Positions 1-45,080 of a stretch of DNA of 45,080 bases are shown here, in pieces. The DNA is from a virus. The translations under genes were made by a program, and so were the position numbers. Every line of letters starts with the position of its first letter. Within the stretch, counting starts at the first letter, position 1. The DNA lies in the IMG/VR virus record IMGVR_UViG_3300033052_000026, positions 1 to 45,080 of that record; one strand, 5' to 3'. The notes beneath the pieces are model-generated. The model did no database searches. It was not told the DNA's origin and saw only the letters and a program-made list of their open reading frames with translations.

Positions 1-147
1 ATCGCCCAGATACAGCGTGCAATCGCCGATCCGCTCCATGCGCTTCCACGGGCGCCCTTCCCAATCGTGGGTATCGCCGCGCTGGCGCTTGGCCTCAATC
101 GCCGCGTCATAGCTCTTGCGGGCGTCGTCGGCAGGGTCGTAGCTCAT
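1..147 (-). CDS. First 49 codons of the beta-class DNA methyltransferase, a duplicate copy created by the terminal overlap
   Basis: Reverse-strand ATG at 145-147. Sequence is identical to 44842-44988 (MSYDPADDARKSYDAAIEAKRQRGD...). Confidence 0.8.
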   Translation of the reverse strand, partial: MSYDPADDARKSYDAAIEAKRQRGDTHDWEGRPWKRMERIGDCTLYLGD

Positions 148-239
148 GAATAATCCCCCAACACCCGATGCAGGGTTGCCCTGCCACGGCTTATGCGTGA
201 CTTGATGGTGCCGATTGGAACACCGTGCCGAGCGGCCAT
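1..239. repeat. Terminal direct repeat, left copy (identical to 44842-45080)
   Basis: Base-by-base comparison of both window ends; all 239 nt are identical. Confidence 0.95.
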
Positions 240-626
240 GTCTTCGAGCGTGACCCCATTAACCGATGCCCAAAGGACCTCGCGCTGGTCCTCGACCAGA
301 TCGTCCAGATGAGACAGCGCATCCTTGGCTTCCAGCGAGGCGGCCTGATCCTCCTTCGCGGGCAGATGCATCGTCAAAATGCCGTCGCTGTCGGCGATGA
401 GACGGCCGGCTTTTCGACCCTGCGAACAAAAGAGATTGCGCAATATGACGAACAGCCACGCCCGGAGGTTTGTCCCGGCCGCGAACCGATGCTCGTTTTC
501 AAGCGCCCGACAGATGGTTTCCTGCACGAGGTCCTCGGCGTCGTCCTTTCGCCGCACGAGGCGCATGGCGAACTGAATGAGCGAACGCCGCTCGGCTACG
601 AGGAGATTGGCGAAGGCGGCTGTCAT
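144..626 (-). CDS. ECF-type sigma-70 family RNA polymerase sigma factor (160 aa)
   Basis: Region 2-like DAEDLVQETICRAL...LRAWLFVILRNLF and region 4 HTH LEDMAARHGVPIGTIKSRISRGRATL. The in-frame ATG at 626 lies 1 nt after the upstream stop. Its stop overlaps the methyltransferase ATG (ATGA at 144-147). Confidence 0.85.
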   Translation of the reverse strand: MTAAFANLLVAERRSLIQFAMRLVRRKDDAEDLVQETICRALENEHRFAAGTNLRAWLFVILRNLFCSQGRKAGRLIADSDGILTMHLPAKEDQAASLEAKDALSHLDDLVEDQREVLWASVNGVTLEDMAARHGVPIGTIKSRISRGRATLHRVLGDYS

Positions 627-627
627 G

Positions 628-801
628 TCACAGCCCTGCCATCGCCAGCACAAGCCACAGCGCCGCGAAGATGGCCGCCCACGCCGCCAGGCAGGCGATC
701 ACGATGACCAGAGCCCAGCCGCGAAACCGGCGGCGGTCGTCAGCGCATTCGCCGGAGCAGCAGCATTCCGGCCAGTAGATGCAGGTTTCGGGAACGCTCA
801 T
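628..801 (-). CDS. 57-aa Cys-rich single-pass membrane micro-protein
   Basis: Below the ORF-track cutoff. Hand translation: MSVPETCIYWPECCCSGECADDRRRFRGWALVIVIACLAAWAAIFAALWLVLAMAGL. The ATG at 799-801 overlaps the stop of 798-1199, and the stop at 628-630 abuts the sigma ATG. Confidence 0.5.
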   Translation of the reverse strand: MSVPETCIYWPECCCSGECADDRRRFRGWALVIVIACLAAWAAIFAALWLVLAMAGL

Positions 802-1199
802 TTCACAGACCCCCTGCTTTTCGGTCCAGCCACAGCAGCAGCCAGGCCAGCCATTTTCGAATTGCGCGCATCTGCCAGCACCTTTTCACGTTCGTAAGCA
901 GCCTCGCCCGACGCGACGACGAGGCCGTAGGCGTGGCGAGCAAGCATGAGTGCGCGGTACACCGATCCACGCACGTCGGACATTTCACCGGTTTTGTATT
1001 TGAGGCGGAAAAGATAGCTTTCCGAAACACCGATGCTTCTGGCGAGGCGATACCGGACAAGGTTTTCCTTGTCCCCTCGCCCCTTCCATTCGGCATCCAT
1101 AAGCTCGTCCGCCCATTTGGCAGCTTCTGTCAGCGCGGTGCTACTCATGGCATCCTCGGAAATTGTTTTTCCGGTTTCGGAAACTCTTTTGTCGGACAT
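798..1199 (-). CDS. Hypothetical protein, possible HTH (LARSIGVSESYLFRLKY)
   Basis: 133-aa ORF packed tightly between its neighbours, with an ATGA overlap to the downstream micro-ORF. Confidence 0.65.
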   Translation of the reverse strand: MSDKRVSETGKTISEDAMSSTALTEAAKWADELMDAEWKGRGDKENLVRYRLARSIGVSESYLFRLKYKTGEMSDVRGSVYRALMLARHAYGLVVASGEAAYEREKVLADARNSKMAGLAAAVAGPKSRGSVK

Positions 1200-1201
1200 T
1201 T

Positions 1202-1702
1202 CTACGCCCCGTTGTTACGTTCCTTGTCATGAACACGGGCGGAGAACAGAAAGGACGGACTGAGACTGATGAAGAAGCCGCGCGACGTTTGCTTGGCCGC
1301 ATGGACGCGCGGAAGGGTCGGGCTTCGGGGTGCCTCAAAAGCCCCGAGAGATTCAATCAGCCGGGAAACCAGGCTGAGACACGGGGACTGGGACAGTCGG
1401 AGGAGGAACACCGACACCAGCTCCCGCATTGCAATGACAATGGAAGAAAGATGCTCGGAGAGAAGCGCGGCGAGGATGCGCCTCAATCTCCGAGCAAGCA
1501 GCCCTGCCGAGGGGGGGGACGGGAGGACCGGCAGGGGTTCGAAAGGATGGGTGGATGCGTGGGCTGGTACTTCCCAGACTTCGGTAGTTTCAGTTCGACG
1601 GATGGCAAGGCGGCCACGCATCCTCACCAGGACGACGCCTTGCCGGCAGATCGCGCTGGCCGTGAAGGCCCCACGCTCCGGGTGATTTCGAAATGAGAAC
1701 AT
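1202..1702 (-). CDS. Hypothetical protein (166 aa)
   Basis: The ATG at 1700-1702 overlaps the upstream stop at 1702-1704 (ATGA). Its stop lies 2 nt before the next ATG (1199). No family recognised. The competing + strand ORFs 1163-1696 and 1269-1685 look like shadows. Confidence 0.45.
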   Translation of the reverse strand: MFSFRNHPERGAFTASAICRQGVVLVRMRGRLAIRRTETTEVWEVPAHASTHPFEPLPVLPSPPSAGLLARRLRRILAALLSEHLSSIVIAMRELVSVFLLRLSQSPCLSLVSRLIESLGAFEAPRSPTLPRVHAAKQTSRGFFISLSPSFLFSARVHDKERNNGA

Positions 1703-2586
1703 CAGGCCGCCTCATGCTCGGCCATGGCCTTGCGGCACGAATAACAATGCTGCAATCCGCTGGCGGCGCAGGCATCAGGCCTCTGGCAATGTGGACGGTA
1801 GTCCGCCGCAGTCTTCTTCGAGATGAGGAAGGTCGGCACGTCGGCATCGGAAATGGTTGCCCCGGAGACTTGGGGGGGAGGGCAAGCCTCCGGGGCGCGG
1901 TCTGCCTGCGGGGAGGAGGGCACAGGCAAGGTGTTGGACGGCGACGGTTCAACGTCATCGACGTTCGCCAGTCGGGCCGTGCCCTTCACTGCAGCGAATG
2001 CGTCGCCGTCCGTCTCGGTTATTTCGTGACGTGCTTCACGGCCCACATGACCGCTTCTTCCGTCTTCGTCTTGGCGAGCGAGAGTTCCCTCGACTGGCCC
2101 GCCGTGTCGATCAATTCCAGAAGCTCCATCCCCTTGTCCTTGATCGCCTTCATCAGCGCCTTCTCGGCGTCCGTGAGCACTCGATACTCGTGCCGCATCA
2201 CGTTGTTTGTCGTCCTTGCGTCCGACGTGCTTTCCACTGTCTGCGTCATGATCTTCTCCGGTTGCAAATCTGGTAGCCGCGCCCTTGGCTACGGCGTATT
2301 CGTTGGCCTCACGTGCATGCGTGTGCGTAGCAAGCCGCGTGCCAGATGCGCGCTCGTAGGCATCGAGGTAGAGGTCAAAGACCGACTGCTTTTCAGCAAC
2401 AGCATCGGCGCCCTTCTTCTCGACCTTACGCAGGTGCGAGACGAGTTCGCCCATTGCGGTCTTATCGTACCCCTCACCCTTGGCTTCGGCATACACTTCG
2501 CGGATATCGGCAGCGAGCGTGTCCTGCTCTTCCTTCATGCGAAGAACGCGATCGATGAAGCCTTTCAAACGCAGATCGGCGCTCAT
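1702..2586 (-). CDS. GapR/DUF2312-like nucleoid-associated protein; formal ORF with no stop for 294 codons
   Basis: The ATG at 2584-2586 overlaps the Cro-like stop. The first ~95 aa fit the GapR pattern (FIDRVLRMKEEQDTLAADIREVYAEAKGEGYDK...SVFDLYLDAY). The middle looks non-coding. The last ~95 codons (possible GTG start at 1989) carry PHCQRPDAC..HCYSC and may be a separate gene. Confidence 0.6.
   Translation of the reverse strand: MSADLRLKGFIDRVLRMKEEQDTLAADIREVYAEAKGEGYDKTAMGELVSHLRKVEKKGADAVAEKQSVFDLYLDAYERASGTRLATHTHAREANEYAVAKGAATRFATGEDHDADSGKHVGRKDDKQRDAARVSSAHGRREGADEGDQGQGDGASGIDRHGGPVEGTLARQDEDGRSGHVGREARHEITETDGDAFAAVKGTARLANVDDVEPSPSNTLPVPSSPQADRAPEACPPPQVSGATISDADVPTFLISKKTAADYRPHCQRPDACAASGLQHCYSCRKAMAEHEAA
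2019..2249 (-). CDS. 76-aa helical-hairpin protein, Acb2/Tad1-hairpin-like (candidate cyclic-nucleotide sponge)
   Basis: SD GGAGAAG lies 3 nt before the ATG at 2249. C-terminal motif is RELSLAKTKTEEAVMWAVKHV. By hand count, 64 of 76 codons end in G/C. It is nested in another frame of ORF 1702-2586. Confidence 0.6.
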   Translation of the reverse strand: MTQTVESTSDARTTNNVMRHEYRVLTDAEKALMKAIKDKGMELLELIDTAGQSRELSLAKTKTEEAVMWAVKHVTK

Positions 2587-2807
2587 GCTGCGCGCTCCCC
2601 GGGCTTGGGGGCTTCGAAAAAGAGCTTGTCCGACCACTTGATACGCCGAGCCGCCGCTGCCGCCCTTATGCGCTGCATCTCATCAAGCGTTGGCGAGCCG
2701 CCCTTTTCCCACCGGGAAATCGTCGCCTGCGTCACGCCAGCCACGGCTGCGAATTCAGCTTGGCTAAGGCGAAACACGGTTTTTCGGATGTGCTTAATCG
2801 GGCTCAT
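2583..2807 (-). CDS. Cro-like XRE-family HTH regulator (74 aa)
   Basis: HTH LSQAEFAAVAGVTQATISRWEKG. Divergent from the CI-like gene. First gene of the leftward early operon. Confidence 0.8.
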   Translation of the reverse strand: MSPIKHIRKTVFRLSQAEFAAVAGVTQATISRWEKGGSPTLDEMQRIRAAAAARRIKWSDKLFFEAPKPGERAA

Positions 2808-2813
2808 GGCGCA

Positions 2814-2842
2814 TTTATACGCATACGCATAGATTTTGGCAA
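2814..2842 (-). promoter_or_regulatory. Leftward early promoter: -35 TTGCCA, 17-nt spacer, -10 TATAAA, 6 nt before the cro-like ATG (leaderless geometry)
   Basis: Reverse-strand read: TTGCCA(2842-2837)-17 nt-TATAAA(2819-2814)-tgcgcc-ATG(2807). Confidence 0.45.
2817..2830. promoter_or_regulatory. Operator-like site ATACGCATACGCAT
   Basis: Overlaps the -10/spacer of the leftward promoter. The 16-mer TATACGCATACGCATA recurs in inverted form at 4815-4830. Confidence 0.5.
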
Positions 2843-2865
2843 GGGCCTATACGTTGGTGTATTTT
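2836..2865 (+). promoter_or_regulatory. Rightward CI promoter candidate: -35 TTGGCA, 18-nt spacer, -10 TATTTT, 6 nt before ATG 2872
   Basis: Its -35 overlaps the leftward -35 (TTGGCAA palindrome-like core). Geometry mirrors the leftward promoter. Confidence 0.35.
2849..2862. promoter_or_regulatory. Operator-like site ATACGTTGGTGTAT
   Basis: Imperfect ATACG-N4-CGTAT dyad overlapping the spacer/-10 of the CI promoter candidate. Confidence 0.4.
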
Positions 2866-2871
2866 ATTTCC

Positions 2872-3513
2872 ATGCCACCCCTTGATATGCGCTGGCGTAT
2901 GGAGTTGAAGACAGCTATCCGCCGGTTGCGCACCGCAGCAGAAATGAACCAGGGCGAGTTCGCTTTAGCCCTCGGAACAACTCAGCCTACCGTTTCAAGA
3001 TGGGAACGCGGCGCAAAACCTGAATTTCCGTTCATCGCGAAGTTAAAATCCTTTGCAGACGAGCGGGGCTTTGACTTTGACTTATCGGAGACTGGCTGGG
3101 AAACCGGCTGGACACAGACTGTGAGTGTATTCGGATATGTTGGGGCTGGCGCCGAGGTCACGCCGATCCTACACGATGACCATAATGGCCTTGACGCGGT
3201 GGAGGTCGATTTCCCGATCCCGGAGGGAACGGGAGCGGTCATTATTCGCGGCGATTCACAGATGCCCGTCTTCGAGGATGGCGACTTAGTCGGTTACCAT
3301 CGGGAGGGAAGGCCGCCCAACGATCTGATCGGCAAAATGTGCATCGTTCGCCTGGCGGACGGCCGGATGTTCATAAAAAAGATCCGGCGCGGCTCAACGG
3401 ATGGGGTGTTTACGTTGGTCAGCTCCAATGCGGCGGATATTGACGATGTTGTAATCGAATGGGCGGCGCCATATCGGTTCCGCATCCCGCGAGAGGAATG
3501 GACGCGGGTCTAA
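2872..3513 (+). CDS. CI-like repressor, XRE HTH plus S24 (LexA-type) autopeptidase domain
   Basis: HTH MNQGEFALALGTTQPTVSRWERG; Ala-Gly (VGAGAE); GDSQMP Ser motif; FIKKIR Lys. Start 2872 is preferred (leaderless geometry). ATG 2887 and 2899 are alternatives. The ORF-track TTG at 2836 lies inside the promoter. Confidence 0.85.
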   Translation: MPPLDMRWRMELKTAIRRLRTAAEMNQGEFALALGTTQPTVSRWERGAKPEFPFIAKLKSFADERGFDFDLSETGWETGWTQTVSVFGYVGAGAEVTPILHDDHNGLDAVEVDFPIPEGTGAVIIRGDSQMPVFEDGDLVGYHREGRPPNDLIGKMCIVRLADGRMFIKKIRRGSTDGVFTLVSSNAADIDDVVIEWAAPYRFRIPREEWTRV

Positions 3514-3590
3514 TGGCAGGAGCCGCGACCTAGCGGGCGAGGATGAGGCGAAGGCGCGCGGATCTAGTGAGGGGCAAGGACGGCGAGTGA

Positions 3591-4163
3591 ATGATCAATC
3601 CGGCGTTTATTAACTTCCCGGATGAAGCCGCGTTGATCGGCGCAATGGTCGTCGGGTATGGGGAGTTGGAGCTTTCATACGGCGCTCTCGCAGGCGACAT
3701 TATTGGCGACAAGTGGTCGGTACTAAAGGCATTCCACTACATCCGCTCGGAAATGACGCGGATCGACGTAGCAAACGCCCTTTGTGAAACGAAGGTCGTG
3801 GCGATGGGTTTCGCTGATGAGTACGCCCAGGTCCTGACCGCGCTGAAATACTGCCGTGAAGTCAGAAACCGCTATACCCATCAGCAGTGGGGCGACATGG
3901 ACGGGATGCTTTGCATCACCAAGGCGGAAGCGGCATTCCAAAAACGCGAGCGCCCTACTTGGTACACCCTGGATCTTGCGCTGATTGAAGCGCAGGAAGC
4001 ATTCTTCGAATACACCAGGTTGTGCATCCTGACCCTTCACACGTGTGTGGACTATCACCGATCTGGCAAAGCTCGCCCAGTCCAGCGGCGTGCAAAACAG
4101 ATACCGCCACCTCTGCACAAAGGTGCTCTGACGCTGACACCTCCGCCCGATCAGACAAAATAG
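3591..4163 (+). CDS. Hypothetical 190-aa protein downstream of CI; HEPN-like RNxxxH motif (candidate RNase / abortive-infection effector)
   Basis: CREVRNRYTHQQW at nt 3864-3881. Helical-looking sequence. More AT-rich than its neighbours. Same strand as CI and 77 nt downstream of it. Confidence 0.6.
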   Translation: MINPAFINFPDEAALIGAMVVGYGELELSYGALAGDIIGDKWSVLKAFHYIRSEMTRIDVANALCETKVVAMGFADEYAQVLTALKYCREVRNRYTHQQWGDMDGMLCITKAEAAFQKRERPTWYTLDLALIEAQEAFFEYTRLCILTLHTCVDYHRSGKARPVQRRAKQIPPPLHKGALTLTPPPDQTK

Positions 4164-4299
4164 ACCCCACCTCGGCCACAAGGATGTCTGCCGCGTCCGG
4201 TTGATGGAATTCAACACCACGCACCAATCGGGCGAACGCCGTGATCTCCCAATCCGTCATTTCCCGAAGGGACGGGATCGGCTGATAGCCTTCATCCAT
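3955..4299 (-). CDS. Hypothetical 114-aa ORF convergent with, and overlapping, the 3' end of 3591-4163
   Basis: Good SD (AGGAGcagagaagaATG) before the ATG at 4299. Only the first ~45 codons, outside the overlap, look coding. Confidence 0.3.
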   Translation of the reverse strand: MDEGYQPIPSLREMTDWEITAFARLVRGVEFHQPDAADILVAEVGSILSDRAEVSASEHLCAEVAVSVLHAAGLGELCQIGDSPHTCEGSGCTTWCIRRMLPALQSAQDPGCTK

Positions 4300-4608
4300 T
4301 CTTCTCTGCTCCTGTTTGAATCGACAGCCGCACAGCGCCGTGCTTTTATCTCGGCACCTGCAGCCCCGGCGAGGAACCGACTGGTAATCGGCTACCCCTC
4401 GCCGGGACAACTGCAGCCTGTGCTCTGGACCGGAAAGGAGCCCTCACACGGCCAACCGGACCGACCTCCAGATACCACACAGGGCCGCCAACGGCTGAGC
4501 GCTCAGCCAGAGGCGGGCCGGTAGACCAAGAGAACGGCGGCTTATCCGTTCCTGCTTGGCATGAACACGAAACCGTAAGGTTCCGTGCGCACGGGCCGGA
4601 GACTTCTC

Positions 4609-4698
4609 ATGAAGAAGCCCACGGTCAGCATCGAGATTTCGATTGATGTCGTCGCCTGCATCCTGCTCGTGATCGACATCATCGTACGTCTCATCTGA
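4609..4698 (+). CDS. 29-aa hydrophobic/amphipathic peptide MKKPTVSIEISIDVVACILLVIDIIVRLI
   Basis: SD GGAGA lies 6 nt before the ATG. By hand count, 23 of 29 codons end in G/C. The stop lies 6 nt before an intrinsic terminator hairpin. Confidence 0.45.
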   Translation: MKKPTVSIEISIDVVACILLVIDIIVRLI

Positions 4699-4704
4699 TG
4701 CCTT

Positions 4705-4740
4705 GAAGCCCTCGGTCACTCCGGGGGCTTCTTGCTTTCC
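4705..4740 (+). terminator. Rho-independent terminator closing the rightward immunity transcript
   Basis: 9-bp stem GAAGCCCTC/GGGGGCTTC (4705-4713 / 4723-4731), 9-nt loop, then TTGCTTTCC. Confidence 0.55.
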
Positions 4741-4785
4741 GGCACATCATGATTTGCACAGTTCGGGCGGTGTGTCAAAAAAGAT

Positions 4786-4799
4786 ATACGCACACGTAT
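4786..4799. promoter_or_regulatory. Operator-like perfect dyad ATACGCACACGTAT
   Basis: 14-bp palindrome (ATACG-CACA-CGTAT) upstream of the rightward early promoter. Confidence 0.45.
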
Positions 4800-4807
4800 T
4801 TTTGCGC

Positions 4808-4835
4808 TTGCCATTTATGCGTATGCGTATATATT
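4808..4835 (+). promoter_or_regulatory. Rightward early promoter candidate: -35 TTGCCA, 16-nt spacer, -10 TATATT
   Basis: The spacer contains operator 4817-4830. The SD GGAGAG and ATG 4873 follow. Confidence 0.4.
4817..4830. promoter_or_regulatory. Operator-like site ATGCGTATGCGTAT (inverted copy of 2817-2830)
   Basis: TATGCGTATGCGTATA (4815-4830) is the exact reverse complement of 2817-2832. Confidence 0.5.
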
Positions 4836-4872
4836 CCTCTCCATACCCGCCGCACTGGCAAGGAGAGACGAG

Positions 4873-5175
4873 ATGGACCACGGCATTCTGAACATCCCGC
4901 TCAGCAAGCGCGGGAACATTGACGCCCAGATCGACGCCTACAAGGCGCAACAGGCCGCCCAACGCAAGGCGGAGCGGAAGGCTACGCATGCGCAGGTCGC
5001 CGCAGATCGCAACGAGGCCAAGAGCCTGATCGCCAGCATGGGCTCGGAGCGGCTGTCCGCTCTCTGCTTGCGCTTCAATCTCCGCCCTTCCGTGATGTTG
5101 GCACGCCTCAAGTCAGACGCCCATTGGCAGCCTCGCCTCATCATCGCGTTGCTCACCAGGGCGGAGGGCCGCTGA
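4873..5175 (+). CDS. Hypothetical early protein (100 aa)
   Basis: SD GGAGAG before the ATG. First gene of the rightward operon. Confidence 0.7.
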   Translation: MDHGILNIPLSKRGNIDAQIDAYKAQQAAQRKAERKATHAQVAADRNEAKSLIASMGSERLSALCLRFNLRPSVMLARLKSDAHWQPRLIIALLTRAEGR

Positions 5176-5176
5176 G

Positions 5177-5578
5177 ATGAACGCCCTCACCCCGCTCACC
5201 GCCCAGCAGAAGGCCCTTGATGCGCTCAACGCGCTGATGGACGCCCGTGAGGCAGAGGCCCCGCGCTACCGCCTCCTCCGCCTGATCCAGAACAAGGCCC
5301 GCCGTCGCGGGCTGGTCAATCACTACCTCACACACCGCGATGAACTGCTGGCCTTCCTGTCGAGGCGCCCGGCCCCGCGCGAGTTCGAGACGCTGGACGA
5401 GGCAATCGGCTGGTTCCGCCGCGAGATCAAGCGCCAGCGCGGTCTGGCTGAGTTCGGCCATTGGGCTTTCAGCAACAACATTCTGGCCGCCTGCAAGGAT
5501 CGCCTGATCATCGCCCGCTACTTTGCCTGGGTGGAGAAGGCCGAGGCGTCTGACCGGCAGGCCCGGAGGGCTGCGTGA
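5177..5578 (+). CDS. Hypothetical early protein (133 aa)
   Basis: Starts 1 nt after the upstream stop. Its stop overlaps the next ATG. Confidence 0.7.
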   Translation: MNALTPLTAQQKALDALNALMDAREAEAPRYRLLRLIQNKARRRGLVNHYLTHRDELLAFLSRRPAPREFETLDEAIGWFRREIKRQRGLAEFGHWAFSNNILAACKDRLIIARYFAWVEKAEASDRQARRAA

Positions 5579-5748
5579 TGCGCAAGATCATCACCTCGAA
5601 CATCTACCCGCCGATCCCCGTCCGTGACTTTGACTGGATGGCCTACTTCGATGGCGACGATGAGTTCGGACCGCGCGGATACGGCCCGACCGAAGCCGAG
5701 GCCATCCAGGACCTGATCGATAACTACGACGATGAGGAGGACGCGTGA
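5578..5748 (+). CDS. Hypothetical acidic 56-aa protein (MRKIITSNIYPPIPVRDFDW...)
   Basis: Below the ORF-track cutoff. TGATG-type overlaps at both ends. Confidence 0.55.
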   Translation: MRKIITSNIYPPIPVRDFDWMAYFDGDDEFGPRGYGPTEAEAIQDLIDNYDDEEDA

Positions 5749-5834
5749 TGTCCCTCGCCTTCCAGATCACCGCCACCCTCCTGATTATCGCCGTTTACGT
5801 CGCCTGCCTCGTCTACGCTCTCTATCGGATGTGA
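5748..5834 (+). CDS. 28-aa hydrophobic peptide MSLAFQITATLLIIAVYVACLVYALYRM
   Basis: The ATG overlaps the upstream stop. One predicted TM helix. Very short. Confidence 0.35.
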   Translation: MSLAFQITATLLIIAVYVACLVYALYRM

Positions 5835-5869
5835 GAGCCAAGCGCTGCGCAGGTCATAGGGAGAATACC

Positions 5870-6451
5870 GTGAGCAACACCGAAATTCAGGCATGGCACT
5901 TCACTGGCAATAAGCTCCGCGATGGCCGGCCAATCCCCGCAGATGGCGAATGGCTGATCCATGAGGGCGAGATCGAGATTTGCGCCACCGGGCTGCATGC
6001 ATCGCGCCGTGCGATCGACGCCCTGCAATATGCTCCCGGCTCCACGATCTGCCGCGTGACCTGCCGTGGTGTCGTCACCGAGCACAAGAACGACAAGCTC
6101 GTCTGCCGCGAGCGCCGCATCGACTGGCGCATCGAGAATGGTGACGAACTGCTTCGCGCCTTCGCCCGAAAGGCTGCGCTCTCGGTCATCGACCTTTGGG
6201 ACGCGCCGGCCATCGTCCGCCAGTATCTCGAAACGGGCGACGAGAGCATCAGGGATGCCGCGTGGGCTGCCGCGTGGGATGCCGCGTGGGCTGCCGCGTG
6301 GGATGCCGCGTGGGATGCCGCGTGGGATGCCGCGTGGGATGCCGCGTGGGATGCCGCGTGGGATGCCAAAATTTCAGAGCTTAACGCCCTTCTTGAGGCG
6401 ATGCTGACCGAAGAGCACGAGAAGCGGGCTCTTGTGGCGGTGGTGGCCTGA
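5870..6451 (+). CDS. Hypothetical protein with a conserved phage N-domain and a C-terminal (AAWD)n repeat
   Basis: GTG start after SD GGGAGAA. N-domain [24 protein letters not shown]. Tandem AAWA/AAWD repeats. Confidence 0.7.
6254..6367 (+). repeat. 9.5 copies of a 12-bp tandem repeat (GATGCCGCGTGG / GCTGCCGCGTGG)
   Basis: Direct reading. In-frame, encoding DAAW/AAAW units. The last six full units (6302-6361 plus partial) are identical. Confidence 0.95.
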
Positions 6452-6624
6452 TGTCCCCCGACGAAGAAACCTACATCGCCAGCGCAGCCGCCAGCCTCGA
6501 TGACAAGCTCGCCGCTGAACTCCGCGCTTGCGAAGAAATCCTCAAGACCGAGGCAGACGTCGCGAAACGTCGCGCTGCCGGCAACCGATACCTCGAACTC
6601 ACCGAGAAGGAACGTGCAGCATGA
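6451..6624 (+). CDS. Hypothetical 57-aa coiled-coil protein
   Basis: The ATG overlaps the upstream stop (TGATG). The stop overlaps the ERF ATG (ATGA). Confidence 0.5.
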   Translation: MSPDEETYIASAAASLDDKLAAELRACEEILKTEADVAKRRAAGNRYLELTEKERAA

Positions 6625-7406
6625 ACGCCGCCACCACACTCATCGAACATGAGCCCGTCGAGGCTCCCCGCAGGGAACTCGTCTCGGCGCCATCCACTGC
6701 CGTCACGCCGATGGACATGATCGACCGCGCCCTGATGAACGGCGCGACGCCCGAGACGCTGGAGCGGCTTCTGTCGCTGCAGGAGCGCTGGGAAGGCAAC
6801 CAGGCCCGCAAGGCGTTTGACGAGGCCATGGCAGCCGCGAAGGCTGAGATCCCGGTCATCAGCAAGAACCGTGTCGTCGACTTCACGTCTTCGAAGGGGC
6901 GGACCCACTACAAGCACGAGGACTTGGCCGAGATCGCGAGGACGGTGAACCCGATCCTGAGCAAGCACGGCCTCTCCTACCGCTTTCGCACGACGTCCAA
7001 CGCGAATGAACCGGTCAGTGTGACCTGTATCGTCTCGCACCGGCTCGGCTATTTCGAAGAGAATACCCTGACTGCCGGCCGCGACGAGAGCGGCAACAAG
7101 AACAGCATCCAAGCCGTCGGCTCGACGCTGACCTATCTCCAGCGCATGACGCTCAAGGCCGCGCTGGGGCTGGCGGCAGCCGAGGACGATGACGGGCGGG
7201 CAGCCAATCAAACCGTCCACGACGGCCCGATCAGCGAAGAACAGGCCGGCAGGCTCCGCGAACTCATCGAAGTGTCCGGCGCTGACATCGCCATCTTCTG
7301 CGAGAAGTGGAAGATCGAGGCCGTTCCCGAACTGCCTGCCTCCAAGTTCACCGAAGCCTACGGCTCGCTTGAGCGCTGGCACAGGTCGCAGGGGGGCGCA
7401 CGATGA
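6621..7406 (+). CDS. erf: ERF-family single-strand annealing recombinase
   Basis: YKHEDLAEI..PILSKHGLSYRF..VTCIVSHRLGY..NSIQAVGSTLTYLQRMTLKAALGLAAAEDDDG. Confidence 0.8.
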   Translation: MNAATTLIEHEPVEAPRRELVSAPSTAVTPMDMIDRALMNGATPETLERLLSLQERWEGNQARKAFDEAMAAAKAEIPVISKNRVVDFTSSKGRTHYKHEDLAEIARTVNPILSKHGLSYRFRTTSNANEPVSVTCIVSHRLGYFEENTLTAGRDESGNKNSIQAVGSTLTYLQRMTLKAALGLAAAEDDDGRAANQTVHDGPISEEQAGRLRELIEVSGADIAIFCEKWKIEAVPELPASKFTEAYGSLERWHRSQGGAR

Positions 7407-8071
7407 ACGAGATCGTTCAGGGCTCGCTCGCGTGGCATCAGATTCGCCTCGGCAAGGTCACCGCCTCGCGGATCGCTGACCTGTGCGCCCGCACCAAGAC
7501 CGGCTGGGGGGCAACCCGCAAGAATTACATGGCCGAGCTTGTCGCCGAGCGCCTGACTGGCGCCCGCGCCGAAGGCTTCACCAACGCGGCCATGCAGTGG
7601 GGCACCGACATGGAGCCGGAAGCCCGCTCGGCCTACCAGTTCTATGCCAACAGGCGCGTCGTGCAGGTCGGTTTTGTCGATCACCCGACGATTGCCGAGA
7701 CCGGCGCCAGCCCCGACGGTCTGGTCAGTGAAGACGGTCTAGTCGAGATCAAGTGCCCGAACACGGCAACCCATATCGAAACCCTGCTCGGCGGCGTCGT
7801 GCCCGAGAAGTACGTCCTGCAGATGCAGTGGCAGATGGCCTGCACAGGCCGGCAGTGGTGCGACTTTGCCAGCTATGACCCGCGCTTACCCGAAAGCATG
7901 CGTCTGTTCGTGCGCCGCGTGGAACGTGACGACGCCCTGATCGCAGCCATCGAGAAGGACGTGACGGAATTCCTCGAAGAACTCCGCATGACCGTCTACC
8001 GGCTCCAGAAGAAATACGAACCCGAGACCGCGGAGTTGCCCGAGGCAGCCCGCATGCTGATGGTGGGGTGA
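7403..8071 (+). CDS. YqaJ-type viral recombinase exonuclease (PD-(D/E)XK)
   Basis: GSLAWHQIRLGKVTASRI..GASPDGLV..LVEIKCP..QMQWQM. Placed directly after ERF. Confidence 0.85.
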   Translation: MNEIVQGSLAWHQIRLGKVTASRIADLCARTKTGWGATRKNYMAELVAERLTGARAEGFTNAAMQWGTDMEPEARSAYQFYANRRVVQVGFVDHPTIAETGASPDGLVSEDGLVEIKCPNTATHIETLLGGVVPEKYVLQMQWQMACTGRQWCDFASYDPRLPESMRLFVRRVERDDALIAAIEKDVTEFLEELRMTVYRLQKKYEPETAELPEAARMLMVG

Positions 8072-8075
8072 ACCC

Positions 8076-8588
8076 ATGGCGGATGTTCCGACCCCCTTCA
8101 TCTGGGACGGCGAGGCGATGGTGCCGGCCTCGCCCTATTGGGCCGCGCGCGCCGATCAGCAATTCGTGGTCGGCGAGCACTACAAGCTTATCGAGCACCA
8201 CGATCGCTCCGAGGCCAGCCACCGGCACTATTTCGCTTCGATCAAGAACGGCTTCGACAACCTGCCTGATGTCATGCGCGACGATTACCCGACCGCCGAG
8301 CATCTTCGCAAGAAGGCGCTGATCAGGACCGGCTACGCGCATCACCGGGATTATGTCTGCGACAGCGCCAATGCTGCACGCGACATGGCGGCCTTCATCC
8401 GCCCCCTCGACGACTACGCCGTCATCATCACCAAGGACTGCATCGTCCGCGTCTACACCGCCATGAGCCAATCCGTGAAGGCCATGGGCGCCAAGGAATT
8501 CCATGCGTCCAAGACCGCCGTGCTCGAGTTCATCGACGACCTGCTTAGAGTCGAGCGCGGCGCGACTGCGCGAAGCGAGGCCGCATGA
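8076..8588 (+). CDS. Hypothetical conserved phage protein (170 aa)
   Basis: Clean ORF in the recombination module. Confidence 0.7.
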   Translation: MADVPTPFIWDGEAMVPASPYWAARADQQFVVGEHYKLIEHHDRSEASHRHYFASIKNGFDNLPDVMRDDYPTAEHLRKKALIRTGYAHHRDYVCDSANAARDMAAFIRPLDDYAVIITKDCIVRVYTAMSQSVKAMGAKEFHASKTAVLEFIDDLLRVERGATARSEAA

Positions 8589-8788
8589 AGCGCCTAGCCC
8601 AACGTGCCGTCGCTGCCTGGCTGGCCTTCAAGGCTTCCCGCGAAGTCGCCCGCCAGCGCCGCATCTTCGCCCGCTCCAACCCGCACATCATCGCCAAGGC
8701 CCACGAGAGATCGAGAAGAAGCGCAAGCGGCACCAGCCGACCCGCGCCGACACGCTGGACGACGCAAGCCCTCCGGGGAGGCGCGTGA
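8585..8788 (+). CDS. Hypothetical basic 67-aa protein
   Basis: ATGA overlap upstream and TGATG overlap downstream. The 3' third has weaker codon bias. Confidence 0.45.
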   Translation: MKRLAQRAVAAWLAFKASREVARQRRIFARSNPHIIAKAHERSRRSASGTSRPAPTRWTTQALRGGA

Positions 8789-9000
8789 TGGGCACCCACG
8801 AATTCAAGGTCATGATCGGCAGCGAAGTCGCCGCCACCGTATCCGGTGATGATCGCGCTGCGGCGATCAACGAAGCGGCGCGCTACGCGATGATGTACGT
8901 CGCAGAAGGCTTCCAGGACGTCTCGATTACAGGCGTCGAGAAGGACGACTTCGACGCGATCACCGACACGCATGGCTGGCCAAAGACGGTGGTGCAGTGA
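8788..9000 (+). CDS. Hypothetical 70-aa protein
   Basis: SD GGGGAGG lies 6 nt before the ATG at 8788. Confidence 0.6.
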   Translation: MGTHEFKVMIGSEVAATVSGDDRAAAINEAARYAMMYVAEGFQDVSITGVEKDDFDAITDTHGWPKTVVQ

Positions 9001-9428
9001 TGGGCATCATCTCAAGCAAGCTCCGAGCCAGCGCCAAGGGCCAGCCCTGCACCTTCGAGATTGCCGGAATCTGCAACCACAATCCCGAGACGACGGTGCT
9101 CTGCCACCTGCCGTCCGAGGTCAAGGGTGCCGGCAACAAGTCCGACGACTGGCATGCCGCCTTTGGCTGCTATGCCTGCCACGAGGCTATTGACCAGCAC
9201 CGGCTCTCGAAAGAGGACGAGCTTTTCTACAGCTTCCGCGCCCTGCAGCGCACGCAACGCTACTGGATCGAGGCCGGCCTGATCGTCATCCCCGCCGATC
9301 TCAAGGCAACCGGCGCGCCCAAGACGCGGCCGAAGAAGAAATCCGCTTGGCCGTCCAAGGCCATCCCCTCCCGTCCATTTTCTGACAAGGCCGCTCGCGC
9401 GGCAGCGAGGACAGACACCCATGGCTGA
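8997..9428 (+). CDS. YbcO-like (DUF1364) putative nuclease
   Basis: KGQPCTFEIAGICNHNPETTVLCHLPS..CYACHEAID resembles E. coli YbcO. Confidence 0.75.
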   Translation: MMGIISSKLRASAKGQPCTFEIAGICNHNPETTVLCHLPSEVKGAGNKSDDWHAAFGCYACHEAIDQHRLSKEDELFYSFRALQRTQRYWIEAGLIVIPADLKATGAPKTRPKKKSAWPSKAIPSRPFSDKAARAAARTDTHG

Positions 9429-9690
9429 GAAGATCAACGACGGCGATGCACTTCGGTACTTGGCGTATGTCTATGCCAAGGAAGAAGGCCAGCCCAACGC
9501 AGGATTCCGCAACACGCGGGAGGTTGCCGACTTCCTGCGGGTCAAGACGCCGACTGCCCGCAGGATCCTTGAGCGTCTTTTTGAGAAAGACTTGGTCATC
9601 GGCTACGATGGCCATCCCATCACGTGGTGCATCACCAACGAAGGTCGCGCCGAAGTCACCCGCTCCTCGTCTATGAGGAGTGGAGAATGA
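9421..9690 (+). CDS. Hypothetical winged-helix-like protein (89 aa)
   Basis: ORF with overlaps at both ends. REVADFLRVKTPTARRILERL. Confidence 0.65.
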   Translation: MAEKINDGDALRYLAYVYAKEEGQPNAGFRNTREVADFLRVKTPTARRILERLFEKDLVIGYDGHPITWCITNEGRAEVTRSSSMRSGE

Positions 9691-10742
9691 GCGTCCGCAT
9701 CCTTGTCGGCGATTGCCGTGAACTCCTCCGCACGCTTCCCGATGCCAGTGTGCATTGCTGCGTGACCTCGCCGCCGTACTTCGGCCTGCGTGACTACGGC
9801 GTTCATGGGCAGATCGGTCTCGAAGAGACGCCCGATGCGTTTGTTGCCGAACTGGTCGCGGTGTTCAGCGAGGTTCGCCGCGTTCTCCGCGATGAAGGGA
9901 CGCTGTGGCTTAATCTCGGCGATAGCTATGCCGGCTCTTGGGGGGCGCAATCCCGTGATCACGCTGGGAAACACTCCCCCAATGTCTCAGCGCTCAGCGC
10001 AAATCAAGTGAAGGCCGCCGCCCGCCGTCAGTCTCGGACAGGGGCCATACCTGAAGGTTCTGGCCTGAAACCTAAAGACCTGATCGGCATCCCATGGCGT
10101 GTAGCGTTCGCGCTGCAAGCAGATGGATGGTATCTGCGCCAGGATATCATCTGGTCTAAGCCCAATCCGATGCCGGAGAGCGTGCAGGACCGCTGCACCA
10201 AGGCGCATGAGTACATCTTCATGCTCTCGAAGTCGGTTCGCTATTTCTACGACATCGAGGCGATCAAAGAGCCGATGAGTTTGTCATCGGTCGGACGTCT
10301 CTCGCAAGACGTTGAATCTCAACAGGGCAGCGACCGCGTCCCCGGAAAGACGAACGGGCCAATGAAGGCTGTCGGGAAAATCGACAAACAGCGCGGCCAC
10401 GGCAGGCGTCACGCCGGTTTCAATGACCGATGGGACGCGATGGAAAAGGCCGAGCAATGCGCGGGCATGCGCAACAAGCGTTCCGTCTGGAGCGTTGCGA
10501 CCCAGCCCTTCAAAGAAGCGCATTTTGCCACCTTCCCGCCTGGCCTGGTTGAGCCCTGTATCAAGGCAGGGTGCCCCGAAGGTGGGACGGTACTTGACCC
10601 ATTCGGCGGGGCAGGAACGACTGGCCTTGTCGCTGATCGCCTCCAGCGCAACGCGATCCTCACCGAACTCAACCCCGAATACGCCGAAATCGCCCGCCGT
10701 CGCTTGGCTGGAGATGCCGGCATGTTTGCAGAGGTGGCGTGA
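9687..10742 (+). CDS. Beta-class N4/N6 DNA methyltransferase (SPPY type)
   Basis: VTSPPYFGLRDYG motif IV in the N-terminal part. DPFGGAGTTG motif I in the C-terminal part. SD GGAG before ATG 9687. Confidence 0.85.
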   Translation: MSVRILVGDCRELLRTLPDASVHCCVTSPPYFGLRDYGVHGQIGLEETPDAFVAELVAVFSEVRRVLRDEGTLWLNLGDSYAGSWGAQSRDHAGKHSPNVSALSANQVKAAARRQSRTGAIPEGSGLKPKDLIGIPWRVAFALQADGWYLRQDIIWSKPNPMPESVQDRCTKAHEYIFMLSKSVRYFYDIEAIKEPMSLSSVGRLSQDVESQQGSDRVPGKTNGPMKAVGKIDKQRGHGRRHAGFNDRWDAMEKAEQCAGMRNKRSVWSVATQPFKEAHFATFPPGLVEPCIKAGCPEGGTVLDPFGGAGTTGLVADRLQRNAILTELNPEYAEIARRRLAGDAGMFAEVA

Positions 10743-11668
10743 TGACCCTCAACGCAAAGGCTCTGGAAGCGCTTCTCGCCGAGCGCATCGGGCAGGATTT
10801 CGAAGGCGAATGCCACCTTGCCGAGCATGAGGCGCGTCAGATCATGGCCGCTCTCTCCTCTCTACCCCATGCAGGGGTGAGTGAGACAGCCCTAGAAGCG
10901 GTGAAGCACGCCATCATCATTTCGATGCAGGGCTACGACTACGGGCGTGAAGAGCTTGACGAAGATATCGGCCCGGTCTTCCGGACAACATCGCAGCAGA
11001 TAGCCCTTATTGAACAGCGGGCCGAAATCGCGGCCAAGCGCGTCATTGCAGTCCTCTCCCGCCAGCAAGAAGAGGCGGGGCGTCCATGCACATGTCACCC
11101 AGACGACAACCCGCCCAACCCCTGCGCTCGTCGCTATGCGCTGTCCGAGTGCCAGCAAGTAGAGGCGGTGCCGGTCGCGTGGCGCTGGCGCGGACCGAAC
11201 GGCGGCTGGATTTACGACGACGAGAAACCCAAGGGTTGGCATTCGGAGCCCGTTTATACCCGCCCCGCCTCCCCCGTCCCCGCAGGCGCAGGAGAGCCGG
11301 GGGTCAAGGCGCTGGAGTGGATCGAAGCCGCAGGGTTAGGCGGCGGTCGCAAGCTGATCGCTTTTGATCCGTTCGGCAATGAGTTCACCCGACTGGACCT
11401 GAAGGCACAGTCGGTAGGAGAGATCGAGGTATTCAAAGCCGCCGCTCAGGCCGACTTCGCCAAAGCCATCCGCTATGCGCTAGCCCCCACTACAGCGCCA
11501 GTCTCAGCGCCTGTGGTCACGCCTGAGATGGTTGCAGCTGCAAAAGATGCCTATTGGCACGTTGTTCATCACGGCGAAGGCTACGGCGACGACTGCTACG
11601 AGGCCGCAATAGAAGCAGCGTTTGAGGTTGCGTTCGCCCGCTCCACGGCTGTGGTGGAGGGCAAGTAG
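10739..11668 (+). CDS. Hypothetical protein (309 aa)
   Basis: ATGA overlap with the methyltransferase stop. No family recognised. Confidence 0.7.
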   Translation: MMTLNAKALEALLAERIGQDFEGECHLAEHEARQIMAALSSLPHAGVSETALEAVKHAIIISMQGYDYGREELDEDIGPVFRTTSQQIALIEQRAEIAAKRVIAVLSRQQEEAGRPCTCHPDDNPPNPCARRYALSECQQVEAVPVAWRWRGPNGGWIYDDEKPKGWHSEPVYTRPASPVPAGAGEPGVKALEWIEAAGLGGGRKLIAFDPFGNEFTRLDLKAQSVGEIEVFKAAAQADFAKAIRYALAPTTAPVSAPVVTPEMVAAAKDAYWHVVHHGEGYGDDCYEAAIEAAFEVAFARSTAVVEGK

Positions 11669-11896
11669 ATGGCTTGGGATCATCGCTACAGAATGCTTGA
11701 AGAAGGCGAAATCATCCAGATTGGGGACGAGGTTCTTACCGATAGCCATCTCGGCTGGCAGGAGGCAAAGCACGCGATAGGTCAGCCTGCGCCTAACCCG
11801 TATTACACGGCACACCGCATGTATCGCCGCGCTCTCGCCGCCCCTAGTGCCGGCGCTCCAGTCCCCGCCACAAGCAAGGCGAAGGGGAGCGAGTGA
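11669..11896 (+). CDS. Hypothetical protein (75 aa)
   Basis: Abuts the upstream stop and overlaps the next ATG. Confidence 0.55.
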   Translation: MAWDHRYRMLEEGEIIQIGDEVLTDSHLGWQEAKHAIGQPAPNPYYTAHRMYRRALAAPSAGAPVPATSKAKGSE

Positions 11897-12708
11897 TGTT
11901 CCTCTCGACAGAACAAACGCGCGCCGCACTCCACGGCATCGACAATCAGATATCATGGCGGCCGGTGGAACGCCCAGTTGGGCCACAACCCCTCCCCGCA
12001 TGGCTGAAGGGCGCTGAGGTCAACTGGTACGAAGGGTATTCAAACTCTCCCTCCGTCCGGTTGATCGTCGAAGGCGACGTTCGGAACTGGAACGGGAAGC
12101 GCTTCCGCAAGGAAGGCAAGTTCTATCGGGCTTATCATGAAGATGGCCGGCTGGAGCAGTATGCCCATGCTGGCGCAATCTCTCCCACCGAACTTAGCCG
12201 CTTTCGTTCCGCTGACGGCACCATTCGCGAATATCGGCGCTCTGGTCCGGAGTTTGCCGAATGCGGCGACAAGGGTATGGGTCAGATGTGGGCGGGTGGC
12301 GCCTTCGTCGACTACGGCTATGAACCAGGCGAATGGGTCAAGGTCGTTCTACCGGCCACAACAGCACAGGAAGGCTTCGGCGGCGCGCACGTCCCCTTGG
12401 TGATGGAAGACGGGTCCGAGCTGATCCTTCGCGGACCTTGGCATGTCGGTTCTCCGGCTGGGTACACTGAAGTCTCCTATAGCCAGCGTGGAAATCGCTG
12501 GGGGCTTCGCGGCGGCCTCTTCGTGACGCTCGATCTGTTCACGCGGATCATGGCCAGATTCCAGGCCCATCTAGAGCTGTTGGAGGTTACCTACGGCGGC
12601 GCGACGACCATCGAGCCCATGAAGCCCGATTGGGATGCACCAAAACGGGTGATCTACGACCGTGAATGGCAGGCCCGCCGAGCCAGCTCCAAGGCAAAGG
12701 AGGGCTAG
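11893..12708 (+). CDS. Hypothetical protein (271 aa)
   Basis: Clean ORF. No family recognised. Confidence 0.7.
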   Translation: MMFLSTEQTRAALHGIDNQISWRPVERPVGPQPLPAWLKGAEVNWYEGYSNSPSVRLIVEGDVRNWNGKRFRKEGKFYRAYHEDGRLEQYAHAGAISPTELSRFRSADGTIREYRRSGPEFAECGDKGMGQMWAGGAFVDYGYEPGEWVKVVLPATTAQEGFGGAHVPLVMEDGSELILRGPWHVGSPAGYTEVSYSQRGNRWGLRGGLFVTLDLFTRIMARFQAHLELLEVTYGGATTIEPMKPDWDAPKRVIYDREWQARRASSKAKEG

Positions 12709-12711
12709 GGT

Positions 12712-13945
12712 ATGCGCTTCCTCAGCCTTTGCTCTGGGATCGAAGCAGCCAGCGTCGCATGGGCGACGCTGGGCTGGAAGGCCGCGGCCTTTGCCGAGAT
12801 CGAGGCATTCCCCTCGGCGGTCCTTGCTCACCACTATCCCGACGTTCCCAACCTCGGCGACATCACCAAATTCAAGGAGTGGCCCGATCTTGGCGCAATT
12901 GACCTTATTTGCGGAGGCACCCCGTGCCAGTCATTCTCGGTCGCAGGACTTCGCAAGGGCCTTGCTGACCCACGCGGCAACCTCGCTCTCACCTTCCTTG
13001 CAATCGTTGATCGATACCGGCCTCGCTACGTCGTCTGGGAGAATGTGCCTGGCGTCCTGTCATCCGACGGAGGACGGGATTTCGCTGCCTTCCTCGGGGG
13101 CTTGGGGCAGTTGGGGTACGGGTGGGCCTACCGGGTGCTGGACGCGCAGCATGTCCGAGTGGACGGGTTCCCTCGTGCCGTCCCGCAACGCCGACGCCGT
13201 GTGTTCGTTGTCGGATATCTTGGAGACTGGCGACGTGCCGCAGCGGTACTTTCTGAGCCCGAAAGCGTGCTCGGGCATACTCCGCCGCGCCGAGAAGCGG
13301 GGGAAGGAACTTCCGAGCCAACTGCACTCAGCGTTGCGCTCCGTGGCCGAGAAGGCGGCGGAACTGCAGAGCGCCAGCGAGGACAACGGGACGGGACGCG
13401 GGACACCGTTGGTGCCGGTCGCGTTCAATCCGAAGGCTGGCGGCAACCGGACCATTGGCAAAAGCTACCTCGATGACGGATCTAGCTACACGCTGGACAC
13501 CGATTGCACGAGTGTTGCCGTCGCCTTCGACGCTCGTCAATCCGATGTCATCCAGTACGGCGACAAGACCGGCCCGCTGGACACTGACGGGCATACAACG
13601 GCGATCTGCCAAGGCTGGGCCGTCCGCCGCCTGACCCCGACCGAATGCGAGCGGCTGCAGGGCTTCCCGGGCGGCTACACCGCCATTCCCTACCGCGGCA
13701 AACCAGCCGCTGACGGTCCGCGCTACAAGGCGCTCGGCAACTCCTGGGCGGTCAATGTGGCGCGTTGGATCGGTCGCCGCATCGAAATGGTCGAGCAGAT
13801 CGCGGCAGAACAGTTCAAAAGGAGGCAGCAGAGTGATGGCATCCGACACACCCCTAGTGGAGCGGCTGCGTGCCGAGAACGACGAGCTTCGCAAGTGTGC
13901 AGAAGCCGCCGAGGCGCGTATCACGAAGATGCTCGAGCTGGTTGA
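12712..13945 (+). pseudogene. DNA (cytosine-5) methyltransferase split between two reading frames (+1 shift near 13.2 kb)
   Basis: In the frame of 12712: FLSLCSGIEA (I), GGTPCQSFS (IV), ENVPG (VI), QRRRRVFVVG (VIII). In the frame of 12662: DILETGDVPQRYFLS, SEDNGTGRGTPLVP, RRLTPTECERLQGFP (IX), YKALGNSWAVNV (X). Confidence 0.75.
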
Positions 13946-14168
13946 CGCAGCAAGGCCCTTCGCTGCGCTTATCGATCGTCAGGACGCAACCGACGTGGCG
14001 TGGTTGGTGAAGCAGGGCGCGAACCCTGATGACCTCACCCGATACTCGCCCGACGAAGACAAGGTTCATTCGTCGGGTGAAATTCGCGGTGCGTTGTTCC
14101 TGACGCGCGGGGACTTTCGTCGACTTTCCGCAACCCTCCGCGCCCTCTCTCAGGAGCCATCGTCATGA
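13836..14168 (+). CDS. Hypothetical protein (110 aa)
   Basis: SD AGGAGG before ATG 13836. Overlaps the open tail of the methyltransferase frame. Confidence 0.6.
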   Translation: MASDTPLVERLRAENDELRKCAEAAEARITKMLELVDAARPFAALIDRQDATDVAWLVKQGANPDDLTRYSPDEDKVHSSGEIRGALFLTRGDFRRLSATLRALSQEPSS

Positions 14169-14593
14169 GCGATGACATCGCGAAGCTGAAGCCATGCCCG
14201 TTTTGTGGCGGGAAAGCGAAACTGGCGACCTGCCGCGTTGCCGAGGATGAGGTTGCAACCTGGGCTGTTTGCACAAGCTGCGGCGCAACATCTAGCGAAA
14301 CGAGTGACGCCTACCGCGACGTCGCTACGGCGGCAGCGATCTGGAACACCCGCGCACTCGACGACGCCAAGGATAAGCGAATAGCGGAACTGGAGGCGGC
14401 GCTTGAGCCATTCGCGGCCTTCTATGAAAAACGACACGCCCGCTATGTTCGGCGCGGCGGTTCCTTTGCTGGCTTTCCTGACAGCCACCCGTCATTCGAT
14501 ATCGACGCGGATAAGCGCGAACTGCCACTCGGTGTTTGGCGGGCTGCTGCTCGTCTTGTCCGCCCCTCACCCGAGGCAGAAGCCAATGAATAA
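14165..14593 (+). CDS. lar: Lar-family restriction-alleviation-like protein with a C-terminal extension
   Basis: LKPCPFCGGKA...W.V.C..CGA......AIWNTRA zinc-ribbon pattern. Confidence 0.7.
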   Translation: MSDDIAKLKPCPFCGGKAKLATCRVAEDEVATWAVCTSCGATSSETSDAYRDVATAAAIWNTRALDDAKDKRIAELEAALEPFAAFYEKRHARYVRRGGSFAGFPDSHPSFDIDADKRELPLGVWRAAARLVRPSPEAEANE

Positions 14594-14894
14594 GAGGGTG
14601 GAGACGCTGAGCGAAGACGCCAAATTCTTTGGGGCATCCATGTTCTCGCTCATGGAGCCCGGAGAGGGCAAGCTCACATTCAAGATGATTGAGAGTGTGC
14701 CATCGCCCCGGTCGCAGGCCGCGCTAGACGAACTAGTTGCCGCTGGGCTCGTTGCCGTTGAGCCCTTTAATCATCTGGGCGGCGTCGTCTACACGCCGTT
14801 GGTCACGTTCAAGCGTCCCGGCAAGGTCCCTGCTGGCGCGTGGCCGATCACGATCCCTCGCCCCGCCCCCGCACAGAAGGACCAGGCGGAATGA
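14586..14894 (+). CDS. Hypothetical protein (102 aa)
   Basis: ATG 14586 overlaps the end of the Lar-like gene. Its stop overlaps the next ATG. Confidence 0.55.
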   Translation: MNKRVETLSEDAKFFGASMFSLMEPGEGKLTFKMIESVPSPRSQAALDELVAAGLVAVEPFNHLGGVVYTPLVTFKRPGKVPAGAWPITIPRPAPAQKDQAE

Positions 14895-15199
14895 CGCGGG
14901 CCGGGATCAAGAACGTATACACGCCGACGACCCTGGCGGAGCGCTGGGAGTGTTCGGAACGCCATGTTCGCAACCTAATTGCGGCCGGCGACTTGCGGGC
15001 CTTCCATCTTGGGGGCAAGCTGCTGCGAATTCGCGGCGAGGAAGTGGAGGCCTTCGAGTGCCAGACTGGCGCATTACCAGACTCAGAGGCCAGTTCGCCC
15101 TCACCTTCGAGCGAGGCGGAAAGCGCCACCGTTATACGCTCAACACCGATGATGCGAGCGAAGCTCAGCGCCTTGCGCCCGCCGTCTATGCGCAGCTAA
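14891..15199 (+). CDS. Excisionase/AlpA-type HTH DNA-binding protein
   Basis: YTPTTLAERWECSERHVRNLIAAGDLRAFHLGGKLLRIRGEEVEAF. The frame stays open 142 nt into the integrase gene. Confidence 0.6.
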   Translation: MTRAGIKNVYTPTTLAERWECSERHVRNLIAAGDLRAFHLGGKLLRIRGEEVEAFECQTGALPDSEASSPSPSSEAESATVIRSTPMMRAKLSALRPPSMRS

Positions 15200-16098
15200 C
15201 GCGCCCGGCAGGCCGCAAGGTCGCCGACATCTGGGAGGCCTATCGCCAGGACAAGGCCGCCAAATCGATCGCCACCACCATGAAATACACATGGAAGGCG
15301 ATCGAGCCACATTTCGGGCATCGAGACGGCGAAGATATCTCCAAGGTCGAATGCGAGGCCTACACCGCGGCCCGGCGCAAGCAGGGGCGATCTGACGGAG
15401 CCATCCATACTGAGTTGGGCCATCTTCGCACTGCGCTGGTGTGGGCCGTCAAGAACAAGATCATTTCCCACGCGCCAGACATCGACCGGCCGGCAAAGCC
15501 ACAGCCAAAGGATCGGCACCTGACGCGTGACGAAGCGCGGAGGATGATCGCCGCGGCACCGCTGCCACATGTCCGGCTGGCCATGCATCTCATGCTGGCG
15601 ACGGCAGCGCGCGTCTCGGCTGTCCTGGATCTGACCTGGGATCGCGTTGACTTCAAGCGCAGGCTCATCCACCTGATCGACCCGGAGAACAACGTGAACC
15701 GAAAGGGACGCGCCACAGTCCCTATGAACGACACGCTATTCGCCGCACTGCAGGAAGCACGCAAAGGTGGGTTGAGCGATTACGTGATCGAGTGGGGCGG
15801 CGAGCGCGTGAAGTCGATCAAGCGCAGCATCGGAACCGCGGCCACGGCAGCGGGGCTTGCGGATGTCTCGCCGCACGTGTTCCGCCACACCGCTGCCGTC
15901 TGGTTGGCAGAGGCCGGCATCCCAATATCGGAGATTGCCCAATATCTCGGCCACTCGAACCCGATCATCACCTATCGTGTCTATGCCAGGTACAGCCCGA
16001 CGCACCTGCGGGGCGCCGCCAAAGCCCTGGAAATGGGAATTTACGAAGTTCCCGCTGGCACGCATGAACCTGCGAAGAAGAACACAGACAGAACCTGA
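15058..16098 (+). CDS. int: Tyrosine integrase
   Basis: ATAARVSAVLDLTW, HVFRHTAAVW, LGHSNPIITYRVYARY catalytic motifs. GTG start follows SD GGAGG with a 7-nt spacing. Typical N-terminus PDWRITRLRGQFALTF. Confidence 0.9.
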   Translation: MPDWRITRLRGQFALTFERGGKRHRYTLNTDDASEAQRLAPAVYAQLTRPAGRKVADIWEAYRQDKAAKSIATTMKYTWKAIEPHFGHRDGEDISKVECEAYTAARRKQGRSDGAIHTELGHLRTALVWAVKNKIISHAPDIDRPAKPQPKDRHLTRDEARRMIAAAPLPHVRLAMHLMLATAARVSAVLDLTWDRVDFKRRLIHLIDPENNVNRKGRATVPMNDTLFAALQEARKGGLSDYVIEWGGERVKSIKRSIGTAATAAGLADVSPHVFRHTAAVWLAEAGIPISEIAQYLGHSNPIITYRVYARYSPTHLRGAAKALEMGIYEVPAGTHEPAKKNTDRT

Positions 16099-16166
16099 TG
16101 CCAAAGACGCCGGCTGCGAAGTGACCTTTTCCGGGATTCCCGCGGGGTTCAGTGGCGTCCCAAAAG

Positions 16167-16211
16167 TTTACACCGAAGATGTCGGCGGTTCGAGCCCGTC
16201 ATCGCCCACCA
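16167..16211 (+). other. attP core candidate: 3' half of a tRNA-Val(TAC) gene
   Basis: TTTACAC anticodon loop; T-arm GGCGG-TTCGAGC-CCGTC; acceptor ATCGCCC-A-CCA. No 5' acceptor strand or D-arm upstream. Lies 69 nt after the int stop. Confidence 0.65.
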
Positions 16212-16381
16212 TCCTCCCGCTTGAAAAGATTGGATTTTTCGGCGCTTTGGATCAGATATACGAAGCGCCCGAAGGGTTCGATGAACCTGAACGTCATCGC
16301 CGCGTCCTCGCCCGCCGAACCGAATAGCGGTGCAGGTTCCAGCGGATCAGCATCATGATCAGCCAGTTCATCGCGGGATGC

Positions 16382-16696
16382 TTAGGCGTCCCGCCCCGGA
16401 ACGACAGGAGTTGCGTCCTTTCCGCTGCTGATGACGCAGGCGGCCGTTCCTTGGCCGACAACCAGCGTCCAGGTCTTATTGGGGGACTGGAATAGGTAGG
16501 AGCGGATCGTGCCATCGCCCCGGTCATTAACACCCGACCATACGATTTCCTCGCCGTAGCGCTCCTTGAGCCTGTCAACCACGGTTGACAGATCGGTGCA
16601 TTCTTGGGCTTGCGCCTTAGACGCGAGGAACAGCAGCCCGCCGATTGACAGGCAAACGCCGAGAGCGGCCACAAGCCGCGCAGACCGAGCAGTCAT
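16382..16696 (-). CDS. Secreted small protein (signal peptide ...ASKAQA-QE), last gene of the leftward operon
   Basis: ATG 16696. N-terminus MTARSARLVAALGVCLSIGGLLFLASKAQAQE. Confidence 0.6.
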   Translation of the reverse strand: MTARSARLVAALGVCLSIGGLLFLASKAQAQECTDLSTVVDRLKERYGEEIVWSGVNDRGDGTIRSYLFQSPNKTWTLVVGQGTAACVISSGKDATPVVPGRDA

Positions 16697-16704
16697 GTTG
16701 CACC

Positions 16705-16866
16705 CTATTTGTTGAGGATCTTGCTGAGGATTTGGACGATCAGCCACGCGCAGCCGAGGATCGGCAGGAGCAGCGCGGCCAGTTGGGAGATGTCCGCCAG
16801 CGACGGCATCCACCAGGGGCTGACAACAGCCCCAGCAGCAATGGTATTCGTCATTTTCTCCATCAT
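16705..16866 (-). CDS. 53-aa membrane protein, holin-like
   Basis: Hand translation: MMEKMTNTIAAGAVVSPWWMPSLADISQLAALLLPILGCAWLIVQILSKILNK. The ATG overlaps the o-spanin stop. Confidence 0.5.
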   Translation of the reverse strand: MMEKMTNTIAAGAVVSPWWMPSLADISQLAALLLPILGCAWLIVQILSKILNK

Positions 16867-17048
16867 GGGCGCCAGCGGCAGAGAGCCGCTCCCTTCTGGT
16901 TGTGGGAGAGGATTTCTGCCACTTGGGCGTCTGTCAGTTGGTCGACTTGCTCGGGCATGAGCCTGATTGGCCGGGATATGTCACAGAACGACCCTCGGGC
17001 CGTGGTGCAGCCGGCGAGCAGGAGGGCGAGGATCAGTGCTTTGCCCAT
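16863..17048 (-). CDS. o-spanin-like outer-membrane lipoprotein
   Basis: Lipobox LLAGC. Overlaps the end of the i-spanin gene by 16 nt. Confidence 0.65.
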   Translation of the reverse strand: MGKALILALLLAGCTTARGSFCDISRPIRLMPEQVDQLTDAQVAEILSHNQKGAALCRWRP

Positions 17049-17266
17049 TTCTTCAACTCGTCTCGATTGGAGGCTGGGGAGCGGCCGGCAATGGCGTCGT
17101 CGATTTCGTCGGCTATGTCGCGGGCCTTCAATTCCTCGGCGGCCCGCTTCGCCCGCTCGGCCTTCACGCCTGATTGGCGAGCCTTCCAGAGGGCAAGGAG
17201 GACGCCGGCCCCGCCGATCAGGTAGGGCAAGAACTTGGCGAGGAGGGAGAGGACGAGGGCAGTCAT
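17033..17266 (-). CDS. i-spanin-like protein (N-terminal TM plus charged coiled coil)
   Basis: MTALVLSLLAKFLPYLIGGAGVLLALW followed by KAERAKRAAEELKARD. Confidence 0.6.
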   Translation of the reverse strand: MTALVLSLLAKFLPYLIGGAGVLLALWKARQSGVKAERAKRAAEELKARDIADEIDDAIAGRSPASNRDELKKWAKH

Positions 17267-17430
17267 TTCGCCCGCTCCCGGTTCGGCACCAGCCAGACGA
17301 GGAAGGCCGTCACAGCCCCGACGATGGCGTTGGCGGTCACATCGTCCATGCCGAGGTCAAAGCCGGTGTAGGATCGAATGAAGGCCACCAGTGCCATGAT
17401 CAGCGCGACCCAGAATTTCGCGTAACGCAT
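17263..17430 (-). CDS. 55-aa two-TM holin-like protein
   Basis: Hand translation: MRYAKFWVALIMALVAFIRSYTGFDLGMDDVTANAIVGAVTAFLVWLVPNRERAK. Starts 1 nt after the endolysin stop. Confidence 0.55.
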   Translation of the reverse strand: MRYAKFWVALIMALVAFIRSYTGFDLGMDDVTANAIVGAVTAFLVWLVPNRERAK

Positions 17431-17431
17431 G

Positions 17432-18109
17432 TCAGTTGCCCTTTCGAGAGAATGCCCAGGCGAGTGCCTTGGCGATGAGCTGGAGGAAGAAGCGGAAGCC
17501 CTTGGCGGGTTCGGCGGGGGTGGTGCCCAAATCGCGTGTTTTCGGCTCGGGCGCCTTGGGGATGCTGGGTTTCGGGGCGGTGCCCTCGCCTGTGTTCGGC
17601 GCGGCCATCTTCAGCGCCTCGGAGCGCACGCCAGCAACGCGAGAGGACCAACCCTTGCCGAAGGTGCCGAAGGTCTTCAGACGGCGCAGGAAGGCCATGC
17701 GTCGGTCGCAAAGATCATGGATGACTGCGGAGTGCGGCTTAGCTCGAACCGCTGCCAGCGTGGCCGGGCCGATACGGCCGTCTTGCACGACACCGGCAAC
17801 ACCCTGCAGGTACTTCGCCGCCCTGCCCGGTCCGCTGTTCACGGCGAAGTCGAACACGGCATAGTCGACGCCGTCGGGAAGCTCGGCGCCCCGCACCGCG
17901 TCCCAGTAGAAACGCCGGTAGACCGAGGCCACCTGCTCGTTGGTGATCTTGCGGAGATCGTCCTTGGTCGCACCCGGCTTCACGTAGCGGCGGAAGTTCG
18001 CCAGCGTGACGCCCTTCATGGTGGCGCCGCCGGGATCGGCCGGGTGATCCGACCAGCCGCCCTCATGTTTCAAGACGAGCGAAAGCGCCTGCGCGAAGTT
18101 GCGGTCCAT
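17432..18109 (-). CDS. GH108-type endolysin (N-acetylmuramidase) with a peptidoglycan-binding region and an amphipathic C-terminus
   Basis: LKHEGGWSDHPADPGGATMKGVT motif. SD AAGGA before ATG 18109. Confidence 0.85.
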   Translation of the reverse strand: MDRNFAQALSLVLKHEGGWSDHPADPGGATMKGVTLANFRRYVKPGATKDDLRKITNEQVASVYRRFYWDAVRGAELPDGVDYAVFDFAVNSGPGRAAKYLQGVAGVVQDGRIGPATLAAVRAKPHSAVIHDLCDRRMAFLRRLKTFGTFGKGWSSRVAGVRSEALKMAAPNTGEGTAPKPSIPKAPEPKTRDLGTTPAEPAKGFRFFLQLIAKALAWAFSRKGN

Positions 18110-18135
18110 GGTGCATTCCTTCGGTTGTAAGGGGG

Positions 18136-19422
18136 TCAGGCCTTGGCAGGCTCCAAGGCGGTAATTCTCGCCTCGTGGTCCTTGAGCTTCAGCCACATGG
18201 CGTTGCAGACAATGGCCAGCATTTCCATGGCCAGCCACTTGCGGGAGAACATCTCCCCCATGCAGAGACCATTGTGCTCCCAGTCCAACTGTGTCGGCAT
18301 GCCCGGCAGTGCCTCATCAGCCCGCATCTTGGCGAAATACTGCTCAGGGTCGCGAGGATCGAAGCCGGCATCACACATCGCCTTGAAGATGCGCGCCGTT
18401 CGATGGATGCGCGAGACGGTTTGCGCTGGCGTCACCACTTCTTCCACGACCGGATGTTCGACCACATCAATGCCGTTGCCAAACTCGTCCCATACGGGCT
18501 CAAGGTCAATTTTCTGCACCCGCTCAGTGACGATTACCGTTCGACGGACAAGGCCGTCTTCTGTCTGCTCGTCAATGGTGCGCTTGACCTGCTTTTCGAT
18601 CATCACAGGGATGGTTTCTCTGACCTCTGGGATGATCAGGTCGGGCACCATGGCGTCCCATTTTTCGAGATCGATACCTCCCTTGGTGCGGAACTCTTCG
18701 GCCATCGCCATACAGGTCAGTAGAACGTTGTCGTCGTAGACGGCGCCGAAGTTGATGGTGTTGTTACCCTTGTCGCCACCTGTGGCCGAGGCATGATAAA
18801 TGCCCCCCCCGACTTGCATACGATTCGCAAGAGTGCCCGCCTGAAAGGTGGCAAACCTGTAATCAGCGGTTTCCGCGCCGTTGGCATCTTGGATGCAAAC
18901 GACCGTCATCTCTCCAAAAGCTTGATTGTTTGCGGCATCGTCCGTTCCTCGGAAAACGATGCGTCCAACAACGGCATTATCGCCGTGTGCGTCGGCTCTC
19001 CGAACCTGTATGTCGCCAAAAGTTCCTGTAGCCTGGACCGTCAATGCACCACCACTGAACGTCGGCGAAGTGTCCAGTAGCGGCACTGTGCTGCCAGATG
19101 TGCCCGTGTTCTGGGTTGCTGCGGTGCCAAGCCCGAGTGTTGTCCTCTGGGCGGCTGCATTCGCATCATCCACCAGCGCCCTGCCGGCCGATGTGAATGT
19201 CGCCAGCGCTGCTGTACCGGAACCGGTGAAATATGGGAGGCTGTCGGCGGCAGAAGTCAGCCCAGCAATCGCGGTCAATTCCGCGTCCAGCGGCTGGAAC
19301 CCAAACGCATTGCCAATCTCGACAGCCGGCACGCCATAGACCTGATTGCCGATCACGATGGCAAGGCTGGTCTGGGTCAAGTCGCTAGGCGCCCTGACGC
19401 GGGGGATGTTCGGTTGCTGCAT
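18136..19422 (-). CDS. Tail fibre protein A
   Basis: N-terminal fibre repeat (LTAIAGLTSAADSLPYFTGSG..LGLGTAA). Shares the ..GTL..R..GG.Y...ATGGD.G..IN module with 21270-22235. Confidence 0.75.
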   Translation of the reverse strand: MQQPNIPRVRAPSDLTQTSLAIVIGNQVYGVPAVEIGNAFGFQPLDAELTAIAGLTSAADSLPYFTGSGTAALATFTSAGRALVDDANAAAQRTTLGLGTAATQNTGTSGSTVPLLDTSPTFSGGALTVQATGTFGDIQVRRADAHGDNAVVGRIVFRGTDDAANNQAFGEMTVVCIQDANGAETADYRFATFQAGTLANRMQVGGGIYHASATGGDKGNNTINFGAVYDDNVLLTCMAMAEEFRTKGGIDLEKWDAMVPDLIIPEVRETIPVMIEKQVKRTIDEQTEDGLVRRTVIVTERVQKIDLEPVWDEFGNGIDVVEHPVVEEVVTPAQTVSRIHRTARIFKAMCDAGFDPRDPEQYFAKMRADEALPGMPTQLDWEHNGLCMGEMFSRKWLAMEMLAIVCNAMWLKLKDHEARITALEPAKA

Positions 19423-19464
19423 TAGGGATACCTGCAAGTAGATCGCCGCAGGCTAGCTGCGCGC

Positions 19465-19668
19465 TCAGTCCGATTTATCGTGAGGTAGCTCGCGGCGCTC
19501 AAGTTCGCGCTCAAGGGCTTCGCGGATGAACTCGGCGCGCTTGTTTTTGCCGACAATGGCGTCAATCCGATCCGGCATGTCTTCCGGCAGTCGGACGAGT
19601 ACTGGCTTCACGTTGAGTGGCGGACGTCCCATTCGGTTGGGACTAACTGATGCCGATGTATTGGTCAA
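19465..19668 (-). CDS. Ribbon-helix-helix (CopG/Arc/Mnt-like) regulator
   Basis: GRPPLNVKPVLVRLPEDMPDRIDAIVGKNKRAEFIREALERELERRE. Confidence 0.75.
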   Translation of the reverse strand: MTNTSASVSPNRMGRPPLNVKPVLVRLPEDMPDRIDAIVGKNKRAEFIREALERELERRELPHDKSD

Positions 19669-19683
19669 ACCTTCACCATAAAC

Positions 19684-19721
19684 GATATCGCTTATTGACG
19701 TTTGTTCTTATAAGCGATATC
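19684..19721. promoter_or_regulatory. Perfect 12-bp inverted repeat GATATCGCTTAT-N14-ATAAGCGATATC (operator candidate)
   Basis: Lies between the divergent RHH gene and + strand ORF 19758. The spacer starts with TTGACG. Confidence 0.6.
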
Positions 19722-19757
19722 ACTTATGTCTTCGATTGTCCAGATTGGAGACACCAC

Positions 19758-19949
19758 ATGTCCCGCCTCTTGCTAGCTACCCCGCTCCTTTTCATGCCTA
19801 CATTGGTTTTGAGCAACTGCGTGGCGCCGCACGCTCCCGTGACGCAATCGGCACACCTCAGCGAGCGCGATTCTTCGCCGCGTAGCCGGCCAGACACTCC
19901 AAAGAGCAGCGGCGCGCCCACTGAAGACGATGGGTCGGCTCCGTGGTGA
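19758..19949 (+). CDS. Small exported protein, possible lipoprotein (63 aa)
   Basis: SD GGAGA lies 7 nt before the ATG. N-terminus MSRLLLATPLLFMPTLVLSNC (non-canonical N at position -1). Confidence 0.5.
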   Translation: MSRLLLATPLLFMPTLVLSNCVAPHAPVTQSAHLSERDSSPRSRPDTPKSSGAPTEDDGSAPW

Positions 19950-20009
19950 GCCGCGAGTAGCTCAGCGGGTCTAATTGAAAGAGTCTAGGCTAACTGATAC
20001 ATTTCTGTA

Positions 20010-20366
20010 ATGAAACAGGCGCTTGTTATCGGGGTGCTTTTTGCTGCTTGCGTAGGCGCGCAGGCTGGCGAGGAAATCAAGCCAGAATGGAACCCTCCGG
20101 CCCGGTATGATCACCCCTTTAACGGCGCGGTTGATGTTCAGTATCTGCCACAGCCCCAAGTCATCATCGAATGTGCCAAGTTGTTTAAAGATCACAAGAT
20201 CAAGGATACGGCGGCCTACACCCAGCGCGGTTGCTCGGCCGTCACGAATCCCAATACTTGCAAGATGTTCATCGTAGACAGCCCTTATCGTGGGGCTACG
20301 CCGGAGGCGATAAAGCGCCACGAAATTGGACACTGCAACGGCTGGCCCGCCAATCATCCAGACTGA
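20010..20366 (+). CDS. Secreted 118-aa protein with a C-terminal HExxH motif (HEIGHCNGW)
   Basis: Signal peptide MKQALVIGVLFAACVGAQA. 4 Cys in the mature part. AT-rich region. No clear SD. Confidence 0.55.
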   Translation: MKQALVIGVLFAACVGAQAGEEIKPEWNPPARYDHPFNGAVDVQYLPQPQVIIECAKLFKDHKIKDTAAYTQRGCSAVTNPNTCKMFIVDSPYRGATPEAIKRHEIGHCNGWPANHPD

Positions 20367-20382
20367 AATAGGGAGAACCCGA

Positions 20383-20595
20383 ATGCGCATGCTTCCCTTG
20401 GTTTGTCTGTCTTCCCTGCTTTCAGGGTGTATGGTCTGGCCCAAGCCGGTCGATGAAGTTCAGGTTCGGCAGCCAATTGTTGTAGCCCCCAAGCCCGTTG
20501 TTGCGAAGAAAGCTGCGCCAGTTGTTCGCAAGCCCGTTATTACACAGATGCCTGCCAGCGAACGAGGCGAAGGCGGCGGTGGCTGGGATCAGTGA
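20383..20595 (+). CDS. Lipoprotein (70 aa), Pro/Val/Lys-rich mature part
   Basis: SD GGGAGAA. Canonical lipobox LLSGC. Confidence 0.6.
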   Translation: MRMLPLVCLSSLLSGCMVWPKPVDEVQVRQPIVVAPKPVVAKKAAPVVRKPVITQMPASERGEGGGGWDQ

Positions 20596-20598
20596 TCG

Positions 20599-21270
20599 TC
20601 AAGACCGCGAGAATGACGCGACAACGGCAACATTGACGCCGTTTTCCGACGTAGCAGTCCATGGAGATACAGAAACGGCGCGGGCGGTTTCAGCCAACAT
20701 ACCTATATCCCAACCAACCGTGCGCCGCTTGCCGGCGCTATCTGTCGAGTCGCTCCCTCTCTCCGTAACGCCGGCCCAAGAGAGTTCACTCGCCACGCCG
20801 CGCGATGCGAATCCTAGCAACAGGCCACTTTGGGGAATATTTAGGGACATCGGCATGGGGTCAATTAAATCATTCGAAAAATCGGTAGCGTGGGCGCTCC
20901 CGCAATTGTAGCCAGAGACACGCAAAACGATGATGCTTGTGGCAAGCCCAGCCCAAGAAACGGCTACCGTTCCAGATATTCCTGAGGGCTGGGCCACAAA
21001 CATGGCAGACCCAATTGCAGTTCCCGAGCCGGTGCCGATGGAGCGTGCGACTGTGCGGGTGGCGGCTATACCGCCAATCGTTGCCGTGGGGGAGTGGCCA
21101 GGATTAGATGCCGTGTTACCATGGGTTGCCAATACAACGACCCAACTGTCTAGCCATGAGTCACCGAAGCTAACTGTCGCGTGACTGGTTGCAGCCGTCG
21201 TGCGGTTGTCTGTTACCTCCACTGGTTCGCGAGCCCAAGAGGCTGTCGGCGGCATCCAGAACACAGCCAT
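20599..21270 (-). CDS. Hypothetical fibre-associated protein (223 aa)
   Basis: The ATG overlaps the stop of fibre B. More AT-rich. Confidence 0.6.
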   Translation of the reverse strand: MAVFWMPPTASWAREPVEVTDNRTTAATSHATVSFGDSWLDSWVVVLATHGNTASNPGHSPTATIGGIAATRTVARSIGTGSGTAIGSAMFVAQPSGISGTVAVSWAGLATSIIVLRVSGYNCGSAHATDFSNDLIDPMPMSLNIPQSGLLLGFASRGVASELSWAGVTERGSDSTDSAGKRRTVGWDIGMLAETARAVSVSPWTATSENGVNVAVVASFSRS

Positions 21271-22235
21271 TACTGCATAGCCTGAATAGAGAGCAACGAG
21301 CCAGCATCACCGACCGAGCAGGAACAGCGGAACTTGTGCCCGTTGGTCGTCGTGAAGACGCTGCCGGACACCTTTGTCCATCCCGAGGTCGTGATTGTGC
21401 CCGCCGAGCCGTTGTTGGTGATGTCAAGGGTGTAGAACCCATTGTTCGAGCCGGGGGCCAAGGTGTGCGCACCACCGTTGGTGTAATGCTGCATAGGGCG
21501 GTCGCCAGGATCGGGTGTAACGGTGCCCGTGGTGATCGTGCCAAGCGACAGGGAAGTGATGCGTGCGCCGCCAGTAATTACTTGGTCGGCAACATCGTTT
21601 CCGAACTCGACGCCTGCCTTCTGGAAGCCAGTGGCGTTGATCTTCCCGGCGCCTGGATCCCCTCCGGTAGCGCCCTCCATATAGAAGCCGGCGGCTATAT
21701 GGGCGCGGAAGGACAGGGTGCCAGACCGGATGGTGATAAAGCGCAGAGTGGCGCTTTCGGCGGTATCTGTCGGGCTGTTCAGAACAGTATCGATTGTCGC
21801 ATATCGCGTGTCGTTGCCCCCAGAATCCCGTGCCCGCCAGTTGATCATGCTGAGGTTGTCGGACACGGCAGGTGACGCCGAGTCGCGGAAAAGAACGAGA
21901 TCTGGCCCCGAGCCCGCACCCGCCTCCGTGCTGGTGACAGTGAGCAACGTGCCCGCAGACGTGCTCGTGATGGTCATGGCGTTGGTATCGGCAATGGTCA
22001 CGCCCGATGTCTGGAGCGCGCCGGCAACACCGTCAAAACGGGGCACAGTGTTATCGACAGACACGCCCACCGTGAGCGTAACCGTGGTCGAGAACGTCTT
22101 GATCTGCGCCATCATCTCGCGGACAATGTTGTCGACTTGCGACGGTGTCGTAACAGCGCCGTCAATGGGGATTGAGTTGATGTCCGTGTTGTTCGCTGCA
22201 ACAGTATCCCAATCGGAAACCTGTAATTTAGCCAT
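21270..22235 (-). CDS. Tail fibre protein B
   Basis: N-terminus DWDTVAANNTDINSIPIDGAVTTPSQVDNIVREMMAQIK. Paralogous module to fibre A. Confidence 0.75.
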   Translation of the reverse strand: MAKLQVSDWDTVAANNTDINSIPIDGAVTTPSQVDNIVREMMAQIKTFSTTVTLTVGVSVDNTVPRFDGVAGALQTSGVTIADTNAMTITSTSAGTLLTVTSTEAGAGSGPDLVLFRDSASPAVSDNLSMINWRARDSGGNDTRYATIDTVLNSPTDTAESATLRFITIRSGTLSFRAHIAAGFYMEGATGGDPGAGKINATGFQKAGVEFGNDVADQVITGGARITSLSLGTITTGTVTPDPGDRPMQHYTNGGAHTLAPGSNNGFYTLDITNNGSAGTITTSGWTKVSGSVFTTTNGHKFRCSCSVGDAGSLLSIQAMQ

Positions 22236-23965
22236 TAATACAAGCCTCCTTGGCCCTTGCTGATGGCGTCCGCGGCCCTGGGCGAAATTTCGCGCATCTG
22301 TCGGTCGGTGAGATTGCTTTCGCGCCCGCCGAGGGCTCCACGCGTGCCGGTCGGAGCATTTGGGAAGGCCCCGCCGCGCTGCGGGTTGGCGAACGTCATA
22401 TTCATCATGCCGTAGGGCGTCATGACGTTGCGGTTGAAGGTGCCGATGCCGAGCGCGTCGAGCGGGTTGCGGCCCTTGGCGAGTTCGGCTCCGATCAGGC
22501 CACCGGCAATCGCGCCGATTGGCCCGAGCATTCCGCCGAGTGCCGACCCGGCCATGCCACCAAGCCCGCCCCGAACCATCTCGCCCATGCGGGATTGCGG
22601 CTGCGAGATGCCGAAGCCGGGAGATTGGACGCCCTGGCCGTCGAGCGGCCCGGAGACGCCCGGAGAGCCGAACGAAGCCGCCTGGGAGCCATTGGGCAGC
22701 GTCGTGGTGCGGGCGCCAAACTTATTCTCCACCGTCGTGCGGCCGAACTGGTCAGCCGAGACAATGCTGCCGTCTGAGGCGACGCCGCGCGCGGCCTGCC
22801 CGTTATAGACATCCATTGCGGTCGGCTGCCTCGGAGCCGGAGGGGCTGCCGGGAACTCCTGAACCGGCGACGGGAGCCGTTGCACCTGCATCGGGGCGGG
22901 CTGCGGGACGGCCGGAGGAGGAGCGGTGGGAACCGGAGATGCCGGAACGAATGTCGGCATGGTCGGCTTCGGGCCGAACGTCTGAGCCGGCGAGATCGGA
23001 ACCGAGGAGGTGAGCAGACCAGCGGAAGGCGGTGGCGTCAGCGGCGCGGCAATGCGGGACTGTGCGTACTGCTGGTAGGCGTTCACCTGCTTCGGGCTGA
23101 GTGCTGGCGCAGCCGGTGGCGCAAGATTGCCGCGCGGGATGTTGTTCATTGAATTCACGGGTGCGGCAGGCCGCGCCGGAACCGGGTCAACCGGCGCATA
23201 GCCCCGCGTGTTGGCGTAGTCCTGATAAGCCGCGACCTGATTTCGCGACAGGGGCCCGACCGGCTGCAACGGGGCGCGCTCGATCTTCCCGAGCGGGGCC
23301 GCGAATGTCTGCGCCGGCAACTGCGTGCGGCCACCAGCCGGGAGAGCCCCGAGCGTGGCGGCAAGACGCATGCTCTGTGCATTCGGGGCAACAGCTCGAG
23401 CCGAAACCGTCTGGAAGCGCTGCGGCGGCAGCGGGGCACCAGCCAGGTCAACGCCTGCCATGTCCCAAGCGCGCTGGATCTCCCCCCACGATTTGGTCGG
23501 CTGTCCATATTCCTTCGGCGCGCTCGGCAGAGACGCCCATTCTGGCCCCACGGCGTTGATGAAGCCGCGCAGATCGCCGTTGACCAGCGCATTGAGGCCG
23601 TTGCGTCCATCGATCAGCGCCAGGGCGGCGATGTCCTGCGCGCGCGGGCCGAAGTTGGTCAGCCCCAGCTTGGAAGCGACCGAATTCCACGTCCCCTTGA
23701 GGAACTGGTATGCCCCCGCAGCTGTCGTCTTCTGCCTGCGCCCGTTGGCCGTGAACGACTTGCTTGTCCCCGGGTGCCACGACAGATCGCGAATATGGGA
23801 AAAGCCGTAGCCGACCGAATAAGGGTCCGCCCGCCGCGCCGTGCCTTCGGCGCTCCTGATGACGGAGAGCCCGCGCTGGACGTTCGGGTTCTCAAGCAGC
23901 GTTTCGTAATAGCTGGCGCTGCCGGGGACCGTAGTCGCCCTGCTCGGGTATGATCGGTTTGCCAA
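22235..23965 (-). CDS. Virion-associated peptidoglycan hydrolase (lambda R-like transglycosylase N-domain, Pro-rich middle, Gly-rich C-terminus)
   Basis: SAEGT..GYGF..HP..AAGAYQFLKGTWNSVASKLGL..FGPRAQD..GPEWASLPSAP.EYGQP aligns with the lambda R pattern. TTG start follows GAGG. Confidence 0.8.
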   Translation of the reverse strand: MANRSYPSRATTVPGSASYYETLLENPNVQRGLSVIRSAEGTARRADPYSVGYGFSHIRDLSWHPGTSKSFTANGRRQKTTAAGAYQFLKGTWNSVASKLGLTNFGPRAQDIAALALIDGRNGLNALVNGDLRGFINAVGPEWASLPSAPKEYGQPTKSWGEIQRAWDMAGVDLAGAPLPPQRFQTVSARAVAPNAQSMRLAATLGALPAGGRTQLPAQTFAAPLGKIERAPLQPVGPLSRNQVAAYQDYANTRGYAPVDPVPARPAAPVNSMNNIPRGNLAPPAAPALSPKQVNAYQQYAQSRIAAPLTPPPSAGLLTSSVPISPAQTFGPKPTMPTFVPASPVPTAPPPAVPQPAPMQVQRLPSPVQEFPAAPPAPRQPTAMDVYNGQAARGVASDGSIVSADQFGRTTVENKFGARTTTLPNGSQAASFGSPGVSGPLDGQGVQSPGFGISQPQSRMGEMVRGGLGGMAGSALGGMLGPIGAIAGGLIGAELAKGRNPLDALGIGTFNRNVMTPYGMMNMTFANPQRGGAFPNAPTGTRGALGGRESNLTDRQMREISPRAADAISKGQGGLY

Positions 23966-23995
23966 GGCGAAACCTCATGTGGTATTTCTGAAGGG

Positions 23996-24331
23996 ATGGA
24001 GAAACCAGAGCAGCCGCTGATTGAGCATGACCCCGACGAATCCCGCGCCGAAGACGGCAGTTTGCCCGCCGGCTATGTGATCGGTCTGTTCGGCATTTCG
24101 GCTGCCGGCTATCTGTCCCGTAACAACCTCCCGCCGATGGACTGGCGGGATTACATCGCCTTTGGCGTGTTCATCGCCCTACTGGTTTGGTGCTTCCGCC
24201 CGCGCCGCATTCGCCCCGTAGGCTACGCCGAAAGCCATGAGCGCACGCGTCAGAGCCTCGCGTTTCGACTTGGCAAGAAGCTGAACCGTATTCTGCACCA
24301 TCGGCGCCGGAACACCGCCGCTCGCGATTAG
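23996..24331 (+). CDS. Possible small 2-TM protein on the opposite strand
   Basis: Fills a 213-bp gap with no leftward ORF. TM-like segments YVIGLFGISAAGYL and YIAFGVFIALLVWCF. The 3' part runs antisense into 24179-25831 and may be spurious. Confidence 0.3.
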   Translation: MEKPEQPLIEHDPDESRAEDGSLPAGYVIGLFGISAAGYLSRNNLPPMDWRDYIAFGVFIALLVWCFRPRRIRPVGYAESHERTRQSLAFRLGKKLNRILHHRRRNTAARD

Positions 24332-25831
24332 GTTGACCAGCTCGGCAACCGATTTCCGCGACAGGTGCTCTGCCGTCTTCTTTGCGCCGAAGCCCATCAC
24401 CATGGCGGGAATGGCCACCTGCGGAGCCGCCACAGCACCACCAAGCCCGAGAGCCGCCATAAGCCCGTTGCCCTGCGGCGAAATCTTGCCGGCGAGCCTG
24501 AGGGCATTCTGCGTCTTTGACCCGAGCACAGCTTTCCGTGCCGCGTCCTTTTCGGCGGCCGAGAACCCGCGCCCCATCGTTTCGCTTGTCAGCAGGCGCT
24601 TGATCTGCTGGCGGGTGGCGTTTTCGACATTACCACCTGAGCCCGTCGAACCCGCATTGAGCGCCGCACGGTCCATAAGCCCCTCGACAGTCTCCAGCTT
24701 GCGCGCCCGCCCCCAAAGGCTGCGCGCTTCCTGAATGGCCTCTGCCCCCGCCTTGGGGTTGCCCATCAGCACCGTTGCCGGGTCGGCCGCATTCACCATC
24801 TCATCAATCCGCCCAATGATCTGGGTCAGCACCTTGTTGTTGGACTGGTTGCCAGGGATGAACCCATTGCTGGCCACCTTGCGCAGCGTATCGAGGCCCT
24901 TGAACGTGACGTTTCCGTTCTTCATGTCACGGAGACGTTTCAGGACGGCCATCGCGCCAGGTTCGTTTGCCGGGTCGAAACCATGGGTGGTCAGATCATC
25001 CACGACATTGCGCGTGAGCCTGTCCACACCCGTCTTGTTGAAGACAACACCCGCCGCGTCAGCCTTCCTGTAGGCGGCATTGGAAGCAGCCTTTAGGTCA
25101 TCAACGCTCAACTGTGCGGGTTTTGGATTGAACCTACCGGCAATCTTGTCAATGCCCTTCGCAAAGCCTTCGCCTAAGAGATTGCCACCAACGCCCGCAA
25201 GGCTGCCAACAAGTGCGCCTGTGCCGATGTCCTGGTCATTGCCGGCAGCAGTCAAGGCGCCATAGCCGGCCCCTTCTGCCCCCATCAGCGCCGTGCGGGC
25301 GCCGAGGCCCTTGGCGCCCGTCATCGCCGCCGTGCCGCCACGCCCTGCCAGCGTGAGGCCCTTGCTGGCGAGCCCCATCGGAGCGGCAACGCCGCCTGCA
25401 ATTTCGGCTGCTACACCAGCTCCACCGGCACGGTTGCGGGCTCCCTGCGTCAAGCGACGCTGTTCGGCCAGTTCGTCCTCATAGGATTTGCCGGTGAACA
25501 GCGAGCGGGCACCTGCGGCGGCTTTGTCGCCGAACCCGAATGTCGCGCCATTCGCTGCCAGTTGGAGCGTATCGGACGCGGCCACGAGCGGCTTTTGCCA
25601 CTCCGGCAGCGCGTCATACTGTGCCTTCGCCGGGTTCTGCGTGATGGCGGACAACTCGGCCAAGCCCTGCTGCATCTCGGGCGATGCCGGAGCAGTCTGG
25701 GTCTCACGGAAATTCCGCACGTCATCCAGGCTCACGCCTTCGGAGGCAATGTAGCCGTCAATGTCCTCCTCCGGCGCGCCTTGGGCGGCCATCTTGCGGA
25801 CGTTGTTCTTGATGCGCGCGAGATCGGCCAT
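24179..25831 (-). CDS. Internal virion/ejection-type protein (550 aa)
   Basis: Large Gly/Ala-rich ORF in the virion operon, coupled by overlaps. Confidence 0.75.
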   Translation of the reverse strand: MADLARIKNNVRKMAAQGAPEEDIDGYIASEGVSLDDVRNFRETQTAPASPEMQQGLAELSAITQNPAKAQYDALPEWQKPLVAASDTLQLAANGATFGFGDKAAAGARSLFTGKSYEDELAEQRRLTQGARNRAGGAGVAAEIAGGVAAPMGLASKGLTLAGRGGTAAMTGAKGLGARTALMGAEGAGYGALTAAGNDQDIGTGALVGSLAGVGGNLLGEGFAKGIDKIAGRFNPKPAQLSVDDLKAASNAAYRKADAAGVVFNKTGVDRLTRNVVDDLTTHGFDPANEPGAMAVLKRLRDMKNGNVTFKGLDTLRKVASNGFIPGNQSNNKVLTQIIGRIDEMVNAADPATVLMGNPKAGAEAIQEARSLWGRARKLETVEGLMDRAALNAGSTGSGGNVENATRQQIKRLLTSETMGRGFSAAEKDAARKAVLGSKTQNALRLAGKISPQGNGLMAALGLGGAVAAPQVAIPAMVMGFGAKKTAEHLSRKSVAELVNLIASGGVPAPMVQNTVQLLAKSKREALTRALMAFGVAYGANAARAEAPNQ

Positions 25832-26859
25832 CAGTCGAGCCCGTATTTGGTCTTGTAGTCAACGGCACCACCGCCGCCCTGCCCGGCCTGCTGCCGCGCA
25901 CGAGTCAAGCCAGCCTTGATGACGTCCTCAAGGTCGGTGATCGCTCGCACATAGTCGGCATCGCTGAGGCGCTGATTGCGGAGGCGCGAAATCGCGTCCG
26001 TGGCCTTCTGGCCCTCAATCTCGGTGATCTGGCCACCGCCCTTGAGCATCTGGAAGGCCTGGAGGAAAGACTGCCCCTGCGTCTGGTCGACCAGTGACTG
26101 GAAATCGACCTGATCGGACGTGCGCGACGGCAGCATACCCTCGACGAAGCCGGTGGATCCGGCACGACCAGGATGGGTCTTCATGCGCTCAAGCACGCCA
26201 AGCGTCTGGGCAGCGTTCTGCTCGACGCGCGGCAGGTCGAACGAAGCTTCACCCTGTGCCTTGCCCGCCGCACCGCCACGACCGGTGTCAAAGGCCTTCT
26301 GATATGGCCCGACCGGCGTAAGGCCCTGCGGCATTTCAGAGCGGATGACGCGGCCGTCCTTGGTTGCCTGTCCGATAACCGGGTTGCCGTTTTCATCCTG
26401 AAGCCAGACGGGCTGCAGGCCTGCAACACCTTCGGATCCGCCACCGGGAGCTGACACCCATTCGCCGGTTTCGGAGTTGAACAGGTTGCCGCCGCCAGCA
26501 TTGATATAGCCCTGCCCCTTCTGGGCCTTGCGAGCTTCGAGGAACATCTTGTAGGCGTCGCCCGGCTGAAGGGCTCCGGCCTCGACCGCTTGGGCATATT
26601 CGGGTGCCTGCTGGCGGAGGAAGTCCAGCGTCTTGTTCTTCTGGGCGGTCTGCGCCTGCAACTCGCGCTGCTTTACGATGCCCTGACCCATTGCGCCGAA
26701 TGCGTTGGCGAAGTTCTGGCTATTGCCCTGATTGCTAAGAAGCGCGGCGGCGGCGGGAAGTGCCACCTCGGGCGCAAGCAGGCCACCAAGGCCCATGGGC
26801 TGGGTGGAGCCCGGAACCTGTGCGCGCTGGCCGAAAAGGGCATCGAGAAGACCAGCCAT
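25831..26859 (-). CDS. Internal virion-type protein (342 aa)
   Basis: Overlap-coupled ORF in the virion operon. Confidence 0.75.
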   Translation of the reverse strand: MAGLLDALFGQRAQVPGSTQPMGLGGLLAPEVALPAAAALLSNQGNSQNFANAFGAMGQGIVKQRELQAQTAQKNKTLDFLRQQAPEYAQAVEAGALQPGDAYKMFLEARKAQKGQGYINAGGGNLFNSETGEWVSAPGGGSEGVAGLQPVWLQDENGNPVIGQATKDGRVIRSEMPQGLTPVGPYQKAFDTGRGGAAGKAQGEASFDLPRVEQNAAQTLGVLERMKTHPGRAGSTGFVEGMLPSRTSDQVDFQSLVDQTQGQSFLQAFQMLKGGGQITEIEGQKATDAISRLRNQRLSDADYVRAITDLEDVIKAGLTRARQQAGQGGGGAVDYKTKYGLD

Positions 26860-27140
26860 TAGCGCCTCCTCGCGCCCGTGATACCGGGCTTCTTGGGTTC
26901 AGGCGTCGCCACCGGGGGCACAAAGCCCCTCTGCGAGAAATCCGGGATCGTCATCGGCTTGTAGATGCTCGACAGGTAGCCCATGAGGTCGGCCGGCTGC
27001 TGGCCGTAGCCCATGGCGAGCTGGTCAGCCAATGCCTGCTGCATGCCGGGCATGAACGGCTGGACCGTCATCATCGGCTGTTGTGGCGTCGGAGTGGTGG
27101 CCTTGCTGTCGGTGGTGGGTTTCTTCGAACTGCCGCCCAT
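26859..27140 (-). CDS. Small virion-type protein (93 aa, MGGSSKKPTT N-terminus)
   Basis: SD GAGGA before ATG 27140. The N-terminus resembles that of 27824-28678. Confidence 0.6.
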   Translation of the reverse strand: MGGSSKKPTTDSKATTPTPQQPMMTVQPFMPGMQQALADQLAMGYGQQPADLMGYLSSIYKPMTIPDFSQRGFVPPVATPEPKKPGITGARRR

Positions 27141-27242
27141 CTATTTGAATCCTCTACGTTTCCATGCTAGAAACGACGAACGCGCCGAAGGGCTGGCACC
27201 CAACGACGCGCTCTAACCAAGCCAACCTGATGAGAGGTCGAA

Positions 27243-27827
27243 ATGGCTATTTCTCGTTTATGCTCAGTTCCCGATTGCGGCAAGCCTACGCGCGGCAGCC
27301 GCCGATTTTGCTCACCACATGAGCACCGTTTCCATCGCTACGGAGACCCGCTGGCAGGTGGCCGAGAGATGGGTTTGCCAACAAGGCATTTTGAAGAAGT
27401 AGTGCTGCCGTATAAGGGCAATGACTGCATCGAATGGCCATTCTTCCGGATGAAATCCGGGTACGGCCAGATCAGTTACAAAAGACGAAAGATCCTCGTC
27501 CACCGTCTTGTTTGCGAGATTACTCACGGCCCAGCTCCAACTGGCAAGCATGTGGCCGCGCACAATTGCGGCAACGCCACGTGCGTAAACCCTCAGCATA
27601 TCCGATGGGCAACTCAGGGCGAGAACCTCGATGACCGTTACATCCACGGGACAATCCCGCTCGGCGAAAATCACTGTTTCGCCAAGCTGACAGTCGGAGA
27701 TGTCAAGATGATCCGATGCCTTCTTGATAACGGCTTCCGGCAGGACGCCATTGGTAGACGGTTCGGCGTCACCCAAGCCGCTGTCAGGGGCATTAAAACC
27801 GGCAAGAGTTGGGGATGGCTCCCCTAG
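27243..27827 (+). CDS. HNH homing endonuclease
   Basis: HRLVCEITHG..AAHNCGNATCVNPQHIRWATQGEN HNH_3-type motif plus a C-terminal HTH-like tail. SD GAGAGG. Opposite strand, AT-richer. Confidence 0.85.
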   Translation: MAISRLCSVPDCGKPTRGSRRFCSPHEHRFHRYGDPLAGGREMGLPTRHFEEVVLPYKGNDCIEWPFFRMKSGYGQISYKRRKILVHRLVCEITHGPAPTGKHVAAHNCGNATCVNPQHIRWATQGENLDDRYIHGTIPLGENHCFAKLTVGDVKMIRCLLDNGFRQDAIGRRFGVTQAAVRGIKTGKSWGWLP

Positions 27828-28678
27828 ATTTTCCCCCCACCCCTTAAGAGGCTTGCGCCACCTAGGCCCGCGCCCAAAACGTTGGAAAATGTGCTATTCG
27901 GACCTTGGGCGGTAGCCGTCGAGGTTCCGAGGTTCCCTCCGCCTGACGCAATGCCTTGCAACGCGGTGAGATTAGCCAATGGCGCGTTGGCGCTTTCCTG
28001 CGCAATCCTGAGCTGATCATTCAGTGTGCGGCCGGCAAGGTCTTCGTACATTGAGCCGACCTGGAGCAGCGGGCTGTAGGCGGACTGTGCGCCCTGATAG
28101 GCGTCGCCCAGGTTGTTCATGCCTTGCTGGCCAGCATTGAAAAGCGCCGATTGCGCGGCATCCTTGCGGTTCTGGAAGTTCTGATATTCGCCGTAATCGA
28201 GATCGGCGGCAACATCGCCAACCGCCCGCGAAACGGCGCCCTGATGCGTACCCGAGCCATATCGGCCGGCACCGGACGCGTTGAGGTTTGCCGCATTGGC
28301 CGCTGCGTCCATGGCGCGCTGGCGAATGCTGGCAAAAGCCGGATTGGCGTTGATATCGAACTCGCCTGTCGCGGTGTCACGAATGCCGGAAAGCGCCGCC
28401 TGCTGCGGGTCGTTGAAGCCGCCAGCACCGATGATGTCCTGGAACTGCCCGGAGAGCCCTTGCCCGCCCGTATTGGCCTGCCCGAGCGACTGGAGGCCGC
28501 CCATGGCCTGCGCCGTCTGCTGGGCGTAAGGGACGACCGTTGACATGGTGTTGGGCCGAACGAGTCCGCCGTTATTGTACAGGCTCAGCGCATCGCCCAT
28601 GCTCCGGTCGAGCAATGGCGCAGCGGCCTTGTATGGCTGATTGCTCGTCGTAGTCGTCTGCTTGTTGCTGCCGCCCAT
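27824..28678 (-). CDS. Internal virion-type protein (284 aa, MGGSNKQTTT N-terminus)
   Basis: Gln/Gly/Ala-rich ORF in the virion operon. Confidence 0.7.
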   Translation of the reverse strand: MGGSNKQTTTTSNQPYKAAAPLLDRSMGDALSLYNNGGLVRPNTMSTVVPYAQQTAQAMGGLQSLGQANTGGQGLSGQFQDIIGAGGFNDPQQAALSGIRDTATGEFDINANPAFASIRQRAMDAAANAANLNASGAGRYGSGTHQGAVSRAVGDVAADLDYGEYQNFQNRKDAAQSALFNAGQQGMNNLGDAYQGAQSAYSPLLQVGSMYEDLAGRTLNDQLRIAQESANAPLANLTALQGIASGGGNLGTSTATAQGPNSTFSNVLGAGLGGASLLRGGGKI

Positions 28679-28872
28679 TATCGGTCCTTCCAGCGAATGA
28701 AGCCGACCGGATCAAGCCGCTTGCGTGCCATGATCTGGTTGCCGTCCTTGTCCATCACGCCGATGTCGATGAGTTCGTGGTCTTCGAAGACCGTGCGGGC
28801 GAGGTAGTCTTCGGCGTTCACGTTCTGGTCGATGTCAGCCCCCCGCGGGCGCACGAAGTAGGTCTTGCTCAT
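28678..28872 (-). CDS. Hypothetical 64-aa protein
   Basis: The ATG at 28872 overlaps the upstream stop (ATGA). The stop overlaps the next ATG. Confidence 0.55.
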   Translation of the reverse strand: MSKTYFVRPRGADIDQNVNAEDYLARTVFEDHELIDIGVMDKDGNQIMARKRLDPVGFIRWKDR

Positions 28873-29273
28873 ATGCGTTCCTCGTAGGTAATTCGCAGTT
28901 TCTTCGTGTGCGGGAAAATCTTGGTCCATCCCTCGCGACCGTCAGCGACCAGCGAGGCCGCGCCACAATCCCGGGCAACCTTCTTCACCATCTCGTGGAG
29001 ATCGGGCATCCACTCGGCCATGCCCTTGCCGTAGAGGGCCATGCAGCGGAATTTCGGCCCGGATTTCCACACTTCCGGCTTCCAGACTGTCGCGGCCTTC
29101 ACCTCATCGCCTTCATGGACTACGAACAGGAAGCAGTGGCCGGCACGACAGCCCACCCAGAGGTCACCTACAGTCAGATCGCCACCGAAGCGGTCGGAGG
29201 CCCGTTGAAACCCATCCACTACCTGCGGCCATATCTGATCGACCATATGAACCGGAACGAGGACGGTGTTCAC
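28869..29273 (-). CDS. Hypothetical virion-module protein (134 aa)
   Basis: GTG start follows SD GGGAGAAG and overlaps the upstream stop (GTGA). Confidence 0.55.
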   Translation of the reverse strand: MNTVLVPVHMVDQIWPQVVDGFQRASDRFGGDLTVGDLWVGCRAGHCFLFVVHEGDEVKAATVWKPEVWKSGPKFRCMALYGKGMAEWMPDLHEMVKKVARDCGAASLVADGREGWTKIFPHTKKLRITYEERI

Positions 29274-31090
29274 GCTTCTCCCGATGGCTGGAACTCCACA
29301 GAGACGCCGTGCAGGTGATCCCAATCGGTTCCCGCTGGGATGTTCACCCGGAAACGATGGAACTTCGCATCGGAACGGAACGGCACCAGCCCGGTCCTGC
29401 TCGAGCGCGTATTGGCCGTGGACCACGACAGCGTACCATCGGCCACCTGGGTCGCCCCAACCTGCATGGTGTAGGTCGGGGCATCACTCTTGAGTTTGGC
29501 TCCCGAGACGAATGACCCTGTTTCAGGCGTCAATTCCGTGGTTGCCGTCTCAACCGTCGCCGCAGCAGGCGTGCCGGCGAACAGCGATAGCTTGTTGGAC
29601 GAGGTGAACGCCCCGAAGGTAATGCGCCCGCCCTTGAACTGGCGGCTGTCCAACGGAATGTTGATCTGGTCGAGCGTGCCAAGCGAATCCAGATCGTTCA
29701 GCACGGAACCAATCGACACGGCGGACACCAGCACAATCGGAGCCGCATCGGCCCTGCACCAGCGATCAAGTTGCCAGTGCCAGCCCAGCATCTTGTAGGT
29801 GTTGTTCTGGTCCTGATACCGGATCCAGACGATTTTCTGCGATGGGTCGGCAATCCCCTGCACTTCCCCCAGCTTGTCGAGGTTCACGTCCTTGAAGAAA
29901 TAATCGTCGACCCGCTCGGCCCCAATCGGGCGATGCTCGTCCCCGACATAGAACCCCGTCTCGTTGAGGTAGAAATACGCCTCCCCGCCGAACGGAATGA
30001 CAGCCAACGGTGCCACCGCTCCCCGGCTCGCGTCGATGTCCTGCATCTGGAACGAATACTGATTGCCGGGCGTGAAGATCAGCCGCCGCTTGCAGCGGCG
30101 CTGGATGATCCTGGCACCGCCTGTATTCGACATGATGGCGACAATCTCATCACCATCCGCGATCTGCTGCCGGTCGCTATCGCCCGCGACGCCCGTGACC
30201 GTCCAGTTGGTCGGATCGTCGATCTTCGAATGCTGCCAATCCTGAGGGAATTCATCCGCGCCAACCTTGAGATAGGCGAGGAAAAGGAAGTCCCCGACCG
30301 TCTCGATATATTTAGCCCTCGGGGGCGAACCCGGCGCATCCGCAAACACCGTCCCAGTGTCCACATCAAAGACCTGCAGAGGGTCATTGATATTCGTGAG
30401 ATAGAGTTTTGTCCCGTATCGCTCGGCCTGCCACAGGTCGCTGTCAGCCGGCCCCGTGTAGTTGGCGAGGGCTTGTACGGTCACATTGTCGATGTTCAGC
30501 GTCGTGGAGCCGACCGCCTCAAACCCAAACGTATTGTTGCCGGTTACCGCTGTCAGATACTCGGTGTAGGTTCCGTTGGCCGTGCGGGTTGTGCCGTTTA
30601 CCGAGGTGCCGCCAGAAATGACTGCCCTGACCCCGCCAGCCGTAAAGCCGGACACGGTGTACACGACCTTGTAGATCGTGCCTGCTGTAAAGGCCTGGGA
30701 TTGACGCAGGCCAAGCCCATTCGCAACAGCCGTGAACGTCGCAACGCCAGCCGCAATTGTGACCCCGGCGTCCTTCGTCCAGTCCGTGTCCGCGTCGAAT
30801 GTTCCATTCACAGCCTGGCTGGCCGAAAGCTTCGATACGTGATCCCAACCGCCAGAACTGTTGAGCTTGTAAATCTTGGTCTTGGTGGCCGCGATGAAGC
30901 CGAATGAGCCAGTGGTGTTGCGATACCACCATGCGCCATAGCACTGCGCAGCCAGCGCCGATGACAGGTCGGAAAGCTGCGGCATCGGCCCCCAGCCGAC
31001 AGAGGTCGGCAGGACGTTCGTGGCCACTTCCGTCGAGACTGCCGAGAATGGGCCTTTGTCTGGCTCAAGCGGCGGGAATGGGATCACCAC
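29270..31090 (-). CDS. Large tail structural protein (tubular/nozzle-like) with an inserted beta-rich lectin-like segment
   Basis: 606 aa. Beta-propeller-like repeats (YG..W......FIAAT..KIYKL). Insert approx aa 90-215. Confidence 0.7.
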   Translation of the reverse strand: MVIPFPPLEPDKGPFSAVSTEVATNVLPTSVGWGPMPQLSDLSSALAAQCYGAWWYRNTTGSFGFIAATKTKIYKLNSSGGWDHVSKLSASQAVNGTFDADTDWTKDAGVTIAAGVATFTAVANGLGLRQSQAFTAGTIYKVVYTVSGFTAGGVRAVISGGTSVNGTTRTANGTYTEYLTAVTGNNTFGFEAVGSTTLNIDNVTVQALANYTGPADSDLWQAERYGTKLYLTNINDPLQVFDVDTGTVFADAPGSPPRAKYIETVGDFLFLAYLKVGADEFPQDWQHSKIDDPTNWTVTGVAGDSDRQQIADGDEIVAIMSNTGGARIIQRRCKRRLIFTPGNQYSFQMQDIDASRGAVAPLAVIPFGGEAYFYLNETGFYVGDEHRPIGAERVDDYFFKDVNLDKLGEVQGIADPSQKIVWIRYQDQNNTYKMLGWHWQLDRWCRADAAPIVLVSAVSIGSVLNDLDSLGTLDQINIPLDSRQFKGGRITFGAFTSSNKLSLFAGTPAAATVETATTELTPETGSFVSGAKLKSDAPTYTMQVGATQVADGTLSWSTANTRSSRTGLVPFRSDAKFHRFRVNIPAGTDWDHLHGVSVEFQPSGEA

Positions 31091-31692
31091 ACCGCTCCCG
31101 GCAGGGTGACCCCGGCATTGCCGAACTTGGCGCGGTTATCCAACGCGGCAATCGTGTCGATATAGGTTTCGACCCACTTCGTCTCCCGAAGCAGAACCGC
31201 GTCATTCTTCACGAACTCCGCCGCATAGAGCAGGCAGGTGTGCAGGTAGAGCGTCGGGTGCGCCGCCAGAAGCCAGTTCGACGTGTTCGAATCGGAAAGC
31301 GCCGGCACCTTCTGGTAATAGGTCAGTTCGATGTTGTTCGATGACAGCGGCAGCGCCGTGAGGCTCGATCCCACGATCATGAAATGGCACGAAAGCCCAC
31401 TCGCGCGCGTCGGATAGAGCCCATCGGCGGCGTCTTCCGTGATGTAGTCGAGCCGGCGCCGGATCGAGGCCAGTTCCACGACACGCTTGTATTCGAGATA
31501 ATCACTCGGCAGCGTGCAGACGTTGCTGGCTGGCACAAGGCTGGTCGTCGCCTCCATCTGCCGGCAGCGCAACTTGGCGTTAAGCAGGGCCTCCGCCAGA
31601 TCGATGAAGTCATCTGCGTAGGTGGAAAGGTCCGAGCGGTCGAGAAACCATGCCGGGATCGCCGTCTTAAGCTCGGAATAAGACGTGATCAT
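31084..31692 (-). CDS. Head-tail adaptor-like structural protein (202 aa)
   Basis: Position between the head and tail genes. No search was possible. Confidence 0.6.
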   Translation of the reverse strand: MITSYSELKTAIPAWFLDRSDLSTYADDFIDLAEALLNAKLRCRQMEATTSLVPASNVCTLPSDYLEYKRVVELASIRRRLDYITEDAADGLYPTRASGLSCHFMIVGSSLTALPLSSNNIELTYYQKVPALSDSNTSNWLLAAHPTLYLHTCLLYAAEFVKNDAVLLRETKWVETYIDTIAALDNRAKFGNAGVTLPGAVW

Positions 31693-32033
31693 CTAATTTG
31701 CCCGCGAAAGGTGCGATACGGCCGATTGTCTGGGTTATCAAGCCACCACTTCAGATGATCGCGGTCCCCCTCGCGGATCTTGGCGGCCAGGTCCGCATAG
31801 AACTTGTTCAGGGGCACCCGGGCGACGACCTTGCCGTCTCCGAACCGCTTGCCGTAACTGTCGTTGAACTCCTGCTGGTTCAGGGCAATGAGTTCTTCGT
31901 CGGCCAGATATTCGGTCTTGAGAATGTACCTGTCCGCATCGATCCACAGGCGCGACCGGATGTAGTCGGGCGTGACCTCGACCACCTCCCAATCGCCGCC
32001 GTGAATGTCGCGGGGGTCAAGCGGGGAGTTCAT
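31689..32033 (-). CDS. Hypothetical virion-module protein (114 aa)
   Basis: ATG 32033 preferred over TTG 32081. Confidence 0.55.
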   Translation of the reverse strand: MNSPLDPRDIHGGDWEVVEVTPDYIRSRLWIDADRYILKTEYLADEELIALNQQEFNDSYGKRFGDGKVVARVPLNKFYADLAAKIREGDRDHLKWWLDNPDNRPYRTFRGQIR

Positions 32034-32313
32034 CCGCGCGCTCCGCAAGGCGCTTGCCGATAAGGGCCTTGGCCTCGTCAATCGGCAGTCTCAGCACGGT
32101 CCCGGACCAGATCTTGTCCGAGAACCCAGCGCCCGGGTAGGGTGAGGGCCGCTGCTCGCCCTCCACGAAACGGGCAGGCTCGACCACGATCATCTGGCCG
32201 GCGGCGTTTTTCTTCTCGACCGCAGCCCTGTGGTGGCCGACGATTTCGAACAGGCCCTTGGGCACGTAGTTCTTGAGCAGGTGAACGGGAAAGAGGTCGG
32301 ATTTCGGGGGCAT
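32017..32313 (-). CDS. Hypothetical virion-module protein (98 aa)
   Basis: SD GGAG lies 7 nt before ATG 32313. Confidence 0.6.
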   Translation of the reverse strand: MPPKSDLFPVHLLKNYVPKGLFEIVGHHRAAVEKKNAAGQMIVVEPARFVEGEQRPSPYPGAGFSDKIWSGTVLRLPIDEAKALIGKRLAERADELPA

Positions 32314-32327
32314 GGATTGCTCCGTTT

Positions 32328-32358
32328 GAAAGGGAAAGGGCGGCCCGGAGACCGCCCC
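32328..32358 (-). terminator. Intrinsic terminator/attenuator after the capsid gene block
   Basis: Reverse strand: GGGGCGG-TCTCCGGG-CCGCCC followed by TTTCCCTTTC. Confidence 0.55.
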
Positions 32359-32379
32359 TTATTGCTTTGGTGTGTCGGA

Positions 32380-32808
32380 TTAGACCGCCGCGCTGAACGG
32401 CGTGGCCTCGACGCCCGAGGACACGAGCGAGCCGGTGACCGCCCATGTGTCGGCTGCAATGTCCGTCAGCTGGACATAGGAGCCCTTGATGCCGCCCGTC
32501 GTCGTGCCGTTCATCGTGATGGTATCGGACGTGGTGGTCGTCGGGCAGGTGACGCCCGCAATGTCCGAAGCCACCATGACGGCGCCCTGGATGATGTTGT
32601 TGGCATCGGGCACCGCGATGATGTAGTTGTTCGAGGTGACCGTGGTCCCAACGACAAGGTAGAAATACGCCCCGGAGCCAGTGGCGTCCGGGAGCGTGAT
32701 GGTCAGGCCGGCGGCGGCGTTGAGGACCAGCATCGCCCCGTTGCCGTGACGCTCTTCCGTCAGGGTGGTGGAGGCGGTGATGCTGATGGGCTGAAGGGGA
32801 TAAGCCAT
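32380..32808 (-). CDS. Capsid-associated protein (decoration-like, 142 aa)
   Basis: Lies immediately downstream of the capsid gene. Beta-rich, Thr/Gly-rich. Confidence 0.6.
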   Translation of the reverse strand: MAYPLQPISITASTTLTEERHGNGAMLVLNAAAGLTITLPDATGSGAYFYLVVGTTVTSNNYIIAVPDANNIIQGAVMVASDIAGVTCPTTTTSDTITMNGTTTGGIKGSYVQLTDIAADTWAVTGSLVSSGVEATPFSAAV

Positions 32809-32819
32809 TGTCTTTCTCC

Positions 32820-33830
32820 TTAGGTCGAAGCCGTCAGGCCGAACAGGTCGGCGGCAACGCCATGCGCAGCCTCGTTGTTGACCACCAGGGAATACTCGGT
32901 GACGAGCACGCGCTTCTGCGCATCGCCGGTCACCGCGGGCTTCTTCAGATCGATGTCACGGAGGACACCGAGCTTCACCATCTTGGGGTCGATGAGGAAG
33001 GCATTGCGGGCGATGGAGGCACCGGCACGAGCCATCTGGCGGTTCGGAACGACGCTGATTTCGCCGAAGTCCGACAGATAGATGTCAGCCGCCGCGACGA
33101 TGGTCGTCTGGCCCTTGCCCTTGGCCGCGTAGCGCTGCTGCGCCACGTTGGTGTCAGACATGAAGGTCGAGAAGACCGTCTTCACGTAGGGCGACGTCAT
33201 CAGGACGTTCGGATTGCCGCCCGCGTTGTAGGCGGACAGAATCGTCGCATCCAGAATGGCCTTGGTGAAGGCGCGCTGCGTGCCGTTGGTGGCGGCGTCG
33301 ACAACACCGGTCGAGGTATTGAAGCCGCCGGAAGCGCCACCAGCACCCATGTTGTCGTTGGTCGCCAGCCAGGCGCGGAAGCCACCGGCCTTGCGGTTGC
33401 TGGCACCATTGCCCGAACCGGCCGAAGACGCCTGATTGCTCAGGCAGATGACTTCCATGTCGGTGCGGAGTTCGACGCCCTTCTTGGCGACTTCGCGGGC
33501 GAGCTCCGACTTGCGGCCCGCCTTCGAAACCACTTCCTGGGTCTCGGAGACGATGATGCGCTTGTCGGAGATCTGGGCGTAGTTGCCGACGCGAACGGTC
33601 GGGGTGATCGCGTCATACGTCCAGTCGTTGCCTTCCGGCTGGTTGTTGTTCGCATCCGGCGAGGCAAGCGCGTCGGTCTGCCATTCCGGGTGGACGCCCT
33701 CGATCGACTTGCGGCCGATGAGAGACAGGAAGGGGGTTTCCTCCGGCGTGATCTGATAGATCTTGTCCGCCAGGGTCTCCCGATTACCTACGGCGTCGTA
33801 GGTTTCAAAGGTGTTGGACACCTGAGGCAT
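32820..33830 (-). CDS. Major capsid protein, SU10/DUF5309-type (HK97 fold)
   Basis: 336 aa, after the scaffold gene. N-terminus TFETYDAVGNRETLADKIYQITPEETPFLSLIG is typical of the family (recalled). Confidence 0.85.
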   Translation of the reverse strand: MPQVSNTFETYDAVGNRETLADKIYQITPEETPFLSLIGRKSIEGVHPEWQTDALASPDANNNQPEGNDWTYDAITPTVRVGNYAQISDKRIIVSETQEVVSKAGRKSELAREVAKKGVELRTDMEVICLSNQASSAGSGNGASNRKAGGFRAWLATNDNMGAGGASGGFNTSTGVVDAATNGTQRAFTKAILDATILSAYNAGGNPNVLMTSPYVKTVFSTFMSDTNVAQQRYAAKGKGQTTIVAAADIYLSDFGEISVVPNRQMARAGASIARNAFLIDPKMVKLGVLRDIDLKKPAVTGDAQKRVLVTEYSLVVNNEAAHGVAADLFGLTAST

Positions 33831-33842
33831 GGGATTACTCCG

Positions 33843-34859
33843 TTAAAGGTCGAGGTCCATGAGTGATGCAATCCCGGCATCCATTGAGCCGGTCTTGCGG
33901 AGGAACTCGCCCCTCGCCTGTGCGTCGCGGGAGATTTTCGCCTTCGGGTCCATGCGCTTGCCGCCAGCAATCAGCTTGGGCTTGGCCTGGATGTCCTGCT
34001 TGACCTTGGGGGCCTGCTTGAGGGCCTTCCGGTACTTCACGAGGTCTCGCATCGCGACGTAGAAGCGATGGTCGTCGGTCTCGTTCAGTTCTTCCGGGGA
34101 GAACCCGTATTCGGCCATGACCTCGTTGGCTTCGGTCCAGAATTGATCGTAGACCTTGCGGTCACGGAATTCGGGAACGGCCTCGAATAGTCGTTGGGCC
34201 TCGGCCTGGCGCCTCTGCTGCTGCTCGATGCCGCCCTGCTCAGCCTGCCGGCTACGCTCGGCATTCTGCTGATAGGCAAGCTGGTTGAGCAACTGCACGC
34301 GCTCGTCATATTCGGCCTTCGCCTGCATGTAGCCGAATGGATCACTGTCCATCATGGCCTTGTCAGGCGCGGCCGGCAGGAACATCTGCGCGGCTTGAAG
34401 GAGAAAGTCCCGCTGTTGTGCGAGAGATTGGGCGAGTTGCCCGGTCTGCGCCCGCTCCTGCTGGAACGCTTCGCGCTCCGTCTTCAGCTCGGTCGTCTTC
34501 CGGGTGTAATCACGCTGGTAGAGGTTGTTGCGAACGAGTTCGGCAACGGTGGTCACGGTCCCGTCGTCAAGGGTTACCTTGGCATCTCGCGATGCAAAGC
34601 GGCCCTTTTCGTATGGACTGGATTCGTCGTCGGCTTCGTCGGCCTCAGGGTCTACATTCTCAGCGTCGGCATCGACTTCGCCTTCCGCCCCTTCGTCGGA
34701 TTGGTCGGCTTCGTCTTCTGCCTCAGTCTTGGCCTCAACCTTTTCTTCGGGGTCCGTTTCCGGGTCTTGAAACAGGTTGGTAATGGCGTCCACGCCGTCG
34801 TTGAAAGACAACGCGCCGTCGTTAGCAGTCCCCTCACCGGGGAGGTTGCTGTCAGACAT
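33843..34859 (-). CDS. Scaffolding protein
   Basis: Acidic N-terminus, long coiled-coil region, position between portal and capsid. Confidence 0.65.
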   Translation of the reverse strand: MSDSNLPGEGTANDGALSFNDGVDAITNLFQDPETDPEEKVEAKTEAEDEADQSDEGAEGEVDADAENVDPEADEADDESSPYEKGRFASRDAKVTLDDGTVTTVAELVRNNLYQRDYTRKTTELKTEREAFQQERAQTGQLAQSLAQQRDFLLQAAQMFLPAAPDKAMMDSDPFGYMQAKAEYDERVQLLNQLAYQQNAERSRQAEQGGIEQQQRRQAEAQRLFEAVPEFRDRKVYDQFWTEANEVMAEYGFSPEELNETDDHRFYVAMRDLVKYRKALKQAPKVKQDIQAKPKLIAGGKRMDPKAKISRDAQARGEFLRKTGSMDAGIASLMDLDL

Positions 34860-34883
34860 CAGGTTTTCCTTTGTCGGGAGGAA

Positions 34884-35123
34884 CTAGGCGAAGGTTCCGG
34901 GGGAGTTCGCCTTACTCGCCTGGCGGAGGATTGCGCCCTCCAGCTCAGAACGAATATCGTCGATCACAGCCACCTTCTGCTGAAGGCGGAGGATGGAAAT
35001 CGTGTCGTTGGCATTTGCCGAGGCCAACTGTTCAAGCGCTTCGGATCGGATTGCCGTGAGCGCCGCCTGGAATGTCTCGTCTTCCTTGAGGCGCTGTGCC
35101 TCCTTGGCGAGATGATCGCTCAT
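34884..35123 (-). CDS. Hypothetical 79-aa coiled-coil protein
   Basis: ATG 35123 overlaps the upstream stop (ATGA). Confidence 0.55.
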   Translation of the reverse strand: MSDHLAKEAQRLKEDETFQAALTAIRSEALEQLASANANDTISILRLQQKVAVIDDIRSELEGAILRQASKANSPGTFA

Positions 35124-35542
35124 GCGTGGAAGCCGTGGGCAACCACCGTGTTGTTGGTGCCGCCCGCCCCAGATGCGGGGCATGTGACCACAATTGCGGT
35201 GTTAACCGCAGACGCCGGCAGCGGCGGACAGAATTGGACAATCAGCGGGCTGTTACCCACCAGAGCACCGGCAGCGAAACTGTATGTGTAGTGCCGCGTG
35301 CCCCCAAGCAGCCCGGCCACGGTCACCGTTACCGGCAGCGCTGCTGTGGCGCCGGAGCCGGTCACTTCGAAACCCGATATGTATGCCGTGGTGGTCGCGG
35401 CAGGCGTCAACGTGGCCGCTGCGGAAGCATTGGCGACATTGCCGGAGCCGGCAATCAGCGGCGTTGCGGCCACGGGATACGAGCTGGCATCCTGAGACAG
35501 CGAAACCGGCTTGTCGATGCCTGTGATTGTCACAGTGGCCAT
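35120..35542 (-). CDS. Hypothetical virion-module protein (140 aa, Ala/Thr/Gly-rich)
   Basis: Clean ORF directly after the portal gene. Confidence 0.6.
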   Translation of the reverse strand: MATVTITGIDKPVSLSQDASSYPVAATPLIAGSGNVANASAAATLTPAATTTAYISGFEVTGSGATAALPVTVTVAGLLGGTRHYTYSFAAGALVGNSPLIVQFCPPLPASAVNTAIVVTCPASGAGGTNNTVVAHGFHA

Positions 35543-35555
35543 GCTGATCTCCTAT

Positions 35556-37874
35556 TTAACCGGGCTCGCCGCCCATGCGGACCTGTGAAGACGACATATC
35601 CATCCCGCCCATCGGGTTTGATCCGCCCTGCAAGCTCGACAGCGCGTTTTTCATCTGCATCATCATTTCGGACTGGCTCGCCTTATCGGTGGGCGCGGAC
35701 CCGTTCATGTGCTTTTCGTGAAGCCTGATCGCCTTTTGCAGCCAACCGGCAGCACCGGAGTTCTGGGCGGTCGACATGCCCATTTCGCTCTTGATCTGCA
35801 TTTCCTGCATGGAAAGGTCGCGCTTGAGGGCCATTTCAGCGGCCAACTGCTCGCGCTTCAACTGCATCTCAGCCACAAGCTGCTCGCGCTTGAGCATCAA
35901 TTCACCCTGCATCTTCTCGCGCTGGAGCATGATGTCCTGCTCGTTCTTCTGAGCGTCCATCTGCATCTCGACCTTGGACTTTTCGACCTCGAAGCCGAGC
36001 TTCTGCTGCTCGATCTGCACCTTGGGGTCGGGCTGCTGGGCGCGCTGAGCCGCCGCCTGCTTCATCTGCGCAAGCTTCTGATCATCGATGTCCGGGTAAT
36101 ACTCATCCGGGTTTCGAAGGCCCGACGATTCCGCCAATTTCGTTGCCGTCTTGACGATCTTGGGCACCATGTCGATGGCTTCTTCCATGAAGCCCCCGGT
36201 TGCGAACTGCTGGGCAATGCCCGTCTGCGTGTTCAGGATGTTGTTGAGCATGGCCATGTCGCGGTCGCGCGAGCCGGTGCCGAGGCCTACGTTGATCGTG
36301 GCATCCATGTTCGCATTCCAGAACCGCGGGTCCATCTCGACCCACGTATCCCGCAGCCGAATGACGCGCGGGCGGTCCTGATGCTTCACCACAAGCCGCA
36401 GGATCTGCTTGAACACCCGGCGCCAGCCCAATTCGGCCTGGTTACGGGCGATCAACTCAATCTGCGAGTAGGCGGCGTCCCGCTGGTTCTGGTTGGCCGT
36501 GGCCGTCTGGTTCTGAAGTGTCTCAGGGTCCAGCGCCATTGTGGAGCGGGAGACACCTGTGCGCTTTTCCGTGACCTGATCGAAATGCTCGAGGCCAAGG
36601 AGCGCCTTGTCGCCAATGAAGGGCACAGGAAGCACCTGAGGCGGCAATTGCGCCTTGTTGTTCAGCCAGACGGTCCCGCCGAATACCGGGGCCTTCATCA
36701 TCTCGGGGTTTTCGACGGTCCCGATCTGCGCAGCCATCAGCGGGTTGTTCACCCAATACAGGTTATCGAGGAATTGGCGCGTCAGAACCGTCTTGATGCG
36801 CTGAATGTCGGTCGTCTCGTCCGCCACTGAGCGCGCATCCCAGCGGTGCGGAACAGGCTCGCAGGGGATATCCGAGAACGGTACATCGTCGTCCCAGACT
36901 TCCCAGTCCAGCAGTTCCCCGGCCCCGCCATTGCCGGCATAATAGGCCCGGATCGTCTCTGCGATGCCGTCGCCGTCCGCGTCGGCCTTCACATAGCACT
37001 CATACAGTTCGATAAGCTGCATCGAGTGGTCGCCCACCATGCCGAGGCCGTTATACTCCTCATCGCGGGCAATCGCCTCGGACGAAAAGCCCGAATTGGG
37101 GTAACTCGGCAGGTTCTCGACCAGATCGGCGTCGAACCCCATCTCGACAAGCTGCGAACGGGTCTTTTCGTCCCTATGGGCGCAGAACCGGGCATCCTCG
37201 ATGCAGGTAGCCTGGCGGTCGAGCAGAAAGTCTTCCGGCTTGATACACTCGACACGGACCGTGCCCGAGCGCGTTATCCGCTTGACCTTGATGTCAAACG
37301 TCTGGATTTCCTGCTCGACTGGCTGGCCCGTCTCATCAAGTGAAACAAGCTTTTGCGGCTCTCCCGGCTTCTGCGCGACAATCTCCGCGCCATCCATCTC
37401 GAGGAGCGCGATCTGCTCCGGCGTCATGCCGGTGTGTTCGGAATACTCGCAATCCTCGGCATCGTCCCACCAATGCTTGATGATGCCATTGCCCTGAAGC
37501 AGGCTGTCGTGCGTCGCATTCCAGAGGATGCGGTAGCCCTGATTGTCCTTCCAGAAGATGTGGTTGCAGTAGTCCGTGGCCTGCTCGGAAAATGCCTCGT
37601 CACCCTTGCCGACCGGCTCGTACTCGGCCATGCGATCTGAGGCCGTGAACACGCGAATGATGCCTGGAAGCATCCAACCCATCGTGTCCGCCACATCGCG
37701 AGAGACGACCGACGACCGGTTGGCGGCGGCTGGCGTGTCGTTCATCTCGCCGCGGTAGTATTCGAGCGCGCGGGTGCGTTTTTCAGACAGCTCGGAACGG
37801 TCGTAGAGGATAGACGAGTGGATTTCGCTCGAAAGCAGCGCCTTCAAGCTCTCGTCCGTCAGGCGTTCAGCCAT
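35556..37874 (-). CDS. Portal protein with a long C-terminal coiled-coil/barrel-like tail
   Basis: 772 aa, downstream of TerL. C-terminal repeated LKREQL/EMQ heptads. Confidence 0.8.
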   Translation of the reverse strand: MAERLTDESLKALLSSEIHSSILYDRSELSEKRTRALEYYRGEMNDTPAAANRSSVVSRDVADTMGWMLPGIIRVFTASDRMAEYEPVGKGDEAFSEQATDYCNHIFWKDNQGYRILWNATHDSLLQGNGIIKHWWDDAEDCEYSEHTGMTPEQIALLEMDGAEIVAQKPGEPQKLVSLDETGQPVEQEIQTFDIKVKRITRSGTVRVECIKPEDFLLDRQATCIEDARFCAHRDEKTRSQLVEMGFDADLVENLPSYPNSGFSSEAIARDEEYNGLGMVGDHSMQLIELYECYVKADADGDGIAETIRAYYAGNGGAGELLDWEVWDDDVPFSDIPCEPVPHRWDARSVADETTDIQRIKTVLTRQFLDNLYWVNNPLMAAQIGTVENPEMMKAPVFGGTVWLNNKAQLPPQVLPVPFIGDKALLGLEHFDQVTEKRTGVSRSTMALDPETLQNQTATANQNQRDAAYSQIELIARNQAELGWRRVFKQILRLVVKHQDRPRVIRLRDTWVEMDPRFWNANMDATINVGLGTGSRDRDMAMLNNILNTQTGIAQQFATGGFMEEAIDMVPKIVKTATKLAESSGLRNPDEYYPDIDDQKLAQMKQAAAQRAQQPDPKVQIEQQKLGFEVEKSKVEMQMDAQKNEQDIMLQREKMQGELMLKREQLVAEMQLKREQLAAEMALKRDLSMQEMQIKSEMGMSTAQNSGAAGWLQKAIRLHEKHMNGSAPTDKASQSEMMMQMKNALSSLQGGSNPMGGMDMSSSQVRMGGEPG

Positions 37875-37876
37875 AG

Positions 37877-38077
37877 TCAGTCCGTCAGCCTTGCCAGCGG
37901 CTCAATGTCCGCAAAGTCGACGCCCTCGATGCAGAAGCGCCACGCTATTTCATCGCCATCACGGACGGCGTATTCGCAATGGCCGGCGAACTCGCCGTCA
38001 TCGGTCAGCACATCGCGAATGAGGTACAGCGCGCCCTCATGTGAGTAGGCGCGCCAGTCATGATTGGCTGTCATCAA
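37877..38077 (-). CDS. Hypothetical 66-aa protein
   Basis: Overlaps the TerL stop (ATGA-type). Confidence 0.5.
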   Translation of the reverse strand: MMTANHDWRAYSHEGALYLIRDVLTDDGEFAGHCEYAVRDGDEIAWRFCIEGVDFADIEPLARLTD

Positions 38078-39369
38078 ACCACCCAGTGAGAGCTAGGGAC
38101 TTCCATCGGCCGCGAATTCGTCGGGGCCTCGTAGGATACGCACATCAGGCCGAAGGCATCGGCGCCATGCGACGACCAATCATGCTCAGGACCGAGCCCG
38201 ACGTTGCGCTCATCGTCCTTGCGCTCGTGATACCAACCGAGCGCCTGACGGCCTGCTTCGGTCGTGTCTTCATCGAAATAGACCATCGGGAAGCGGCGAC
38301 GGCCTGCCTCGATACGCATTCGAGCGGCGCCCTTCCCCTGATTGGGGATGACCGTCACGTCATAGCCTGCTGACCGGAACGCGCTCTCGAATGAGACGTC
38401 ATAGACGCGGTCGTTCGTGTCACCATCGTGGGGGAGGTAGATGTCCGCCCTGTCTGGCCCGTAACCCTTCGACTTCAACCAAGCCACATGCGCCGCTATC
38501 GGCTGGCCCTGAACCTCGTAGTAATCCCTTGTGCGGATCTCGCGGTCGATAAACTGCGCCGGCCACGCCGCGAAGGCATCAGCCCTTGCCCCTGTACCGC
38601 CCAAGTCGCAGAAGATACGGACACGCATGAGCGGGTCGAACGTAACCCGGCAAATGCGCCGCTCCTGCCGGGCCTGCAACAAGGCACGCGCAAAATATGC
38701 GCCCTCGGTGACAGTGGCGTAGCCGCCTTCCCATATGTGGTCGTATTGGTCCGGCTGAGCCCGAAGGCAATCTTCTCTTTCCTGCTCAAGCTCGCTGGGG
38801 AACCAGGGATTATCCGACCAGTTGGCCCGAACAACCGCCGCCCCGGTTGGCTTCTCTTCGCCCCGAAGCATCACATCGACAGGGTCGACCTTGCGGCGAG
38901 GGTTCCATGAGAACCACAATTCCGAACCAGGCGCGCGGATCGTCGGGCGAAGGAGCGTAAGTGACCGAGCCGAAAGCGTCTGGGCCTCTTCAACCCACGC
39001 CCTGCCAAAGCCCTCCAGCGATTTGATCGACTCCGCCGTATGGTCCTGCATGCCCTGGAAGGCAATAATTCCGTCGCCTGGCGTTTGGATAACCTCGCGG
39101 AAGACCTTGAAGCCATCAGCCTCGCCAAGCCCGTATTCGCCCAGCTTGTCCTCAATCAAGCGCTTGGCTGATTCCTTGAGCGACTTCTGGACCTCGCGGA
39201 TGCAGACCGAGCGGAGCCCCCTCTCTGCCAAGCTATCCTCGACCAACAAACCGGCGAAGAAATGCGATTTGCCTGAGCCTCGACCTCCGTGGGCGCCTTT
39301 GTATCGAGACCGCTTGAGCAGAGGCTCAAAGACCTCCGCCGTTTCAATCGCCAGCGTTCGACCGGACAA
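38074..39369 (-). CDS. terL: Terminase large subunit
   Basis: Walker A GGRGSGKSHF. Nuclease-domain residues in the C-terminal half. TTG start. Confidence 0.9.
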   Translation of the reverse strand: MSGRTLAIETAEVFEPLLKRSRYKGAHGGRGSGKSHFFAGLLVEDSLAERGLRSVCIREVQKSLKESAKRLIEDKLGEYGLGEADGFKVFREVIQTPGDGIIAFQGMQDHTAESIKSLEGFGRAWVEEAQTLSARSLTLLRPTIRAPGSELWFSWNPRRKVDPVDVMLRGEEKPTGAAVVRANWSDNPWFPSELEQEREDCLRAQPDQYDHIWEGGYATVTEGAYFARALLQARQERRICRVTFDPLMRVRIFCDLGGTGARADAFAAWPAQFIDREIRTRDYYEVQGQPIAAHVAWLKSKGYGPDRADIYLPHDGDTNDRVYDVSFESAFRSAGYDVTVIPNQGKGAARMRIEAGRRRFPMVYFDEDTTEAGRQALGWYHERKDDERNVGLGPEHDWSSHGADAFGLMCVSYEAPTNSRPMEVPSSHWVV

Positions 39370-39643
39370 TGCGGCGCTCGATTATGGCGACGGTCAGCGG
39401 ATTATCCGGGTCGCCTGCCACCTGCATCGGCAGCACCTTGCCGAGGAGGCTGAGGAACGGCCCTGGGTTCTCTTTGGCCTGCTTCGTCAAGTACGCCGCC
39501 ATATCCCCGTCGCCGGCATCGGTAGCGGCCTTGAGGATGGCGTCCTTGAGGAGCGCCGTGGTTTTGTTGGGCGTGCCTTTCGGCCTACCTGGACCGGGCT
39601 TGCCTTTGCCGATCAGGTTTTCGCCCGTTTTTTTTACGGACAT
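39344..39643 (-). CDS. terS: Terminase small subunit-like DNA-binding protein
   Basis: GKGKPGPGRPKGTPNK motif. Lies immediately upstream of TerL and overlaps it. Confidence 0.6.
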   Translation of the reverse strand: MSVKKTGENLIGKGKPGPGRPKGTPNKTTALLKDAILKAATDAGDGDMAAYLTKQAKENPGPFLSLLGKVLPMQVAGDPDNPLTVAIIERRIVRSNAGD

Positions 39644-39766
39644 GCTGGCAGTCCTTTTGAGGGGAGGTTGCCGTGGTTTGGGGGCCTACTTCGCCCCCGC
39701 AGCGCGCAGCATTGCGTTGGCCGCTGCGATCACGGCCTTCCAGATGATGGTCATTGCTGGGATCCT

Positions 39767-39795
39767 GAAACGCAAAGGGCCGCCGAAGCAGCCCC
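39767..39795 (-). terminator. Intrinsic terminator between the leftward early operon and the late operon
   Basis: Reverse strand: GGGGCTGC-TTCG-GCGGCCC followed by TTTGCGTTTC. Confidence 0.65.
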
Positions 39796-39873
39796 TTACC
39801 GGCGCAATGCGCCACGATGCATTTCTGACATGGACTGATTTGGTCTCAGATGTCAAGGGTCGTGGCTCAGACA

Positions 39874-40170
39874 TCAGTTCTGATGCTTTTCCCGGTATCT
39901 GGATAAAACCGCTTCCCCGGTTTCTGTCAGGCGATATCGAGGCGGGATGCTCACGAATATGGTATTATCCTTCTTCGCCTTCTGGCACTCCGCTGCGCTG
40001 CAAAGCCCAGCCTCCCGCGCCTCATCTGGCGTTCGATATTGGAGTTCGATCCAGCCTAAATTATAGGCGCGCCAATACCGGCTTAGGACACGGTTCTGGA
40101 TTGGCTCTCCCTTCTCCAACAGCCCGAGAAAGTCGGCCATCTTCGGTGTAACAGTCGTGGTATGCATCAA
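39874..40170 (-). CDS. Hypothetical protein (98 aa), last early gene before the late control region
   Basis: Clean ORF. Occupies the position of a lambdoid Q-type regulator, but no homology was recognised. Confidence 0.6.
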   Translation of the reverse strand: MMHTTTVTPKMADFLGLLEKGEPIQNRVLSRYWRAYNLGWIELQYRTPDEAREAGLCSAAECQKAKKDNTIFVSIPPRYRLTETGEAVLSRYREKHQN

Positions 40171-40403
40171 TCCTCACCTACTTCTGGAAACAATCGTTGG
40201 CGGCGCTTATCGCAGCAGGCGCCTATGTCACGCTTGCACTGCTCGAGGGCTCTCCTGATGCCCTCGTGATTACCCGCGTAGAAAGCTCGATTGATGGCGG
40301 AAAGCGCCTCTGCAAGGGCATTGAAATGGTCCACAGGGACGATCAAATCGTGCTCGCCGTGTGGCGTCGGGTATGAAAGCGTAGCTTCCTGTTCTGGTGT
40401 CAT
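40167..40403 (-). CDS. Hypothetical protein (78 aa)
   Basis: SD GGTGAGG before ATG 40403. The stop overlaps the next ATG. Confidence 0.5.
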   Translation of the reverse strand: MTPEQEATLSYPTPHGEHDLIVPVDHFNALAEALSAINRAFYAGNHEGIRRALEQCKRDIGACCDKRRQRLFPEVGED

Positions 40404-40410
40404 ATGAACC

Positions 40411-40938
40411 TCACCTAAACGCCCGCCGAAGCGCGGCAATGCATTCCTTGACTTGGGCGAGTTTGCCTTGCGCAGGATGGTCGTGGAACGCCACGTTGTG
40501 GAATTGCATGACGGAGAGCCCGTCGCATTCCTTGAGCGGGACGTACCAGTTCGCATAGGCCTTTCTGACGCGGTTGACATAATCCTGATCCGGCTCGCCC
40601 GATAGCCCCTTGATCGTGGCCACATAGTCCATCGCCTTGGGAAATGGATGCTGCGGGTTGGTGAGCGCCAGGTATCTGGCCACGACCTGGACGTAATCGT
40701 CGCACACCTCTACGTCGATCAGATCCAGTTGGCCGCGGATGTAGAGCCGGCCGATCTCATAGCCGGCCAGCCTGTCGCCCGCCTGCACCAAAGTGAGGCC
40801 GTGCTGGCGCATCCTGGCCTCAATGACCTCGGCCTTGATCTCGGACACGCTTTCACGCTGCGGGCGCCCGCTGGGTTCACGAGCGCCCTGCTTCCTCGTT
40901 CTGCCGCGGCGTTGGGCCTTGGTGCGGGCTTTCGTCAT
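40411..40938 (-). CDS. Hypothetical protein (175 aa) with a basic N-terminus
   Basis: Clean ORF. No family recognised. Confidence 0.65.
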   Translation of the reverse strand: MTKARTKAQRRGRTRKQGAREPSGRPQRESVSEIKAEVIEARMRQHGLTLVQAGDRLAGYEIGRLYIRGQLDLIDVEVCDDYVQVVARYLALTNPQHPFPKAMDYVATIKGLSGEPDQDYVNRVRKAYANWYVPLKECDGLSVMQFHNVAFHDHPAQGKLAQVKECIAALRRAFR

Positions 40939-40965
40939 GCGTTCCTCGTATGCTGGTGGGCGGGG

Positions 40966-41049
40966 TTATAGGCGGCGCGTCAGAACCCACATGTACGCGA
41001 CGGCTGCGAAGGCAACGCCGACTATTGTGAATGCTTCTGGCCAACTCAT
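40966..41049 (-). CDS. 27-aa hydrophobic peptide MSWPEAFTIVGVAFAAVAYMWVLTRRL
   Basis: The ATG overlaps the upstream stop (ATGA). Confidence 0.35.
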   Translation of the reverse strand: MSWPEAFTIVGVAFAAVAYMWVLTRRL

Positions 41050-41339
41050 TCTGACCTCTCTGGAGTTCGGATGGCAGAGGAGGCAGCTTCCCAGCAAATC
41101 GCAGCCGACGCGCGAGCGACGTATTCTGCACTGTCCTCTGCATTGCTAGCGTCAGCCCAGAAGACAGCCGCGGTATTGCTGCATAGCGCTGCGCATCGCT
41201 CCCGTTCGGCCAGGATCGCGCGGGCGACATCTGCCGTCAGGGCTTTGACGACCCCGTTCTTGACGTGGGGATCGCCAAGGCAGGCGTTGTCCATGATGTC
41301 TCGCGCCGTCTGCATGATGTCCTCTGGAATGGGGGTCAT
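41046..41339 (-). CDS. Hypothetical protein (97 aa)
   Basis: Overlap-coupled ORF. Confidence 0.6.
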   Translation of the reverse strand: MTPIPEDIMQTARDIMDNACLGDPHVKNGVVKALTADVARAILAERERCAALCSNTAAVFWADASNAEDSAEYVARASAAICWEAASSAIRTPERSE

Positions 41340-41524
41340 TGGGAGGGTGCTCCTCGACGTTCTTTATAGCCGCCATATCGACCGCACTTGGCGCAGCGCT
41401 GGATATGGTAGCGATACATGAAGTGCCGCGGGCCGAAGCTGATGTCGTAGTGGTCAACTGTGCCACCAGTCGACTTCCACGCGTGCCAGCAGCCATGCAG
41501 CAGAAACTGGAACAGTCGGATCAT
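41336..41524 (-). CDS. Hypothetical 62-aa Cys/His-containing protein
   Basis: The ATG overlaps the upstream stop (ATGA). HGCWH...CAKCG. Confidence 0.5.
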   Translation of the reverse strand: MIRLFQFLLHGCWHAWKSTGGTVDHYDISFGPRHFMYRYHIQRCAKCGRYGGYKERRGAPSQ

Positions 41525-42021
41525 TCCGCTCCTCCATTTTGCTTGAGAGATGTGTTGAGGGCGGCTCGCATCGCCCCGATCTTTTGCACGGCATGCAGGA
41601 CGGTCGTATGATCGCGGCCGAAGATCCTGCCGATCTGTGGCAGGCTGAGGTCCGGGCGAAGCTTGCGGACCTCGTACATCGCGACTTGACGAGCCTCCGC
41701 GATGTCCCTCATGCGGGAGGCTCCGACGATCTCCCGATAGGGGATCCCCATCGCGACAGAGACGCGTTCGATGATCGAGCGAGCGGGATACTTGCCCTCA
41801 TGTGCCTCGTTAACCACGATGATGCGATATGCCTGCGTCGCCTTCATCGCTTGGGCGGCCTTGCGGGACTCCTCCTTCTCCGCAGCCTGGCGGCGCTTCT
41901 CGACTTCGGCCGCGATCTGGGCTGCCCGAGCTTCTTCCCGGCGCCGTTCTCTGACGCGCCTCACGAAATCCGGGTTCAGCTTCGCCCGGTAGTGATGTTC
42001 TGGTGCATGCTCGCTGATCAT
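41521..42021 (-). CDS. DnaA domain IV-like DNA-binding protein (replication module)
   Basis: SRMRDIAEARQVAMYEVRKLRPDLSLPQIGRIFGRDHTTVLHAVQKI. SD AGGAG before ATG 42021. Confidence 0.75.
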   Translation of the reverse strand: MISEHAPEHHYRAKLNPDFVRRVRERRREEARAAQIAAEVEKRRQAAEKEESRKAAQAMKATQAYRIIVVNEAHEGKYPARSIIERVSVAMGIPYREIVGASRMRDIAEARQVAMYEVRKLRPDLSLPQIGRIFGRDHTTVLHAVQKIGAMRAALNTSLKQNGGAE

Positions 42022-42032
42022 GGCGCTCACTC

Positions 42033-42635
42033 CTACGCTGCCTGCGATTGTCTGGACTGCCGCAGCAAGAACGGCGGCGGGTTGCGTTCGATCTCGGCCC
42101 ATGCCCGGTTGCGGGCGACGGACCATTGCCGTTCGGCCTCATCCTCCGGGATGGCGAAAAGCTCGTCGGGGACGGGGATGCCCCATTCGGTCGCCAGAGC
42201 GACCATGGCTCCGAAGCCCTGGCGGTTGGCGCGGTCCAGCTTGTCCATCAGCCCGCGCTCGAATGCGTAGCGCCACATCGGCACCTTGAGCCGCAGCCTG
42301 GCTCTCTCATTGCCGTCGCTCTGCCGGAACGGCGCAATCCGGCGCTCCTCCGGGATGCGGGACGGGACGACAGACGACCGGATAATTCTTGCCAGCTCGG
42401 GCGGCGTCGGAATGTAGCGCGGGCTGACATCCTGGCAGTGGCCCCCCAAGAACTTGCGGATGCCGGCATGGATTGCGTCGACCGTCGAGCCGTTCAGCGC
42501 CTCGATATAGGCCATGGCGACATTCTCGACCTTCGCGGCGCGCTGGAATGGCAGATTGGCGTCGAACAGATGCTGAAGCGCCTCGCTAATTTCCGCGGCT
42601 GAAGCTGGTCTCGATGATGGGGAAGTCTGGCTCAT
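42033..42635 (-). CDS. Hypothetical replication-module protein (200 aa)
   Basis: Clean ORF overlapping the upstream gene end by 50 nt. Confidence 0.65.
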   Translation of the reverse strand: MSQTSPSSRPASAAEISEALQHLFDANLPFQRAAKVENVAMAYIEALNGSTVDAIHAGIRKFLGGHCQDVSPRYIPTPPELARIIRSSVVPSRIPEERRIAPFRQSDGNERARLRLKVPMWRYAFERGLMDKLDRANRQGFGAMVALATEWGIPVPDELFAIPEDEAERQWSVARNRAWAEIERNPPPFLLRQSRQSQAA

Positions 42636-43413
42636 CTCTGGGTCCTTGAGGGCCGGCCCATGTCCCGGCTGCGATTTCTGAGAACACGTCGCTCACGCTG
42701 CGCTCTCGCCTCGGCGGCGCGGTTGCCCGCTGCGCAGCCGTGGGTGCCGGCTCATCATCCCAACCGTCGCGGCTTAGCCAGCCCTGAGCATGCTTGGTGT
42801 AGACTGCGTCCTGCCCAGCCCGTTCCGCCGCATATCGGCGAACGCCTGCCATGATGGTTTCGAAGCTGACGCGGCGCCTGGCTGAGCAGTAGGCTTTGAA
42901 TGCCTGTGGTTTGCCGACCTTGCGAGGGTAGGCAGGCCAGAACTGATCGCTGAATTCGCGCTCGATCTCACGCAGAGAAGATGCGCTAGCATCTTCCTTT
43001 CTGGTATCTGGTATCTGGTTAGCATTGCCCGCGCATTGCGTATGCAGTGCGCTCGCATCCTCGCGTCTTTGATTTTTCTTCTGTTTTTGCCACCGCGTTT
43101 CTGCGGATTTTTGAGCAGATGTAGATTTGTCGCGCCTGATTTCCGTCTCTACTCCAACGCGGTCATTCCAGAGCCCACCATCAACGATGCTGATTTTTCC
43201 TTCATCACACAGGACGGATAGCGTGCTCTTGAGCGCCGCTGTGGTCGTACCGCACAGGCGAGCCAGCCGCCCGGTATCATTCGGGATCGGCTCGCCTCGC
43301 TCGTACATCATGGCAACAAGCGTGATGTATATGCCGGTCTCCGCCGCCGTCATGCCGCGAGTACCGGCAAGCCAGTCAGACGGGAAAAACCTGATCCACG
43401 GTCCCTCGCTCAT
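42586..43413 (-). CDS. DUF1376 (YdaU-like) replication-associated protein
   Basis: WIRFFPSDWLAGTRGMTAAETGIYITLVAMMYERGEPIPND. Confidence 0.75.
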   Translation of the reverse strand: MSEGPWIRFFPSDWLAGTRGMTAAETGIYITLVAMMYERGEPIPNDTGRLARLCGTTTAALKSTLSVLCDEGKISIVDGGLWNDRVGVETEIRRDKSTSAQKSAETRWQKQKKNQRREDASALHTQCAGNANQIPDTRKEDASASSLREIEREFSDQFWPAYPRKVGKPQAFKAYCSARRRVSFETIMAGVRRYAAERAGQDAVYTKHAQGWLSRDGWDDEPAPTAAQRATAPPRRERSVSDVFSEIAAGTWAGPQGPRDEPDFPIIETSFSRGN

Positions 43414-43877
43414 TGGTATGGGAACTCATCTCGCTGCGACAGGTAGGGAAAGCCAGGAATGCCTAGGTGATCGTATGCTGACCAAGTGTCTTCGGTTTCA
43501 TCCGCGCCCAGAAATCGATCGGCAAAAGACTTGAGATTTTCGATCATGACGCCGACCGCATGCTGTGGGTCCATGTCGAACCATTCGCCGCGAACACGCC
43601 AAATATCGAATGTTTCGTGAAACGCCTTTTCCACCATTCGCGCGTGGCTACGTCGCCAAAACCAATACACACCGACAAGGACGATGCGCCCCGGTTCAAC
43701 TGCCTGCACTTGCTTCAGCCGCACTTTGGGGTTCTTCGAAATACCGATCTTGGAAGGCCCAGACAGGTAAAAGTCAGCGTCGATGTGACCCATGATGTAG
43801 ACCGCGTGATCGTCTGGGTCGCGCCGCCATTCATCTGGTTTCTTCGGGTTTGGTGGTCCGCCAAAAAGGTTGCTCAT
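43410..43877 (-). CDS. T5orf172/MUG113 (GIY-YIG-like) domain protein
   Basis: VYIMGH...SKIGISKNPKVRLKQVQ...EKAFHETF...RGEWFDM. The ATG overlaps the RusA stop. Confidence 0.7.
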   Translation of the reverse strand: MSNLFGGPPNPKKPDEWRRDPDDHAVYIMGHIDADFYLSGPSKIGISKNPKVRLKQVQAVEPGRIVLVGVYWFWRRSHARMVEKAFHETFDIWRVRGEWFDMDPQHAVGVMIENLKSFADRFLGADETEDTWSAYDHLGIPGFPYLSQRDEFPYQ

Positions 43878-44245
43878 GCTGCCAGCCCTTCCACGCTGGG
43901 CATGATGATGACGACGCACTCGTCCTTCATGCCGTGGTCCCAAGCCATGGTCAGGCGTTCGAGCAGGTTGTCGTTCTTGATGATCCCGTAGTGCTGGAGA
44001 GCGTCGAGGATCGGCTTGGCCCGGTTGTCGAGATCCTGGCGCCGGTTCGGGCGCTTCAAGGCAATGTACGCGGAGAACGGGATCGAGATCGGCTTTTCGT
44101 TGCGGCCGCGGATGAAATAGCCCGCATCCTCACGCCACTTCGCATAGGCCGGCGACAGATGGCGCTTCTCGCCCCAGCCCTCGTACATGTCCCAGATAGA
44201 GGGCGGGTAAGGCAGGACGATGCGGATGGGGCTGGGCTCGGTCAA
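43874..44245 (-). CDS. rusA: RusA-family Holliday junction resolvase
   Basis: RRQDLDNRAKPILDALQHYGIIKNDN motif. Confidence 0.8.
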   Translation of the reverse strand: MTEPSPIRIVLPYPPSIWDMYEGWGEKRHLSPAYAKWREDAGYFIRGRNEKPISIPFSAYIALKRPNRRQDLDNRAKPILDALQHYGIIKNDNLLERLTMAWDHGMKDECVVIIMPSVEGLAA

Positions 44246-44988
44246 AGCAGCGCCTCCTGCTTGGGCTCAAGGATGCGCGAAGTCTCGATGAACATGTCGG
44301 GTTGCGCGTAGGCCTTGCGGATGCGCTCGCAGGCTATGTCGAAATAGCCCTCATCTATCTCGATGCCGATGAACGACCGCCCTCGCTTGGCGCAGGCAAC
44401 GCCTGTCGTGCCAGAGCCCATGAACGGATCGAGGACAATCCCGTCAGCCAGGAATTGAAGGCACCACTCCATAAGCTCGACCGGCTTCTGGGTGGGGTGA
44501 TGCTTTTCGTATCCTACAACACGGCGGCGATAGAGTTTTGCGGGGCTTTTGAACGATGCCCATGCCTGTTCACACATGGCGAGGCTGAAGTCCTCGGGCT
44601 GAACCTTGTCCCAGACAAGAAAGCACTGGCTCGGGGGGAGGTCGAAGTAATTGCCGCCCCAAATGATCTGCTGGTCCGATACCGATCGGATGAGGTCAAA
44701 CACGCCACTCAAGGGAGCGCTGGCGTCCCAATCCTTTCGGGCGTGCTTTTGCCGCACCGGGTTTGCCGCAATGCCTATGCCGTATGGCGGGTCGGTCAGC
44801 ACCGCCTTGACATCGTACAGCCCGGCCATGACCTCAGCGCAATCGCCCAGATACAGCGTGCAATCGCCGATCCGCTCCATGCGCTTCCACGGGCGCCCTT
44901 CCCAATCGTGGGTATCGCCGCGCTGGCGCTTGGCCTCAATCGCCGCGTCATAGCTCTTGCGGGCGTCGTCGGCAGGGTCGTAGCTCAT
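44242..44988 (-). CDS. Beta-class N6-adenine/N4-cytosine DNA methyltransferase (DPPY type)
   Basis: LTDPPYG (IV) lies N-terminal to DPFMGSGTTG (I); HHPTQKP. The ATG overlaps the sigma-factor stop across the circular junction. Confidence 0.85.
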   Translation of the reverse strand: MSYDPADDARKSYDAAIEAKRQRGDTHDWEGRPWKRMERIGDCTLYLGDCAEVMAGLYDVKAVLTDPPYGIGIAANPVRQKHARKDWDASAPLSGVFDLIRSVSDQQIIWGGNYFDLPPSQCFLVWDKVQPEDFSLAMCEQAWASFKSPAKLYRRRVVGYEKHHPTQKPVELMEWCLQFLADGIVLDPFMGSGTTGVACAKRGRSFIGIEIDEGYFDIACERIRKAYAQPDMFIETSRILEPKQEALL

Positions 44989-45080
44989 GAATAATCCCCC
45001 AACACCCGATGCAGGGTTGCCCTGCCACGGCTTATGCGTGACTTGATGGTGCCGATTGGAACACCGTGCCGAGCGGCCAT
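44842..45080. repeat. Terminal direct repeat, right copy (identical to 1-239)
   Basis: Base-by-base comparison of both window ends. Confidence 0.95.

What the first reader, a model, noticed from the sequence alone, without database searches (positions are those of the whole stretch)
19465..20598. AT-rich cassette between the two tail-fibre genes: RHH regulator, perfect operator dyad and three exported proteins on the opposite strand
A visibly AT-richer ~1.1-kb segment interrupts the leftward late operon. It holds a CopG/Arc/Mnt-type RHH gene (19465-19668, leftward). Next comes a perfect 12-bp inverted repeat, GATATCGCTTAT-N14-ATAAGCGATATC (19684-19721), which overlaps a TTGACG -35-like box. 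Three rightward ORFs follow. The first is a 63-aa exported or lipoprotein-like peptide. The second is a 118-aa signal-peptide protein ending in HEIGHCNGW (an HExxH metallopeptidase-like motif). The third is a 70-aa canonical lipoprotein (LLSGC). The layout recalls the P22 immI region, where RHH repressors Mnt and Arc sit at divergent promoters beside the tailspike gene. The cargo here is different. Phage lipoproteins encoded next to receptor-binding genes (T5 Llp, Cor of phi80/N15) block the phage's own receptor. Here two lipoprotein-like genes sit between two paralogous fibres. This suggests a regulated receptor-masking or superinfection-exclusion module, possibly with a small secreted protease, of a kind I do not recognise.
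Basis: partly seen in the sequence, partly recalled or inferred. Interest (0 to 1): 0.65.

Follow-up and report, generated by a model that had tools for sequence, protein, structure and literature searches.

The report
Two accessory modules between phage fibre genes
The cassette is real but is two unrelated accessory pieces joined together in a temperate phage: an old, widely conserved gene for a small exported metal-binding protein of unknown function with a partner lipoprotein, and a recently inserted self-regulating repressor gene carrying the broken-off start of another gene.

Summary

1. ORF2 (20010-20366) belongs to a large unannotated family. It has an Sec signal peptide, a confidently modelled zincin-like core, and invariant HExxH..H and four Cys. 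In about 35 related phage contigs it sits in the same place: on the opposite strand, converging on the last fibre-module gene, often right next to the endolysin. In ten distinct relatives a sigma-70-type promoter ends 6 nt before the ATG, so the mRNA is probably leaderless.

2. ORF3 (20383-20595) is a canonical lipoprotein. It was found only next to ORF2 homologues.

3. About 510 bp (19453-19954), holding the RHH gene, the dyad and ORF1, is missing from the closest ORF2-ORF3 relative. The same piece occurs at about 87% identity in another contig, where "ORF1" is the first 54 residues of a 316-aa gene. ORF1 is therefore a truncated stump.

4. The "dyad" is two tandem 18-bp palindromes. They are conserved upstream of about 20 RHH homologues, and their cores co-vary with the RHH beta-strand. 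They are the repressor's own operators.

The receptor-masking idea is untested, and ORF2 does not co-vary with the neighbouring fibre gene. The function of ORF2 is unknown.

The parts
19465..19668 (-). RHH (YlcI/YnfO-like, CopG/Arc/MetJ superfamily) repressor gene, 67 aa. It starts at TTG 19668, preceded by GAAGG. The predicted beta-strand is KPVLVRLP.
   Evidence: The N-terminal 12 residues are conserved in homologues, which supports the TTG start. dN/dS is 0.30 against L067.
19678..19695 (.). Operator O1 (proximal to the RHH gene): the 18-bp near-palindrome ATAAACGATATCGCTTAT.
   Evidence: It is identical in L067. Equivalent sites lie upstream of about 20 RHH homologues, and their cores co-vary with the protein.
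19710..19727 (.). Operator O2 (distal): ATAAGCGATATCACTTAT, 32 bp from O1. It lies between the proposed -35 and -10 of the leftward RHH promoter and overlaps the -10 of the rightward promoter.
19707..19735 (-). Proposed autoregulated RHH promoter: TCGAAG-17 nt-TATAAG on the - strand. This is a weak consensus match.
   Evidence: Read from the sequence. It is positionally equivalent to TTGAAG-N17-TATAC flanking the distal operator in relatives L045, L047, L043, L048, L051 and L062. The consensus scan did not call it.
19695..19723 (+). Proposed rightward promoter: TTGACG-17 nt-TATCAC. Its -35 abuts O1 and its -10 lies inside O2. It would drive ORF1 and read through into ORF2-ORF3.
   Evidence: The -35 is TTGACA in L067. 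CGCTTATTGAC next to the proximal operator recurs in most RHH loci. The consensus scan did not call it.
19758..19949 (+). ORF1, 63 aa. It is a truncated 5' remnant of a gene for a 316-aa exported protein: a signal peptide plus a disordered stretch. 'LSNC' is not a canonical lipobox. A good SD (GGAGA) lies at 19748-19752.
   Evidence: Residues 1-54 are 76-79% identical to the N-terminus of the 316-aa ORF in L067. No family hits.
19436..19452 (.). Left copy of an imperfect direct repeat (AAGTAGATCGCCGCAGG) at the left edge of the ~510-bp block.
   Evidence: Comparison with the uninterrupted junction in L066 and a direct reading.
19955..19969 (.). Right copy of the imperfect direct repeat (GAGTAGCTCAGCGGG) at the right edge of the ~510-bp block.
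19975..20003 (+). ORF2's own sigma-70-type promoter, TTGAAA-17 nt-TACATT. It ends 6 nt before the ATG and there is no SD, so the mRNA is predicted to be leaderless.
   Evidence: It was the only promoter-like hit of the scan. The same element, TTGnnn-N17-(C/T)A(T/C)ATT-N6-ATG, is fixed in position in L066, L010, L014, L012, L009, L026, L025, L002 and L011.
20010..20366 (+). ORF2, 118 aa. It has a Sec signal peptide (cleavage predicted at AQA|GEE) and a core of about 95 aa with invariant PP..Y.HP, four Cys, and RHExGHCNGWxxxH at the C-terminus. This is the conserved heart of the cassette.
   Evidence: Synteny. dN/dS is 0.17.
20383..20595 (+). ORF3, 70 aa. It is a canonical lipoprotein (LLSGC; the +2 residue is Met, so probably outer membrane) with a Pro/Lys/Val-rich linker and an acidic/Gly tail containing Trp. 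Its SD, AGGGAGA, lies at 20370-20376.
   Evidence: It is 67-71% identical to the ORF downstream of ORF2 in L066. Every relative found lies beside an ORF2 homologue.
20599..21270 (-). Context: p223, the last gene of the fibre module, converging on the cassette (3 nt from the ORF3 stop). It is an all-beta protein with no signal peptide.
   Evidence: Its homologues converge on ORF2 homologues, often with a 4-bp overlap.
18136..19437 (-). Context: the second tail-fibre gene, directly downstream of the RHH gene. Its real start is probably ATG 19422.
   Evidence: PHROG tail-fibre hits. 76% identical to the Aminobacter prophage fibre.

Best explanation
The 1.1-kb segment is a mosaic of two independent accessory ('moron'-type) modules. 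They sit at the junction between the fibre module and the second fibre/lysis module of a temperate P22-like phage of Phyllobacteriaceae (Aminobacter/Mesorhizobium group).

Module A, old and syntenic: ORF2 plus ORF3.
- ORF2 is transcribed against the late operon from its own sigma-70-type promoter, as a leaderless mRNA. It therefore most likely depends on host RNA polymerase and is expressed from the prophage (inferred).
- ORF2 is exported by Sec and folds into a minimal zincin-like domain: beta, backing helix, two beta strands, then an HExxH helix. I infer that H104, H108 and H116 hold a metal ion and E105 acts as the general base.
- ORF3 is an outer-membrane lipoprotein found only beside ORF2. 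I infer that it is ORF2's anchor or partner.
- My committed guess is that the pair modifies an envelope or periplasmic target of the lysogen. The target would be generic, not specific to the fibre's receptor, for example exclusion of superinfecting phage at the envelope-crossing step. The function is not shown.

Module B, recent, about 510 bp: the RHH gene, its two 18-bp palindromic operators and the 5' stump of a divergent gene.
- One RHH dimer reads the centre of each palindrome with its beta-ribbon. The two dimers sit three helical turns apart.
- Together they shut the RHH gene's own leftward promoter (O2 lies between its -35 and -10) and the overlapping rightward promoter.
- In this phage the only downstream effect of that repression is to gate read-through from the stump ORF1 into ORF2-ORF3, on top of ORF2's own promoter.
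For: The window is a temperate phage:
- It encodes an integrase, a cI-like HTH+S24 repressor, portal, capsid and ejection proteins, and a complete lysis cassette with its own spanin.
- Close relatives are integrated in Aminobacter genomes.

Module A:
- There are 28 close ORF2 homologues, and 1888 family clusters at E<=1e-3.
- E105, H108, G111, W112, C55 and C75 are invariant. H104, C84, C109 and H116 are nearly invariant.
- The AF2 model has pLDDT 86, above 90 in the core, with the order beta1, helix, beta2, beta3, HExxH helix.
- In about 35 phage loci the gene is on the opposite strand and converges on the p223 homologue. In L009, L011, L012 and L026 it lies directly beside the endolysin.
- The promoter TTGnnn-N17-cAtATT-N6-ATG is fixed in position in ten loci whose ORF2 proteins are only 41-64% identical.
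- ORF3-type lipoproteins were found only adjacent to ORF2 homologues. They lie upstream of ORF2 in L001, L006/L024, L007 and L018/20/22, and downstream in the window and L066.
- dN/dS is 0.16-0.17.
- GC content and GC3 are lower than in the core genes.

Module B:
- L066 has fibre | ORF2 -> ORF3 | p229 with no RHH gene and no ORF1, and its junction sequence bridges the two window flanks.
- L067 carries the same block at 87-89% nucleotide identity. Both operators are conserved while the spacer between them has diverged, and the ORF1 homologue continues to 316 aa.
- About 20 RHH loci carry paired palindromes within about 70 bp upstream of the gene.
- The beta-strand and the operator core change together: KP(V/I)LVRLP goes with CGATATCG, KETKVRLT with CGGGGACG, K(P/A)TMVRLT with CG(A/G)TTGCG, and RSTNVRIT with CGGCACCG. 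The invariant MGRPPLNV goes with the invariant TAAGCG/CGCTTA arms.
- The operator occurs nowhere else in the phage.
- RHH homologues sit in varied contexts.
Against: - There are no expression data. Prophage expression is inferred only from the type of promoter.
- The rightward and leftward RHH-region promoters are weak consensus matches, and the scan did not call them. No terminator was found.
- ORF2 matches no known peptidase family by sequence or by fold. Model coordinates could not be inspected, so the metal-site geometry is unverified.
- The protein ends two residues after the third His. That is unusual for a catalytic zincin.
- The four Cys are also kept in chromosomal homologues that lack a signal peptide. 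They may be metal ligands rather than disulfides, and the domain may bind metal without being a hydrolase.
- 'Insertion' cannot be separated from recombination between an L066-like and an L067-like phage. The flanking direct repeat is imperfect.
- The biological role, exclusion or anything else, is a guess.
Confidence: 0.6

Rival explanations
1. The cassette is one RHH-regulated receptor-masking or superinfection-exclusion module. Like T5 Llp or Cor, its lipoproteins and a small protease block or destroy the receptor recognised by the adjacent fibre.
For: - ORF2 and ORF3 are exported or lipid-anchored and encoded against the late operon, immediately next to fibre-module genes.
- The ORF2-p223 pair stays together even in a Mesorhizobium island that has no head or tail genes.
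- T5 llp lies next to the receptor-binding protein gene, and Llp blocks FhuA (PMC9586334; the gene layout is from my own knowledge).
Against: - The RHH block is separable from ORF2-ORF3, and ORF2 has its own promoter.
- ORF2 identity does not follow p223 identity. In L066 the values are 64% and 31%; in L010, 48% and 56%; in L006 and L002, 52% and 41% for ORF2 with no detectable p223 similarity.
- Most ORF2-carrying phages have no lipoprotein partner.
- The family is common in chromosomes outside prophages, and some copies lack a signal peptide.
- No match to PHROG or PADLOC exclusion or defence families.
- A periplasmic soluble protein cannot mask a surface epitope directly.
Confidence: 0.2
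2. ORF2, with or without ORF3, is a lysis or cell-wall accessory. It would be a periplasmic metallopeptidase that cuts peptidoglycan or the links between outer-membrane lipoproteins and peptidoglycan, helping the neighbouring endolysin/spanin cassette or DNA entry.
For: - In L009, L011, L012 and L026 ORF2 lies directly beside the endolysin.
- In L008 it follows a GH108 endolysin and a lipoprotein on the same strand.
- ORF3 scores weakly against an Rz-like spanin family (E=0.088) and is Pro-rich, like o-spanins.
Against: - ORF2 is on the opposite strand to the lysis genes in nearly all loci and has a housekeeping-type promoter.
- The phage already has an endolysin, holin-like genes and a clear Rz-like o-spanin.
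- Known phage cell-wall metallopeptidases use LAS/M15/M23 motifs, not HExxH (my own knowledge).
- The spanin hit is not significant.
Confidence: 0.12
3. ORF2-ORF3 is a Bor/Lom-style lysogenic-conversion moron. It would benefit the host through envelope stress, metal handling or symbiosis, with no role in phage-phage interactions.
For: - It has moron anatomy and lower GC.
- The family is widespread in alphaproteobacterial chromosomes in ordinary metabolic neighbourhoods.
- One homologue has a Tat-type signal, which is typical of cofactor-loaded proteins.
- In E. coli DLP12, ylcI (the family that names this RHH) lies in the same kind of zone, beside the lipoprotein moron borD.
Against: - The position is strikingly fixed against the fibre-tip gene in about 35 phages.
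- The pair persists in a small integrative island. This suggests a phage-related role rather than random cargo.
- No phenotype data exist.
Confidence: 0.2
4. The inverted repeat acts as an RNA hairpin (terminator, attenuator or processing site) rather than as a protein-binding operator.
For: The 92-nt intergenic RNA folds at -28.7 kcal/mol, z = -6.3 against shuffles. A second stem (19727-19753) covers ORF1's SD.
Against: - Any two copies of a palindrome will form such a stem.
- There is no T-tract, and no terminator was called.
- Spacing between the two sites varies from 22 to 32 bp across relatives, while each 18-bp palindrome is kept.
- The palindrome cores co-vary with the RHH beta-strand, which an RNA structure would not require.
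- With the proposed start sites, neither local transcript contains both arms (inferred).
Confidence: 0.05

Closest known systems
Lambdoid morons: lambda bor (opposite-strand lipoprotein gene beside Rz/Rz1) and lom (in the tail-fibre region). DLP12 borD-ybcV-ybcW-ylcI zone.
   Same: - Small, independently promoted genes for exported or lipoproteins, set against or between late genes at the lysis/tail-fibre boundary.
- Lower GC than the surrounding genes.
- A YlcI/YnfO-type small gene lies nearby in DLP12.
- Expected to be expressed in the lysogen.
   Different: - No sequence relationship to Bor or Lom.
- The main product is a soluble periplasmic HExxH protein.
- No terminator is present.
- The position is conserved across many phages rather than sporadic.
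T5 Llp / phi80-N15 Cor superinfection-exclusion lipoproteins
   Same: - A small outer-membrane lipoprotein gene (ORF3) lies next to fibre or receptor-binding genes.
- It is transcribed independently of them.
   Different: - No homology.
- ORF3 is present in only a minority of ORF2-carrying phages.
- ORF2 is not a lipoprotein.
- There is no co-variation with the neighbouring fibre gene.
- Receptor binding is untested.
P22 immI (Mnt and Arc RHH repressors at divergent overlapping promoters Pant/Pmnt, next to the tailspike gene)
   Same: - An RHH repressor.
- Two operators in a short region (89 bp) that holds overlapping divergent promoters.
- Located beside a fibre gene of a P22-like phage.
   Different: - A single RHH gene of the YlcI/YnfO-like lineage.
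- No antirepressor.
- The divergent gene is a truncated exported-protein gene.
- The module is a mobile ~0.5-kb block found in many contexts.
Arc/MetJ/CopG-type operator recognition
   Same: - Beta-ribbon residues are predicted to read bases.
- Tandem sites lie on the same face of the helix (32 bp apart).
- Autoregulation.
- Protein and operator co-vary across the family.
   Different: - Each site is an 18-bp palindrome with invariant outer arms (TAAGCG/CGCTTA) and a variable 4-6-bp core.
- Stoichiometry and contacts have not been determined.
Minimal zincins (metzincins such as snapalysin; minigluzincins; SprT/WLM-like domains)
   Same: - An HExxH motif on a helix packed against a small beta-sheet with a backing helix.
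- A Gly three residues after the second His, as in metzincins.
- A downstream His as a candidate third ligand.
- Weak, non-significant BFVD fold hits to SprT, WLM and IrrE proteins.
   Different: - The third His is 8 residues, not 6, after the second.
- The protein ends 2 residues later, so there is no Met-turn and no C-terminal subdomain or Glu helix.
- Four conserved Cys and a conserved N-terminal PPxxYxHPY segment.
- No significant sequence or fold match.

Membership tests
Ribbon-helix-helix (CopG/Arc/MetJ) superfamily | A domain of about 45 aa with beta-alpha-alpha order that is recognisable by profile. | tested here: met
   Profile scores are marginal: Pfam RHH_1 E=1.3e-3 (19 bits against a cutoff of 20.5) and several PHROG repressor families. 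However, 37 homologues were found. Sources name several of them CopG/Arc/MetJ regulators, and one carries PF01402.
Ribbon-helix-helix (CopG/Arc/MetJ) superfamily | Binds repeated or palindromic operators at its own promoter (autoregulation). | tested here: met
   Met by comparison only. Paired 18-bp palindromes lie upstream of about 20 homologues, and their cores co-vary with the beta-strand. Physical binding cannot be tested here.
YlcI/YnfO family (NCBIfam NF041551) | Score at or above the curated cutoff for the N-terminal domain model. | tested here: inconclusive
   28.3 bits against a cutoff of 30, E=1.4e-6. A protein 82% identical is named a YlcI/YnfO family protein by NCBI. Against E. coli YlcI the match is only 29% over 48 aa, E=2e-4.
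P22 immI region | Two RHH repressors (Mnt, Arc) controlling an antirepressor gene. | tested here: not met
   There is one RHH gene. The divergent gene is a 63-aa stump of an exported protein. No antirepressor family hit was found in the cassette.
Bacterial lipoprotein (ORF3) | An n-region and h-region followed by the lipobox [LVI][ASTVI][GAS]C. | tested here: met
   The sequence is MRMLPLVCLSSLLSGC. The motif is conserved as L(S/A)GC in all relatives. Acylation itself cannot be tested here.
Bacterial lipoprotein (ORF1) | A canonical lipobox. | tested here: not met
   The sequence is VLSNC, and Asn at -1 is outside the consensus. The same LSNC occurs in the 316-aa L067 protein.
Llp/Cor-type exclusion lipoproteins | Homology to Llp or Cor, or demonstrated binding to the phage's receptor. 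| tested here: not met
   No PHROG, Pfam or PADLOC hit. Receptor binding cannot be tested with these tools.
Metzincin metallopeptidases | HExxHxxGxxH followed by a Met-turn and a C-terminal subdomain. | tested here: not met
   The motif is HEIGHCNGWPANH, with the third His at +8. The protein ends 2 residues after it.
Gluzincins / minigluzincins | HExxH plus a Glu ligand on a downstream helix. | tested here: not met
   There is no sequence after the motif that could form a Glu helix.
Zincin-like fold (general) | An HExxH helix packed on a mixed beta-sheet with a backing helix, and a bound metal. | tested here: inconclusive
   The secondary-structure order of the confident AF2 model fits. Foldseek found no significant PDB or BFVD match. 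Metal binding cannot be tested here.
Moron (Hendrix-type independent transcription unit in a late operon) | Its own promoter, a position between late genes, and atypical base composition. | tested here: met
   A promoter conserved in position. The segment lies between the fibre genes on the opposite strand. Its GC is the lowest in the genome.
Moron (Hendrix-type independent transcription unit in a late operon) | Its own terminator, and expression from the prophage. | tested here: not met
   No terminator-like site was found. Expression cannot be tested here.

The most novel reading that the evidence does not exclude
The ORF2 family would be a previously undescribed class of minimal secreted zinc hydrolase. 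Its core is about 95 aa, with HExxHxxGxxxxH at the extreme C-terminus and no C-terminal subdomain, which would make it smaller than any characterised zincin. Temperate alphaproteobacterial podophages would have captured it from host chromosomes and fixed it beside their fibre-tip gene. In some lineages it would act with a dedicated outer-membrane lipoprotein adaptor (ORF3), as a periplasmic exclusion enzyme that disables incoming phage or removes an envelope component needed for entry.
Probability: 0.15. Interest if true: 0.75.

Novelty: new variant of a known kind. Interest (0 to 1): 0.45.

Why it matters
**An uncharacterised family.** The work singles out a large family: at least 1888 clusters at 50% identity, found in more than 145 species' genomes, nearly all Alphaproteobacteria. 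It is absent from Pfam, PHROGs, NCBIfam, PADLOC and the PDB. Its members are small proteins with an HExxH motif and four Cys. The family has a confident fold model and a very stable position in one group of temperate phages, which makes it a concrete target for experiments on prophage-encoded envelope functions in rhizobia and their relatives.

**A specificity table for the repressor.** The RHH operator data already pair beta-strand variants with operator-core variants. Gel shifts could test that table directly, and it could be used to build orthogonal repressor-operator pairs.

**A caution for genome reading.** The mosaic shows that a cassette which looks like one regulated unit can be two unrelated pieces plus a gene stump.

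Tried and rejected
**Searches that found nothing**
- Pfam, PHROGs, NCBIfam and PADLOC scans of ORF1-3 gave no usable hits. A Pfam scan of 56 family members found only two chance hits.
- PDB sequence searches with ORF2 alone and with a family profile gave nothing below E=0.1. A weak match to the MelC1 N-terminus (E=0.25) was rejected as chance.
- Foldseek searches of the ORF2 model against PDB and BFVD, and of the p223 model against PDB, gave no meaningful match, with TM-scores of 0.5 or less.
- No GenBank phage carries an ORF2 homologue, and none shares the region at DNA level beyond the endolysin.
- The 316-aa parent of ORF1 has no Pfam, PDB, IMG/VR or metagenome relatives. Its beta-helix appearance is only my impression by eye.
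- No Rfam family and no tRNA gene occur in the window.
- A literature search on YlcI/YnfO found nothing functional.

**Ideas considered and rejected**
- ORF1 as a paralogue of ORF3: the only resemblance is the signal peptide and a low-complexity tail.
- ORF3 as the phage's o-spanin: a proper Rz-like spanin exists at 16863-17048.
- The RHH gene as the antitoxin of a toxin-antitoxin pair: no co-directional toxin gene is present, and the neighbouring genes vary between loci.

**Limit**


Full report
**1. The observation**

The stated features are all present.
- A 67-aa leftward ORF lies at 19465-19668.
- A perfect 12-bp inverted repeat lies at 19684-19721, and TTGACG at 19695-19700.
- Three rightward ORFs follow: ORF1 (19758-19949, 63 aa), ORF2 (20010-20366, 118 aa, ending RHEIGHCNGWPANHPD) and ORF3 (20383-20595, 70 aa, LLSGC).

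The segment has 55.5% GC against 61.3% for the window. It is the lowest-GC stretch of its size, in the bottom 0.6% of windows, but the dip is only about 2.4 SD.

The repeat is better described as two tandem copies of an 18-bp near-palindrome: ATAAACGATATCGCTTAT at 19678-19695 and ATAAGCGATATCACTTAT at 19710-19727. They are 32 bp apart. At up to 3 mismatches there is no other copy in the 45 kb, and none is expected by chance.

**2. Setting**

The window is a complete temperate, P22-like phage genome.
- It encodes an integrase, a cI-like HTH+S24 repressor, ERF and YqaJ recombination proteins, methylases and an ECF sigma factor.
- It encodes terminase, portal, scaffold, capsid and ejection proteins.
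- Its lysis cassette has a GH108 endolysin and a clear Rz-like o-spanin.

No cultured phage in GenBank resembles it beyond the endolysin. Its nearest relatives are a prophage in Aminobacter sp. MDW-2 and metagenomic contigs.

Leftward, the late genes run p576 (lysozyme-domain ejection protein), p321 (fibre), p223, then the cassette, then fibre433, endolysin, holin-like genes and spanins. The two fibres share only a 70-aa segment (36% identity, E=7e-10). p223 is a confidently modelled all-beta protein (pLDDT 88.5) with no signal peptide and no significant structural relative.

**3. ORF2 is the conserved core**

*Family.* ORF2 has 28 close homologues from Mesorhizobium, Aminobacter and metagenomes. 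A profile search of 1.84 billion representatives found 1888 clusters at E<=1e-3 and 529 at E<=1e-10, mostly 100-130 aa. A genome scan found 145 hits in species-representative genomes, nearly all Alphaproteobacteria.

*Conserved residues.* Across a 56-sequence alignment, P30, C55, C75, E105, H108, G111 and W112 are invariant. H104, C84, C109, N110 and H116 are nearly invariant.

*Fold.* The AlphaFold model is confident (pLDDT 86, above 90 in the core). Its order is strand 40-46, helix 48-61, strands 74-80 and 83-89, then helix 98-109 carrying HExxH. That is the layout of a zincin N-terminal subdomain: sheet, backing helix, active-site helix.

*No known relatives.* Nothing significant was found in the PDB or BFVD by fold, in the PDB by sequence or profile, or in Pfam, PHROGs, NCBIfam or PADLOC.

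*Motif.* The motif HExxHxxGxxxxH sits at the very C-terminus. It fails the defining features of metzincins (spacing, Met-turn) and of gluzincins (Glu helix). 'Metalloprotease' therefore remains an inference.

**4. Synteny of ORF2**

In 34 IMG/VR contigs and several other loci the ORF2 homologue is on the strand opposite the structural genes. It converges on the homologue of p223, often with a 4-bp stop-stop overlap. In the simpler relatives L009, L011, L012 and L026 it lies directly beside the endolysin gene.

The pair p223-like + ORF2 also ends a small Mesorhizobium muleiense island that has an integrase and AlpA but no visible head or tail genes.

The more distant family members, in Xanthobacteraceae MAGs, sit in ordinary metabolic neighbourhoods with no recurrent neighbour. 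Many of them begin right at the conserved LEPPxxYxHPY and have no signal peptide. One Labrenzia copy has a Tat-type RRDFL signal. The phages therefore appear to carry an exported version of a host-wide small domain.

**5. ORF2 has its own promoter**

The only sigma-70-like hit in the region is TTGAAA-17-TACATT at 19975-20003. It ends 6 nt before the ATG, and there is no Shine-Dalgarno sequence. By count, one hit is no more than the shuffles give (0.7 expected).

The support is comparative. An ungapped alignment anchored on the start codon shows TTGnnn-N17-(C/T)A(T/C)ATT-N6-ATG in the window and in L066, L010, L014, L012, L009, L026, L025, L002 and L011. The ORF2 proteins in these loci are only 41-64% identical.

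This implies a leaderless mRNA made by host RNA polymerase. I read that as expression independent of the late programme, most likely from the prophage (inferred).

**6. ORF3 is ORF2's occasional partner**

ORF3 belongs to a small lipoprotein family: MRMLALTCIPIIGLSGC, then a Pro/Lys/Val-rich linker, then SER, then an acidic/Gly tail containing Trp.
- Every member found lies next to an ORF2 homologue on the same strand.
- It lies immediately upstream, overlapping the ORF2 start, in L001, L006/L024, L007 and L018/L020/L022.
- It lies downstream in the window and in L066.

Most ORF2-carrying phages have no such gene. dN/dS against L066 is 0.17 for ORF2 and 0.16 for ORF3.

**7. The RHH-operator-ORF1 piece is a separate block**

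*Absent from L066.* L066 carries the closest ORF2 (64% identity) and the closest ORF3 (67%). Its order is fibre | ORF2 -> ORF3 | p229, with no RHH gene and no ORF1. Its short intergenic sequence bridges what are two separate flanks in the window. An imperfect 15-17-bp direct repeat marks the two edges, at 19436-19452 and 19955-19969.

*Present in L067.* L067 carries window 19413-19918 at 87-89% nucleotide identity. That stretch includes the RHH gene (85% amino-acid identity) and both operators. O1 is identical, O2 has one change, and 5 of the 14 spacer bases differ. It also includes the ORF1 homologue, which there continues to 316 aa.

ORF1 is therefore the 5' stump of a larger exported-protein gene. 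Its low dN/dS (0.19) may simply reflect selection on the intact gene. The 316-aa protein has no detectable relatives.

I cannot tell insertion apart from recombination between L066-like and L067-like phages.

**8. The dyad is the RHH family's own operator pair**

The RHH protein has 37 homologues, named YlcI/YnfO family or CopG/Arc/MetJ regulators. It has 21 IMG/VR loci and two further metagenome loci. The surrounding genes vary between these loci; some sit beside integrases or HTH repressors.

Within about 70 bp upstream of nearly every homologue lie two palindromes of the form TAAGCG-core-CGCTTA, 22-32 bp apart. The core co-varies with the predicted beta-strand:

| Beta-strand | Operator core |
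|---|---|
| KP(V/I)LVRLP | CGATATCG |
| KETKVRLT | CGGGGACG / CGTCCCCG |
| K(P/A)TMVRLT | CG(A/G)TTGCG |
| RSTNVRIT | CGGCACCG |

The invariant MGRPPLNV segment goes with the invariant outer arms. This is the pattern expected if the beta-ribbon reads the core. It is good comparative evidence for binding, though not a physical test.

Two promoters are proposed.
- A leftward promoter, TCGAAG-17-TATAAG, brackets O2. It corresponds to TTGAAG-N17-TATAC in relatives.
- A rightward promoter is TTGACG-17-TATCAC. Its -35 is TTGACA in L067, and its -10 lies inside O2.

Both are weak matches that the scan did not call, so the promoter assignments are inferred.

An RNA-hairpin role for the repeat is less likely. 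The spacing between sites varies while each palindrome is kept, and the cores track the protein.

**9. What it most likely does**

*Shown.*
- The segment is a mosaic.
- ORF2 and ORF3 are conserved as coding sequence and fixed in position.
- The RHH family's operators are conserved and co-vary with the protein.

*Inferred.*
- ORF2 is exported and binds a metal through H104, H108 and H116.
- ORF3 anchors or partners ORF2 at the outer membrane.
- ORF2 and ORF3 are expressed in lysogens.
- The RHH protein represses its own promoter and the rightward promoter. In this phage that only adds a repressible read-through input into ORF2-ORF3.

It is weakened on four counts.
- ORF2 identity does not follow p223 identity. 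In L066 the values are 64% and 31%; in L010, 48% and 56%; several loci show no detectable p223 similarity.
- Most relatives lack the lipoprotein.
- The family is common outside phages.
- ORF2 is a soluble periplasmic protein.

I favour a generic envelope or periplasmic target, for example exclusion at the entry step, over receptor-specific masking. A host-benefit role or a lysis-accessory role remain live alternatives.

**10. Comparison and novelty**

As anatomy, this is a moron zone like lambda bor/lom and the DLP12 rzoD-borD-ybcV-ybcW-ylcI stretch, plus an Arc/Mnt-style autoregulated RHH switch. It is not an immI region: there is no antirepressor and only one RHH gene.

The new elements are three:
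- the uncharacterised ORF2 family and its fixed place in these phages;
- its dedicated lipoprotein neighbour;
- the clean correspondence between RHH beta-strand and operator core.

I rate it a new variant of a known kind and of moderate interest (0.45).

Noticed in passing
window 144-653 (-): The phage encodes its own ECF-type sigma factor (Sigma70_r2 plus r4_2). ORF2's promoter is of the housekeeping type, not the ECF type.
   Followed up: no
L004 10001-18339 and L005 (Mesorhizobium muleiense): An integrative island of about 8 kb carries an integrase, AlpA and a primase-like gene, with no head or tail genes seen. It ends with a p223-like gene converging (4-bp overlap) on an ORF2 homologue. 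The pair therefore travels together outside complete phages, possibly in a satellite.
   Followed up: partly
window 21270-21593 (p321 residues 214-321); L155-L164: The C-terminal 108 aa of p321 recur at 58-86% identity in otherwise unrelated viral contigs that lack p223 and ORF2. This is a shuffled fibre-tip domain.
   Followed up: partly
L084-L147 (Xanthobacteraceae and other alphaproteobacterial MAGs): Chromosomal ORF2-family genes of 85-108 aa begin directly at LEPPxxYxHPY, with no signal peptide, and sit among metabolic genes. One Labrenzia copy (L104) has a Tat-like RRDFL signal. All keep the four Cys, so the Cys may be metal ligands rather than disulfides.
   Followed up: partly
window 20599-21270 (-): Most p223 homologues are 252-261 aa, with an N-terminal extension of about 35 aa that the window ORF lacks. 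The window gene starts exactly at the p321 stop. Its N-terminus may be lost, or supplied in some other way.
   Followed up: no
window 19727-19753: A second 11-bp stem (with G-U pairs) could sequester ORF1's Shine-Dalgarno sequence (GGAGA, 19748-19752). It is only partly maintained in L067.
   Followed up: partly
window 19420-19437: The fibre433 ORF is listed from TTG 19437. Comparison with L066 and L067 suggests the real start is ATG 19422 (MQQPNIP...).
   Followed up: partly
L153 (E. coli K-12 DLP12, NC_000913.3 578600-580445): ylcI, the family that names this RHH, is an opposite-strand small gene. It lies in the moron zone between the lysis genes/borD and nohD.
   Followed up: partly
L001 11741-12360; L002 9555-9776; L006 14469-14708: Related phages carry further small opposite-strand genes inside the ejection-protein part of the late operon. 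These are possible additional morons.
   Followed up: no
L168 1516-1695 and 2866-3057: One metagenome contig carries two RHH paralogues of this family, 50% and 41% identical to the window protein. A GATATC-core operator pair lies beside one of them.
   Followed up: no
P0031: A 2635-aa protein matches the ORF2 profile in 40 separate stretches, all to profile positions of about 77-107. It may be a repeat protein built from the HExxH-proximal segment, or an assembly artefact.
   Followed up: no
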